This document shows, piece after piece, positions 1 through 64,000 of a stretch of 64,000 nt of DNA. Every line of letters starts with the position of its first letter. The first letter of the stretch is position 1. Below the pieces are notes generated by a model. The model did no database searches and was not told where the DNA came from. It saw only the letters and a list, made by a program, of their open reading frames with translations. The DNA comes from Eledone cirrhosa (taxonomy: Eukaryota): NCBI GenBank assembly GCA_964016885.1, contig OZ024742.1, positions 282,968,001 through 283,032,000 on the forward strand. The letters run 5' to 3'. The translations under genes and the position numbers were made by a program.

Positions 1-97
1 AATAATAATAATAATAATAATAATAATAATTTGAAAAAGAAACACCTATAGTGAATAAACAAAAGCAACAACTATGACCCCCTACTATCCCAAACCA

Positions 98-970
98 TCA
101 ACACCACCATCCACCACATACAACACCAATACCACTATCATCCAACTCCACCAACAACATAAATGCCCAAACTACCACCCAACAATCCAATGACACCAGC
201 AACAACACTACCATCAACACTACCAACAACAACACCACCAACACAACTATAATCCCATGCAACCAACAACAGTACCATCCTGCACATCCAACAACTCTAC
301 TTACAACACCACTACCAACATTTCCACCACAACCATCCCCCTCAACCATCCACCACAAGTTTCCCCCTCAACACTCCACTACAACACTCCACCACAACTA
401 TCCACCACATCAAACATCAACATCATCCAGTATGTCCAACAACACCCCATCACCAACACTACCTTCCACCACATCAAACAACACCACTACCATCCAGTAT
501 CTCCAACAATGCCACTATCACCAACACAACCATCCACCACCACATCAAACAACACCACTATCATCCAGGATGTCCAACAATGCCACCATCACCAACACTA
601 CCTTCCACGACATCAAACAACACCATTACCATCCAGGATGTCCAACCACGCCACCATCACCAACACTACCATCCACCATATCAAACAACAACAATGCCAC
701 CAAAACTACCATCCACCACATCAAACAACCCCACTACCATCCACCATCCACCATCTACCACATTTAACAACACCATTAACACCACTACATTCCATAAAAT
801 CTAACAACACTACCAACAACACCTCAACCATCAACCTTAACGTTCGCTGTCCACCATGACCACCAACACCGCTGCCATCCATCACAACAACAACACTACC
901 ATCCAGCACATCCAACAAGAAACCCCACCATCACCACCACCTTCCACCCACGCCCACCACAACCAACAAC
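98..970. repeat. Degenerate CA-rich tandem repeat (CACCACATCAAACAACACCACTACCATCC-type units)
   Basis: Recurring units such as ccaccacatcaaacaacaccactaccatccag. The ORFs here are low-complexity translations. Confidence 0.8.
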
Positions 971-1474
971 CGTCATCTTAGTAATAAATTGACTTTCTGT
1001 AATTGCTGATTAGCAAAAGAGTCTGAGATTTAGTGGCAGCAGAAATTTAGTGAGCGGCAAACCTTACCGTTTTAAAGTACTGTGATTAACTTTTCATCTG
1101 ATCAGCCTCGTTAATTGGTAAATTAAAGTAGTGTTCTTAATTGGCTTTTAATTCTTTAATTTGCACATATAACGCATGCCCACACACATATACTCACACA
1201 TATAACGCATGCCCACACACATATACTCACACATATAACACATGCCCACATACACATATATAATGCATGCTCTCTCTCACACACATGTAATGTGCACATA
1301 TATATGTATACATGCCCTTTGTGTGAACACCTGTAGAAGCTATATATGCACACACATATGTGCATGCATACACACACACATATATATATATATGAAGAGA
1401 GAGAGAGAAATTCATATGCCCACATACTGAGAAATTTGTATACACGCATGAAGACATACACAAACACACATATA

Positions 1475-1510
<36 letters not shown>

Positions 1511-2154
1511 CATATGCATTATTCAAACAGGGATACATGCAAATGTGCATGTTTACAGTACACATATACACACACAAACACCACACACACACACACACAT
1601 GTATAATCATACATACACAAATATCCACACATAATTACACCTTCTCAAGCACACATACATACACGAACACGCATGCACTCATGTACACATAGTCATATCA
1701 ATTTAGTTTGAATTTCAATCCTGTTTTATTGGGTTTTAGTCAAAATTTTATTCCTAAGTCTGAAATTTTAATGGAAGCTATCAAATTTAATTAATGTCTT
1801 AAAATAACAATCTGATTTGTGGATTACTAAAAAGGTGGGGAGGGATCTTATTTTTATTTTTAGGGTTTTTGTTTTTTCTTTTTTCTTTTTTTTATAGAAT
1901 TTTGTTTCAATTTATTTTTCATTTTTCAAGTATTTAAAAACATTTTTTTGTGTGTTTTATTTAAAAATTTTTTAGTATTATATTTCATTTTGTTCTTTAA
2001 ACATTCTCTTTAACTCTTTTACTACGGCCACACTGGGGCATTGGCTTAAAACAATTGCAGTCAAACACATCAACCCCATTACATATTGTTATCTAGTCTG
2101 GTAGTAATCTTACTGATCTCTTTATTTTTGTTTTGTCAAATGGCTAAGCTGCAA

Positions 2155-2370
2155 TTCTAAGGAACAAATCGCTAGACAGATTTTACAGGGAAAGGCAATG
2201 AGTAGGAGACCCAGAGGTAGACCAGAAGCAAGATTGGTTGGATAACTTCCATTACCTCAGTTGGTCTCATTTCAAGATCCAGCTGGATCATTTTAGGAAA
2301 GTTTTGTAAGGCATGTCTGGGGTGTCTACCACCATGACCCTCTCACAAATAAGTGAGCAAAGAAAAAGGC
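2155..2370 (+). mobile_element. Decayed RTE-clade LINE 3' fragment
   Basis: aggagacccagaggtagacca translates to RRPRGRP, typical of RTE ORF C-termini. Shares ggataac...cctcagttggtctca with the minus-strand fragment at 58150-58400. Confidence 0.55.
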
Positions 2371-4273
2371 TAAGCTACTAGAAATAAAAACAGACAGAGG
2401 CACAAATGTAGACATGGACACACACATGTATGACAGGCTTCTACAGTTTCCATCTACCAAACTCTACTCCTGAGGTCAACCTGAGACTATAATAGAAGAC
2501 ACTTGCCTAAGATGCCTCCCAGAAAAACTGAATCCCAAACCCCATGGTTGCAAAGCAAACTCTTTAACCACACTGCGAACCATTATTCAAGATTTGTTTA
2601 GTTTGTTTTTTTTATATTTTTATGAGTTTTTTTATGTTGTATTTTCAAATTTTATAAATTTTATTTCTGATTAGAAAGGTGAGGAAAAAATAAGGCAAAT
2701 GTTGTAAATAAAAAAAATAGCTGTGGTTATTATTGCTATGGTTGTGGTTGTGGTTGTGGTTGTAGTTTAGATTTTTTGTCAGCTCTGAATCCATTAAACC
2801 TATAATCAAATGACATTCCAATTGTGACCATCAAATGTGGTACATCTAAAATATTCCTCGTCCACTCCCAAGATGGTGAGGCTGTTATCATCAGGCTCAT
2901 AGGATTGATTAAATATTTGGCTATTCAGCTATCAATAATTACTATCATTATAATGATAATTATCATTTGGAGCCATTAAATTGTCATTCAGCCTCATAGA
3001 AATAGCAGCTAAATTCCCCCTCAAACACATCCCTTACTGTCTTAAAATATACACATTTGAAAATGTAGTTTAATAAAAATAAGATTGGATGATGACTTCA
3101 GCTATCAACATCATTTGGAACCTTTAAATAGGCATTCAAACCCATTACTGTCTAAAAAAGTAATAGACACATTAGTTAATGTAATCTTTTCTTAGTGTGG
3201 TCAGAGCAAGCGTCAAAAACTAGGGTTTTCAGCTTGCAAAATGAAGTTATTTTGAGAGAACTGGTCGGTGATGGCGCACATTGTAAGGCTTGTCTAGGGC
3301 ACTAAATACACAAGCACTAGCCCTACCTAAAACAAAAAAGAAGCTTTTTGTCATTTGCTTTTGCATGAAAAATGGCGTTAAAATGCTTGTTGTTATATGG
3401 TACAAAGCAGGAACATTAGTGTGTAACTGTACAAAGAAGGAACATTAGTGTGTAACTGTGCAAAGAAGGAACTATAAAGCAACACTAGGTAAACATAGGG
3501 TTATTATATTATGCTGATACCATGATAAAATTCACCCAGTACACAATGTAAAGTATTAGTGTTGGCATCACGATAAAATGCACCCAGTTCACTCTGTAAT
3601 GCAGTAATGGTACCCAGTAAAAAATCATACCCAGTAAAACCTGTAAAGTGTTTCCTGTTAGGAAGAGCATCATGCGAAATATGAAATGTATGAGCAAGCT
3701 GAGATCATTCCAACCAATATTTTCTCTGTCTATAACAACCTGTCCAACCCATATCAGTGCAGAAAGTGAACATAAAATGATGATGATGATGTGTCTCACA
3801 GAATTTACTTCAATGTCATGCTATAGATAAGACTTCCTGCAATAGTATCTGTCAAGTCTCACAGCTGTTGGCGATTGAAAGCAAAAGGATACTTAATTCT
3901 TTAGCAATGATAAAATATAGACTTACACTTTAGAATGTTTATCTGTGTGATAACAACACAGCAGGTTCAGTAGTTGCCTGTGATGCAATGGTGTTGTTAA
4001 TACAAGAGGGTCGAAGTGCAAGGTCTCTCTTGCTGGTTTTATTGTCAAAGTTCTGTATGTATGTGTACATACACTATATAGGTGAGGAAGGGGGAGAAAC
4101 CAAGAATCACAGTGAATAAAATTGCTTACCATTAATTGAATGTAATAAATCAAGTTAAAAACAAGACAAAGCAAAAACAAACATTTCCAATCATCAACTA
4201 CCCATTCAAGACATTAGTTGGTTTTTCACATATGACTATGGGTATGCAGTGTATGTGTGTGTGTGCATATGTA

Positions 4274-4316
<43 letters not shown>

Positions 4317-4321
<5 letters not shown>

Positions 4322-4474
4322 TAAATTAGCGAGAATCGTATTTCGGCTTTGGAAATTAGCGAAAAACAACTTCCGAGATGTGTGGCAAGCACTCAATAAT
4401 TATAACGAACCAGAGCTACAACATACATTAAAAGGCCAAACACACTGAGACGATGGTTAAACCACCCATAGAAA

Positions 4475-4478
<4 letters not shown>
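4317..4478 (+). mobile_element. (TA)n-embedded repeat family with GCACTCA motif (probable Penelope-like element end)
   Basis: aaattagcgagaatcg...caagcactcaataat...ggccaaacacactg lies between (TA)n tracts. Homologous to 40625-40790 (+) and 18232-18376 (-). Confidence 0.6.
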
Positions 4479-4510
<32 letters not shown>

Positions 4511-4670
4511 CCAAAGGGGTTTTTGCAAAGGAAAATGTTCATATAGAAGAACAATGTACAGCATCTAAAGACCTCATCAGCTGCCCAACTGGAATAGATC
4601 TGCAGGATTTCATACCATTATATACATGATTCACACACATACATACTCTCTCTCTCCCTCCCTCTCTCTC

Positions 4671-4745
<75 letters not shown>

Positions 4746-5307
4746 CTCTCTCACTCTCTGTCTCTCTCTCTCTCTCATCAAAGATTGAAGGTAAAGATAC
4801 TATGACTATATCACCAGTGAAGTTCAGGCAGTGTGCTTTGGCTTCAATGACAATATTATTCCCAAAAGACATGACCATCATTATCACCATTACTGTCATA
4901 ATCATTAACATCAGTAAAACCAGCACTCTCACCAGCCAGTACACTTTGAAGAGTGGTTGGCATCAAGAAGGACATCTAATACATACTGAATTGGAGGAAT
5001 GTATAAGCAATATATGTTCCTCTGGTCTGTCTACTTTCAAACTGTGACATTGGAAACCTATTTAAAATGGTGGTGATGAGGATGGGTGCTATTCCACTCT
5101 TGCATACCTACACACAGAAATATATGCATGTATGTATGTATATATATATGTATGTATTGTGTATGTGTGTGTATGTGTGTATCCATTCATCTTTCTGTCT
5201 ACATAGCTGTTGCTTTCTCCATATGTGTGTGTGTAATATATATATATATATATCATCCATTTTTCTGTCTATATATCTATTGCTTTCTCCATATGTGTGT
5301 GTATGTG

Positions 5308-5368
<61 letters not shown>

Positions 5369-6214
5369 GGAGAAAGCAATATATATATATATATAATACC
5401 TACCTATCTATCTATCATATCCCAGGTGAAATGAAGCAATAGCTGAATAGCTAAACATTCCAGACACCTCCATGACCACCACCACCATACTACTATAAAG
5501 CCTTCCTCTCCCCCTCCCCCCATCTCTCTCCTCATCAAGTACCACTTACTGTCATCTATCTATTTCCCCTACTTCCCTTCAGATTTCACCATGCTTGTCC
5601 AATTTTCCACCCCAATGCACATCACACTTGACTTATACATTCTCACTCAGCACCTTCTCTTACACATTAAATTCTATTTCACCCCCTGACCACAAATGCT
5701 AACACTTCCCTCTTATCCTCCCCCTTCTTTTCTACACCCCCTCTCCACCCCACCTTAATATTTGAGAATTAAATTAGAATTTTAAATAGCAATTTCTTTT
5801 TTTCAAATTTATGTGAAAACATTTAAAATATCTGCACTGTTGTTGTTTAACCCTGGGTCAGCCTTGGTTGAGCTCATCTATTTTCCAGTTGACTGGAGCA
5901 GTAACCACATAAGTCAATGAGAAATCCCCTGTGTGGTTGGTAGAACCCATTAGAAATAGCAGCCCCTCAGTCTCTCTCAATTCACATTCTATATGTTATT
6001 TTGTTTTTGATTTTTAAGGGCACATTGGATGGACCATATAGACAGGATTATTTTTATCACAATCATCATCCTCTTTGTGATTGCCATCATCATCATCATC
6101 ATCATCAGTATTGTCATCACCACTGACAACACTAATAACACCACCGCCACCAACACTAATAACACCACCATCATCATCACCACCACCACCACCAATAATA
6201 ATAGTTTCAGGTTT

Positions 6215-6360
6215 AACCACAAGGCCAACAATTTTCAGGTGGAGGGTAAAGTCGATTAAATTGACCCCAGTGCATTACTGGTGCTTAATTTTATCGACCC
6301 CCCCCCCCCCCCGTGATGATGAAAGGTAAAGCTAATCTCGGTGGTATTTGAACTCAGAAC
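6215..6360 (-). mobile_element. tRNA-derived SINE family A, partial
   Basis: Reverse complement of the family A body (cacaaggcc...ttttatcgacccc...tttgaactcag). Confidence 0.75.
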
Positions 6361-6675
6361 TTAACCACCACCATCACCACCGCCAATAGCACCACCACCA
6401 CTACCATCACCAATAACACCATCATCACCATCACCATCACCACCACCAATAAAACCACAACCACCACCACCAATAACACCATTAACCACCACCATCACCA
6501 CCACCAATAACACCACCACCACTACCATCACCAATAACACCATCATCACCATCACCATCACCACCACCAATAAAACCACAACCACCACCACCACCACCAA
6601 TAACACCATTAACCACCACCATCACCACCACCAATAACACCACCACCACCACCACCACCACCACCACCATCATCG
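6361..6675. repeat. (CAC)/(CAT)-rich repeat with an internal duplication of about 120 bp
   Basis: The ttaaccaccaccatcacc unit recurs at 6361, about 6482 and about 6609. Confidence 0.8.
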
Positions 6676-6869
6676 CCATCATCTTCTTTGCCTTAAGTGA
6701 TCCCATTCCACAGCCCCTATGATTGCTAATCCAATTTATTATCAACCTGTCCAGGAAGTCAACAATACCTCGCAACTAATTCCATTCAACATAGAGTGTC
6801 TGTGTGTGGTGGAGGTGGAGGTGGAGGTAAGCGTGGTGTGGGGTGTTTTGTCACCATTATTTTTGAGAA

Positions 6870-7250
6870 GGGCTGTGGTTTGGCAGTATCGGTAGAGCGT
6901 CAGACACCATGTTTTGCAGCATAGTTATGGCCCTTTGTGTTCTGAGTTCAAATCCGCCGAGGTTAACTTTGCCTTTCATCCTTACGAGGTTGATAAAATA
7001 AAGTACCAGTAATGCACTGGGTTAATCGCTGGCCTTGTGCCAAAAGTAGAAACTCTAAAGGGCGGTGGATTGGCAGTATCGGTAGAGCGTCGGACGCCAT
7101 GCTTTGCAGCATAGAGTTACGTCCCTTTACAGTTTGAGTTCAAATCCCGCCGAGGTTAACTTTGCCTTTCATCCTTACGGGGTCGATAAAATAAAGTACC
7201 AGTAATGCACTGGGTAATTGCTGGCCTTGTGCCTGAAGTAGAAACAATTA
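6870..7250 (+). mobile_element. Two tandem SINE family A copies
   Basis: A-box-like TGGCAGTATCGG, B-box GAGTTCAAATCC, central GCCTTTCATCCTTACGGGGTCGATAAAATAAAGTACCAG (resembles the Meta-type SINE domain) and 3' ggccttgtgcc...tagaaac. Confidence 0.85.
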
Positions 7251-7485
7251 TTTTTTGAGAAGTAAATACTACAGCTTACTAAATGTATATGTGCATGTGT
7301 ATTTATATATACACATACATAAAAACAAATAGGCATGCACATATATATACATTCATACATGTGTGTGTGTGTGTATATATATGTATATTGGTATATATAT
7401 GTATATGTTGATATATGTGTATGTATATATATATATTTATATGTATATATATGTGTGTATATGTATGTATATATGTATATATATA

Positions 7486-7538
<53 letters not shown>

Positions 7539-8487
7539 GCACACATTATCAGGGTGAAGGAGATGGTCATAAAGTTGCTGGAACTTTTGTGTGGGTTTGG
7601 GTGTGGGTTAATCAGGAGGTGAAAGTAGTGAATTAGACTATACCTTGCAATGGGGCTGCCCCCCACCTGGAAATAAAGAAACGTTTTTTTAGGAAATAGT
7701 GTGAGATAAGATCTAGACTAATGACAAAATGCCCTCCCCTGTCTAACCTCACCAACCCCTATTAAAATTAGAATCTCTTTAATGGAGGAGTGGTCATATT
7801 TTAGTGTTGATGGTAAGTGCTCTGTCATTGGGGCTTGAATCAGAAATTTATTTTACTAAGTAAGTTAGTAATTGTAGTTAGTATTCTTATTCCATGAAGA
7901 GGTTGAGTATCTAAAACGGCTGTAGAAATCTGGGCTATGTATACTCTCTCTTTAGTTTGTCCTTGAAGAAGGACCAACTGCTCAAAATATAAAATTTATC
8001 TTTCTTCACAACAAAACAGCTTACTGTAATACTCTCCTCTTTTACTGGTTTCAGTTATTAGGCTCTGCCTTGCTTGAAGGGATAAGTGCCTGGTACTTAT
8101 TTCAAAGGTTTCTCTTTTGTTAAACTACTAAATTACAGAACATATGCATCAGTTGTAAGCTGCCGGAACAATGCATCCTTTAAAACCTCCATGCTTTCTG
8201 AAATTTGCCAACACTACACCTGATATTCCCCCTCTACACACACCTACACATGTATATCGTGACTCATACATTGTTCACTTTCCTGACATTTGTACATTAT
8301 TCTTTGTACTATACATGTACCTTTGATGAGTTGTAGTGCACCTGAGCACTGTCCAGAATAATTTCATTATTATTATTACTGTAATGTTTTTTTTTTATGT
8401 TAGCCCTTGTGGCCAATAAAGAAACCACCATTATTACTATTATTATTATTATTATTATGTACAGTAAATATAAAAGCCAACACCAGA

Positions 8488-8526
<39 letters not shown>

Positions 8527-8539
8527 ACACACACACAGA

Positions 8540-8598
<59 letters not shown>

Positions 8599-9341
8599 TT
8601 CAAAAATTGAGTAAGACCAAGGAATAATATTATTGTTGTTTATTTATACATCTACATACATTTCAACGTGACTAGAATATTTCATCAACTGTGAAAACTG
8701 AGAACAAACTAAAATTATCCGTTAAGTAACTCCATTATACGTGTTTTGGCTTCCATACAGGTTCTGTGTACCAAATTTCACTCATTAGCCATTGGTCAGA
8801 CTGAGAGCTATTGTAGAAACTTTTATCAAGATGGTAGTACACAATGAGAGTGAACAGAAAATCTCATCTTTACCAACTAAACCTTTTACACACAGTCATG
8901 CCTGTTTAATTCTTGTCCCTTTTTTTTTTTCTTTTTGCTTTCATATGTTAAATTGTTGTTTTGGTATGATAAATTGTTTTGTTGATATTATTTTAGTATG
9001 TAAATTTTTGTTGTTGTTTACTGTGATAAACCTTTTATTGTTTAGTGTGATAAGGTTTTGTTGATATTGATGTGATTTTCTGTATTATGATAAATTGTTA
9101 TCGTTGTGGTAGTTGTTATGGTTGTTGTTATCTTAGCATCGTGTATTGTTATTGTTGTCATACTAGTTGTTGTTGTTGTTTTAGTATGATGAATTATAGT
9201 CCTTATTTTTCATTTTGAAGGGGATCTTTTTTCTGCCTTTTTTTTTTTTTTTTTGTGAAGCTTACCTATATTCAGAGACATACACACTGCCATTACATAT
9301 ATATATAATGTATGTATGTGTATATATATATATAATGTATG

Positions 9342-9382
<41 letters not shown>

Positions 9383-9411
9383 TGTATGTGTGTGTATGTA
9401 TTTATATATAT

Positions 9412-9549
9412 AACAAATTTAATATAGAAATGGTTTCTACAAGACTAGAACTGTTTCATTCGAAGGAAATCATCAAGGGTTTTCCTGATGATTTTCTTCA
9501 AATGAAACAGTTCTAGTCTTGTAGAAGCTATTTCTATATTAAATTTGTT
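9412..9549. mobile_element. Short palindromic element with decayed HHR-like core, next to (TA)n
   Basis: Inverted arms of about 65 bp. The right arm reads CTGATGA-TTTTCTTCAAAT-GAAA-CAGTTCTAG-TC. Confidence 0.6.
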
Positions 9550-9868
9550 GCATACACTCTACTAATGTATTCGGTACCTTACTTACTGTGATTACCCCTA
9601 ATTGAACCTGGGACTCACACACACGCGCACACATATATATATATATGTATATATATATACAAATATATTACACAGAGAGAAGTGTGTTACACAGTGAGAT
9701 GTGTGTAAGGAATTATTACATGTGAGTTTAACCATTACTATATGGAGAACAATACCTACAGGTTAGCAATTAAATAGAAAAAAACTAAGTCACAATCAAA
9801 TCTCTGAAGTAGAGTTTTAAATTACCAACCTTATAACTATTGGTCTCTCTCTCTTTTTCTCTCATATT

Positions 9869-9901
<33 letters not shown>

Positions 9902-10384
9902 AAGAGAGAGAGACCAATAGCCTTGTAATATAGTATTTCCTTTATGACAGTGTTTGTACCTGTTATTTTGAACAGAGCCATACCCACATAACTCAAAATG
10001 CTGCAATCTACTCTCAGGTCCCAAATAATTGGGGGTGGGGGAATTTCTGTTGATTTTTTTTTAAAAACCAGAATTAGTCGTTTAGTTTACATATTGAGAC
10101 CCTAACCCATCCTATTTATTTTATAAAGTATGGGATTTCTAGTAATGTACTTTATTTTTGTCATGTATAATGTTTTTTTAATGTATAAAGAAAATTGACT
10201 GTTGCAGGAATGCTAGCACTTAAAATAAGATTTTGCCAGAGGTAGATTACCAAAATTTAATAAGCGAGATTGGGGTGGAATAATAGTGAGGGTGGGGTGG
10301 GAAAAATCTGAAAATTAATAAGCAGGGTGGGGTTAATTATTTAGAGACCCAAGAAATTCCATACTTTTTGACTAATAATAGTTT

Positions 10385-10685
10385 CTAGGCACAAATTCAA
10401 CAATTTTAGGAGCGGGGGAAGTCGGTTAAATGGACCACTGTGTGTTACTGGTACTTTATTTCATTGACCCTGGCAGAATTTGAACTCAGAACGTAAAGGG
10501 CCATAACTCTATGCTGCAAAAACTAATAATTGTTTCTACTTTTGGCACAAGGCCAGCAATTATCCCAGTGCATTACTGGTGCTTTATTTTATCGCTCCCG
10601 TAAGGATGACAGGCAACGTTAACCTCGGCGGGATTTGAACTCAGACCGTATAGGGACGTAACCCTATGCTGCAAATCATGGCACC
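10385..10685 (-). mobile_element. Two SINE family A copies
   Basis: Reverse complement of the family A body and B box (gatttgaactcag). Confidence 0.75.
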
Positions 10686-11941
10686 ACTCCCAGGGCTGAT
10701 ATCATCCTGCAAACATGTGTTTTCTATATCAGTATTAGCTCTGTATTAAAACATTCACATCATATAGGCCTTCATAGACACCTTTATTATACTATCATCA
10801 TTAATGTCTGTTTTCCCTATATACATATATATATATATATGTGTGTGTGGTTGTGTGTGTATATATATATATATAGATATATATATATAAATTTGATATA
10901 TATATATATATATATATAAATTTGAAGTGAGAATAAGGAGTGTGGCTAAGCTATAGCACATTTGGATTTAGTTAATAAGAATGGTGTAGAAGAGGGTATG
11001 ATCAAGAGGTTATATGAACTAGATATGATTTCACAGTTAACTAACCATAATGAGAAAATGTTTGCAAGGTATATTTGTTGACACTTGACCTCAGAAATAG
11101 TTTGTGTGGTAGGGGTGATTGGGAGGTTGTGGTGATGTTCAACATTTTGGGGAACTAACTATGTAACTGACTTTTGTGAAATGTTCTTGTGTTGGCTTGA
11201 AAAATCAAGGTTTGTGGTGGTGAAAGTGGTGCTGTGTTAAAGGTTGTATGTATCCACTCTGTGTGGGTTTGTGTGTGTATGTGTACATAGCTGTGCATGT
11301 TTGTATGTAGGCACACGTATATATGGGTATGTGTGGTGAATTGACTGGGGGGCCAGAGTCAAAAATTCTCTCTCTCTCTCTCTCTTCACCTCTCTCTATT
11401 CATACATTTATCTGTATTTATCCACCTATCTATCACTTTCTTTCTCCTTTCTCTCTGTCTCTCTCCTTTCCCTTCCCTTCTGTCTCTCTCTCTCTCTCTT
11501 CCTCTCTCCCTCTCCCCCCTCTCTTGGTGTGTGTGTGTATATATATGTATATATATATATATACACACACACACCCATCTATCTATTTCTAAATATCTTT
11601 AACCAGCTATCCATCTATCTACCCATCTTTACATCTCTCTCTCTCTGTCTATCTGCCTCTAATTAAACAAGAATGGGGGCTCATTGACCTCTCCCCCCAC
11701 CCCTCTCTCTCCCTCTTCTCTCCCCAGAAAAGGAAGTTGATGTCAAAGACAGTAATTTTTGTTTTGTATTTTGTTGTTTCTGTTTAGTTGAAAGTTTTCC
11801 TTGGGATAATAATATCAATAATAATAAAAATAATAATAAAAAGCTTGTCAGAAATCACCTAACTAGAGCCTGTTCCTTTCCCTTAATATATATAAGCATA
11901 TATATATATATATTAGCATATATATATATATATATATATAA

Positions 11942-11990
<49 letters not shown>

Positions 11991-12057
11991 CATATATATA
12001 TATATATAAGCATATATATGTATATATATATAAGCATATATATATATATATATATAA

Positions 12058-12096
<39 letters not shown>

Positions 12097-12097
<1 letters not shown>

Positions 12098-12225
12098 CTG
12101 TAGAAAACCTGCCAGACAGTCCTATGCGAGCAAGACAATCACTCTTGCCTCAAGTGGGACTACCCCCGTCCAAACCCATGCAAGCGTGGAACACGGACGT
12201 TAAACGTTGATGATGATGATGATGA
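12097..12225 (+). mobile_element. SINE/LINE 3' tail (family B / RTE-like) with (GAT)n end
   Basis: ctgtagaaa...gtccaaacccatgcaagcgtggaacacggacgttaaacg(atg)n. Near-identical to 45535-45660 and, inverted, to 60775-60890. Confidence 0.8.
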
Positions 12226-12274
12226 TAAGCATATATATATATATATTAGCATATATATATATATATATATATAA

Positions 12275-12317
<43 letters not shown>

Positions 12318-12382
12318 CATATATATATATATAAGCATATATATGTATATATATATAAGCATATATATATATATATATATAA

Positions 12383-12419
<37 letters not shown>

Positions 12420-12446
12420 CATATATATATATATATATATATATAA

Positions 12447-12529
<83 letters not shown>

Positions 12530-13052
12530 TATACATACATATACATACATATATACACACATATACATACATATACATACATATACATACATATACATAC
12601 ATATACACACACATATACATACATATACATACATATACACACACATATACATACATATACACACACAAGACTGATGGGTCTGGATCTACAAGCTACTTTG
12701 ATTAACAGCAGAAGAGACAAGAGTGTGGTTTCTGGGTTAATAAGCAAGGCCTTCTGTAGTTGTGTGTGTTAGAATGTTCTAGAACAGGGTCTTCTGTAGT
12801 TGTATTAGTGTGTGGTAGAATGTCTTCAAGAATGTTGCTGATGATTAGAGCCATTATAGCTACACATTATTCTAAATTGCTATTTAGAATAACATGAGGC
12901 ATTCACACAATATTACACAAACATATACACATATATTGGTATATATGTATGTGTGGGTGTATATATATATATATATATACACGTGTGTGTGTATACATAT
13001 ATATTTCCGAACATACACACATATCAAAACACACATACATACATACATACAT

Positions 13053-13143
<91 letters not shown>

Positions 13144-13639
13144 AAGAATATATACTATTTTTCAGCACAAACCATGAAAGTGTTAGTTCTAAAAACTAGA
13201 GCCATGTATTAACATACATACATGCACAAAAATTTGTGAAATTATAAAACCGGAAGAACATACATACACACATGCACACATACATACATACACACATGCA
13301 CACATACATACATACATACATACATACATACACACACACATACACACATACACACATACATACATACATGCACACATACATACATGCACACATACATACA
13401 TACATACATATATACATGCACACATACATATATAGATGCATGCATACATACACACTTATATATACTAACATTTTATACAGAAATACAAAGGAAAATAGAC
13501 ATGTATGTATACAGACACATTAAAATATGCCAAATGCCATAATATATACACACACAGCATTGGAGCACTCACATGTACAGTTATGTGTGTATATATACAT
13601 ACATACACACTTCACCTAAGCACCTTACTCATATACACA

Positions 13640-15700
13640 CTGGCACATACCTGAGCTGCATGCACACACCTGTGCTACATGTATACTGACCCATATATAT
13701 ACCTGAGCTACATACATATACATATACAGACACACACACACACCTGTGCTACATGTATAGTGACCCATATATATACCTGAGCTACATACATATACATATA
13801 CAGACACACACACACACCTGTGCTACATGTATACTGACCCATATATATACCTGAGCTACATACATATACATATACAGACACACACACACACCTGTGCTAC
13901 ATGTATACTGACCCATATATATACCTGAGCTACATACATATACATATACAGACACACACACACACCTGTGCTACATGTATACTGACCCATATATATACCT
14001 GAGCTACATACATATACATATACAGACACACACACACACCTGTGCTACATGTATACTGACCCATATATATACCTGAGCTACATACATATACATATACAGA
14101 CACACACACACACCTGTGCTACATGTATACTGACCCATATATATACCTGAGCTACATACATATACATATACAGACACACACACACACCTGTGCTACATGT
14201 ATACTGACCCATATATATACCTGAGCTACATACATATACATATACAGACACACACACACACCTGTGCTACATGTATACTGACCCATATATATACCTGAGC
14301 TACATACATATACATATACAGACACACACACCTGTGCTACATGTATACTGACACATATATATACCTGAGCTACATACATATACATATACACACACACACA
14401 CCTGTGCTGCATGTATAGTGACCCATATATATACCTGAGCTACATACATATACATATACAGACACACACACCTGTGCTGCATGTATACTGACACATATAT
14501 ATACCTGAGCTACATACATATACATATACAGACACACACACCTGTGCTACATGTATACTGACCCATATATATACCTGAGCTACATACATATACATATACA
14601 GACACACACACACACCTGTGCTACATGTATACTGACCCATATATATACCTGAGCTACATACATATACATATACAGACACACACACACACCTGTGCTACAT
14701 GTATACTGACCCATATATATACCTGAGCTACATACATATACATATACAGACACACACACCTGTGCTACATGTATACTGACACATATATATACCTGAGCTA
14801 CATACATATACATATACACACACACACACCTGTGCTGCATGTATAGTGACCCATATATATACCTGAGCTACATACATATACATATACAGACACACACACC
14901 TGTGCTGCATGTATACTGACACATATATATACCTGAGCTACATACATATACATATACAGACACACACACCTGTGCTACATGTATACTGACACATATATAT
15001 ACCTGAGCTACATACATATACATATACACACACACACACCTGTGCTGCATGTATACTGACACATATATATACCTGAGCTACATACATATACATATACAGA
15101 CACACACACCTGTGCTGCATGTATAGTGACCCATATATATACCTGAGCTACATACATATACATATACACACACACACACCTGTGCTGCATGTATACTGAC
15201 ACATATATATACCTGAGCTACATACATATACATATACACACACACACACCTGTGCTGCATGTATAGTGACCCATATATATACCTGAGCTACATACATATA
15301 CATATACACACACACACACCTGTGCTGCATGTATAGTGACCCATATATATACCTGAGCTACATACATATACATATACAGACACACACACCTGTGCTGCAT
15401 GTATACTGACACATATATATACCTGAGCTACATACATATACATATACACACACACACCTGTGCTGCATGTATAGTGACCCATATATATACCTGAGCTACA
15501 TACATATACATATACACACACACACCTGTGCTGCATGTATACTGATACATATATATACCTGAGCTACATACATATACATATACACACACACCTGTGCTGC
15601 ATGTATACTGACACATATATATACCTGAGCTACATACATATACATATACACACACACCTGTGCTGCATGTATACTGATACATATACCTGAGCTGCATACA
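13640..15700. repeat. Minisatellite with a unit of about 70 bp (66-74 bp)
   Basis: About 28 copies of cctgtgct(a/g)catgtata(c/g)tgac(c/a)catatatatacctgagctacatacatatacatataca(g/c)a(ca)n. It decays into cctgagctgcatac units up to about 16050. Confidence 0.95.
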
Positions 15701-16159
15701 TATACATACACACCTGAGCTGCAGACACACACATGTACACACACTTGAGATACATAAACACACATACGTGAGCTGCATACATACACACACACCCACACAC
15801 ACACACACTTGAGCTACATAAATACATATACACACACATACCTGAGCTGCATACACACACACCCCTGAGCTGCATACACACACATATACACACACACACA
15901 TGTACACACATACACATGAGCTACATAAACACACACACCTGAGCTGCATACAAACACACACACACATACCTGAGTTGCATACATACACATATACGCACAC
16001 ACATACCTGAGCTGCATACACACACATGTACACACACTTGAGCTGCATAAACACACACACACACACACACACACACGAGGAGCATACATTCACACATGCC
16101 ATATAAGGTAAAGTTTAACCCTCCTTCTTTCACTCTCTCCCACTCTCCTTTTGGTAGTA

Positions 16160-16580
16160 GTATAGAGCTTCACTGAGGAAGTGGTGATGTTCATGTTGTT
16201 GATGGTGTTAATGTTGTTGTTGTTGGTGGTGATGGTGGTGGTGGTGGTGGTGGTGATAATGCTGGTGCTAGTAAGTTGGTGGTGGTGGTGGTGAAGATGA
16301 TGGTGTAGTATGGGTGTTAGTGGTGGTGGCAATGGCGTTAGAGATGTTGATAATGGTGGTGGTGGTGTTGGTGGTGAAGATAATGGTGTTAGTGGTGGTG
16401 GTGGCAATGGCGTTAGAGATGTTGATAATGGTGGTGGTGGTGTTGGTAGTGTTGGTGCTGATGATAATGGTGTTAGTATGGGTGTTAGTGGTGGTGGTGG
16501 CAATGGCATTAGAGATGTTGATAATGGTGGTGGTGTTGGTATTGGTAGTGTTGGTGGTGCTTGTGGTGTTGGGTGATGGC
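16160..16580. repeat. (GGT)-rich low-complexity repeat with duplicated ggcaatggcgttagagatgttgataat units
   Basis: Three copies of the unit at about 16328, 16403 and 16499. Confidence 0.8.
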
Positions 16581-17454
16581 AAGGTTATTTAAAAAAGCCT
16601 TGTGTTGTTGTTTTCCTCTGATTTAAGAGGGTTGTACTGTCACTGTGGAATGCTGGGTAATTACAGTGTGTCCTGTCACTGATGTTATGTTCACCAATAC
16701 CACCAATACCATCCTCTTTTTCTCCCTTTCTTTGCCTCTCTTTCTCTGTAATCCCCCTCTCCCCTTTCTCTCTCTCTCAATACTCCCCACCTCAACCAAC
16801 TTCTACCTTGCTCTCTCCATTTTGCAATCTTTTCCATCACCAATCTCTGCCTGTCCCCTCTCTCTGTCTCTCTGCAACCCTCCTCCCCCTCCCACTCCCA
16901 CATTACACACCTGAACTTCTTTAAACGCAACCACCAAATATCATTACGGCTTTTGTGTTTCAGAAATTATACTGCTACCCCGTCACTTGCCCTTCTACAT
17001 GTAAGCCCCCCCCCTCTCTCTCTCTCACTCTCTCACTCTCTCTCTCACTCTCTCACTCTCTCTCTCACTCTCTCTCTCTCTCACTCTCTCACTCTCTCTC
17101 TCTCACTCTCTCTCTAATTTCCGACCCCTTTCTCTGCCAATATCTCTCCTTGACAGACTGACACAATTTAGTCATTTTGTCTTTTGTGTTCCACCACCAC
17201 CACCACCATTAGTAGGACTACTTTTTTTTCTACCACTACTACTATCTTCTCTGAACACCACTACTACTACCTTCTCTGAACACCATCATTATACCACCAA
17301 GGTAACCTCTGTAAGTCGTCACTTAACCATACTAGAAATAGGGGCCAAACCCCCCTCGAAATACACTCACTTTTTCAGGATCTTTTCTTGGGCTATTTTT
17401 TTTAATTACCAAAAATCTTTTTATTCAATGGTCACCTCAAATGTTTTAGCAGCC

Positions 17455-17912
17455 AGGGTGGTGGATTGGCAGAATTGGTAGGGTACAAAATGTTTAGCAG
17501 CATTTGATCTGGCTCTTTACATTCTGAATTCAAATCTTGCTAACATAAACTTTGCTTTTTACTCTTCAGAGTTTAAGATAAAGTACCAGTGAAGTAATTT
17601 CTGGCATTGTGTCTATGTTAGAAGTTGAAAACCAGCCAAGGTTAACTTTGTCTTTCATCCTTACGGAGTCGATAAAATAAAGTACCAGTAATACACTGGT
17701 TAATTGCTGGCCTTGTGCCAAAAGTAGAAACAATTATTATTGGCAGTACCGGTAGAATGTCAGGTGCCATACTTTGCAGCATTGAGTTATGGCTCTTTAC
17801 GTTCTGAGTTAAAATCCTGCTGAGGTTAACTTTGCCTTTCATCCTTATGGAGGGTCGATAAAATAAAGTACCAGTAATGCACTGGGGTAATTGCTGGCCT
17901 TGTGCCAAAAGT
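17455..17912 (+). mobile_element. Cluster of three SINE family A copies
   Basis: Repeated gttaactttgcctttcatcctta...gataaaataaagtaccag...ggccttgtgccaaaagta. Confidence 0.8.
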
Positions 17913-18193
17913 AAAAACATTTATCATTATCTTCATGTCCTCCCTTGGGCTTTATCTAATTCCTGGTTTAATCAAGATAATAGACCATATCCAGTGGTCT
18001 TAGGTATCATGACATTGCTTCCTTCTTTTCAGTTTATATCCAATACTTTAATTTATGATTCTTATATGAAATTATGTCGAAAGGTTTTAATTTAAATAGA
18101 AACCCTTTAAAATGTATGTTTTTGTTTCATAGAACCAGAGCCAGTTTAGCCAGGCTGGTAGCAAAAGGGTTTTGGCACACATATATATCTATC

Positions 18194-18231
<38 letters not shown>

Positions 18232-18235
<4 letters not shown>

Positions 18236-18376
18236 TGTTTAAGCATCGTCTCAGTGTGTTGGTATTTAAACGTTAGTTATAGCTCTGGTTTATCCAAACT
18301 ATTGAGCACTTTGCCACACATTTCGAAGATTGTGTTTCGTTATTTCGTGGGCCGAGGTTCCGATTCTCGATAATTT
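18232..18376 (-). mobile_element. (TA)n-embedded repeat, same family as 4317-4478
   Basis: Reverse complement similarity (catcgtctcagtgtgtt...attgagcact...cgattctcg). Confidence 0.6.
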
Positions 18377-18534
18377 ATATATATATATATATATATATAA
18401 TATGAAGTGGTTCAGTCTATACCATTAACATGTATCCTGATCCACCCATCTGTGAAATGGTTGTAACTTCATAATCAATAAAGACCTTAATGTGAAACGT
18501 TGTTTAGTTCTTAATATATATATATATATATCAA

Positions 18535-18716
18535 AATGGATGCAGTAAAAACCTGTTAGACCCTTACTCACCAGAGTACTTGATATTTGGGGTAGTAGGG
18601 TGTGGTAATATGAAAGAGTGAGGACCCCAACAGCTGTGCTCTTGCCATTTCAACAGCTATTTTGAAACTAGCTGTTGAAATGGCACGAGCCCAGCCATCG
18701 AGGTCCCAATTCTTTC

Positions 18717-18722
<6 letters not shown>
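18535..18722. mobile_element. (TA)n-embedded hairpin element (GAGTACT tail plus palindrome), same family as 22075-22490
   Basis: ccagagtacttgata tail followed by imperfect inverted arms at 18607-18722 (ccatttcaacagcta / tagctgttgaaatgg). Confidence 0.7.
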
Positions 18723-18780
<58 letters not shown>

Positions 18781-18823
18781 ATAAGAAACGGAGAATCAAT
18801 GGTGCGATGAATATAATTCATTA

Positions 18824-18918
18824 GACATATTACAATCGTTTCTCTGGCAACCAGCTCGAGGCACGATCGATGCAATGATCGAACCTGACTCTGAAATCGC
18901 AAGATTCTCAGATACGTC
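18824..18918 (-). ncRNA. Degenerate minimal type I hammerhead with long stem II (subfamily of 37869-37960)
   Basis: Minus strand reads GACGUAU-CUGAGAA-(~60 nt)-GAAA-CGAUUG-UA-AUAUGUC. Stem I is 7 bp. The core has G8 changed to A. Confidence 0.65.
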
Positions 18919-19007
18919 TCTATTTTACGAAGCAGAGTTTCTGAAATATAAGAGCATCGAGTGCTCAAACAGCCTACCGCTTACGGACGCTTTAAGCATT
19001 CCACACC

Positions 19008-19039
<32 letters not shown>

Positions 19040-19649
19040 GTTTACAAACTCCTATGGTTTGAATTTAGTTTGGTTTGAACAGACATCCGGACTTGTTTTA
19101 CCGTGTGAATATGTGGGTATGGAGGTGGGGGAGGCAGCAGTCTTTTTTTTTTTTTTTGCTTTTGTTTTTTTTTTTTTTGCACACACGACCTAAGCTCCTT
19201 TTTAAACCTGTAGCCCACCTCCACCCCAACCAGCACTGCCATCGACGTTCCCTTTTCTTGCAATTAGTTCCTTCACATAATCAGATCAGGATGCTTGCTA
19301 CTGGAGCACATTTCGACCAATTTAAGTGAGTTAGTGTGTGAGACAGCTACTTCTAGTTAGTTGCCCTACTACCCAGCCCCTATTAAACTAAATACGAAGG
19401 TTGGTAGAGAAATGAGGATGTGTGTGTGTATGTATCCATATGTATGTCTGTCTGTATGTGTATGTGCATATGTGTGTGTGTGTATGTATCCATATGTATG
19501 TCTGTATGTGTATGTGCATATGTATGTGTGTGTGTGTGTGTGTATACATGGATATCCATATGTATGCATAAGTATGTATGTGTGTATATGTGTTTATATA
19601 TGTGTGTATGTATGTGTATATGCATTTATGTATGTGTGTATGTGTATGT

Positions 19650-19691
<42 letters not shown>

Positions 19692-20732
19692 ATGTATGTG
19701 TATATGTGTTTATGTATGTGTGTATGTATATGTATGTGTTTATATATGTGTGTGTACATGAATATCTATAAGTATGTATGTGTGTATGTATGTATGTTTA
19801 TATATGTGTGCGTGTGTGTGTGTGTTTGAGAGGGACTCAGTTCACTCACCACCACCTATCAATTCAATCTGTGGTTGGATGGTTGATGGTGCTCCATCCG
19901 GAGAATGCTGATAGCTATGCTACCGTCATAAATGGGTGGTGGCCAGGGGTGAGTGGATGGGTGGTTGGTTTAGAAGCTGTCTGTCTTAATTGATGGCAAG
20001 TATGACGTGAAGACAAGTTACTCATCCCTACTCTTCAGACTCAACTCCTCTGAGGCGGAAATATACTCTCCTTTGTATGTTAACACCACATTATCCCCAG
20101 AAAAATGGAATTTTAACTTGTCAATTAACACACATACACACAGCCCCCCTTCCCTCCCTCCCCACACTCACACACATATACACACACTCATATGCATATA
20201 TACTGACTGACAGACACATATACACATACAAATCTATTTCAGGTCCGTTTACCACATTCTTTTCACATACCCTGTTTCTGAGAAATTTTTTACTCGCTTT
20301 ACTTTTAAGTCTTTTATACTCGTTAAATTTGGACGGTAATTATCTCATTATCTGTTTTGCCATATGTTTGAATGTTCTTATTATATAGGGTTGTGTCAGA
20401 GCAGTAGATTGGCAGAATCATTAGAGTGTCAGACAAAAGCATGCTCTTTACATTCTGAGTTCAAATATCACCAAGGTGAAGTTTGACATTCATCCTACCA
20501 GGATCGTTACCAGTCAAGTATTACAGTCCATACAAACAACTGCTCCTTTCCTCTGAAACTGATGACCTTGTGTCTAAATTAGAAACCATTAATTGTTTGG
20601 GGAAAATGCTTGCTTCATAAGCACCATATATGTATGTGTGTATGCTGTTTTTGCCGAGAATAAGTAAGTGACATAGTTTAAAGCTCTTAGCGAATGGTCT
20701 TCTCAATGTTTTTAATCAAACATACAGTATAT

Positions 20733-21280
20733 AGAGCATTGGCATTGCAATCGAAAGGTTGTGAGTTCAATTCTCACACCGTGTGATGTGTTGTTTCCTT
20801 GAGCAAGACACTTTATTTCACATTGCTCCAGTTTACTCAGCTGTAGAAATGAGATGATAGGGACTGGGGTGCCTATCATTCCACTGCAAAGTGTTGTTCA
20901 TTAGAGATACGGTCATGAAAGGATTAATCCATCATCTGGTTCAACACTACATATTAATCTGTTAGTGCCTTTAGCAGTCTCTATTCTGTTGTAAATATTC
21001 AGTACAAGTCTCTGGTTTGAGCATTCTTTCTTGGCACAAACTTAATTAACCCTATAGCAATTACATTACTCTACATATAGCATTATATGAGATGATAGGA
21101 CTGGGATCCCTCATTCCACTGCAAAGTGGTCGTGGAGGTGCCACGGCAAAAAAGCACCCAGCCCACACTGTAAATGAGGTGTTAGGAAGGGCATCCAGCT
21201 GTAGAAATCAAGCCAGAATCAGTTCCTGTCCCACTCTTGCAAGCAGGAAAAAGCGGACGTAAAATGAAATGATGATGATA
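20733..21280 (+). mobile_element. SINE family B (tRNA head, CTTGAGCAAGACAC central domain, RTE-like tail), split into two pieces
   Basis: Matches the full copy at 29911-30255. Head and body at 20733-20890; body and tail at 21087-21280. Confidence 0.75.
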
Positions 21281-21294
21281 TATATATATATATC

Positions 21295-21600
21295 ATCATC
21301 CCCATTTTATGTCCATTCTTCCATGCTAGCATGGGTTAGACGAGTTGTCCTATATTATTGGCAATGCGAGGTCAGGTGACCATTGCTTGCTTATACAGGA
21401 TTAATCTTGGCTTGGTTTCTACAGCTGGATGCCCTTCCTAATGCCAACCTCATTTACAGTGTGTGCTGGTTGCTTTTTGTCGTGACGCCCACACAACCAC
21501 TTTACAGTGTTGACTGGGTCCTTTTTGTCATGACACCTACATGACCACTTTACAGTGTTGACTGGGTGCTTTTTGTCATGATACTTACACAACCACTATA
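21295..21600 (-). mobile_element. SINE family B tail with internal accactttacagtg repeats of about 40 bp
   Basis: (cat)n...ccatgctagcatgggttagac...ctacagctggatgcccttcctaa. Confidence 0.7.
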
Positions 21601-21782
21601 CTCTGGGAGGGTGAGGTGGGGCATACTGTATATATGCTTTGGCTTCGGCCTGTGCCTGTAGGAAGACAGGTCTTCTGTATAATATATATATATATATATT
21701 ATACATGGTGTCGGCCAAACATTTTTACATAACAAAATCTTTTAAAGATGCATTAAAATAAAATTCTGTTTTATGTGCATTA

Positions 21783-21898
21783 TGAGTTCAAATCCCGCCG
21801 AGGTTAACTTTGCCTTTCATCCTTACGGGGTCGATAAAATAAAGTACCAGTAATGCACTGAGATAATTGCTGGCCTTGTGCCAAAAGTAGAAACAATT
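21783..21898 (+). mobile_element. SINE family A, 5'-truncated, within a Tc1/mariner-like remnant
   Basis: gagttcaaatcccgccgagg...tagaaacaatt. The flanks carry TIR-like ends (tacatggtgtc at about 21702; ggacaccctgta at about 22036-22047). Confidence 0.7.
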
Positions 21899-22074
21899 GT
21901 TTAAAGTATGTAAACATGTTGGCGTGTTTACATACAATTGAATTATGTCTGTAGATCATTTAATTTTTGGGAAAAGCTGTGCATTCTAATAAATATTGCC
22001 TTTACAGGAAATCAAAGTGTGTATACATTTTTGGAGGACACCCTGTATGTGTGTGTGTATATATATATATATAA

Positions 22075-22490
22075 AAGGAAGGACGTGTGGTAAGGAGCCA
22101 TACCTGCCCATAACGCACCAGAGTACTCAATACTTAGGGTAGTACAGTGGGTAATAGGAAAATGTTTAACCCCGACGGCAGAGCTCAAGCCGTTTCGACG
22201 GCTATTTCTGGACTCAGGAAATAGCCGTCAAAATGACTTGAGCTCTGTCGTGGAGGTTAAACATTTTCCTATATATATATATGTATATATATATATAACA
22301 AAGGAATTGTGGTAAGGAACCAGATGGACCATAACGCACCAGAGTACTCAATACTTAGGGTAGTAGAGTGGGAAATAGGAAAAAGTATGACCCCGACGGC
22401 AGAGCTCAAGCCGTTTTGACGGCTATTTCTGGACTAGAAATAGCTGTCGAAACGGCTTGAACTCTGCCGTCGGGGTCATACTTTTTCCTA
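22075..22490. mobile_element. Two tandem (TA)n-embedded hairpin elements
   Basis: Each copy has a cataacgcaccagagtactcaatacttagggtagta tail, then inverted arms of about 55 bp (22155-22272 and 22375-22490) containing gtcGAAACggc. Confidence 0.8.
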
Positions 22491-22834
22491 TATATATATA
22501 TTTATAATCAAACAAACCAGCCATTGTTTGCTGTGTTGTTACTTCATCTATGATAAGCATGTTTAGTTTTCTTGTAAAGGATTCTCATTTTACTGTCTCT
22601 GTTGGGGCTCTCTCACTCTCTCTCTCTCCCCTATCCTTCTCTCTCTCTCTGTTTCCTAGTTTTTCAACCACTTGTAGATTACATACTGGCGGGTGTCGCC
22701 AAACCCTTGGTCACCATTAAATGATTGATAAATAAACAGACCACAGTATATGTAATATGTTAAACACACTCTGTTATTCAAAGCAGATGGTTATTGTTAT
22801 GTAATCCTTACACCTACACACAACATGACCCACC

Positions 22835-22914
<80 letters not shown>

Positions 22915-23061
22915 ATATATATCACCTTGGAAATAAACTAAAACACATCACAATCTTCAGAACTATACCCAAAATACTCTCAGCATAACAACAAAGAAAC
23001 CTATGCAGATTACTGGTATGGTCAGAAGCTGTTTATTGTGTGTGTATGTACACACACACAT

Positions 23062-23095
<34 letters not shown>

Positions 23096-23509
23096 GCAAA
23101 TGATCTTTGACAACAGTAATACCAAGGTCGCAGGCCATCTCCAAATCAAATATTATGTCTATACTTTTCCTATACTTTCTCTGTTTGTGTGTGCCGTAAT
23201 TCCCTTATTGATTAACTAATTATGCAATCCACACCTGATGATGTCGTATGGATATTTTATAACCAGGCCATTGAAATATATATGCTGTTTTTGCAGCAAT
23301 AAAAGTTTTAAGGAACATCACCAGTCCGGCCTCCTGTCGTTTAATCAAACCTATATACATATACATATATATAATTAAGTTCTCAATACAAATGCATGGT
23401 ACCCTAGGTTTCAAACTCCAACTAAAGTAAGACGAAGACATTCTGTGTCTGCTAGTTTAGTTATCATCAGGCAATACCAAGATAGCCGAACATATATCAT
23501 CATCATCAT

Positions 23510-23710
23510 CATCACCGTTTTACGTCCATTCTTCCATGCTAGCATGGGTTAGATGGGTTGTCCTGTTGTGGGCAATGCCAGATCAGGTGACCTTGTCTTG
23601 CTCATACAGGAACTAATTTTGGCTTGATTCTACAGCTGGATGCCCTTCCTAACACGAACCTCATTTACAGTGAGTGCTGGGTGCTTTTTTAGTGTGGCGC
23701 CTACATACCG
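23510..23710 (-). mobile_element. SINE family B tail
   Basis: (cat)n-ccgttttacgtcc...ctacagctggatgcccttcctaa. Confidence 0.7.
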
Positions 23711-23722
23711 TGGCGTCTATAA

Positions 23723-23767
<45 letters not shown>

Positions 23768-24088
23768 ATATATTATATATTTTGCTGTGTCTTGATTCCT
23801 ATAAGAAAAACAAACAGTTTTAAATTATGTGCAACAAGAAGAAAAAATTACATGACCTATAACAGCCTCTTTCCTCCTATTAGTTTAATAGAAGTACTAT
23901 TACTGCTGTTACATATCTTACAAAAGGGGAAATATATCAATTTTCTACTATTATGTGTATATATATATTATATTATGACAATTCAACTTTGTTCTACTCA
24001 TAATTGAAAATTTTGTTATAATAAATTCAATTTCGCAATATTTATTTTTACTACATACATATACATAGGCATACACAGCTTCTGTCTA

Positions 24089-24122
<34 letters not shown>

Positions 24123-24206
24123 GGGGGTATGCATTTGTGTATATATATACATATACACACACACATATACTAGCAGGGAAACCAGGCCATTAAATGATGA
24201 CAATGT

Positions 24207-24318
<112 letters not shown>

Positions 24319-24745
24319 CTCATACACATATAAAAATATGTGTGTGTGTATGTAAATATTCTATTAGAATTCATTGTTTACCATATGTTGAAATATGTAA
24401 CATTCTAAGCTAACACCATAGTTTTGAAAACATTTCTTTGTCAGATAAGGCAAAAAATATATTTAGAAATATACCAATATATAGAAATATATAATAAATA
24501 AAGAAACTAAAACAAAGGAATTCTCCTCCCTCTGTCTTTCTCTCTATCTACCTACTTGCCACAATCTGTATCTCTCTTATGAGGACACAAAGAGCGGGAG
24601 AGAGTTTGATGCAGCTAAGTAAGTTGTAAGGATTAAATTTGCATTGTGTTGGTAATATGAATACAGATACAAAAATTCCATCAATGTAAACAAGGCAAGA
24701 AAAACTAAAACAGAATCCCCTTTATCAACTGAAAAGCAAGGCATG

Positions 24746-24774
<29 letters not shown>

Positions 24775-24776
<2 letters not shown>

Positions 24777-24857
24777 TGCCTGAAAAAATGTATACACACT
24801 TTTATTAGAATTTAGAATGTTGTTGAAGTGTGTGTACATTTTTTGGGACACCCGTAT
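24775..24857. mobile_element. Tc1/mariner-type MITE remnant
   Basis: Imperfect TIRs gtgcctgaaaaaatgtatacacactt / aagtgtgtgtacattttttgggacac, adjoining (TA)n on the right. Confidence 0.6.
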
Positions 24858-25013
24858 ATATATATATATATATTCAGGTTTGAGGTTCACCACTGGATAG
24901 AGCTGGTCTATTCCGTATGGTCAATCGCAATGTAATAATATAGAGAGTACTCAACGTAAAGCAGTTCAACCATCTTTGTTTTTGTAGTTGGTGGTGCTAT
25001 TACAGTGTTAAAT

Positions 25014-25323
25014 ATTATAATGAAATGACAGGAGGCTGGATTTGTGTAAATCCTTGAAAGGTTTATTATACTATGATCATTTCAATGACCGGGTTCCGTA
25101 TGAATCCGGTGATATCATCAGGTATTCGAAATATAATACGTGAATGTAATAGATAAAATCCATCGATTTTCAGCCCCATGGATTTTATCTATTACATTCA
25201 CGTATTATATTTCGAATACCTGATGATATCACCGGATTCATACGGAACCCGGTCATTGAAATGATCATAGTATAATAAACCTTTCAAGGATTTACACAAA
25301 TCCAGCCTCCTGTCATTTCATTA

Positions 25324-25327
<4 letters not shown>
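25014..25327. mobile_element. Perfect palindrome (150-bp arms, 14-bp spacer) carrying an HHR in each arm; Penelope-like
   Basis: 25014-25163 is the reverse complement of 25178-25327. A GAGTACTCA tail lies at about 24944, and (TA)n flanks the whole element. Confidence 0.9.
25216..25273 (+). ncRNA. Minimal type I hammerhead ribozyme (mirror copy on - strand in left arm)
   Basis: AUAC-CUGAUGA-UAUC-ACCGGAUUC-AUACG-GAACCCGGU-CAUU-GAAA-UGAUCA-UA-GUAU, then AAUAAA. Predicted cleavage after 25269. Confidence 0.75.
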
Positions 25328-25364
<37 letters not shown>

Positions 25365-25520
25365 TCTTCTGCCTTGACTTCCTTTTTTTTTTTGTATAAC
25401 ATATGTACAGAAGTTGATCAAAACAGAGTAGACATTCACATCAATATTGCTTCAGTTTTCAGAGATATATCAGTGTGTCTGTGTGTATACATACATGTAT
25501 ACTTATATTATCTCTCTCTC

Positions 25521-25577
<57 letters not shown>

Positions 25578-27022
25578 AGAGAGAGAGAGAGAGAAGTAAG
25601 TTTGTTTTGAAATAGCGAGTGAAGTTTGAAATTTAATAGAAATAGAAGCTTTCACCCTATTTTTGACTAAAGAAATTTTGATGTTATATTTTGAGAACAA
25701 TACCTTATCATCAGTATGAACAGCCAGTTTAAATGCTAAAGGGTTATGGTAGTGTGTTTGTGTTTGGTGGCAATGGTGCACAGGTTTCCTCAAAATGCCA
25801 GTCTTGTCATGACTGTTAAAGGAAGGCAGTCATGACTGTTAAAGGAAGGCAACAAGAAGAGTTCATGTCAAAATCTAGTCTAGTATGGTATGATGACTGT
25901 ACAAGTCTCAGCCACTAAGCTCTGGGTACTTGAAGTCAGCCTCTACCACATTATTAATCATGTGACTTAGCTACTAAAGCCTTGGGTTAAGATGATGATG
26001 ATGGTTGGAGTATAGGTGGTTATGGTTTTGGGAGAGACAGCGATGTCTTTGGAGAAGGTGGTGATGCTTTTGGTTGTGATGGGGATGGTTGTAGTGGAGG
26101 TGGTGGTGGTTAGGGTTTTGGTGGTGCTGGTTGTGATGGTGATGTATAAACGTTTTTTTTTTTCCTCTGCTCAGTGGCCTACAAATTGATTATATATATA
26201 TATATATATTTTATTTGACAAAGTCTTCTCTCTTATAAATCCACAGAAGTACCTTTGGCAAATGAGAACAAATGAATGAGTCAGATCTTCAGAAACAGTG
26301 AAAAACAATCATTTATTTAACCTTTCTTGAAGGAAGTTGAGGGAACAGTTGCTGGAGAGTTGTTGGGTTAGAGCTTGTTGTTGGAGGGATGCTTAGGATG
26401 GTGATAGTAATTATGTTGGAGCTATGGCAATGGGGGTGTTGCCTTGTGGTGTTAATAGTTTAACTAAAAATTAAAAAAACAAGTGGAATGAAGTTAAGAA
26501 TGGGAGGGTGTTGGTACTGTAACAGTGAAGGTATTTCAGTGTAGTGGTAATAGCTTTAGGAAGCATTTATAGAAAAGAAAAAGAATAAAGTTAAAAATTT
26601 GAGACAAAACGAGAGTAAAATGGAGGTAACATTTGAAGAGAGGAGAGGATGGAGAGAAACAATGAAAGAAAGAGAGATGGAGAAAGACAGAGCATGAGAT
26701 AAGAATGATAAAGAAGATGAAAGAGCAAATGAGACCAGAAAATTCAAGAAAGAATAAAAAATAAAAGTAAAACAAAATCTTGAATTTTCTGCTCTCATTT
26801 GCTCTTTCATTTTATATATATATATATATATATGTATATGATTGTTGATTACTTCCCCCTGCTTTTGCTGAGGTTAGGTAGGTGATGCTGGCTACAACCT
26901 TAAAAATTGATGGCAAAAGACCCTCAAATGTTTTTCATAAACATACCATATATTATTCAAATTACAATAAGTACATATATGTGTATACCTCAATGTTAAA
27001 GCACCAATACTATTTTTTTAAT

Positions 27023-27207
27023 TTAACCCTTTAGCATTTTAAGCAGCCATAATTGGCCACTCATAGCAATATTACGATATTGGTCTCAAAATAAATAACA
27101 TCAAAATCTCGTAGCTTTGATATTATGTGAGATAATTATGTGAGGTAAAGCCTTTACTGTGAAAATACAATAGTATATATAGAGTAATGTAAATGCTAAA
27201 GGGTTAA
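27023..27207. mobile_element. piggyBac-like MITE
   Basis: TTAA-CCCTTTAGCATTT ... AAATGCTAAAGGG-TTAA, i.e. TIRs with a TTAA target duplication. Similar right ends at about 25745 and 41597. Confidence 0.8.
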
Positions 27208-27533
27208 GCATGGCTGGCTACTGCTCCGTATGCATATGAGTTTCATCAGCTCATAGGCATAGGCAAAAATCTATAAGATTTTAGCTTCTTTTAAACTCAG
27301 CAGAAGTTAGGAGGAATGTAGTCTTGATAAATGCAAAAGAGCCAGAAACAACACATTGTTGATTCCTTCCCCCTGCCTTTGCTGAGGTTGGGTGTGTGAT
27401 GTTAGTAACAACCTTAAAAATTCATACCAAAAGTCTCTCAAATGTTTTTCATAAACATCCTGTATATCATCCAATATACAATACATACATATATGTGTAG
27501 ACTGCTATGCTGGAGCACCAATACAAATTTTAT

Positions 27534-27565
<32 letters not shown>

Positions 27566-27597
27566 CCTCAAACATCCATTTTCTAGGCTAGCATAGG

Positions 27598-27666
<69 letters not shown>

Positions 27667-27959
27667 CGGAAACATAAATTGCAGAATAAGAAAGAACTGG
27701 GATCTATTTTCAAAACTGGTTCTTCAAGGAGGCACTACCATTTCCTGACAATTCCAAATAATTCATTTTTTTCACCATCTCAATGCTTGAGATTCTCCTT
27801 CCTTAGTTGTTTGTTATATTATTTTATGAACATTTTCATTTATTTATTTTCATGAATATATATTTTTTTATTAATTTTAATTTTATTTTTCAAAATTATT
27901 GAAATGAATTTTTCTATTTCGTTAAAAGTGGTTGTTTGTGTTTGGTTTATGTGGTCTGG

Positions 27960-28660
27960 AGCAAGCAATGAAAATGCTATGGTTTGTAGGGGTGAGATTT
28001 ATAACAATGATGATGATGCAGAGTATTGATGATGTGGTGTGGTGGTACAGAGATGTAATTGTGTGCTAGTCTAATGATTTTATGTTCTAGTGGTGTGGCA
28101 ATGTGAGGTAGTGTAGTAGTAGTGTAGTGGTCTGGTAGTGTAGCAGTGGGGTAGTCTGATGGCAGTATGATGATACAGTGGTGTATATAATGTGGTAGTG
28201 TAGTGTGATGGTATGGTGATATAATGATTTGGTGTTGTGGGTGTATAGATCCAATGGTGGTAAGGTGTGATGGTGCAGTGGTAAGGTAGTGTAGTGGTGT
28301 GTTGGTGTAGCAGTGTAGTAACATGTGTGTGTGTTTGGTGGGTTTGATGGTGTGGCGGTATGCTGTTGTAGTAGTGTGTGTGTGTTCGGTGGTGTTTGAT
28401 GGTGTGGTGGTGTGTTGTAGCAGTGTAGTGATGTGCAAGCATGATGGTGGTGTGCTAGCTTAGCAGTATGGCAAAGTGGTGTAGTAGTATGTGTGTGTGT
28501 GTGTTTAAGGGGGTCTGATGGTGTGGTGATGGGTTGTTGTAGCAGTGTAGTGATGCGCAAGCCTGATGGTGGTGTGTTAGCTTAGCGGTATGGCAGAGGG
28601 GTGTGTTGGTGTAGTAGTGAAGTAGTATATGTGGTGGAGGACTGTCAGTATAGTGGTATG
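27960..28660. repeat. GT-rich low-complexity degenerate tandem repeat
   Basis: Repeated gtagcagtgtagtgatg / ggtggtgtg units. Confidence 0.7.
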
Positions 28661-29910
28661 TCAAAATGGTGGCAGGAACAGGGATGGAGATTGGAGTGAG
28701 GATGATAAAAAGAATTTATCATTATTACATTTAAAAAAATTATTTTATAGAATAATGATTTTCAAATAATGTCAAGGGTTGTTTTAATTGTATTCTAGTT
28801 TGCTTTGTATAGTTTTTTTTTAATATTTTTTTTTTGTTTTTTTTTTAGTATATTGAAATTAATGTTGATTTGTAGTTAAATTATTTGTAGTAGGGGAGGG
28901 TCAAAGGTGTGTGTGTGTCTGTGTGCAATGACTTTACTACACATTTGTTCTCCCACTCCATCATTCCTTCTACTACAACTACTACTACCACTACTACTGC
29001 CACCACCAAAACTGCTATCACCACCATTACTACTACTACTGAAATAGAAGCAGAAAGTTTTGATATCTTTAACACTTCTTTGACCATATTGTTTGGTTTA
29101 AACAAAATAAACCTTCTGTTTCATCAATTGATTATTTCTAAAAATATTTGAATAATACAGCAATTTGTGACCTTGTACCTATGTCAGAAATAAGTTTTGA
29201 AGGGAAGAGGAAAGACAATTAAATCAATCCCAAATGTATTACTGGTACTTTATTTTTACCCCATAAGGATGAAAGGCAAAGTTAACATTGACAGGATTTG
29301 AACTCAGAATGTAAAGAGATGTAGTAGTGAACGTAAAGAGACGTTGTAGTGCACCTGAGCACTGTACACAATAAAGAAACCATTATTATTATAAAACTTG
29401 TAACTATATGCCACAAAGATTGTCCAATGCTTTACCAATACTGTCAATAAATTTCAATAATAATAAAAGTAATGATAAATTATAAGTATGGGCATAAGGT
29501 CAGAAATTTATGTGGAAAGGAATGTCAATTGCACTGACTCCAGAGCTTGACTGGCCACATTATTTTGACCCTAGAAGGATGACAGGCAAAGTTGGCCTCA
29601 ACAGAATTTGAACTTGAGAAACACAGAGCCAAAAGAAATACTATGAGATATATTGTTTGACACTCTAACAATTCTGCCAATATACTGCGTTGATGAGGAT
29701 GTCAGGGATGGTGGTATCAACGACGACAATGATTAGACACAAGGCCAGCGATTTGGGAAGGATCGAAAGCAAAGTTGATATCAGTGGGAATTGAACTTAG
29801 AGCATAACAATGGTTTCTACTTTTGGCACAAGGCCAGCAATTTGAAGGGAAGGGGAAAGTCGATTAAATCGACCCCAGTACCCCTCCCCTCTCTTGCCAT
29901 TGGATTCAGG

Positions 29911-30255
29911 CATGGAGTCACATGGCTTAGTGGTAGAGCATTGGCCTTGCAATCGAAAGGTTGTGAGTTCAATTCTCAGACCGGGTGATGTGTTGTTTCC
30001 TTGAGCAAGACACTTCATTTCACATTGCTCCAGTTTACTCAGCTGTAGAAATGAGATGATAGGGACTGGGGTCCCTATCATTCCACTGTAAAGTGGTCGT
30101 GGAGGTGCCACGGCAAAAAAGCACCCAGCGCTCATTGTAAATGAGGTTGGTGTTAGGAAGGGCATCCAGCTGTAGAAATCAAGCCAGAATCAGTTCCCGT
30201 CCCACCCTTGCAAGCAGGGAAAAAGCAGACGTAAAATGAAATGATGATGATGATC
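29911..30255 (+). mobile_element. Full-length SINE family B
   Basis: A box TGGCTTAGTGG, B box GAGTTCAATTC, central GTTTCCTTGAGCAAGACAC (CORE/V-like), GGAAGGGCATCCAGCTGTAGAAA and a (ATG)n tail. Near-identical to 60988-61310 (+) and 44640-44945 (-). Confidence 0.85.
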
Positions 30256-31091
30256 CACTTTGTAATCATGAAGCCCCAGGTTCTAACCCACTGCATGGCT
30301 TCTTGGGCAAGTATCTTTACCATAACCTCAAGTTGACCCAAGCCTTATGAATGAAATGTATAGGTAGACAAATAGTGCTGAAGCTCATTAAATATATTCA
30401 AAACTCCAGCCTTGTCACACACCATGTCATACTGATTCAGTTTATGAACTATGTTAAGAGTGCAGCACATGTCTGTGGTATACTCAACCACTTATATGTT
30501 AATTAACGAGTAAGTAATCCACTTGATTGATGAACAATTAAAAAGTCATTATTGAAGCCTACAGAGGGTTCATCACTTACAATTCTCTCCCACCTTTCGG
30601 TAAATTTACTGTTGGAAACTGGTCCTGCTCCACATCTGCCTTCGTTAATAGGAAGTCTTTACTCTTAGAGTTTTATATGCAATTCTGAAAAACATTTATA
30701 TAGCTGTATCACCACCACCATCATCATTTTTGCATCCACTTTCCATACTACCATAGGTTGGATGATATATATATATATATATATATATATATTGAAACAA
30801 AATGAAAACGAAATTTCATTTCTCACTCTTAGTATGGCACTTACTTAAATGTAAGTATGCATGTATACGTACATACATATATGTATACAGACGTACAGTA
30901 GCATGCACATATATATATATATATATACATATATATATACATATGCATACAGGTACACATACATATATGCACGTATCTGTTTAGCGGCGCTAACGTCGCT
31001 TTGTTCGTTTGTAAACAAACTGAACAGCCTGAATTTATGCCATACGGTGTTAAGGCAACCACGTCACCTTTTTGTTCAACACTGACACAGG

Positions 31092-31136
31092 AACGATGTA
31101 CTAGTTTCAAGCTTGTTAGCTATCATCAGCACCGTT
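31092..31136 (-). ncRNA. Minimal type I hammerhead ribozyme (also at 31560-31604 and 32030-32074)
   Basis: Exact reverse complement of 32698-32742. Confidence 0.88.
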
Positions 31137-32616
31137 TACCCATCTGCCAGATAGTTGAACGTTCGAAAGTATATACTTTCCTTATGAAAATTAACGGCTG
31201 AGCAGCCTAATTTGCATATTGAGTGAGTTAAATCGGTCAGGCATACCGAAAACGATAAATTGAAACAAAATGAAAACGAAATTTCATTTCTCACTCTTAG
31301 TATGGCACTTACTTAAATGTAAGTATGCATGTATACGTACATACATATATGTATACAGACGTACAGTAGCATGCACATATATATATATATATATACATAT
31401 ATATATACATATGCATACAGGTACACATACATATATGCACGTATCTGTTTAGCGGCGCTAACGTCGCTTTGTTCGTTTGTAAACAAACTGAACAGCCTGA
31501 ATTTATGCCATACGGTGTTAAGGCAACCACGTCACCTTTTTGTTCAACACTGACACAGGAACGATGTACTAGTTTCAAGCTTGTTAGCTATCATCAGCAC
31601 CGTTTACCCATCTGCCAGATAGTTGAACGTTCGAAAGTATATACTTTCCTTATGAAAATTAACGGCTGAGCAGCCTAATTTGCATATTGAGTGAGTTAAA
31701 TCGGTCAGGCATACCGAAAACGATAAATTGAAACAAAATGAAAACGAAATTTCATTTCTCACTCTTAGTATGGCACTTACTTAAATGTAAGTATGCATGT
31801 ATACGTACATACATATATGTATACAGACGTACAGTAGCATGCACATATATATATATATATATATACATATATATATACATATGCATACAGGTACACATAC
31901 ATATATGCACGTATCTGTTTAGCGGCGCTAACGTCGCTTTGTTCGTTTGTAAACAAACTGAACAGCCTGAATTTATGCCATACGGTGTTAAGGCAACCAC
32001 GTCACCTTTTTGTTCAACACTGACACAGGAACGATGTACTAGTTTCAAGCTTGTTAGCTATCATCAGCACCGTTTACCCATCTGCCAGATAGTTGAACGT
32101 TCGAAAGTATATACTTTCCTTATGAAAATTAACGGCTGAGCAGCCTAATTTGCATATTGAGTGAGTTAAATCGGTCAGGCATACCGAAAACGATAAATTG
32201 AAACAAAATGAAAACGAAATTTCATTTCTCACTCTTAGTATGATAGCTAACAAGCTTGAAACTAGTACATCGTTCCTGTGTCAGTGTTGAACAAAAAGGT
32301 GACGTGGTTGCCTTAACACCGTATGGCATAAATTCAGGCTGTTCAGTTTGTTTACAAACGAACAAAGCGACGTTAGCGCCGCTAAACAGATACGTGCATA
32401 TATGTATGTGTACCTGTATGCATATGTATATATATATGTATATATATATATATATATGTGCATGCTACTGTACGTCTGTATACATATATGTATGTACGTA
32501 TACATGCATACTTACATTTAAGTAAGTGCCATACTAAGAGTGAGAAATGAAATTTCGTTTTCATTTTGTTTCAATTTATCGTTTTCGGTATGCCTGACCG
32601 ATTTAACTCACTCAAT

Positions 32617-32624
32617 ATGCAAAT
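32617..32624 (+). promoter_or_regulatory. Octamer motif ATGCAAAT, one per 468-bp unit
   Basis: Exact match about 80 bp upstream of the HHR core. Function is inferred only. Confidence 0.35.
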
Positions 32625-32697
32625 TAGGCTGCTCAGCCGTTAATTTTCATAAGGAAAGTATATACTTTCGAACGTTCAACTATCTGGCAGATGGGTA

Positions 32698-32742
32698 AAC
32701 GGTGCTGATGATAGCTAACAAGCTTGAAACTAGTACATCGTT
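32698..32742 (+). ncRNA. Minimal type I hammerhead ribozyme (also starting at 33166, 33634, 34102, 34570, 35038, 35506, 35974)
   Basis: AACGGUG-CUGAUGA-U-AGCU-AACA-AGCU-U-GAAA-CUAG-UA-CAUCGUU. Stem I is 7 bp, the core is intact, stem II is 4 bp, loop III is the palindrome CUAG and the triplet is GUA. Predicted cleavage after 32735. Confidence 0.9.
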
Positions 32743-35700
32743 CCTGTGTCAGTGTTGAACAAAAAGGTGACGTGGTTGCCTTAACACCGTATGGCATAAA
32801 TTCAGGCTGTTCAGTTTGTTTACAAACGAACAAAGCGACGTTAGCGCCGCTAAACAGATACGTGCATATATGTATGTGTACCTGTATGCATATGTATATA
32901 TATATGTATATATATATATATATATGTGCATGCTACTGTACGTCTGTATACATATATGTATGTACGTATACATGCATACTTACATTTAAGTAAGTGCCAT
33001 ACTAAGAGTGAGAAATGAAATTTCGTTTTCATTTTGTTTCAATTTATCGTTTTCGGTATGCCTGACCGATTTAACTCACTCAATATGCAAATTAGGCTGC
33101 TCAGCCGTTAATTTTCATAAGGAAAGTATATACTTTCGAACGTTCAACTATCTGGCAGATGGGTAAACGGTGCTGATGATAGCTAACAAGCTTGAAACTA
33201 GTACATCGTTCCTGTGTCAGTGTTGAACAAAAAGGTGACGTGGTTGCCTTAACACCGTATGGCATAAATTCAGGCTGTTCAGTTTGTTTACAAACGAACA
33301 AAGCGACGTTAGCGCCGCTAAACAGATACGTGCATATATGTATGTGTACCTGTATGCATATGTATATATATATGTATATATATATATATATATGTGCATG
33401 CTACTGTACGTCTGTATACATATATGTATGTACGTATACATGCATACTTACATTTAAGTAAGTGCCATACTAAGAGTGAGAAATGAAATTTCGTTTTCAT
33501 TTTGTTTCAATTTATCGTTTTCGGTATGCCTGACCGATTTAACTCACTCAATATGCAAATTAGGCTGCTCAGCCGTTAATTTTCATAAGGAAAGTATATA
33601 CTTTCGAACGTTCAACTATCTGGCAGATGGGTAAACGGTGCTGATGATAGCTAACAAGCTTGAAACTAGTACATCGTTCCTGTGTCAGTGTTGAACAAAA
33701 AGGTGACGTGGTTGCCTTAACACCGTATGGCATAAATTCAGGCTGTTCAGTTTGTTTACAAACGAACAAAGCGACGTTAGCGCCGCTAAACAGATACGTG
33801 CATATATGTATGTGTACCTGTATGCATATGTATATATATATGTATATATATATATATATATGTGCATGCTACTGTACGTCTGTATACATATATGTATGTA
33901 CGTATACATGCATACTTACATTTAAGTAAGTGCCATACTAAGAGTGAGAAATGAAATTTCGTTTTCATTTTGTTTCAATTTATCGTTTTCGGTATGCCTG
34001 ACCGATTTAACTCACTCAATATGCAAATTAGGCTGCTCAGCCGTTAATTTTCATAAGGAAAGTATATACTTTCGAACGTTCAACTATCTGGCAGATGGGT
34101 AAACGGTGCTGATGATAGCTAACAAGCTTGAAACTAGTACATCGTTCCTGTGTCAGTGTTGAACAAAAAGGTGACGTGGTTGCCTTAACACCGTATGGCA
34201 TAAATTCAGGCTGTTCAGTTTGTTTACAAACGAACAAAGCGACGTTAGCGCCGCTAAACAGATACGTGCATATATGTATGTGTACCTGTATGCATATGTA
34301 TATATATATGTATATATATATATATATATGTGCATGCTACTGTACGTCTGTATACATATATGTATGTACGTATACATGCATACTTACATTTAAGTAAGTG
34401 CCATACTAAGAGTGAGAAATGAAATTTCGTTTTCATTTTGTTTCAATTTATCGTTTTCGGTATGCCTGACCGATTTAACTCACTCAATATGCAAATTAGG
34501 CTGCTCAGCCGTTAATTTTCATAAGGAAAGTATATACTTTCGAACGTTCAACTATCTGGCAGATGGGTAAACGGTGCTGATGATAGCTAACAAGCTTGAA
34601 ACTAGTACATCGTTCCTGTGTCAGTGTTGAACAAAAAGGTGACGTGGTTGCCTTAACACCGTATGGCATAAATTCAGGCTGTTCAGTTTGTTTACAAACG
34701 AACAAAGCGACGTTAGCGCCGCTAAACAGATACGTGCATATATGTATGTGTACCTGTATGCATATGTATATATATATGTATATATATATATATATATGTG
34801 CATGCTACTGTACGTCTGTATACATATATGTATGTACGTATACATGCATACTTACATTTAAGTAAGTGCCATACTAAGAGTGAGAAATGAAATTTCGTTT
34901 TCATTTTGTTTCAATTTATCGTTTTCGGTATGCCTGACCGATTTAACTCACTCAATATGCAAATTAGGCTGCTCAGCCGTTAATTTTCATAAGGAAAGTA
35001 TATACTTTCGAACGTTCAACTATCTGGCAGATGGGTAAACGGTGCTGATGATAGCTAACAAGCTTGAAACTAGTACATCGTTCCTGTGTCAGTGTTGAAC
35101 AAAAAGGTGACGTGGTTGCCTTAACACCGTATGGCATAAATTCAGGCTGTTCAGTTTGTTTACAAACGAACAAAGCGACGTTAGCGCCGCTAAACAGATA
35201 CGTGCATATATGTATGTGTACCTGTATGCATATGTATATATATATGTATATATATATATATATATGTGCATGCTACTGTACGTCTGTATACATATATGTA
35301 TGTACGTATACATGCATACTTACATTTAAGTAAGTGCCATACTAAGAGTGAGAAATGAAATTTCGTTTTCATTTTGTTTCAATTTATCGTTTTCGGTATG
35401 CCTGACCGATTTAACTCACTCAATATGCAAATTAGGCTGCTCAGCCGTTAATTTTCATAAGGAAAGTATATACTTTCGAACGTTCAACTATCTGGCAGAT
35501 GGGTAAACGGTGCTGATGATAGCTAACAAGCTTGAAACTAGTACATCGTTCCTGTGTCAGTGTTGAACAAAAAGGTGACGTGGTTGCCTTAACACCGTAT
35601 GGCATAAATTCAGGCTGTTCAGTTTGTTTACAAACGAACAAAGCGACGTTAGCGCCGCTAAACAGATACGTGCATATATGTATGTGTACCTGTATGCATA

Positions 35701-36259
35701 TGTATATATATATGTATATATATATATATATATGTGCATGCTACTGTACGTCTGTATACATATATGTACGTACGTATACATGCATACTTACATTTAAGTA
35801 AGTGCCATACTAAGAGTGAGAAATGAAATTTCGTTTTCATTTTGTTTCAATTTATCGTTTTCGGTATGCCTGACCGATTTAACTCACTCAATATGCAAAT
35901 TAGGCTGCTCAGCCGTTAATTTTCATAAGGAAAGTATATACTTTCGAACGTTCAACTATCTGGCAGATGGGTAAACGGTGCTGATGATAGCTAACAAGCT
36001 TGAAACTAGTACATCGTTCCTGTGTCAGTGTTGAACAAAAAGGTGACGTGGTTGCCTTAACACCGTATGGCATAAATTCAGGCTGTTCAGTTTGTTTACA
36101 AACGAACAAAGCGACGTTAGCGCCGCTAAACAGATACGTGCATATATGTATGTGTACCTGTATGCATATGTATATATATATGTATATATATATATATATA
36201 TGTGCATGCTACTGTACGTCTGTATACATATATGTATGTACGTATACATGCATACTTAC

Positions 36260-36297
<38 letters not shown>

Positions 36298-37669
36298 AAA
36301 ACAGATGTTAAATGATGTATATATGACTGATATACATAAACACACACATATATATGGCTGATATACATATATATATATACACACACACACATATACATAT
36401 ATATATATATATATACACACATACACACACATATATGGAAAACGGATGTTAAATGATGCTGATATATATCTATATCTGTGTGTGTGGTTCTTTGTTTTTT
36501 GTTTTTTTTCTTATAATTCTTTGTTTCTTGGGTTTTATTTTTTAGCTTTATCTGCTGCCAAATTATTTTCATCCTTGTTCACTCATTCGTGTAATTTATG
36601 AAATGTCTTTGTATATCACCATATCACTGTATGATGTTATGCTTCACTGATTTGATATGTTAGATATATGACAAGTTGATAATATAGCTGTATCACAAAT
36701 ATAAACATTTTATATCCAGAGGAGTGAGGCAGGGAGAAATGTAAATGTTTTAGTTTTAAAATAGCCAAATGACCCTGGAACCCAACCTAGAACTCATCCA
36801 AAGAGGAAACCTTCAGCATGTCTATTGATTGGTGTTGATTGCGATGGGGTGGAAGAAGGGTGGGGGTGTAAGGAAAGATCAACAGGAGTTTCAGAAGTTT
36901 CTAGTTTGGTAACCTATTGCTGAACTGGTGCTACCATATGTCAAAATGATATCTAGTTGATAAACTTATACTACTCTATATATATGTGTAGGCATGACTG
37001 TGTGGCAAAGGAGTTCATTACCCACTGTGTGGCACCTAAGGCAAGTGTTCTCTACTATAGCCTTGAGTTGAACAATGCCTTACATGTGAAATTTGGCTGA
37101 CAGGAACTGGTTTGGGCTTCAGTCACACTGTATGGTATTTTGGGGCATGTGTCTTTGTTTATTATTTTAACCTTTAGCTGACCAATGCCTTATGAGGGAA
37201 ATTTGATAGATGGAAGCTGTGCAGAATCCCATTGTGTTTGTGTTTATATGTATGTATATCATCATCATCATCATTATCATCATCATTTAATGTCCAATTG
37301 TTCACGCTACCATGGATTAGACAACTTGTTCCATTTGTTACAAGGCAAGTCAGATGACTGTCTTTCTCATACAGAACTGATTCTGGTTTGGTTTCTATGG
37401 CTGGATGCCATCAGTGTGGACTGGGTTTTTTTATCATGGCACCAAAACGACCTCATTATAGTATGGGCTGGGTGCTTTTTGTTGTGACACCAACATGACC
37501 ACTTTACAGTGTGGACTGGCCAATTTTTTTTTTTGCATCATCCACAGAACACTTTACAGTGTCACAGAGCGAATGCAAGCCAACTATGACCGGTGCCAGC
37601 TACAGGTCTTTCTGAACAAAGAAACAAAATGGAAAATGTGTGTGTGCATATATATCTATTTATATATAT

Positions 37670-38017
37670 ATACTATAAGAATAAAGGAACAAAGAGTCAG
37701 TGTTGCATCAAGGCATATTTAATAACAGATTACATATGTTTCATTGTCAATCAGCTCGAGGAACGATCTATTATTGATTGAACCTGACTCTGGAATCGAA
37801 AGATCCTCAGATATGCCTTAGTATGTAAGCTTGTCTCCGATTCTGTCATACCGAGCTTACATACCGAAGCATATCTGAGGATCTTTCGATTCCAGAGTCA
37901 GGTTCAATCAATAATAGATCGTTCCTCGAGCTGATCGACAGTGAAACATATGTAATATGTTATTAAATATATGCTATGATGCAACACTGACTCTTTGTTC
38001 CTTTATTCTTATAGTAT
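37670..38017. mobile_element. Palindrome (arms of about 163 bp, 22-bp spacer) carrying HHRs; Penelope-like
   Basis: 37670-37831 matches the reverse complement of 37854-38017 with a few mismatches. Tail gcatcgagcgctc at about 38037-38049; TA-rich flanks. Confidence 0.9.
37869..37960 (+). ncRNA. Type I hammerhead with a stem II insertion of about 60 nt
   Basis: GCAUAU-CUGAGGA-UCUU-UCGAU...AUCGA-CAGU-GAAA-CAUAUG-UA-AUAUGU, then AUUAAA. Predicted cleavage after 37954. Confidence 0.75.
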
Positions 38018-38144
38018 TATACTCTTATCTGCGCAAGCATCGAGCGCTCACCCGGCATACCACTTATGGACACAATTTTCTTGCACCTATACACCTATAT
38101 ATATATATATATATTTATTAAAATACGAGATTAAAGTTTAAGCT

Positions 38145-38330
38145 AAGAATCGGTGCTTTCACCCTTAACGGGATCTTCTGAAACTAAAAAAAAATCAATC
38201 TGTGAATGCAGAAGTAAATATTTTCGAAAAACATTGCAACCGAAGGAAAGCAGTGATTCTTTGCTTGCGTTCACAGATTGATTTTTTTTAGTTCCAGAAG
38301 ATCCTGTTAAGGGTGAAAGCAGCGATTCTT
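38145..38330. mobile_element. Imperfect palindrome with decayed HHR-like core, between TA tracts
   Basis: Arms aagaatc...ctgtgaa / ttcacag...gattctt. The right arm reads CAGAAGA-UCCU-GUUA-AGGG-U-GAAA. Confidence 0.6.
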
Positions 38331-38499
38331 TGCTTAAACTTTTATCTGTTATTTTAATATAGATATATATATATATAATTATATATTCGTGTACAGATAT
38401 TTTTGCATACACAATAACAAAATATAAGCAAATGTATTTATTTCACGAGGTTCGATAAGGATAAATATATATCAACTATATAAGAACCCTAGAGCAAAT

Positions 38500-38527
38500 C
38501 CCGAGCAATGCCGGGCCATTTTGCTAG
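38500..38527 (+). mobile_element. Helitron-like 3' terminus
   Basis: Hairpin CCCG-AGCAATGC-CGGG followed 8 nt later by CTAG and then T. Confidence 0.6.
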
Positions 38528-38534
38528 TTATTAT

Positions 38535-38650
38535 TCTGAGTTCAAATCCTGCCGAGGTTAACTTTGCCGTTCATCCTTACGGGGGCGATAAAATAAAGTA
38601 CCAGTAATGTACTGGGTTTTGGTGGCCTTGTGCCTAAAGTAGAAGCAATT
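38535..38650 (+). mobile_element. SINE family A, partial
   Basis: ctgagttcaaatcctgccgaggttaactttgcc...ggccttgtgcc. Confidence 0.8.
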
Positions 38651-39031
38651 CTTAAAATAAAGAAACCATTATTATTATTATAATTATTATTATTATATAT
38701 ATATATAAAACAACAAACAGCGAAGGACGCGTTCCGGACTTGTCCGACAGACAACCTTTTCCCCCACCCCGGAAAAAACCCCCAGTTGATGGATGTGAAT
38801 CCGAAATATATAGGGACTATTAAATCTCTCCCAAGGTAACTCTCTCTTGTGTTGTTATTTTTATTTTATCCTTTACACTCTTCCCTTCATTCTACACATC
38901 TCACACATCTTATACACACCACGCATCTCAACGTACACCCACTTACATCTCTCTCTCTCCACCACCGGACCTTGTTACCCGGAGATTTACCCATTTGCAT
39001 TGTTGAGACTTCCAAACGACTTAAAGATATT

Positions 39032-39083
<52 letters not shown>

Positions 39084-39734
39084 TATATATGTGTGTGTAT
39101 GTGAATTCCCTCACTGGTACTTCTACATTCTACCCCACTTCCCTTACAACCATTCCTCCCCATCACCTCCACTATGACTCTTTAATAGAGTGAAGAAGCT
39201 GCTCTTCCACTTTCTACTCTTACCTCCCTTGAAACATTCTTCACCACCACCACCTACTTCAGTTCTCCTAAATAGTTGACACAGTGAAGCTACCAGCTGC
39301 TCTCCTACTTTCAGTCTGACCTCCCTTGCTACAATACCACCACCACAACCATTAGTATCACCTATGCCTCCTCTAAATAGTTGATTGAGTTAGAAGATTG
39401 GTAACCATGATGTCATCTTTGCTCAACTTAGACTATCATATCATCAAAGCTACTCCATGACATCATGTCCACAATGCTACATCTCACCCCCTTTCTCTTT
39501 ATCTATCTATCTATCTATCTATCTATTTATCCTATACACACACACACACAACACTTATGGTTGTTATCTCAGTAAACAATGGTTAATTGGAAGTGAAAGG
39601 AAAAATATGTTTATGACATTGAATATATACACTTTCATAAATGTATGTATGTGTAAATAGATACACACACACAGATATGTTCACGATATTACCAATTTAG
39701 AATTAACTAAATATATACATACATACATACAAAC

Positions 39735-39830
<96 letters not shown>

Positions 39831-40021
39831 TAGCAGTTTTTACATGGGAGCAGTCTCTTATAAAATTTATTAATTATATATAGTTATATATATGTGTATT
39901 TATATATATATATATATATATATACATTTTGAGTTTATGTTGGTTGTATACCAACACCTCAGTATGCAGGCTGGAGCACTCGACGAAGTGCGCAGGTTGG
40001 TTTGGTTACTCCGGAGTAGTG

Positions 40022-40447
40022 TAAAATAAAGTTAAATAAAAGTCAAATGATTAAAATTTAGCTTCGTTTATTACTGCTATATATATTTCAGTGACAGCCA
40101 TCTTTGGCTGTGACCTCTTCAGGCAGTTTGAATTAGTATGGTATAGACAAGTACATATGTTGTTTAGGTGTATGATATTGTCAATACTCTGATATGCCCA
40201 GTTCCTTGTTGGGTTGTTAATTCACTGGGGAACTGGTTCCCCAGTGAATTAACAACCCAACAAGGAACTGGGCATATCAGAGTATTGACAATATCATACA
40301 CCTAAACAACATATGTACTTGTCTATACCATACTAATTCAAACTGCCTGAAGAGGTCACAGCCAAAGATGGCTGTCACTGAAATATATATAGCAGTAATA
40401 AACGAAGCTAAATTTTAATCATTTGACTTTTATTTAACTTTATTTTA
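40022..40447. mobile_element. Perfect palindrome (212-bp arms, 2-bp spacer) carrying HHRs; Penelope-like
   Basis: 40022-40233 is the reverse complement of 40236-40447. Tail ggagcactcgacgaag at about 39973; (TA)n on both sides. Confidence 0.92.
40342..40396 (+). ncRNA. Minimal type I hammerhead ribozyme (mirror copy on - strand in left arm)
   Basis: ACUGC-CUGAAGA-GGUC-ACAGCCA-AAGA-UGGCUGU-CACU-GAAA-UAUAUA-UA-GCAGU, then AAUAAA. Predicted cleavage after 40391. Confidence 0.82.
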
Positions 40448-40502
40448 TATATATATACATGTATTTATATATATATATATATACATATGTGTGTGTGTGT
40501 GC

Positions 40503-40563
<61 letters not shown>

Positions 40564-40624
40564 CACACACACATGCATACATACAGTGTGTGTGTGTGTG
40601 TGTGCATATATATATATATATACA

Positions 40625-41320
40625 AGTAAAAATTAGCGAGAATCGAATTTCAGCCTATGAAATAACGAAAAAGCACTTTCGAATTGTGAGGCAAGCGCTC
40701 AATAATTCAAAAGAATTAGAGCTTACAACTTACGTTAAAGGCCAAACACACTGTGATGGTGGTTAAACTAACCATCCACACAGTGAAGATTCGATCTCCT
40801 ATTTCGGGTCAAACAGATATACAGATGTAAAAATATATGAAAGCATAAATGTTTTATACTCACCGGACCCCTGGAATGATGGTAAAGTCCAGTGTTGGGG
40901 TTTCTGCGGCTCCATAAGTCATTTACTGTCCACTTACATAAAGGATGTTAAGTTTCTCGTATCCTGACTGAACTAGGAGTGCGCGTTATCAACGGGATTC
41001 AGTTCTAAAGACCACATAGATGTGTCTGTAACTGACCCCACGTGGGGTTCAGCAAGGGAGACAACACCTAAATTAGGCAAATGAATTCTTTTGTGTATAA
41101 TATTGCGAAAATGAAAAATATCATAAATCGAATGAAGCTCTCGACAGAGTGGTTAAATATAACAAAGCTATTCGGCAGTCAATAGAATAGACCAAAACCA
41201 GTCAATAAAATTAACTGGCCAATAGATACAACTTACGACTGGAATGTATGTAAGTAAAATATGGTTCCCAAGCTAGCTAGGAGGGCAGTTGCTGATAAAG
41301 TATCTGTCCATGCTATTCCA
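40625..41320 (+). mobile_element. Longest copy of the 4317/18232 (TA)n-associated family
   Basis: The first 165 bp or so are homologous to 4317-4478. It continues as unique, CpG-containing sequence; the right boundary is uncertain. Confidence 0.5.
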
Positions 41321-42047
41321 TGAGGATATGTGTATGTATGTCTTTGTTTGTGTTTCTTTCTTGAAGTTTAACCTATTAACATTTATATTACTCTATTTTT
41401 ACTTCTATATTTTCATGGTAAAGGCTTTACCTTACATAATTATCTCACATAATATCGAATATCTATGAGATTTTGATATAATTTATTTTGAGGCCAATAC
41501 CTTAACATCAGTATGAGTGGCCGGTTACAGCCAGTTTGAACAGAAAGAGGTGAGAGAATTCTGGCCAGATACAGCTGGTTTAAATGCTAAAGGGTTAAGA
41601 AAATTAAAAGACATCAACAGTATGGAGATATGTGTATGTGTGTCTATGTCTGTCTTTATCTCTTCATGGGTCTTTTGAGAGCAAGCAGTAAAATTAGTTT
41701 ATGGCCTGCATAAAGACTACATCCTGCAGTTAAAAGATTTGAGGAGGGTTGTTTGCATATACAACCCGTAAAGCAGGGGTTGGCATGAAGATCAGCATCA
41801 GGCCATAGAGAAACTGCTTCAAATGTTTTGTGCAGACCATGCATGTATCGTTAACTAGATTATGTTGATGGTAGTGATGATGATAATGTTTCAGAGCAAG
41901 TGTCTGAAGTTTAAGAAATTAAAAGGCATCAGCAAAACGAAGGCGTACCCGCCATTTATTTTGTTGAGTTTATATATTGAATACATTAGAATTTTTCAAC
42001 TAAAGTAAATAATCTGTATGCATGACAAAATGCTGCATGCACTATAC

Positions 42048-42119
<72 letters not shown>

Positions 42120-42374
42120 ATTATATAAATATTATATAAATATATGTGTGTATATATAAATGTGTTTATATTTATATGTGTGTGTGTGTATACATGTGTG
42201 TGTACATATATATGTGTATATATATACATGTGTGTGTACATATATATGTGTATATATATACATATGTGTGTGTATATATATGTGTTTATATATGTGTGTG
42301 TATATATATATATGTGTGTGTGTATGTAAATATAAATGTATATATATGTATATATATGTATATGTATATATTTG

Positions 42375-42415
<41 letters not shown>

Positions 42416-42424
42416 ATGTATATG

Positions 42425-42457
<33 letters not shown>

Positions 42458-42962
42458 ATGTGTGTGTATATATATATGTGTGTATGTGTGTGTTTATATA
42501 TATATGTGTGTATCTATATATATAAATACTGAGGGAAGGTTTAAGGTTTTAGAAATGCAAAATACATTGAACATCAATCAAAACCAAAGATTTAGACTGG
42601 TTTAGAGTTCTTTTATCTTCTAGAATATATTTACTCAATTCTTTAGAATTTTCAACACACCAAGTATATAAAGCACCGCCACCTGCATGTGTGACAAAAT
42701 TCAAACTGCAATAAATAAATAGCTCTACCATCACCATCATCATCATAAGGGAACATTTTAAAGGAAATGTTTCAGAGTTTTATAAATGCAAAATGCATGG
42801 CACATCAATCACAGTCAACAATATGGTCTGGTTTACCATTTTTTATGTTCTTGATTCTATTTACTGAATTCTTTAGAATTTTCAACAAATGGAACACACC
42901 CCTTGTCTGCATGTGTGTGACAAAATGCAACCACGTTTTACCTCTCTATATATAAATGTATA

Positions 42963-42994
<32 letters not shown>

Positions 42995-43074
42995 AGCAAG
43001 AAAGTAAGTGTTGGTAAAATCCAGTGCTTCAGTATGCGTATAGGGAGCACTCAACGAAGATATAAGTTCCGGAG

Positions 43075-43394
43075 AGTGACGAAACATAAGTCAATTGCAT
43101 GAACTCATAATCCTTTATTTACTGCTATATATATTTTGATGATAGCCATTGAATGGCTATGACCTCATCAGGCAGTTAGTCAGTTCTTAGATATGCCAGC
43201 TCTGTGTTTATAGTGTTGATGGTATCAGGGATATGCCCCAAGGCTCTGATACCATCAACACTATAAACACAGAGCTGGCATATCTAAGAATTGACTAACT
43301 GCCTGATGAAGTCATAGCCATTCAATGGTTATCATCAAAATATATATAGCAGTAAATAAAGGATTATGAGTTCATGCAATTGACATATGTTTCG

Positions 43395-43399
<5 letters not shown>
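43075..43399. mobile_element. Palindrome (154-bp arms, 17-bp spacer) with mutated HHR; relative of 40022-40447
   Basis: ACUGC-CUGAUGA-AGUC-stem-CAUC-AAAA-UAUAUA-UA-GCAGU at 43298-43353, with GAAA changed to AAAA in both arms. Tail gggagcactcaacgaag at about 43043. Confidence 0.88.
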
Positions 43400-43432
<33 letters not shown>

Positions 43433-43462
43433 GATGATGATGATGATGATGATGATGATGAT

Positions 43463-44075
43463 AAAAAACATGAGAAGAAAGAATACTGCGTGGTTGCACA
43501 TGGGTTACATATGATAAAAATAGTCCTTCATCAGTGATTTTCCAACCTTCATTGGTATTTCATCGCTTTAAAAATCATATACCTCCAGTTGCTGCAAGCA
43601 GTAGCTAAATAAAGCTATTGGGACAAGTAAATCGCGTAAAGCGAGACAAGTAAACAAACATAGAAGGATAGCAACACAAAGATAGGAACAAACAAGCACA
43701 TGGGAGTCCGATCAGCTTTAGCTGTGTGGATTTCATGGGCAAGAGAATACAGACCGTGCGACGCGAGTGAGATGTGAGCAAGAAAAGACCCCACTACAGG
43801 CCAAACGGGAGGAAGTGAGAAGAGGAGAAGCAGAGAGTGAATGAGTGGAAGTGCGAGGAAGAGGCCAGTCGAGAGAAAGTGTAACTGACAGAGGGGGCGA
43901 AAGAAGGTGAGAGAAACAGAGAGAGGGGGGAAGCAGTAAGAGAGAAACAGACAAATCCAGCTGGGGAAAATATATATAAAAAACATAAGAATGAATACTG
44001 CGTGGTTGCACATTGGTTACATATGATAAAAATAGTCCTTCATCAGTGATTTTCTAACCTTCATTGGTATTTCAT

Positions 44076-44077
<2 letters not shown>
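43463..44077. mobile_element. Unit of about 515 bp with terminal direct repeats of about 100 bp
   Basis: gaatactgcgtggttgcaca...ttggtatttcatc occurs at 43481-43564 and 43993-44076. The element ends in (TA)n. Confidence 0.65.
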
Positions 44078-44150
<73 letters not shown>

Positions 44151-44221
44151 GTGTGTGTACATATACATATATATAAGTATATATATATGTATATATATAT
44201 GTATATATGTATATCTCTCTC

Positions 44222-44255
<34 letters not shown>

Positions 44256-44337
44256 TATATGTATATATATATATGTATATATATGTGTATATATATATAT
44301 ATATATTTATATGTATATATATATATGTATATATATG

Positions 44338-44441
<104 letters not shown>

Positions 44442-44639
44442 CACACACCCACGCACACACACACATTTATGTGTGTGGGTGTGTGTACTTTGCTTCTCAA
44501 TGATGTGGTCCTGGGTTCGTTTCCACTGCATGATACTTTGGACAAGTATCTCCTACTATAGACTTGGATTGACCAATGCCTTGAGAGTGGAATTTACTGG
44601 ATGGGAACTGCAGAAGCCTAGTGTATACAGATAATATAT

Positions 44640-44945
44640 CATCATCATCATCATTTAATTTTATGTCCACTTTTCCCTGCTTGCAAGGGTTTCTTGATTT
44701 CTACAGCTGGATGCCCTTCCTAACACCAACCTCATTTACAGTGAGTGCTGGGTGCTTTTTTGCCGTGGCACCTCCACGACCACTTTGCAGTGGAATGATA
44801 GGGACCCCAGTCCCTATCATCTCCTTTCTACAGCTGAGAAACTGGAGCAATGTGAAATAAAGTGTCTTGCTCAAGGAAACAACACATCACCCAGTCTGAG
44901 AATTGAACTCACAACCTTTCGATTGCAAGGCCAATTAAGCCATGT
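44640..44945 (-). mobile_element. SINE family B
   Basis: Reverse complement of 29911-30255. Confidence 0.85.
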
Positions 44946-45019
44946 GCCTATATATATATATATACATATTTATATATGTATATATATATGTGTGTGTGTG
45001 TGTCTCATATAAGTTGAAA

Positions 45020-45262
45020 TCGAAGTTGAAGGGTCATCATTTTGGCACTGTGGAAATATTTCAAAAAAATGATAGCCGATGAGCCAAGGACAGTCACAGA
45101 AAATGAATTGTGGTACTGCTACGATTAATGGATAAAACGTTGGAACCACCGTGTGGCTTCCCAAGGGTTGTATTTTGAAGGAGATTACTTATAATTTCAT
45201 GTATGTTTAATATACATTTTAATAAAACATCAGTACCCTTACTTTTGGGACAAACCTCGTGT
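45020..45262 (+). mobile_element. Mariner transposon right end (decayed transposase C-terminus plus TIR)
   Basis: Translates to WIKRWNHRVASQGLYFEGD, resembling the mariner RWxxCVxxxGxYFE C-terminus. Followed by TIR-like cttacttttgggacaaacctcgt. Confidence 0.65.
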
Positions 45263-45274
45263 GTATATATATAT

Positions 45275-45892
45275 ACAACATCCAGTCCAAATAAATGAGA
45301 TAATGAGATCGAGATCGACAAAAAAAACACACAGTCCACACTGTAATGTGGCCGTGTAGATAACATGGTAAAAAGTTCCCAGTCCACACTGTAAATGTGG
45401 TTGATGTTAGGAAGGGCATCCAGCTGTAGAAAACCCGCCAGATAGTCCACGCTGTAATGTGGCCGTGTAGGCAACACGGTAAAAACCTCCCAGCCCCACA
45501 CTGTAAATGTGGTTGGTGTTAGGAAGGGCATCCAACTGTAGAAAACCCGCCAGACAGTCCTATGCGAGCAAGACAATCACTCTTGCCTCAAGTGGGAAAA
45601 CTCCCGTCCAAACCCATGCAAGCGTGGAACACGGACGTTAAACGATGATGATGATGATGATGATATATATATATGTATATATACACACACTCAAAATATA
45701 TATTACAAAAAGCACCCAGTACTCACTATAAATGAGGTTGGCATTAGGAAGGGTATTCAGCTGTGGAAACCAAGCCAAAATCAGTTCTGTATAAGCAAGG
45801 TATGGTCAGCTGACATAGCATTGCCTACAAAGGACAACTCATCTAACCCATGCTAGCGTGGAAGAATGGACGTCAAACTGTGATGATGATAA

Positions 45893-45895
<3 letters not shown>
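45275..45895 (+). mobile_element. Family B / RTE-like SINE tails (two)
   Basis: ggaagggcatcca(g/a)ctgtagaaa repeats and (GAT)n ends. An inverted relative lies at 47870-48125. Confidence 0.7.
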
Positions 45896-45935
<40 letters not shown>

Positions 45936-46404
45936 ATAACACAATTTCATATGAAAAACCTTGCAAAACAAATATATATTACGCACTATCTGTAGAATAA
46001 GTGTGCAACAAAATGTACCCCATATATATTTGTATGCAATGCCATACCTGTTTTTTCTTTATATTTAAAACCAATAGCACACCTTATATATATATACATA
46101 TATATATTATATATATATATATATATATACGTATATATACATATATGTATATATACATATATACGTTTATATACATATATGTATATATACATATATACGT
46201 ATATATACATATACATATATATATATATATATACATATATATGTATATATACATATATGTATATAATATATGTATGTGTGTGTGACAAACACCAAGATAC
46301 GAGATTTGCATATTTTAACTGTGCGGAGTCTTATTGTTTGTTTGGTTGTTTGTTAGTGATTTTTTTTTTATTATTATTTAAAAAAATTGGACTGCAAGTC
46401 TAAT

Positions 46405-46590
46405 AATTGTTTCTACTTTTGGCACAAGGCCATCAATTACCTAGTGCATTACTGGTACTTTATTTTATCGACCCCGTAAGGATGAAAGGCAAAGTTAACC
46501 TCGGTGGGATTTGAACTCAGACCGCAAAGGGACGTAACTATGCTGGAAAGCATGGCGTCCGACCCTCTACCGATACTGCCAAGCCACCAA
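46405..46590 (-). mobile_element. Near full-length SINE family A
   Basis: Reverse complement of 7059-7250. Confidence 0.85.
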
Positions 46591-46640
46591 GTCTAATAAT
46601 AACTGAAAGAAGTAAAAGTGTAAATAAATATATGGTATAT

Positions 46641-46742
<102 letters not shown>

Positions 46743-47295
46743 CATTGTTATGCATAATTTTTTATTTGTCTGCCTGTGTCTCTCTCCTTCTGTCCATTTG
46801 CTTCTCTCTCCTCCCTCCCCCTCTCTCTCTCTCATCCCTCCCCCTCTCTCTCTCATCCCTCTCTCTTTCTATCTGCTTATCTTTTGCAACAATGCTGCAC
46901 TTGTTTGCCCGGTTAGGAAACTAAACAAAAGTGCAGTATCAATTTACTTCCCTTTGTACACTATGGCCTATGGCTGGCTACTAGCTATACATATATATGT
47001 AATTATATGCGTGTATGCATATATATGTGTGTGTATGTATGTATATATATTTATATATATCTATTATGCATATAGACACCAGATTACACACTACACACAC
47101 ATGTATCTATGTATGTATATATGTATGTATGTCCTGATGTTTTTGTCTCTACATTCTGGTAATCTCACTATTTCTATATGTGTATATTTTGATGTCATAA
47201 TTATACACTCTGGCTAGCTAAACACTCCCACTCTCTCTGTTTATATATACATACATACATACATACATACATACATACATACATACATACATACA

Positions 47296-47328
<33 letters not shown>

Positions 47329-47456
47329 TATGTGTGTGGCTGCATGTATTCTGATACCTTAATTGCAAACTCTAGCTGTCTGTGTGTAAATATGTTTGTG
47401 TGTATTTTGATGTCATAATTGTACACTCTGGCTAGCTAAACATTCCCACTCTCTGT

Positions 47457-47487
<31 letters not shown>

Positions 47488-48819
47488 GTAATATATGTAT
47501 GTGTGTGTGTGTGTTTGTATGCATGAGTGTTGGTGTGTAAGTGAGTGTGTGTGTGTGTGCCGTGAGTGTCAATAAGTGGTGTTTTTTTTTTGTTTTTGTT
47601 TTTGTTATAACCATGCTGTAAAATGGAGGGGTAGAGAGGGCCCCATGAGTCCAGTAAGACATCCTCTTTAGTGCTGGTGGCACGAATAAAAGCACCCAGT
47701 CCATGCTGTAAAGTGGCACTGGTGTTAGGAAGGGCATCCAACCAGTGTATCAATGCCAAAACAATTATAAGCACAGCAACAAGTATATAAGAACACAAGT
47801 CCCACCCTTGCAAGCAGGGAAAAGCGGATGTAGAATGATGATGATGATGATGATATATATATATCAGCATCATTTAACGTCTATTTTTCACGCTAGCATG
47901 GATTTAGACGGGAATTGTCCCACTTAAGGCAACATTGGTTGTCTCGCTCGTATGGGACTGTCTGGCTGGTTTTCTACAGCTGGATGCCCTTCCTAACACC
48001 AACCACGTTTACAGTGTGGACTAGGAGGTTTTTACCATGTTACCTACATGGCCACATTACAGCGTGGACTGTGTTTTTTTGTTGACACCTACTCGATCTC
48101 ATTCATTTAGGACTGGATGTTGTGGTACCAACATAACTTTACAGAGATGTAGATGGGGGTGGGGGTAGGGGTAGTGGGATGGGGGTGTATGTATGTATAT
48201 ATATATATATATACATACATACATATATTATGTGTGTGGCTGCATGTATTCTGATACCTTAATTGCAAACTCTAGCTGTCTGTGTGTAAATATGTTTGTG
48301 TGTATTTTGATGTCTTACTTAAACACTTGACCAGCTGTGTGTATGAATGTATTTTCTGACTCATTAATTGGCCAGCTGTGTGTACATTCTCTTAGTCTTT
48401 GACTTTTTAAAATTATTTGACTATGGCCATGCTAGAGCACCATCTTTTTACCTTCAAAGATGTATATCAACCTCAAATAATCAAGAATTTGGAGGGATTT
48501 ACCTAGTAATATAACTAACTTTCTGGTACATAAAATTATGATGGAAGGTTTTTAGATAAATATATACACTTTAAAATAAACAACCTTGTATCATAAAACC
48601 AGGGGTGGTTTCAGGAAGTTTGGTATTATAATCTTTTTATGTCCACTTTCCATGCTGGCACAAATTAGGTGGGTCATCATTGATTGAGATTAAATGGATT
48701 GTAGAACTTCATCTTGCTTATACGTTCCATATTTTAACATGGTTTCCATGGCTGGATTCCTTTTCTAAAGTCAATCACTTTGTATAGTGTATTGGGTGCA
48801 TATTATCAGCCTACCAGCA

Positions 48820-49155
48820 CTAAGCATAAAACCCCCTTTGGTCACAAATGACCATGGGATTTGCACCAAGAAGGTTCCCCTCCGAGGCACAAGTCTGGGC
48901 AAGGTTTTTTTGGAAGACCAGCAGTCGCCCATGTACACCAGTCTCCCCTCTCCATGCCATCGATGTTGTCCAATGGAAAGGCAATGGCTGATACAGCTTG
49001 GCACCAGTGACATCGCAACTCATTTTTACAGCTGAATGAACTGGAGCAACGTGAAATAAAGTGTCTTGCTCAAGAAAACAACACAACGCCTGGCCCAAGA
49101 ATTGAACTCACAACCGCCTGATTGCAAGCCCAATGCTCTAACCACTAAGCCATGC
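48820..49155 (-). mobile_element. tRNA-derived SINE with family B head and a different tail
   Basis: Minus strand has TGGCTTAGTGG, GAGTTCAATTC and CTTGAGCAAGACAC, then a distinct body (gtcactggtgccaagctgtatc...gaccaaaggggg). Confidence 0.75.
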
Positions 49156-50440
49156 ACCAGCACTACCACTTTACAAAGTATACTGAGTGCAATTTATCCT
49201 GGCACCAACACTAGAGAAGCTGATCAATCCTCAACAGACCCAAATAGATTTTTAAAAACAACACATTGTATAATATATTCCAGTGTGTACTATGGCTGAA
49301 AAAACAACATAATATAGTCATAGCTGGAATATCATTGATCATAGTTCTATTTAACCTGGTCTAACCTATGGCTAAAGAACAACAGCTGTAGGAAGTTAGT
49401 TATTTTGGTCTGGTTTGTGCTGTAATCTCAGAGATTGGAGTCCATCCAGATGCCATACATCGTTAATTTGTTTTGTTCGATGGCTGGAATTTTCTGTGTG
49501 TGTGGTATAGAATGGTTTTATGCAGTCTTAGGAGTACATAGAAGTGAATTGTGGAATTAGTCAGGTATTCAAAGAACGAGATTCTTGTCATGTCGACTTT
49601 GTCCACACACATTTCTCTTTCTCGGAAAATAATCATACAGCACACAGACACACACACACATGCACACAGACACACACACATGCACACAGACACACACACA
49701 TGCACACATGCACAGAAGAGATTTAAAACAGAGCAACATTAAGATTTAAAGAAGTGTCCCCATAATAGCTTTATTCTTTTATTCTTTCTTTCTTTTATTT
49801 TTTTTTTTTTTCGTTTAAATATACTTCTCTTTCTTTTTTCTCTCTCTCGCTGTTGTTGTTGTTGATGGTGGTGTTGCTACTGCTGTTGTTGTTGTCTTCA
49901 AAAATTATCGCGTGTGTTAACGTAAATAGTTGCCTTAATAACCAGAGCATGGTTCTAGCCAGTTTGATGGAACAATAATGTTGAGTGCTGCTGTTTCTCC
50001 TCCTGCCAAGGTGACATGTTGTTGAAAAGTATATTGGATGAGGTTTAAAAGAAAATGAGATAAACTGACAATGATGATGATGATGATGACCATAACAACG
50101 AGGACAGCAATGATAATGATGATGATGGTAGTAATGTCCATAACAATGATGATGATGTGTGGGTGGAGTTTAGTCTCCTTCTATTTCACTGAAAGAATGA
50201 AAGAAAGAGCAGCCATAGTGTTTTACTGATGAAGTTTTTCTGTGTGTGTGTGTGTGGAGGAGGCGGGGAGTTGTATCTCTGCCATCTTTTGAGGAAATGA
50301 GAAAAACTCGTAGGTCATCAGAAGATGGCAAACTTTGATAGAGTTCTGTGTGTATATGTTTTGTAAATGTATTCATACGATCTCATGCCAAATGTGTGAA
50401 TAACATCATCTTTCTTTTTCTCTCTCAACAGCAGTGTCAT

Positions 50441-50533
<93 letters not shown>

Positions 50534-51349
50534 ATGTATATCTTTCTCTCTCTCTCTCTCTGCTAGTTTAAATTGAAATTTCTTTGGTGTGTTAGTCATG
50601 GCTTGGAAAATCTGAAAAGACTGCGAGGCTGCAAATAATCCAAAGCCACTTGATGCTTCCAAAAGGCCGGCACTTGAGGAATTTAAGTGTTTAGTTGAAA
50701 TTCAGTAGAAATTCTATCTGAAATTATCGTTCTCCCTCCCTAAACTAAAGGACTTTGCTGCTAAAGTTGTTTTGTATTTCTCAATTTCTGGCTATTATTC
50801 CTCGAAGCTCTTTCTTTGAAGGCTTCAACTTCCCTCTCATCATTTCCAGTTTCAAGTAGGGATGAATTTTACTATTTCGTGTTCAAATCTCGTTCAGTGT
50901 CTGTATGTTTTGATTTTTTAAATTATATTTTATTTTATTTTATTTTATTTTGTTTTTGTATCACTTTGTCAGGGAGGGAAACACATAGTCTATGACCCTT
51001 TCCAGGGACCTCAAAGACTGCTGGGAGCAAACGAGGAAGATATCCTCAAATGAGACATCTGGTCAGATTGCTTGCAACTGAGTGGGCCCTGCTAAAGGCA
51101 CCCAAACACCAGGTAGTGGTGTTAAATTGGATAACCACTTAAATCTACTACTCAAGTAATTAAGGGGTTGATTTTACTATTTCACATTCAGATCACATTT
51201 AATTTCTATAAATTATATTTTATTTTTTATATATTTATGTTGTAATTATTTTTTGTGTATTGTTTAGTTAGAGAGGGAAGGGCAGTACTCATGACTGTTT
51301 TAGGGGCCTCTAAAATTGCTTCAGGAGGGTATCCTCAAACCAGAGACAT

Positions 51350-51640
51350 TTACAGTGTTGGCTGGATGCCTTTTATTATGACATCAAAATAACCACTTTA
51401 CAGTATGGACTGGTCAATTTTGTTGCGACACCAACATGACCAATTTACAGTGTGGACTGGGCACCTTTTGCTGTGGCACCAAATGACCACTTTACAGTGT
51501 GGACCGCATGCTTTTTGTTGTGACACCAAATGACCACTTTACAGTGTGGACTGGGCGCATTTTGCTGTGGCACCAAATGACTACTTTACAGTCTAGGCTT
51601 GGTGATTTTTGTTGTGGTACTAAGACGACCACTTTACTAT
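51350..51640. repeat. Tandem repeat of about 42 bp (accactttacagtgtggactgg), SINE-derived
   Basis: About 7 copies. The same motif occurs inside family B SINEs. Confidence 0.75.
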
Positions 51641-52190
51641 GTGGAATGAGGATTGAAAATCTGAGTACACATGATAAGGACAAATGGAGCCAGATGGACA
51701 CACAGACAAATAGCTGTCACTGGTTGTTCACTGGGGATTACGATTTCAGAGCATAAAGCTTAAAAGATAATATTATAACAATCTGTTATAATTGGAAGTA
51801 TGGAAGGTGATAAGGTGATAGAGATAATGTTACACTGAAAAAATGTATGGAAGACTAATTAATATATTCAACAATATTTCATACTGACTTTTCCATATGT
51901 GTGTGCGTGTGTGTGTACATATCTCTTTGCTGGTGAATATGTATGTGTATGTCTCTCTGTTGATGAATAAATGTGTATATGTAGGTGGCTCTCTGAGTAA
52001 GGAATCCGATAGCATATATGTCTGTATGTGTATCAGTTTGCCTGAGTGTGTTTGTGTATGTGTGTGTAAATATTTATATGTATTTATGCTTGAATGTATG
52101 TTTGTGTGTGAAGTATAGATGGTTTACGAGTGTTTAGGAAAACGGGTGTATGATGATGATGATGATAATGAAATATAGGCATATACATAC

Positions 52191-52225
<35 letters not shown>

Positions 52226-52679
52226 TATATATATATACATGCATATGTATATGTCTGTACATGTGCATGTATGTCTATACATGTATGTACATGTCTACAC
52301 ACACAGATAGATATATATATATATGTGTGTGTGTCAATATATGTATGTCTACATCTGTATGGCTTTATGTATATGTATGCATCTATGTGTTTATATGTAG
52401 TTGTAGTAGTTGTTATTGTAACCAGGTAATAGTATGTGTTGTGCAGAGCAGTAAATTGCTAAGTTAGGCCTGTTTTGGCTTTTTACAAGGATTACAGTTA
52501 AGTGTAGGCAACATAGCATGAATTCAAACTAACACTATATATCATTGTTGTTGATGACTTATGGTATGGCTATAATCTCTCTCTCTCTCTCACTCTCTCT
52601 CTCTCTGTATATATATACTTATATATATCATCATATATACTTATATCTCTGTGTATATATACTTATATATATATATATA

Positions 52680-52803
<124 letters not shown>

Positions 52804-52830
52804 TATATATATATATATATATATATATAG

Positions 52831-52897
<67 letters not shown>

Positions 52898-52920
52898 TAT
52901 ATATATATATATATATATAG

Positions 52921-52973
<53 letters not shown>

Positions 52974-52984
52974 TATATATATAG

Positions 52985-53037
<53 letters not shown>

Positions 53038-53083
53038 TATAGATATATATATATAGATATATATATATAGATATATATATATG

Positions 53084-53132
<49 letters not shown>

Positions 53133-53228
53133 GTATATATATACTTGCAAGCAAGGAAAAGTGGACGGAAAATGATGATGATGATGATGATACTTCTATA
53201 TCTATCTCACTGCAATTCTTCTATATTG

Positions 53229-53300
<72 letters not shown>

Positions 53301-53356
53301 AGATAGAGCAATATAGAAGAATTGCACTGAGATAGATATAGAGAAACCTATATATA

Positions 53357-53535
53357 TCATCATCATGATCATCATCATCATTTTCTGTCCGCTTTTCCCT
53401 GCTTGCAAGGGTGGGATGGGTCTTATTCAGCACAGCATCTCTCCACTTGTCATGGTCCTTCGTCATCTCCACCATGAGCTTCAGCGATCTGAGGTCTGTT
53501 CTCACCACCTCTGCCCATGTTTTTTGTGGTCTACC
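53357..53535 (-). mobile_element. RTE LINE 3' end
   Basis: Minus strand reads RPQKTWAEVVRTDLRSLKLMVEMTKDHDKWRDAV, typical of an RTE ORF C-terminus. It is followed by the cccacccttgcaagcaggg...(gat)n tail shared with SINE family B. Confidence 0.75.
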
Positions 53536-53583
53536 TCTCTCTCTCTATATATATATGTATATATAATCATGATGATGATGATG

Positions 53584-53631
<48 letters not shown>

Positions 53632-53951
53632 TTTCTCTATATATATCTTACTATAATTCTCATTTCTATATTGCTCTAACTCTCTCTCTCTCTACCTAAT
53701 TATTTATCTATCTCTATATTGTGCTCCCCCCCCTCTCTCTCTCCCTATACTCGAACTCTCTTTACTTCTCTCCCTATTTCATCATATCTGTCTCTGTATC
53801 TCACTTCCTCAATAACCATTAGCGAGGAAGGATAATAAGAATGGGAGAGTAAAGTGAGTGAGCAAGTGAGAAAGAGAGGGAGAGGGACAGAATTCAAATT
53901 ATATATATATATATACCCTTGCAAGCAGGGAAAAGCAGATGTAAAATGATG

Positions 53952-53988
<37 letters not shown>

Positions 53989-54002
53989 TCATTTTACGTC
54001 CG

Positions 54003-54252
<250 letters not shown>

Positions 54253-54369
54253 AACATATATCATTACCATCATCATTTAATGTCTGTTTTCCCTGCTAAG
54301 AAGGTTTGGACGGGTCATCACAGACAAAGTCAGTACTTATGTATACATATGTGCATATATACATGTGTG

Positions 54370-54402
<33 letters not shown>

Positions 54403-54597
54403 ATGTATGTAATATATGTACTGTGTGTTTGTATGTATGTATGTAATGTACAGCTGCACCCACACAGAGTGTGTAGTCCATATTTCTAGAGACATGAGCT
54501 GAAGTTTAACTAATGACCAGTTCATGTCTACAATATTGCAGGGTCTACAACATTTCTTACCATCATTGATAGATGGTATAAGTACTGACTAAAGACA

Positions 54598-55650
54598 ATA
54601 GTGGTGTAGTGTGATGGTGTGGTGGTGGTGGTGGAGTGGTAGTGTGGTATGGTGGGGTGTTTTGTGATGGTGTGGTATGGTGTAGTGTTTTGTGGTGGTG
54701 TGGTAGTATGGTATGGTGTGGTAGTGTGGTATGGTGTGGTGTTTTGTGGTGGTGTGGTAGTATGGTATGGTGTGGTGTTTTGTGGTGGAGTGGTAGTGTG
54801 GTATGGTGTGGTGTTTTGTGGTGGAGTGGTAGTGTGGTATGGTGTGGTGTTTTGTGGTGGTGTGGTATGGTGTAGTGTTTTGTGGTGGTGTGGTAGTATG
54901 GTATGGTGTGATAGTGTGGTATGGTGTGGTGTTTTGTGGTGGAGTGGTAGTGTGGTATGGTGTGGTGTTTTGTGGTGGTGTGGTATGGTGTAGTGTTTTG
55001 TGGTGGTGTGGTAGTATGGTATGGTGTGGTATGGTGTGGTAGTGTGGTATGGTGTGGTAGTGTGGTATGGTGTGGTTGGTGTGGTGTTTTGTGGTGGAGT
55101 GGTAGTGTGGTATGGTTTGGTGTTTTGTGGTGGTGCGGTAGTATGGTATGGTGTGGTAGTGTGTTATGGTGTGGTGTTTTGTGGTGGCGTGGTAGTGTGG
55201 TATGGTGTGGTGTTTTGTGGTGGAGTGGTGTGGTCTTTTGTGGTGGTGTGGTAGTATGGTATGGTGCTGTGTTTTGTGGTGGTGTGGTGTGTTGGTGTGG
55301 TAGTGTGGTGTTTTGTGGTGGAGTGGTGTGGTCTTTTGTGGTGGTGTGGTAGTATGGTATGGTGCTGTGTTTTGTGGTGGTGTGGTGTGTTGGTGTGGTA
55401 GTGTGGTGTTTTGTGGTGGAGTGGTGTGGTCTTTTGTGGTGGTGTGGTAGTATAGTATGGTGCTGTGTTTTGTGGTGGTGTGGTGTGTTGGTGTGGTAGT
55501 GTGGTGTTTTGTGGTGGTGTCGTGGTATAGTAGTATGGTATGGTGTGGTGTTTTGTGATGGTGTGATGTGTTGGTGTGGTAGTGTTGTGTGTTGGTGTGT
55601 TTATGTGGTGTAGTGGTGAGGTAGTGGGGTGTGGTGGTGTAGTGTTGTGT
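54598..55650. repeat. GT-rich minisatellite (gtggtatggtgtggtgttttgtggtgg units)
   Basis: Repeating units of about 23-33 bp. The 521-aa ORF is a by-product. Confidence 0.9.
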
Positions 55651-56423
55651 GATGAGATGGATTGAGTTGTGTATGTGTGGATGGACAGTGAGAGAGAGAG
55701 GAGGTTTAGGTGTGTAGTCTATGGCTAGTAAGAAAGAGAGAGAGAGGAAGAGCAATTGAATATCTGTGTGGTTACTGACAAAGAGAGAGAGGGGGTAGTT
55801 GTGTATTTGTGTGGCCAGTAAGAGGAGAGAAACAGAGGGAGGGAGTTGTGTGTGTGGACAGAAGGAGAGAAAGAGTGAGAGAGATGATAGTTGTATGTGT
55901 TGGCAGAGAGACAGAGTTGTGTGTACATATGTTTGACTATAGATTCCATTGAGAGTATGGCCAGAGAGAGGGAGAGAGAGAGAGTTATGTGTAGCCATAG
56001 AGAGAGAGAGAGAGAGAGAGTTATGTGTAGCCATAGAGAGAGAGAGAGAGAGAGAGTTATGTGTAGCCAAAGAGAAAGAGGCAAGGTGAAATGAAGGAGA
56101 GAGAGAGTTATATATATAGTCCAAAAGAGAAAGATTCAGGGGGAGAGAACTCAAATCACAAAAAACCAGCCTTTATTATCATGCTATACATTTCTTGTTA
56201 TGTCTTGTAACACTCTTCACTTTTAAGCTTGTTCTTTATTTTTCTTTCAGACCACAGCTGTTGTATTTGTTTTTATTGTTGTTGTTGTTGTAGCTGTTGT
56301 AGCTGTTTTTGTTGTTACTCATTTTGTAGTTATTGTTTTTGTTACTGCTTTTATTGCTGTTGTTGTTGTTGTTAGTTATTTTGTTGTCACTGTTGTTTTT
56401 GTAGCTGTGGCTATTGTTAATAG

Positions 56424-56588
56424 GGTCGGACGCCATGCTTTGCAGCAAAGAGTTACGTCCCTTTACGGACTGAGTTCAAATCCCGTCGAGGTTAGCTTTG
56501 CCTTTCATCCTTACGGGGTCGATAAAATAAAGTACCAGTAATGTACTGGGTAATTGCTAGCCTTGTGCCAAAAGTAGAAACAATTATT
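56424..56588 (+). mobile_element. SINE family A
   Basis: gtcggacgccatgc...gagttcaaatccc...gataaaataaagtaccag...tagaaacaatt. Confidence 0.85.
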
Positions 56589-57850
56589 GCTGTTGTTGAT
56601 GGTTTAACTACTGTTGCTGTTGTTGTGGCTGTTGGTGTTATTGCTGCTGTTCATGGTTTAACTACTGTTGCTGTTGTTGTGGCTGTTGGTGTCATTGCTG
56701 CTGTTGATGGTTTAACTACTGTTGCTGTTGTTGTGGCTGTTGGTGTTATTGCTGCTGTTGATGGTTTAACTACTGTTGCTGTTGTTGTGGCTGTTGGTGT
56801 TATTGCTGCTGTTCATGGTTTAACTACTGTTGCTGTTGTTGTGGCTGTTGGTGTTATTGCTGCTGTTGATGGTTTAACTACTGTTGCTGTTGTTGTGGCT
56901 GTTGGTGTTATTGCTGCTGTTGATGGTTTAACTACTGTTGCTGTTGTTGTGGCTGTTGGTATTATTGCTGCTGTTGATGGTTTAACTACTGTTGCTGTTG
57001 TTGTGGCTGTTGGTGTTATTGCTGCTGTTGATGGTTTAACTACTGTTGCTGTTGTTGTGGCTGTTGGTGTCATTGCTGCTGTTGATGGTTTAACTACTGT
57101 TGCTGTTGTTGTGGCTGTTGGTGTTATTGCTGCTGTTGATGGTTTAACTACTGTTGCTGTTGTTGTGGCTGTTGGTATTATTGCTGCTGTTGATGGTTTA
57201 ACTACTGTTGCTGTTGTTGTGGCTGTTGGTGTTATTGCTGCTGTTCATGGTTTAACTACTGTTGCTGTTGTTGTGGCTGTTGGTGTTATTGCTGCTGTTG
57301 ATGGTTTAACTACTGTTGCTGTTGTTGTGGCTGTTGGTGTTATTGCTGCTGTTGATGGTTTAACAACAGTTGGTGTTCTTGTTGCTGTTGTTGTTGCTGC
57401 TGTTGATGGTTTAACTACTGTTGCTGTTGTTATGGCTGCTGGTATTATTGCTGCTGTTGATGGTTTAACTACTAATGCTGTTGTAACTACTGTTGCTGTT
57501 GTTATGGCTGCTGGTATTATTGCTGCTGTTGCTGTTGTTATGGCTGCAGGTATTACTGTTGCTGCTGGTATTATTGCTGCTGTTGCTGTTCTTCTTCTTG
57601 TTGTTATTGTTGCTGGTATTATTGTTGTTGTTGATGGTTTAACTACTGTCACTGTTCTTGTTACTGTTGTTAGTGCTGCTGTTGATGGTTTAGCTACTGT
57701 TGCTGGTATTATTGCTGCTGTTGATGGTTTAACTACTGTAGCTGTTGTTATGGCTGCTGGTATTACTGCTACTGTTGATGGTTTAACTATTGCTGCTGTT
57801 GGTTTCACTAGTGTTGGTGTTCTTGTTAGTATTGTTGCTACTGTTGGTGT
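56584..57850. repeat. 54-bp minisatellite
   Basis: About 14 regular copies of attgctgctgttgatggtttaactactgttgctgttgttgtggctgttggtgtt, followed by degenerate copies. Confidence 0.92.
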
Positions 57851-58099
57851 TATATTCTTCATTGGTGATTAAAAACAAAATGTAAAGCTGTTCTCTAGGA
57901 AGGAATTCTTTGCTGGTGTTTCTATGCTGATATTTTTGTTGTTTATTTCCATAAAAAAAGAAAAGGAAAATAGCCAATTGTCAGATCAGACGAAAGGAAA
58001 CAATGTTTCTATTGGTCTTTCGATTATTGATATTATCTGTTGATTGCCACAGCCAACAAACAAATGAATATTGGTTGGCATCAAAATTTCTTCATCGTT

Positions 58100-58400
58100 G
58101 TCGTCTTCTTCTTCTTCTTCTTCTTCTTCTTCTTCTCCTTCTCCTTCTCCTTCTCCTCCTCCTTCTCCTTCTCCTGAGTGAGTCATGTGAGCACAGTCCT
58201 CAGACACGCCTTCCAGATGATCTTATCAAAAGCAACCATCTCCAAATGATGAGGCTAGATCCTCAAGTGAGACCAACTGAGGTTATGAATGTTATCCAGT
58301 CATCTTGTTCATAGTCTATCTCTGGGACTTCTGCAAGTTGGATTTGCCCATATAATCTGCCCTGTAATTCTTTCCTTTGACATTCTGCTCACATGTCAAT
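58100..58400 (-). mobile_element. Decayed RTE LINE 3' end with (GAA)n tail
   Basis: Minus strand reads HVSRMSKERITGQIIWANPTCRSPRDRL*TR*LDNIHNLSWSHL...VAFDKIIWK, with stop codons. Confidence 0.65.
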
Positions 58401-59765
58401 AACATCAAACATCAGGGACTAAAAAGTCATTTTTTTTATTTTGCTTCTAGGATCTGGTCTTGAACACTTAATATTATTAGGGTAGATTGGCATTGGAAAA
58501 CATGCTTTGCAACATATAGTTACGTCCCTTTACATTCTGAGTTCAAACCCTGATTTAGTTTTCCCTTATATCCTTACAGGGTCGATAAAATTAAGTACCA
58601 GTAATTCACTGGGGTCAATTTAATCAACGTTCCTCTTCCCCCAAATAGTTATCCTTGTGCCTAAATCAGAAACCATTATAGTAGTAGATTAACAGAATTG
58701 TTAGATCAGCAGAAGAAATACTTTGAAGTATTTCTTCAGATTCTTTACATTCGGAGTTCAAATCTGACTATATTAAACAACGTAGTTGCTTCCCTTTAGC
58801 AAAGTTTTTTTTAAATATATATTTACGATGCTAAATGGAAAATTATGTACCAAATTTCATGAGTAATAGTGTATGTATGTGTGTATGTATATGTACATGT
58901 ATATATACATGTATGTATGTGTGTATGTATATATACATGTATGTATGTGTGTATGTATATATACATGTATGTATGTGTGTATATATACATGTATGTATGT
59001 GTGTATGTACCTATGATTCCATGTATGTGTGTATGTACTAATGTTTGTATGTTTGCATGTGTGTAGAACAGTTCATCCTTTTGGGCAAATAAATGCATTC
59101 GATGTTCAGAGAGTGTGATTGGCCCCCGTGCAAAGCTTTATCCCATTTAAAACAGCTTCAAGCACAGGCATCACTTGTTATGTGACATTTTTTGCAATGC
59201 ATGGTATTACTGACCATAGGCAAGTCACTAGCAGGACTTAAAAGCCTCAGCCGTGATGCTCATGCTTAAGTATCAAGTGATGGCATTACTTGAAATCAAG
59301 TTGCAGCCATCTTCATCATATGTGTGTGTGTATGTGTGTATGTATGTATATAATGTCCAATGGTAACAGCACAAACCACCCAATGAAAAGTTGTCACATT
59401 TTTCCATTCGCTTGTTCTGCCTTTCTGATGTGCAGAACCTCGGGTGGATATTGCCTCATACTGATGATCATATGATCTAGAGCCAAACACCCTAACCACT
59501 TGATCAACTCGCTTCAGAGGATGACAGGAACAATAACGAGAAGTAGTAAAGCTAAGAAAGAAATTTGATGCTTCTGATATTATTGACAAGAAAAGTTTGA
59601 AACTTCCCTCAATTTTGTTAGTGAAATAAGAGAGTGATGAGAATATGTTCTCTAATATTACTCCAGAGTCAGCTTCCTCAAATAATGTACATGTATATAT
59701 GTTAGTGTGTGTTGATGATAATATATACATGTAATAAATATATATATATAATATAATATAGTATA

Positions 59766-59802
<37 letters not shown>

Positions 59803-59883
59803 GAAAATAAAATTAATGTAAGCAAAATGCCAATCATATAATATATATATATATATATATATATCATATGATATATATATATG

Positions 59884-59915
<32 letters not shown>

Positions 59916-60079
59916 TAATATGATATATATATATATATATATGTATATATATGTATATATATATGTATATATATATATATATGTATATATATGTATATAT
60001 ATATATGTATATATATGTATATATATATGTATATATATATATATGTATGTATATGTATATGTATATATGTATATATATA

Positions 60080-60142
<63 letters not shown>

Positions 60143-60315
60143 ATATATGCATATATGTATATATATGTATATATATATATATCTATATATGTATATATAT
60201 GTATATATATATATGTATATGTATATATATATGTATATGTATATATATATCTATATATATATGTATATGTATATATATATGTATATGTATATATATATCT
60301 ATATATATATATGTA

Positions 60316-60390
<75 letters not shown>

Positions 60391-60680
60391 GTATATATAT
60401 GTGTGTGTGTGTATGTGTATAATACAAAGTTTTTATGTTTTCATTTAATGCATACATACATGCATGCACAATTTTTGAGAGCTCGCTTACCACAGTGGGG
60501 GGTTTTTTTATTGTTCATTTGTTGTTGTTTTTTTAATTTTTACACAGGTCTGTGTATACATTTGTGTATGTGTCTCTGTCTGTAAAAACATACAGAAACA
60601 TACAGAAACACTCACCCACACATATATATAAACATTCATGTAATTCATATACTTTGGGAAGAGTGATCTTTCTCTCTCTG

Positions 60681-60714
<34 letters not shown>

Positions 60715-60715
60715 T

Positions 60716-60774
<59 letters not shown>

Positions 60775-60886
60775 CATCATCATCATCATCATCATCAACG
60801 TTTAACGTCCGTGTTCCATGCTTGCATGGGTTTGGACGGGGGTAGTCCCACTTGAGGCAAGAGTGATTGTCTTGCTCGCATAGGAC

Positions 60887-60959
<73 letters not shown>

Positions 60960-60987
60960 TCATACATATAAATATACATACATATAT

Positions 60988-61310
60988 AGTGGTTAGAGCA
61001 TTGGCCTTGCAAACTAAAGGTTGTGAGTTCAATTCTCAGACTGGGTGATGTGTTGTTTCCTTGAGCAAGACACTTTATTTCACATTGCTCCAGTTTACTC
61101 AGCTGTAGAAATGAGATGATAGGGACTGGGGTCCCTATCATTCCAGTGTAAAGTGGTCGTGGAGGTGCCACGGCAAAAAAGCACCCACCACTCACTGTAA
61201 ATGAGGTTGGTGTTAGGAAGGGCATCCAGCTGTAGAAATCAAGCTAGAATCAGTTCCCGTCCCACCCTTGCAAGAAGGGAAAAAGCGGACGTAAAATGAT
61301 GATGATGATA
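60988..61310 (+). mobile_element. SINE family B
   Basis: Near-identical to 29930-30255. Confidence 0.85.
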
Positions 61311-61366
61311 TATACATACATATATATGTATCTATATATATACATATATATACATACATATATATC

Positions 61367-61414
<48 letters not shown>

Positions 61415-61989
61415 TATTTATGCAAATGTATATGTAAATATATCTACATACACGTATACAAATACTTCTGAAAATTATGCAGGTATCTATGCACATTACC
61501 CAAAACCAGGTGTATATTATATGTAAATCTATGTACATGTTTCTTCTACTACTACTCCTACTGCTGCCACAACTCCCCCCCCCCCTCTACCAACACCTCT
61601 ATCGCCCCTTCCCCCATCACTATCCAACACCCCACCCCAACACCCCTCCCCACCACCATTACCACTACCACCATTACCACCATATTAAATATATTGAGTA
61701 ACCTTTTTTTCTGTTCTTTCCATTTTAGGTAAGTGTCATATATTATATATCTGTATATATATATATATATATACACACATATATATATTTTTTGCAAGAG
61801 TGTTTCATCAACATTTGTAATGATGTGAGTATAAAGCATTCTATATATAGACTTCAATCATTGTTATTATTTTTTATATTTGTTGTGGTTTCCTTGGTTT
61901 TTTTTTGGTTTTTTTTTCCTCTCTCTAGCATTTCTCTTCTTTTCGTGTCATTTCCATTTTCTGGAGTTCTGTGAGTATGTGAGCATTTG

Positions 61990-62036
<47 letters not shown>

Positions 62037-62185
62037 AAGAAGGAAAGAGAAATGAGATGAGAGCGAGAGAGAGGGATGGGGAGAGAATAATTCTTTTTTT
62101 TTTAATAGCTAGATCCTTGTTTGATGTGTAGAGCATACTATGCTATATGTGTGTGCCTGTTTGTATGTGTGTGTGTATATACACG

Positions 62186-62218
<33 letters not shown>

Positions 62219-63301
62219 CATATATACATGCATATATGTATATATTTACATATATTATATATATATTATATATATACATTTGTATTCATATTTGCATGCA
62301 TATATATATATATATATATATAGATATATATATATATATATATATAGATATATATATATATATATACACATATACATATAGAGAGAGTTAAAGAGAGGTG
62401 GGGATGTGTGTGTTTGTGCTAGAGCTCCAACAGATTTTTCATTTCCTTAATTCAGGTGCATGTCATAATAATTTTTTTTTAAATTCTGCTGTCCTTTTTC
62501 TTCTTCCATTGTCCACCTGCTTTTTAAAAACTTTTGAAGCAAAAGAAATTGTTTCACACACATGCACACACACACATATATGTATGCATATATATATGTG
62601 TGTGTGTGCATGTGTATATATATAATATATATATAACAAGATCTCTGAATGCTCTTAATATATACATTTATGCACTCACAGAGGGTTGCTTTATTGTCTT
62701 GAATGTTCAAATCATTTGCAGTGAACCTTCCATGTGTGTGTATGTGTATATATGTGTGTGTGTATATATATATGTGGGTGTGTATATATATATGTGTGTG
62801 TCTGTGTACAAACATACACATTTACTCTTTACCATGTTCCAGCCTACAATAAAATGCACCCAGTGCAGTATGTAAAGTGTTGGTGCTTGCATCAGAATAT
62901 AATGCATCAAGTACTCTGTAAAGTGTATATATATTTTTATACTTTGGAAGGGTCATGGAAGGTCTATATCAACACACACATCTGTTGGTTTTCACTTCAA
63001 TTTATTACAAATTTCCAGTTGGTTGGTTTAATAACCAGATGGTTGTTTATTTATTGTCAAGGCTCTTTCATCACACATTCTGGGACCTCCTCAGTTGATA
63101 AATTTGTGTTATGAAGCTTTAACAACAAATAAACAAACACCCGGTTATTAAAGTAACCAACTTGAAATTTGTAATAAATTGAAGTGAAAGCAACTGGTGC
63201 ATGTGTTTTTATTGGCAGCATGACCCTCCCAAAGTATAATAATATCATTTTCAAAACACGTTTTCAGATAAAAAATCTTGCAAAACAAATACAAAAACGA
63301 A

Positions 63302-64000
<699 letters not shown>

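What the first reader, a model, noticed from the sequence alone, without database searches (positions are those of the whole stretch)
32225..32532. Array inversion junction has a 3-bp ATG microhomology inside the CUGAUGA core
Seen: the left arm ends ...CTCTTAGT-ATG (normally followed by GCAC) and the right arm begins ATG-ATAGCTAAC (normally preceded by GGTGCTG). The shared ATG is at 32240-32242, so the first plus-strand HHR is 5'-truncated. The join is not a symmetric fold-back: mirror symmetry resumes at 32530, leaving about 287 bp unpaired. The geometry (HHR on - at left, HHR on + at right, both ends in (TA)n) matches the small palindromes in this window. Inferred: the insertion was primed from both target strands, or template-switched, and was then joined by microhomology, as in inverted Penelope-like insertions.
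Basis: partly seen in the sequence, partly recalled or inferred. Interest (0 to 1): 0.75.

Follow-up and report, generated by a model that had tools for sequence, protein, structure and literature searches.

The report
Retrozyme array written from both ends
The three shared bases at this array's turn-around point are an ordinary, randomly placed join, but about a hundred sister insertions show that the two back-to-back halves nearly always end at two different fixed points of the repeat, which likely means that a Penelope-type transposon enzyme copied one small ribozyme RNA from both sides of a DNA cut.

Summary
The junction is as described: a shared ATG at 32240-32242, a 5'-truncated first hammerhead and 287 unpaired bases. 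Its place in CUGAUGA is chance: 2 of 202 inner arm ends in sister insertions fall there (3.0 expected), and 1-3 bp overlaps are the family norm.

The signal is at the outer ends. This 468-bp hammerhead repeat (non-LTR retrozyme) has about 2,000 insertions in (TA)n. Of 91 two-armed insertions anchored on the long end (unit base ~311), 86 close at base ~252 and 1 at ~311. That 59-nt one-sided tail is the Penelope-like-element signature. Both arms share a locus-private monomer (20 of 20). The long-end copy often stops at the short-end site on its first pass (14 of 41) but not later (3 of 71). Fold-back fails: in 10 of 82 loci neither arm contains the other.

Best reading: one RNA, probably a circle, primed from both target strands at two fixed sites, then joined by microhomology. 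No partner enzyme was identified and no read spanning this junction was seen. The scan noted this footprint before in other retrozyme families of this genome; the collision and fold-back tests were run here.

The parts
30765..30792 (.). (TA)n target run, left side
30787..32242 (-). Left arm, 3.1 units of the 468-bp repeat. Outer end at unit base 307-311 (tailed end), inner end at unit base 262. Unit bases are counted from 32737, the second base after the predicted cut.
30787..30845 (-). 59-nt tail (unit 253-311), present at this outer end only
32030..32074 (-). Type I hammerhead motif of the left arm nearest the junction (further cores at 31597 and 31129)
   Evidence: pairing read from the sequence
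32240..32242 (.). ATG shared by both arms (3-bp microhomology)
32240..32274 (+). 5'-truncated first hammerhead, begins at A6
32243..32529 (+). 287 bp without mirror partner: the offset between the two inner ends
32240..36264 (+). Right arm, 8.6 units; 8 full monomers identical but for one base (35769); outer end at unit base 252 (untailed end)
32509..32528 (+). Predicted hairpin 1 (unit 241-260); the untailed end site (249-252) lies in its loop; repeated in every unit
   Evidence: fold; ends
32538..32572 (+). Predicted hairpin 2 (unit 270-304); the tailed end site (307-311) lies just 3' of it
32698..32742 (+). First intact type I hammerhead motif: 7-bp stem I, CUGAUGA at 32705, 4-bp stem II with U-U at 10.1/11.1, GAAA, palindromic 2-bp stem III, predicted cut between 32735 and 32736
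   Evidence: 410 of 463 motif matches in the fetched loci are identical
36263..36296 (.). (TA)n target run, right side
24874..25327 (.). Small head-to-head element of another family, 140-nt tail at the left end only
37665..38097 (.). Small head-to-head element, 77-nt tail at the right end only
39926..40447 (.). Small head-to-head element, 96-nt tail at the left end only
42997..43399 (.). Small head-to-head element, 88-nt tail at the left end only; dispersed family (624 candidates, 40 scored)

Best explanation
This is a young insertion of a 468-bp hammerhead-bearing repeat (a non-LTR retrozyme) in a (TA)n run, likely made by a Penelope-like RT-endonuclease that would prime both cut DNA strands on one RNA at two fixed sites 59 nt apart and join the two copies by a chance 3-base overlap. 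Steps: (1) shown: head-to-head arms, (TA)n at both ends, one end at unit ~311 and the other at ~252. (2) Inferred: the enzyme nicks both strands of (TA)n; one 3' end starts cDNA after hairpin 2 (311), the other in the loop of hairpin 1 (252). (3) Inferred from the first-pass pile-up: both start on the same RNA, so the 311 copy often runs into the second complex after 50-65 nt. (4) Inferred: otherwise both copies go round a monomer circle (or along a uniform multimer), which gives multi-unit arms with one private sequence. (5) Overlap shown, route inferred: the two cDNA 3' ends pair by 1-5 bases wherever they stopped and prime each other's second strand. Here that was ATG/CAT.
For: Complement rule: of 91 two-armed loci anchored on the tailed end, 82 close at 242-256 plus (TA)n by the caller and 4 more by motif check, 1 closes with a second tail, and 4 are unresolved. 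Among 179 listed pattern places, divergent pairs within 10 kb were 22 mixed, 1 tail/tail and 0 short/short; the tail/tail pair, L108, proved to be two insertions. Genome-wide: 2325 short-end and 1695 long-end exact patterns, against 8 and 0 for the reversed controls. One template: a locus's own right arm is the nearest or joint nearest match to its left arm in 20 of 20 loci; identical in 12 of 20 against 2% of 380 cross pairs. Collision: tailed arms shorter than one unit stop at 243-263 in 14 of 41, longer arms in 3 of 71 (Fisher p=4e-5); 6 of the 14 come from the batch fetched after the idea was noted. Fold-back excluded: in 10 of 82 loci neither arm contains the other, in 6 they share 10 nt or less; the short-end arm is the longer by >60 in 33 loci, the tailed arm in 41. 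Overlap of 1 base or more in 52 of 58 flush joins. A coding RT + GIY-YIG element has the same layout with a 61-nt tail (L141). In vitro a Penelope-like protein cuts and extends both strands, prefers AT-rich DNA, and starts at two internal sites that bound the tail (PMC11167929).
Against: No autonomous partner with this repeat as its terminal repeat was found in about 180 fetched records. The in vitro paper saw no difference in start site between the strands, so it does not predict the one-of-each rule. Short-end arms do not pile up at 311 after one turn (0 of 91 in 300-320), which a two-complex collision on a circle might give. Two loci pair a tailed retrozyme arm with an untailed arm of a different family (L051, and L033 after an intervening palindrome), which fits two RNAs or later recombination. 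Shared arm sequence could also come from arm-to-arm gene conversion. 26 of 117 loci have no second arm called (12 run straight into (TA)n), and 19 of 77 near-flush joins carry inserted or mismatched bases. The four small palindromes of the window have centres under about 30 bp unpaired, as fold-back would give. All 117 loci are from one contig of one assembly, and the windows tested were partly chosen after seeing data. Cleavage, circles and expression are untested.
Confidence: 0.72

Rival explanations
1. Dual priming: each target strand is primed on its own RNA molecule by an asymmetric enzyme dimer (one subunit uses site 311, the other 252), and the cDNAs are joined by microhomology.
For: Explains the complement rule equally well if the dimer is asymmetric. 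Cross-family arm pairs at L051 and L033 follow the tail/no-tail rule. Proposed for L1 (PMC2837659, passages).
Against: Does not predict the first-pass stop at 243-263 with none in later passes, nor arms sharing a private monomer in 20 of 20 loci, unless one source RNA dominates each cell.
Confidence: 0.13
2. Fold-back self-priming: one cDNA turns back on itself at a short match (ATG/CAT), copies itself, and the endonuclease cuts the product at a fixed site to give the second end.
For: This locus alone fits it geometrically if the right arm came first. Self-priming was proposed for Penelope inverted junctions (PMC3846280, passages) and endonuclease resolution for the tail (PMC8557442, passages). 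The small window palindromes have near-symmetric centres.
Against: In 10 of 82 loci neither arm contains the other; 17 exclude the tail-first direction only and 29 the other direction only. The loop size is uniform over the unit (p=0.52).
Confidence: 0.06
3. Post-insertion change: arrays began short and were lengthened, homogenised or inverted later by slippage, unequal crossing-over or gene conversion, so arm length and identity say little about the template.
For: Tandem arrays do this. Older, heterogeneous long arrays of the family exist (L035-L038, 82-95% identity). The window's tailed arm stops at 262, where first-pass stops lie, though it is 3 units long.
Against: Cannot make fixed complementary outer ends in unrelated flanks. 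Growth by whole units would spread the 243-263 stop into long arms, and long arms show no excess there (3 of 71, 3.2 expected).
Confidence: 0.06
4. Assembly or chimeric-read artefact at this junction.
For: No contig of runs X1 or X2 and no clean read set of X21 or X22 spans 32241.
Against: The two flanks are different unique sequences and the ends are the family's two canonical sites; a fold-back read would mirror its flank. The same layout holds at 86 loci of the sample. The contigs drop rare branches of high-copy repeats. The RAD reads pile up at AATT and TTAA sites, and AATT sites at 32218 and 32331 enclose the junction in a 113-bp piece without the likely second site.
Confidence: 0.03

Closest known systems
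Metazoan non-LTR retrozymes (PMC7229834, passages; bioRxiv 10.64898/2026.07.22.740005, parts 1-3 of 5 read)
   Same: Non-coding tandem unit of a few hundred bases with one type I hammerhead per unit, low G+C, dispersed multimers; a link to Penelope-like elements is proposed there.
   Different: 'Inverted' does not occur in PMC7229834. The preprint argues from co-occurrence and terminal-repeat phylogeny, calls the mechanism open, and suggests local tandem growth after insertion. Here the insertions themselves carry fixed ends, head-to-head arms and a one-sided tail.
Endonuclease-bearing Penelope-like elements: inverted pLTR plus tail (PMC8557442 and PMC3846280, passages; PMC11167929, parts 1-2 of 4 read)
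   Same: Inverted 5'-truncated copy, tail at one end only, (TA)n or AT-rich targets, hammerhead in the repeat, two internal start sites bounding the tail.
   Different: No ORF. The tail is 59 nt rather than 30-40. Both arms can be many units long. In the passages read, the tail is called optional or often one-sided; a one-of-each rule and a stop at the second site are not described.
L1 twin priming (PMC2837659 and bioRxiv 10.1101/2024.08.27.596794, passages)
   Same: Both target ends prime on one RNA; the cDNA ends join by microcomplementarity; the first copy often stops near the second primer.
   Different: In L1 the first site is the poly(A) tail and the second is a chance match. Here both sites are fixed, internal and next to predicted hairpins, there is no poly(A), the layout is the rule and not a variant, and both copies run over the same unit repeatedly.

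Membership tests
Non-LTR retrozyme | Tandem non-coding unit with a type I hammerhead motif in consecutive units | tested here: met
   468-bp unit with 11 intact cores in the window; pairing. The preprint's energy cut-off was not applied; the plain fold of 61 nt did not give the ribozyme fold (z -1.2).
Non-LTR retrozyme | Short stem III with palindromic loop (dimer-type hammerhead) | tested here: met
   2-bp stem with a palindromic hexamer; described for metazoan type I motifs in PMC4209133 (passages).
Non-LTR retrozyme | Canonical G10.1-C11.1 pair; match to a curated hammerhead model | tested here: not met
   U-U at that place; no Rfam match at gathering score in the window.
Non-LTR retrozyme | Self-cleavage and circular monomer RNA | not testable with these tools
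   Indirect only: 24 of 202 inner ends lie in the 30 bases after the predicted cut (12.9 expected, p=0.003 uncorrected) against 9 in the 30 before it.
Non-LTR retrozyme | Dispersed, mobile copies | tested here: met
   1695 and 2325 end patterns genome-wide; 99-100% identical arrays on other contigs.
Penelope-like insertion footprint | Inverted 5'-truncated copy next to the direct copy | tested here: met
   91 of 117 loci.
Penelope-like insertion footprint | Tail extension at one end only | tested here: met
   86 of 91 mixed ends, 1 double tail, 4 unresolved; 59 nt, longer than the 30-40 in the papers.
Penelope-like insertion footprint | AT-rich or (TA)n target | tested here: met
   The anchor required (TA)n on one side by design; the far end also lies in (TA)n in 82 of 91.
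Penelope-like insertion footprint | Target-site duplication | tested here: inconclusive
   Hidden in (TA)n at both ends; no empty allele was seen.
Autonomous Penelope-like element | ORF with RT and GIY-YIG endonuclease | tested here: not met
   No hit of four Penelope-like proteins anywhere in the window; such ORFs occur elsewhere in the genome.
Autonomous Penelope-like element | Repeat is the terminal repeat of a coding element | tested here: inconclusive
   No such linkage in about 180 fetched records, which is a small part of the genome.
L1-type twin priming product | Poly(A) at one end and a variable internal second site | tested here: not met
   No poly(A); the second site is fixed at 242-256 in 82 loci. 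It works like twin priming but is not an L1 product.
L1-type twin priming product | Microhomology at the internal junction | tested here: met
   52 of 58 flush joins.

The most novel reading that the evidence does not exclude
Penelope-like integration is by rule a programmed twin priming: a dimeric RT-endonuclease binds one RNA at two hairpin-marked sites, gives one site to each target strand, and on a ribozyme-made circle runs two rolling-circle reverse transcriptions at once. The long-unexplained inverted repeat and one-sided tail of Penelope-like elements would both be direct products of that geometry, and animal retrozymes would need only the two hairpins to be moved.
Probability: 0.5. Interest if true: 0.75.

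Novelty: new variant of a known kind. Interest (0 to 1): 0.52.

Why it matters
How Penelope-like elements make their inverted copies and tails is called open in PMC8557442, and how animal retrozymes move is called open in the 2026 preprint. It names an 80-nt RNA region (unit 241-311) and two coordinates to test in the existing in vitro assay.

Tried and rejected
Hotspot at CUGAUGA: rejected (2 of 202 inner ends, 3.0 expected; 9 of 182 in the hammerhead stretch 430-468, 15.2 expected). An early impression of clustering came from four ends at 437-442 plus the window's own.

Special meaning of 287 bp: rejected.

Rfam: no match.

Read support: laid four runs on the junction. None spans it cleanly, which is uninformative for the reasons given under the artefact rival. 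Large stacks of loose read ends at 32130, 32147, 32199 and 32331 looked like further element ends, but they coincide with AATT and TTAA sites and were rejected as library artefacts. A read test of the right flank in other individuals was not obtained, so polymorphism and the empty allele stay open. No RNA holder was listed.

Partner search: GIY-YIG search (10,596 candidates, 150 scored) and 10 long-ORF loci. No coding element carried this repeat as its terminal repeat. The coding family of L136/L141/L145 has a 61-nt tail that shares a 12-base word with this tail (p about 0.004 by shuffle, one of 21 pairs, AT-rich), too weak to name it as partner.

Rows left out: 5 of 117 loci from the stop test (gap, run off the stretch, or internal deletion); 14 of 91 from the overlap count (long insertions or joins inside the TA-rich part); L040, L044 and L046 from the arm comparison.

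Literature searches gave no paper that describes inverted retrozyme insertions or fixed-site twin priming; the five-term search since 2022 gave only PMC11167929. Subscription papers and bioRxiv supplements were not seen, and no supplement of any paper was opened. The earlier-findings search by sequence gave nothing.

Full report
Observation. The window holds a 468-bp tandem repeat in two arms: 3.1 units on the minus strand (30787-32242) and 8.6 units on the plus strand (32240-36264). The eight full plus-strand units are identical but for one base, and the left arm differs by one 2-bp TA slip. The arms share ATG at 32240-32242. Mirror symmetry begins at 32242/32530, so 287 bp have no partner. 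Both outer ends lie in (TA)n, with different unique flanks beyond.

The unit. Each unit carries a type I hammerhead motif: a 7-bp stem I, CUGAUGA, a 4-bp stem II, GAAA, a 2-bp palindromic stem III and a GUA cut triplet (read from the sequence). PMC4209133 (passages) describes this short palindromic stem III as the dimer-active metazoan form. The motif has U-U where G10.1-C11.1 is usual, Rfam gave no match, and the free fold of 61 nt did not adopt the ribozyme shape, so activity is predicted only. The motif is invariant in 410 of 463 matches in the fetched loci. The whole monomer folds far better than shuffles (z -8.4), largely through its TA-rich hairpin. No Penelope-like coding sequence lies in the window. 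Unit bases below are counted from 32737.

The family. A DNA search found near-identical arrays on other contigs. In them one arm ended at unit base ~311 and the other at ~252. Exact end patterns occur 2325 times (short end plus TA run) and 1695 times (long end), against 8 and 0 for reversed controls. I fetched 117 loci anchored on the long end, all from contig C1: 53 of the 54 young-variant places listed (the other was already held as L033) and all 64 further places listed, out of 830 exact young long ends genome-wide. A k-mer caller mapped both arms.

The junction is ordinary. Of 91 two-armed loci, 77 have near-flush joins: 19 carry inserted or mismatched bases, and 58 overlap by 0, 1, 2, 3, 4, 5 and 6 bases in 6, 18, 18, 9, 2, 4 and 1 cases. 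Random blunt joins would show zero overlap in 53%. Three bases is therefore typical, and the 3-base words differ between loci. Only 2 of 202 inner ends fall in CUGAUGA, with 3.0 expected. The offset between the two inner ends, 287 unpaired bases here, is uniform over the unit. There is a modest excess of inner ends just after the predicted cut (24 of 202 against 12.9; 9 on the other side). It hints that some templates were cleaved RNA, but the test is uncorrected.

The outer ends are the signal. Opposite a long end stands a short end in 82 of 91 loci by the caller and in 4 more by motif check. One locus has two long ends (L088), and four are unresolved. With independent choice of site at the genomic ratio, 1 or fewer of 87 has p about 1e-19. 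Because the sample was anchored on the long end, I also paired the listed pattern places: 22 mixed, 1 long/long and 0 short/short within 10 kb. The short site lies in the loop of one predicted hairpin and the long site just after a second. The 59 nt between them is a one-sided tail. Four unrelated small palindromes in the window (tails of 140, 77, 96 and 88 nt), an abundant tiny family (80 nt) and a coding RT + GIY-YIG element (L141, 61 nt) show the same layout. PMC8557442 and PMC3846280 (passages) describe the inverted copy and one-sided tail as Penelope-like hallmarks. PMC11167929 (parts 1-2 of 4) shows that the protein extends both strands and that two internal start sites bound the tail.

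Telling the models apart. Fold-back requires one arm to be contained in the other. In 10 of 82 loci neither is, and in 6 the arms share 10 nt or less; 17 more exclude the tail-first direction and 29 the other. Both arms come from one sequence variant: in 20 of 20 loci with a full unit in each arm, the locus's own other arm is the nearest or joint nearest match, and it is identical in 12 of 20 against 2% of cross pairs. Gene conversion could add to this. Tailed arms shorter than one unit stop at 243-263 in 14 of 41 cases, longer arms in 3 of 71. A pause caused by the hairpin alone should recur on every pass; a second complex sitting at the short site blocks only the first. This matches L1 twin priming as described in PMC2837659 and bioRxiv 10.1101/2024.08.27.596794 (passages), except that both sites are fixed.

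Against. Short-end arms show no stop at 311 after one turn (0 of 91). Two loci pair a tailed arm with an untailed arm of another family. 26 of 117 loci lack a called second arm. The small palindromes have nearly symmetric centres, which fold-back or run-off at a common RNA 5' end would both give. No partner was found. No read spans this junction in the four runs laid, though neither data type is suited to it. Circle versus uniform linear multimer is not decided.

Known and new. The element is a new family of animal non-LTR retrozymes (PMC7229834, passages; bioRxiv 10.64898/2026.07.22.740005, parts 1-3 of 5). The footprint is known for Penelope-like elements. Five literature searches gave no description of it in retrozymes, nor of a one-of-each rule. 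Earlier notes of this scan report the same footprint and reading for 310-, 316- and 318-base families in this genome. I had reached the reading before that call and do not count those notes as evidence. The first-pass collision, the containment test and the absence of a core hotspot were measured here.

Verdict. Observation confirmed. The headline, ATG inside the core, is chance. The two-strand priming idea is supported and sharpened to fixed-site twin priming on one RNA (0.72). Novelty: new variant of a known kind. Interest 0.52.

Noticed in passing
L051:1785-1827; L033 beyond the array: A tailed retrozyme arm is closed by the untailed arm of a different tiny family, ending in (TA)n. Possible two-RNA insertions, or later recombination.
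   Followed up: partly
L141:1849-7079: Coding Penelope-like element (RT + GIY-YIG) folded head to head inside its ORF, with a 61-nt tail at one end; its tail shares a 12-base word with the retrozyme tail. Best, but weak, partner candidate.
   Followed up: partly
L104, next to the array: An untailed retrozyme arm faces the tailed 3' fragment of the L141-type coding family across a 28-bp TA run.
   Followed up: no
L173, after the array: The retrozyme arm is fused without TA to a frameshifted RT plus C-terminal nuclease-like frame of another Penelope-like type.
   Followed up: partly
L088: The only tail/tail insertion; its join lies in hairpin 1 and its second tail has the sequence of an older subfamily.
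   Followed up: no
L083, junction: About 70 bp of short tandem copies of a 12-base unit segment at the join, like slippage during joining.
   Followed up: no
window 25014-25327, 37665-38021, 40022-40447, 43075-43399: Small palindromes with near-symmetric centres, unlike the uniform offsets of the retrozyme; the tails of three or four of them are related to each other.
   Followed up: partly
window 32530 (unit 262): The window's tailed arm stops at the base of hairpin 1, where first-pass stops pile up, although it is three units long; about 1 in 22 by chance.
   Followed up: partly
L035-L038: Older, heterogeneous arrays of the same family over 10 kb long (82-95% identity), probably grown by DNA-level amplification.
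   Followed up: no
window 43475-43560 and 43985-44080: A direct repeat of about 90 bp with CTGATGA on the minus strand (43534, 44046) beside TA runs; probably fragments of a further family.
   Followed up: no
window 13663-15712: 70-bp minisatellite, 29 copies, 96% matches.
   Followed up: no
L139:3290-3340 and L144:3760-3805 (minus strand): A coding Penelope-like family with a compact hammerhead motif and palindromic stem III about 385 nt after its stop codon.
   Followed up: no

What the first reader, a model, noticed from the sequence alone, without database searches (positions are those of the whole stretch)
32726..33210. Stem III reduced to a palindrome (A-CUAG-U): the ribozyme probably works as a double hammerhead between adjacent units
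Seen: between GAAA and the cleavage site the RNA reads ACUAGU, which is self-complementary but too short for a stable intramolecular stem III. Known: minimal HHRs of Penelope-like elements and ASBVd-type hammerheads form dimeric structures through such palindromic loops. Inferred: cleavage would depend on tandem copies, so multimers would be processed while a monomeric circle stays stable.
Basis: partly seen in the sequence, partly recalled or inferred. Interest (0 to 1): 0.75.

Follow-up and report, generated by a model that had tools for sequence, protein, structure and literature searches.

The report
Dimer-type hammerhead in retrozyme array
This is one young insertion of a very common non-coding repeat whose hammerhead (self-cutting RNA) motif has a six-base palindrome where a stem should be, so two neighbouring copies likely must pair up to cut well, a trick already known from newts and viroids; cutting has not been tested here.

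Summary
Observation confirmed. Each 468-nt unit of an 11.7-copy array (30787-36264) carries a type I hammerhead whose helix III is only GAA-ACUAGU-A. Genome-wide, 38,718 of 39,474 matches to this layout have a self-complementary centre, in all four possible forms (UA, GC, AU, CG), carried by different repeat families. Adjacent bases cannot pair within a hairpin, so this points to pairing between copies. Folding puts the double hammerhead 0.9 kcal/mol from the optimum and two single ones 16 kcal/mol higher. Dimer-enhanced cleavage is therefore likely, but strict dependence is doubtful: the motif keeps the extended helix I that lets newt monomers cut, and other hammerheads in this genome are not palindromic. 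The element is a non-LTR retrozyme of the newt/axolotl type, not a minimal Penelope hammerhead. The mechanism and the stable-circle idea are in print (PMC4209133, PMC7229834). Insertions show a Penelope footprint (back-to-back arms, two fixed ends, TA targets), which this scan already noted on other DNA. No RNA data were available. New member of a known kind.

The parts
30787..36264 (.). Whole retrozyme insertion: 11.7 units of 468 nt in two back-to-back arms, both outer ends in (TA)n
30787..32242 (-). Inverted arm, 3.1 units, three complete hammerheads; outer end at unit position about 312 (counted from the cleavage site), carrying the ~59-nt 'tail'
32240..36264 (+). Direct arm, 8.6 units, eight complete hammerheads; outer end at unit position about 253
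32240..32242 (.). Junction of the two arms, 3-nt overlap (ATG), inside a truncated hammerhead core
32682..32752 (+). Type I hammerhead with extended, internally looped helix I
32698..32704 (+). Helix I, 5' strand
   Evidence: sequence; covariation
32705..32711 (+). Catalytic core CUGAUGA
32712..32725 (+). Helix II: U-U mismatch at the base, 3 bp, hexaloop UAACAA (UAAxRA in all 17 aligned rows)
32729..32734 (+). Palindrome ACUAGU in place of helix III; predicted to pair with the same palindrome one unit on
32735..32736 (+). Predicted cleavage site, after GUA
   Evidence: position in the hammerhead consensus; cleavage not tested
32736..33203 (+). One unit, cleavage site to cleavage site (468 nt): predicted monomer RNA, strongly self-paired, ends brought together by helix I
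   Evidence: (z -8.2, partly due to an internal TA-rich hairpin)
33173..33210 (+). Next hammerhead (core 33173-33179, palindrome 33197-33202, site after 33203): predicted partner in the double hammerhead

Best explanation
The array is a young insertion of a non-LTR retrozyme whose type I hammerhead has a palindrome in place of helix III and likely cuts efficiently only as a double hammerhead formed by two copies. Shown: the motif, the array, about 11,800 copies of this family's core, and a palindromic centre in four different forms across families. Inferred: read-through transcription gives multimers; each unit folds back so that its two ends form one helix I, which brings neighbouring hammerheads together; the two ACUAGU strands pair into a shared 6-bp helix III; both sites are cut and 468-nt monomers are released and ligated by a host ligase. 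A monomer circle would have one hammerhead with no helix III and would cut slowly, not never. A Penelope-type enzyme likely copies the circle (or an uncut multimer) from two fixed internal start sites, one on each cut strand of a (TA)n target, giving the back-to-back multi-unit arms.
For: Palindromic centre in 38,718 of 39,474 genome matches: UA 23,585, GC 14,303, AU 742, CG 88, each the norm of a family with its own helix II. No family built on a non-palindromic centre appeared in the first 100 of 233 MM and first 100 of 267 KK matches; these were mostly scattered copies of the palindromic families, and MM and KK (reverse complements) are equally common, as expected for decay after insertion (p=0.14 raw). 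Two-hammerhead fold: optimum -178.7, double hammerhead -177.8, two singles -161.8 kcal/mol; in 6 of 6 units from three families the double form lies within 0-2.2 of the optimum and 12.6-21.1 below two singles. In contigs of two other organisms no change at 32729-32734 reached 1%, while helix I, loop II and H17 positions varied. Precedent: axolotl HHR_Amex1, one pair plus palindromic tetraloop, poor as monomer and much better as dimer (PMC7229834). Insertion anatomy: 122 of 142 sense-3' ends fall in two narrow windows per family, against 3 of 39 5' ends; 51 of 90 complete clusters are head-to-head, 0 tail-to-tail; 46 of 51 use one site per arm, matching the two start sites and 'tail' of a Penelope-like element in vitro (PMC11167929).
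Against: No cleavage, transcript or circle was observed. The counts are copies, not events: about five families and at least three double changes carry the signal, and 256 matches (AG, CT, GA, TC) were not listed. Wobble-compatible centres are not in excess genome-wide. In the unconstrained ensemble the palindrome pairs between units with probability only about 0.02; most of the 16 kcal/mol gap is the penalty for a forced one-pair hairpin, and the model ignores tertiary contacts and folding during transcription. Newt monomers cut with an extended helix I (PMC6155905 passage). A second hammerhead class here (GAAAGNNCTH, 32,639 matches against 256) is mostly non-palindromic: by eye about 60 GAAC, 15 GGAC and 22 GUAC of the first 100. 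Eight of nine Xenopus retrozyme dimers did not cut in vitro (10.64898/2026.07.22.740005). No sequence link to a Penelope terminal repeat was found in 35 loci. Some long arrays are mosaics of variants, which a single monomer circle does not explain.
Confidence: 0.7

Rival explanations
1. The monomer cuts well enough alone: loop I-loop II contacts and the extended helix I hold the core, and the palindrome only speeds cleavage in multimers. Circles are then protected by something else, such as bound protein.
For: Helix I extension and the UA / U internal-loop letters are conserved, as is loop II UAAxRA. Newt monomers cut with such an extension (PMC6155905 passage). Most invertebrate retrozymes cut as monomers (PMC7229834).
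Against: Those invertebrate motifs have two pairs plus a tetraloop; this one has one pair, and also a U-U at the base of helix II. Both features mark the two axolotl motifs that cut poorly alone (6% and 22% in an hour). A monomer model does not explain why the centre is self-complementary in four forms.
Confidence: 0.17
2. Cleavage is protein-assisted or largely dispensable: the Penelope-type protein copies uncut multimer transcripts, and the palindrome is a relic of a shared ancestor.
For: The anole Penelope-like hammerhead cut only with protein present and was not needed for insertion in vitro (PMC11167929). Only 4 of 142 sense-3' insertion ends lie within 10 nt of the cleavage site. Non-palindromic hammerhead families are abundant in this genome. 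Mosaic arrays exist.
Against: Core, helices I and II and the palindrome are all kept, with changes on both sides, across divergent families. Four palindromic states need repeated double changes. In 9 of 13 family C loci with whole units on both arms, both arms share one unit sequence, as a monomer circle would give (a homogeneous source array would too).
Confidence: 0.1
3. The array is ordinary satellite DNA or an assembly fold-back, and the hammerhead is chance.
For: No Rfam match at gathering score; near-identical units and an inversion.
Against: 39,474 matches against 93; covariation; the same two fixed ends at dozens of unrelated loci; present in runs of other organisms.
Confidence: 0.02

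Closest known systems
Amphibian non-LTR retrozymes: newt satellite 2 and axolotl HHR_Amex1/Amex2 (Cervera and de la Pena 2020, PMC7229834; main text parts 1-4 read, supplement not readable)
   Same: Tandem non-coding repeat, low GC, type I hammerhead in every unit; helix III of one pair plus palindromic tetraloop with loop-loop features (Amex1); U-U at the base of helix II (Amex2); self-paired monomer.
   Different: Unit 468 nt, above the 170-400 nt reported; both weak features in one motif; host is apparently an invertebrate, where the paper finds mostly monomer-active motifs; no RNA evidence here.
Minimal hammerheads of Penelope-like elements (Cervera and de la Pena 2014, PMC4209133, passages; review PMC6765202, passages)
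   Same: Palindromic positions 15.2-16.2 and loop 3; dimer proposed; the regulation idea (multimers cut, monomer circles spared) is stated there.
   Different: This motif has a 6-7 bp helix I with a looped extension and a conserved hexaloop II; it lies in a protein-free tandem unit, not in a terminal repeat beside a reading frame.
Double hammerheads of avocado sunblotch viroid and newt RNA (Forster et al. 1988, seen only as cited in PMC4209133, PMC6155905, PMC6466107 passages)
   Same: Two tandem copies share an elongated helix III.
   Different: Genome-encoded retroelement; hammerhead on one strand only.
Endonuclease-positive Penelope-like insertions (Frangieh et al. 2024, PMC11167929, parts 1-2 read; Craig et al. 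10.1101/2021.04.23.441226 and Arkhipova PMC3846280, passages); retrozymes as Penelope derivatives (Li et al. 10.64898/2026.07.22.740005, parts 1-3 read)
   Same: Head-to-head inverted arm, one-ended tail between two internal start sites, AT-rich or (TA)n target.
   Different: No reading frame; both arms often several units long; tail about 59 nt (69 and 26 in two sister families) against 30-40; partner element not identified. The Li preprint argues from co-occurrence and homology, and its main text has no occurrence of 'tail'.

Membership tests
Type I hammerhead ribozyme | Core CUGANGA / GAAA / UH with helices I and II | tested here: met
   helix I 100% paired with 5 of 6 pairs changed on both sides in 17 hand-picked rows; helix II base pair missing in 12 of 17
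Type I hammerhead ribozyme | Rfam gathering score | tested here: not met
   none; HH9 18.5 of 52 bits
Type I hammerhead ribozyme | Self-cleavage at the UH site | not testable with these tools
   no assay; no RNA run
Double (dimeric) hammerhead | Helix III too short to form alone, with a palindromic loop | tested here: met
   38,718 of 39,474 palindromic
Double (dimeric) hammerhead | Partner copy in the same transcript and a compatible fold | tested here: met
   tandem array; constrained folds, prediction only
Double (dimeric) hammerhead | Dimer cleaves much faster than monomer | not testable with these tools
   needs in vitro kinetics
Metazoan non-LTR retrozyme | Short tandem units, each with a type I hammerhead, GC under 50%, no coding frame | tested here: met
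   the only frames of 110 aa or more touching the array are low-complexity microsatellite readings
Metazoan non-LTR retrozyme | Dispersed insertions at many loci | tested here: met
Metazoan non-LTR retrozyme | Linear and circular monomer RNAs in tissue | not testable with these tools
   no RNA data could be examined
Minimal Penelope hammerhead | Lacks loop-loop features; sits in a terminal repeat beside an RT-endonuclease frame | tested here: not met
   extended helix I and hexaloop II conserved; no such frame in the window
Element mobilised by Penelope-like machinery | Inverted head-to-head arm, one-ended tail from two fixed start sites, AT-rich target | tested here: met
Element mobilised by Penelope-like machinery | Autonomous partner sharing terminal sequence | tested here: inconclusive
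   long RT plus GIY-YIG frames exist but no homology in 35 loci out of 10,595 candidates

The most novel reading that the evidence does not exclude
The palindrome is both a multimer sensor and a compatibility code. Only copies with matching palindromes cut each other, so coexisting families (UA, GC, AU) stay insulated, monomer circles are stable without any blocking strand or protein, and neighbours with mismatched palindromes are released as dimer circles. One locus alternates ACAUGU and ACUAGU units strictly (L050), as such a circle would give. The circles are then copied by a Penelope-type dimer from two fixed start sites. This would answer, for one class, the open question of why animal retrozyme circles survive with an unblocked hammerhead.
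Probability: 0.3. Interest if true: 0.65.

Novelty: new member of a known kind. Interest (0 to 1): 0.36.

Why it matters
The mechanism is old, so the finding is not surprising in itself. Its value is as a test bed. PMC7229834 leaves open how animal retrozyme circles avoid cutting themselves and which enzyme moves them. This genome offers tens of thousands of young copies in which the palindrome has switched between all four self-complementary forms, natural wobble and mismatched arrays, and insertion ends that mark the likely reverse-transcription start sites to within a few bases. It also suggests that dimer-type retrozymes are not confined to amphibians.

Tried and rejected
No RNA holder listed for the unit; the six runs were contigs of unrecorded kind, so say nothing on expression, ends or circles. 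Wobble test: I expected more G-U-compatible than non-pairing centres; the totals are equal (267 KK, 233 MM; controls 36 and 11), so this gave no support. Two near-homogeneous ACUGGU arrays (L051 all 6 matched motifs, L052 4 of 6) against none for non-pairing centres is too few to count. Periodic non-palindromic copies in L061 and L070-L076 fit multimer templates and later tandem duplication equally. L050 is ambiguous: the plus-arm ACAUGU copy lacks a helix II change carried by the three minus-arm copies. LINE-style twin priming on one linear RNA predicts that one arm ends at the other's start site; junction ends were scattered, so this was not supported. A search for longer helix III forms gave 774 matches, mostly family C re-read to a later GT, plus some dispersed copies with three pairs and a tetraloop. 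No Penelope partner found by DNA similarity. miRNA-family hits over the TA hairpin are far below cut-off and rejected. Papers not held: Lunse 2017, Epstein 1991 and Pabon-Pena 1991; one wrong paper was opened. The supplement of PMC7229834 could not be read and may list relatives of this family. Searches for an octopus retrozyme or hammerhead report found none; the library lacks most subscription journals.

Full report
Observation. The window holds an array of a 468-nt unit from 30787 to 36264: 3.1 units on the minus strand and 8.6 on the plus strand, joined at a 3-nt overlap at 32240-32242, with (TA)n at both outer ends. Units differ only by one TA step and one substitution among the 10 whole units compared. 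Each carries a type I hammerhead: helix I AACGGUG/CAUCGUU, core CUGAUGA, helix II with a U-U at its base and loop UAACAA, then GAA-ACUAGU-A and the predicted cut after 32735. Rfam has no match at gathering score and only a weak HH9 match (18.5 of 52 bits). The host is an animal genome of 3.0 Gb; the repeat landscape looks like an octopus to me, which is recalled and untested.

Is the palindrome selected? The pattern CTGATGA-N8-20-GAAACNNGTH has 39,474 matches against 93 for the control. The centre is UA in 23,585, GC in 14,303, AU in 742 and CG in 88: 38,718 of 39,474, or 98.1%. Each form is the norm in a family with its own helix II: UA in this family (A, 11,833 exact cores) and in a 466-469-nt family (B); GC in a 310-nt family (C); AU mainly in a dispersed family (D); CG in a family found beside a Penelope-type frame in one locus (E). 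Two adjacent bases cannot pair inside a hairpin, so a self-complementary centre has a use only between two copies (inference). Of the 756 other matches, 233 are MM and 267 KK (controls 11 and 36). These classes are reverse complements and equally common (p=0.14 raw, 0.71 after subtracting controls), and the first 100 of each are mostly scattered copies of the palindromic families, as decay would give. The other 256 (AG, CT, GA, TC) were not listed. The counts are copies; the independent signal is about five families and at least three double changes. In contigs of two other organisms, no change at 32729-32734 reached 1% while positions in helix I, loop II and H17 varied (three of the four runs are one sample).

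Structure. An alignment of 17 motifs, hand-picked from 104 distinct ones to cover families A-D and the palindromic and wobble variants, with non-pairing variants left out, shows helix I fully paired with 5 of 6 pairs changed on both sides, a conserved extension beyond an internal loop, and loop II UAAxRA. Related sequences beat shuffles easily, so the two-sided changes, not the shuffle counts, carry the weight. This is the canonical animal type I form, not the minimal Penelope form. In a lone motif the one-pair helix III costs 5.4 kcal/mol. In a two-hammerhead stretch the optimum is -178.7, the forced double hammerhead -177.8 and two forced singles -161.8 kcal/mol; without any helix III the crossed and local registers differ by only 1.8. 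At equilibrium helix I forms in the crossed register (0.48-0.87) and not locally (0.03 or less), because the unit folds back on its own ends, but the palindromes pair with probability only about 0.02. Six of six units from families A-C behave alike. These are nearest-neighbour predictions without tertiary contacts or kinetics. The circle's predicted fold does not bury the hammerhead in a long complementary strand. Two closed circles would also have to intertwine to form a dimer, which should disfavour it (inference).

Against strict dependence. Newt and salamander monomers cut when helix I has an internally looped extension that fits loop II (PMC6155905, passage), and this motif has one. A second hammerhead class in the genome (GAAAGNNCTH, 32,639 against 256) is mostly non-palindromic: by eye about 60 GAAC, 15 GGAC and 22 GUAC among the first 100; tandem purine mismatches might still allow a dimer, untested. 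The anole Penelope-like hammerhead needed protein and was dispensable for insertion in vitro (PMC11167929). Eight of nine Xenopus retrozyme dimers did not cut (10.64898/2026.07.22.740005).

How the arrays arise. In 91 clusters from fetched loci (top hits and first-listed places, not a random sample; very long arrays left out), 122 of 142 sense-3' ends fall in two windows per family that cover 2-4% of the unit (A about 253 and 312, B 233 and 302, C 139 and 165; windows drawn after seeing the data), against 3 of 39 5' ends. TA repeats flank 119 of 142 3' ends and 14 of 39 5' ends; 4 of 142 lie within 10 nt of the cleavage site. Of 90 complete clusters 51 are head-to-head and none tail-to-tail; 46 of the 51 use one site per arm and none uses the same site twice. 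In 24 of 35 younger two-armed inserts both arms exceed one unit. This matches the inverted copy, one-ended tail and (TA)n bias of Penelope-like elements (10.1101/2021.04.23.441226 and PMC3846280, passages) and the two internal start sites with both strands nicked shown in vitro (PMC11167929). Frames of up to 1,096 codons with RT and C-terminal GIY-YIG domains exist in the genome, but no shared terminal sequence was found in 35 loci. A circle is the simplest template; an uncut multimer is not excluded, and mosaic long arrays need multimer templates or later duplication.

Comparison and novelty. The closest known motif is axolotl HHR_Amex1, one pair plus a palindromic tetraloop, 6% cleavage as monomer and much better as dimer; Amex2 has the U-U at helix II (PMC7229834, parts 1-4 read). 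PMC4209133 says that most animal type I motifs have such a short palindromic helix III and states the multimer-versus-circle idea (passages). The retrozyme-Penelope link is argued in a 2026 preprint from co-occurrence and homology (parts 1-3 read). Searches for an octopus report found none. I reached the Penelope-footprint reading before looking; earlier notes of this scan report the same footprint for a 310-nt family of this genome and for other genomes (AI notes, not independent support). None of the eight summaries shown describes a test of the palindrome.

Verdict. Real, well supported by comparison, untested at the bench, and a new member of a known kind. Confidence that the dimer is the main active form: 0.7. 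Interest 0.36.

Noticed in passing
window 39930-40450: Inverted pair of a different hammerhead-like motif (CUGAAGA core, long helix II, palindromic AUAUAU; cores at 40122 minus and 40347 plus) between TA repeats; looks like a Penelope terminal-repeat remnant.
   Followed up: partly
L050:2188-5184 (G000:C1:319.89 Mb): Family A insertion whose minus arm strictly alternates two unit types, one with ACAUGU and one with ACUAGU; a natural mismatched-palindrome array, one locus only.
   Followed up: partly
L051:2514-5882 (G000:C4:72.71 Mb): Two-armed family B insertion with ACUGGU (wobble-compatible) in all six matched motifs.
   Followed up: partly
L070-L075 (G000:C1:95.63-95.69 Mb): Family B array of more than 100 units with higher-order periods of 4-6 units: a retrozyme turning into satellite DNA.
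   Followed up: partly
G000: About 32,600 hammerheads with G15.2-C16.2, mostly with GAAC or GGAC centres that could pair in a dimer only through tandem purine mismatches.
   Followed up: no
G000, (L077-L080): Family D exists both with palindromic ACAUGU and, in a sister form, with three pairs and a tetraloop: a possible switch between dimer-type and monomer-type helix III.
   Followed up: no
L105-L124: Several young Penelope-type families with RT and C-terminal GIY-YIG, a CxxxxCxxC linker and ends near TA repeats; one family at 96-97% protein identity.
   Followed up: partly
window 9473-9525; L114:7800-8010; L119:3130-3330: Small inverted repeat in TA tracts with a hammerhead-like core but no evident helix I.
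   Followed up: no
window 13663-15712: Array of a 70-nt unit, 29 copies at 96% identity.
   Followed up: no
window 56526-57872: Low-complexity repeat open on both strands (Thr/Ala-rich on minus, Val/Ala-rich on plus), possibly a mucin-like exon.
   Followed up: no
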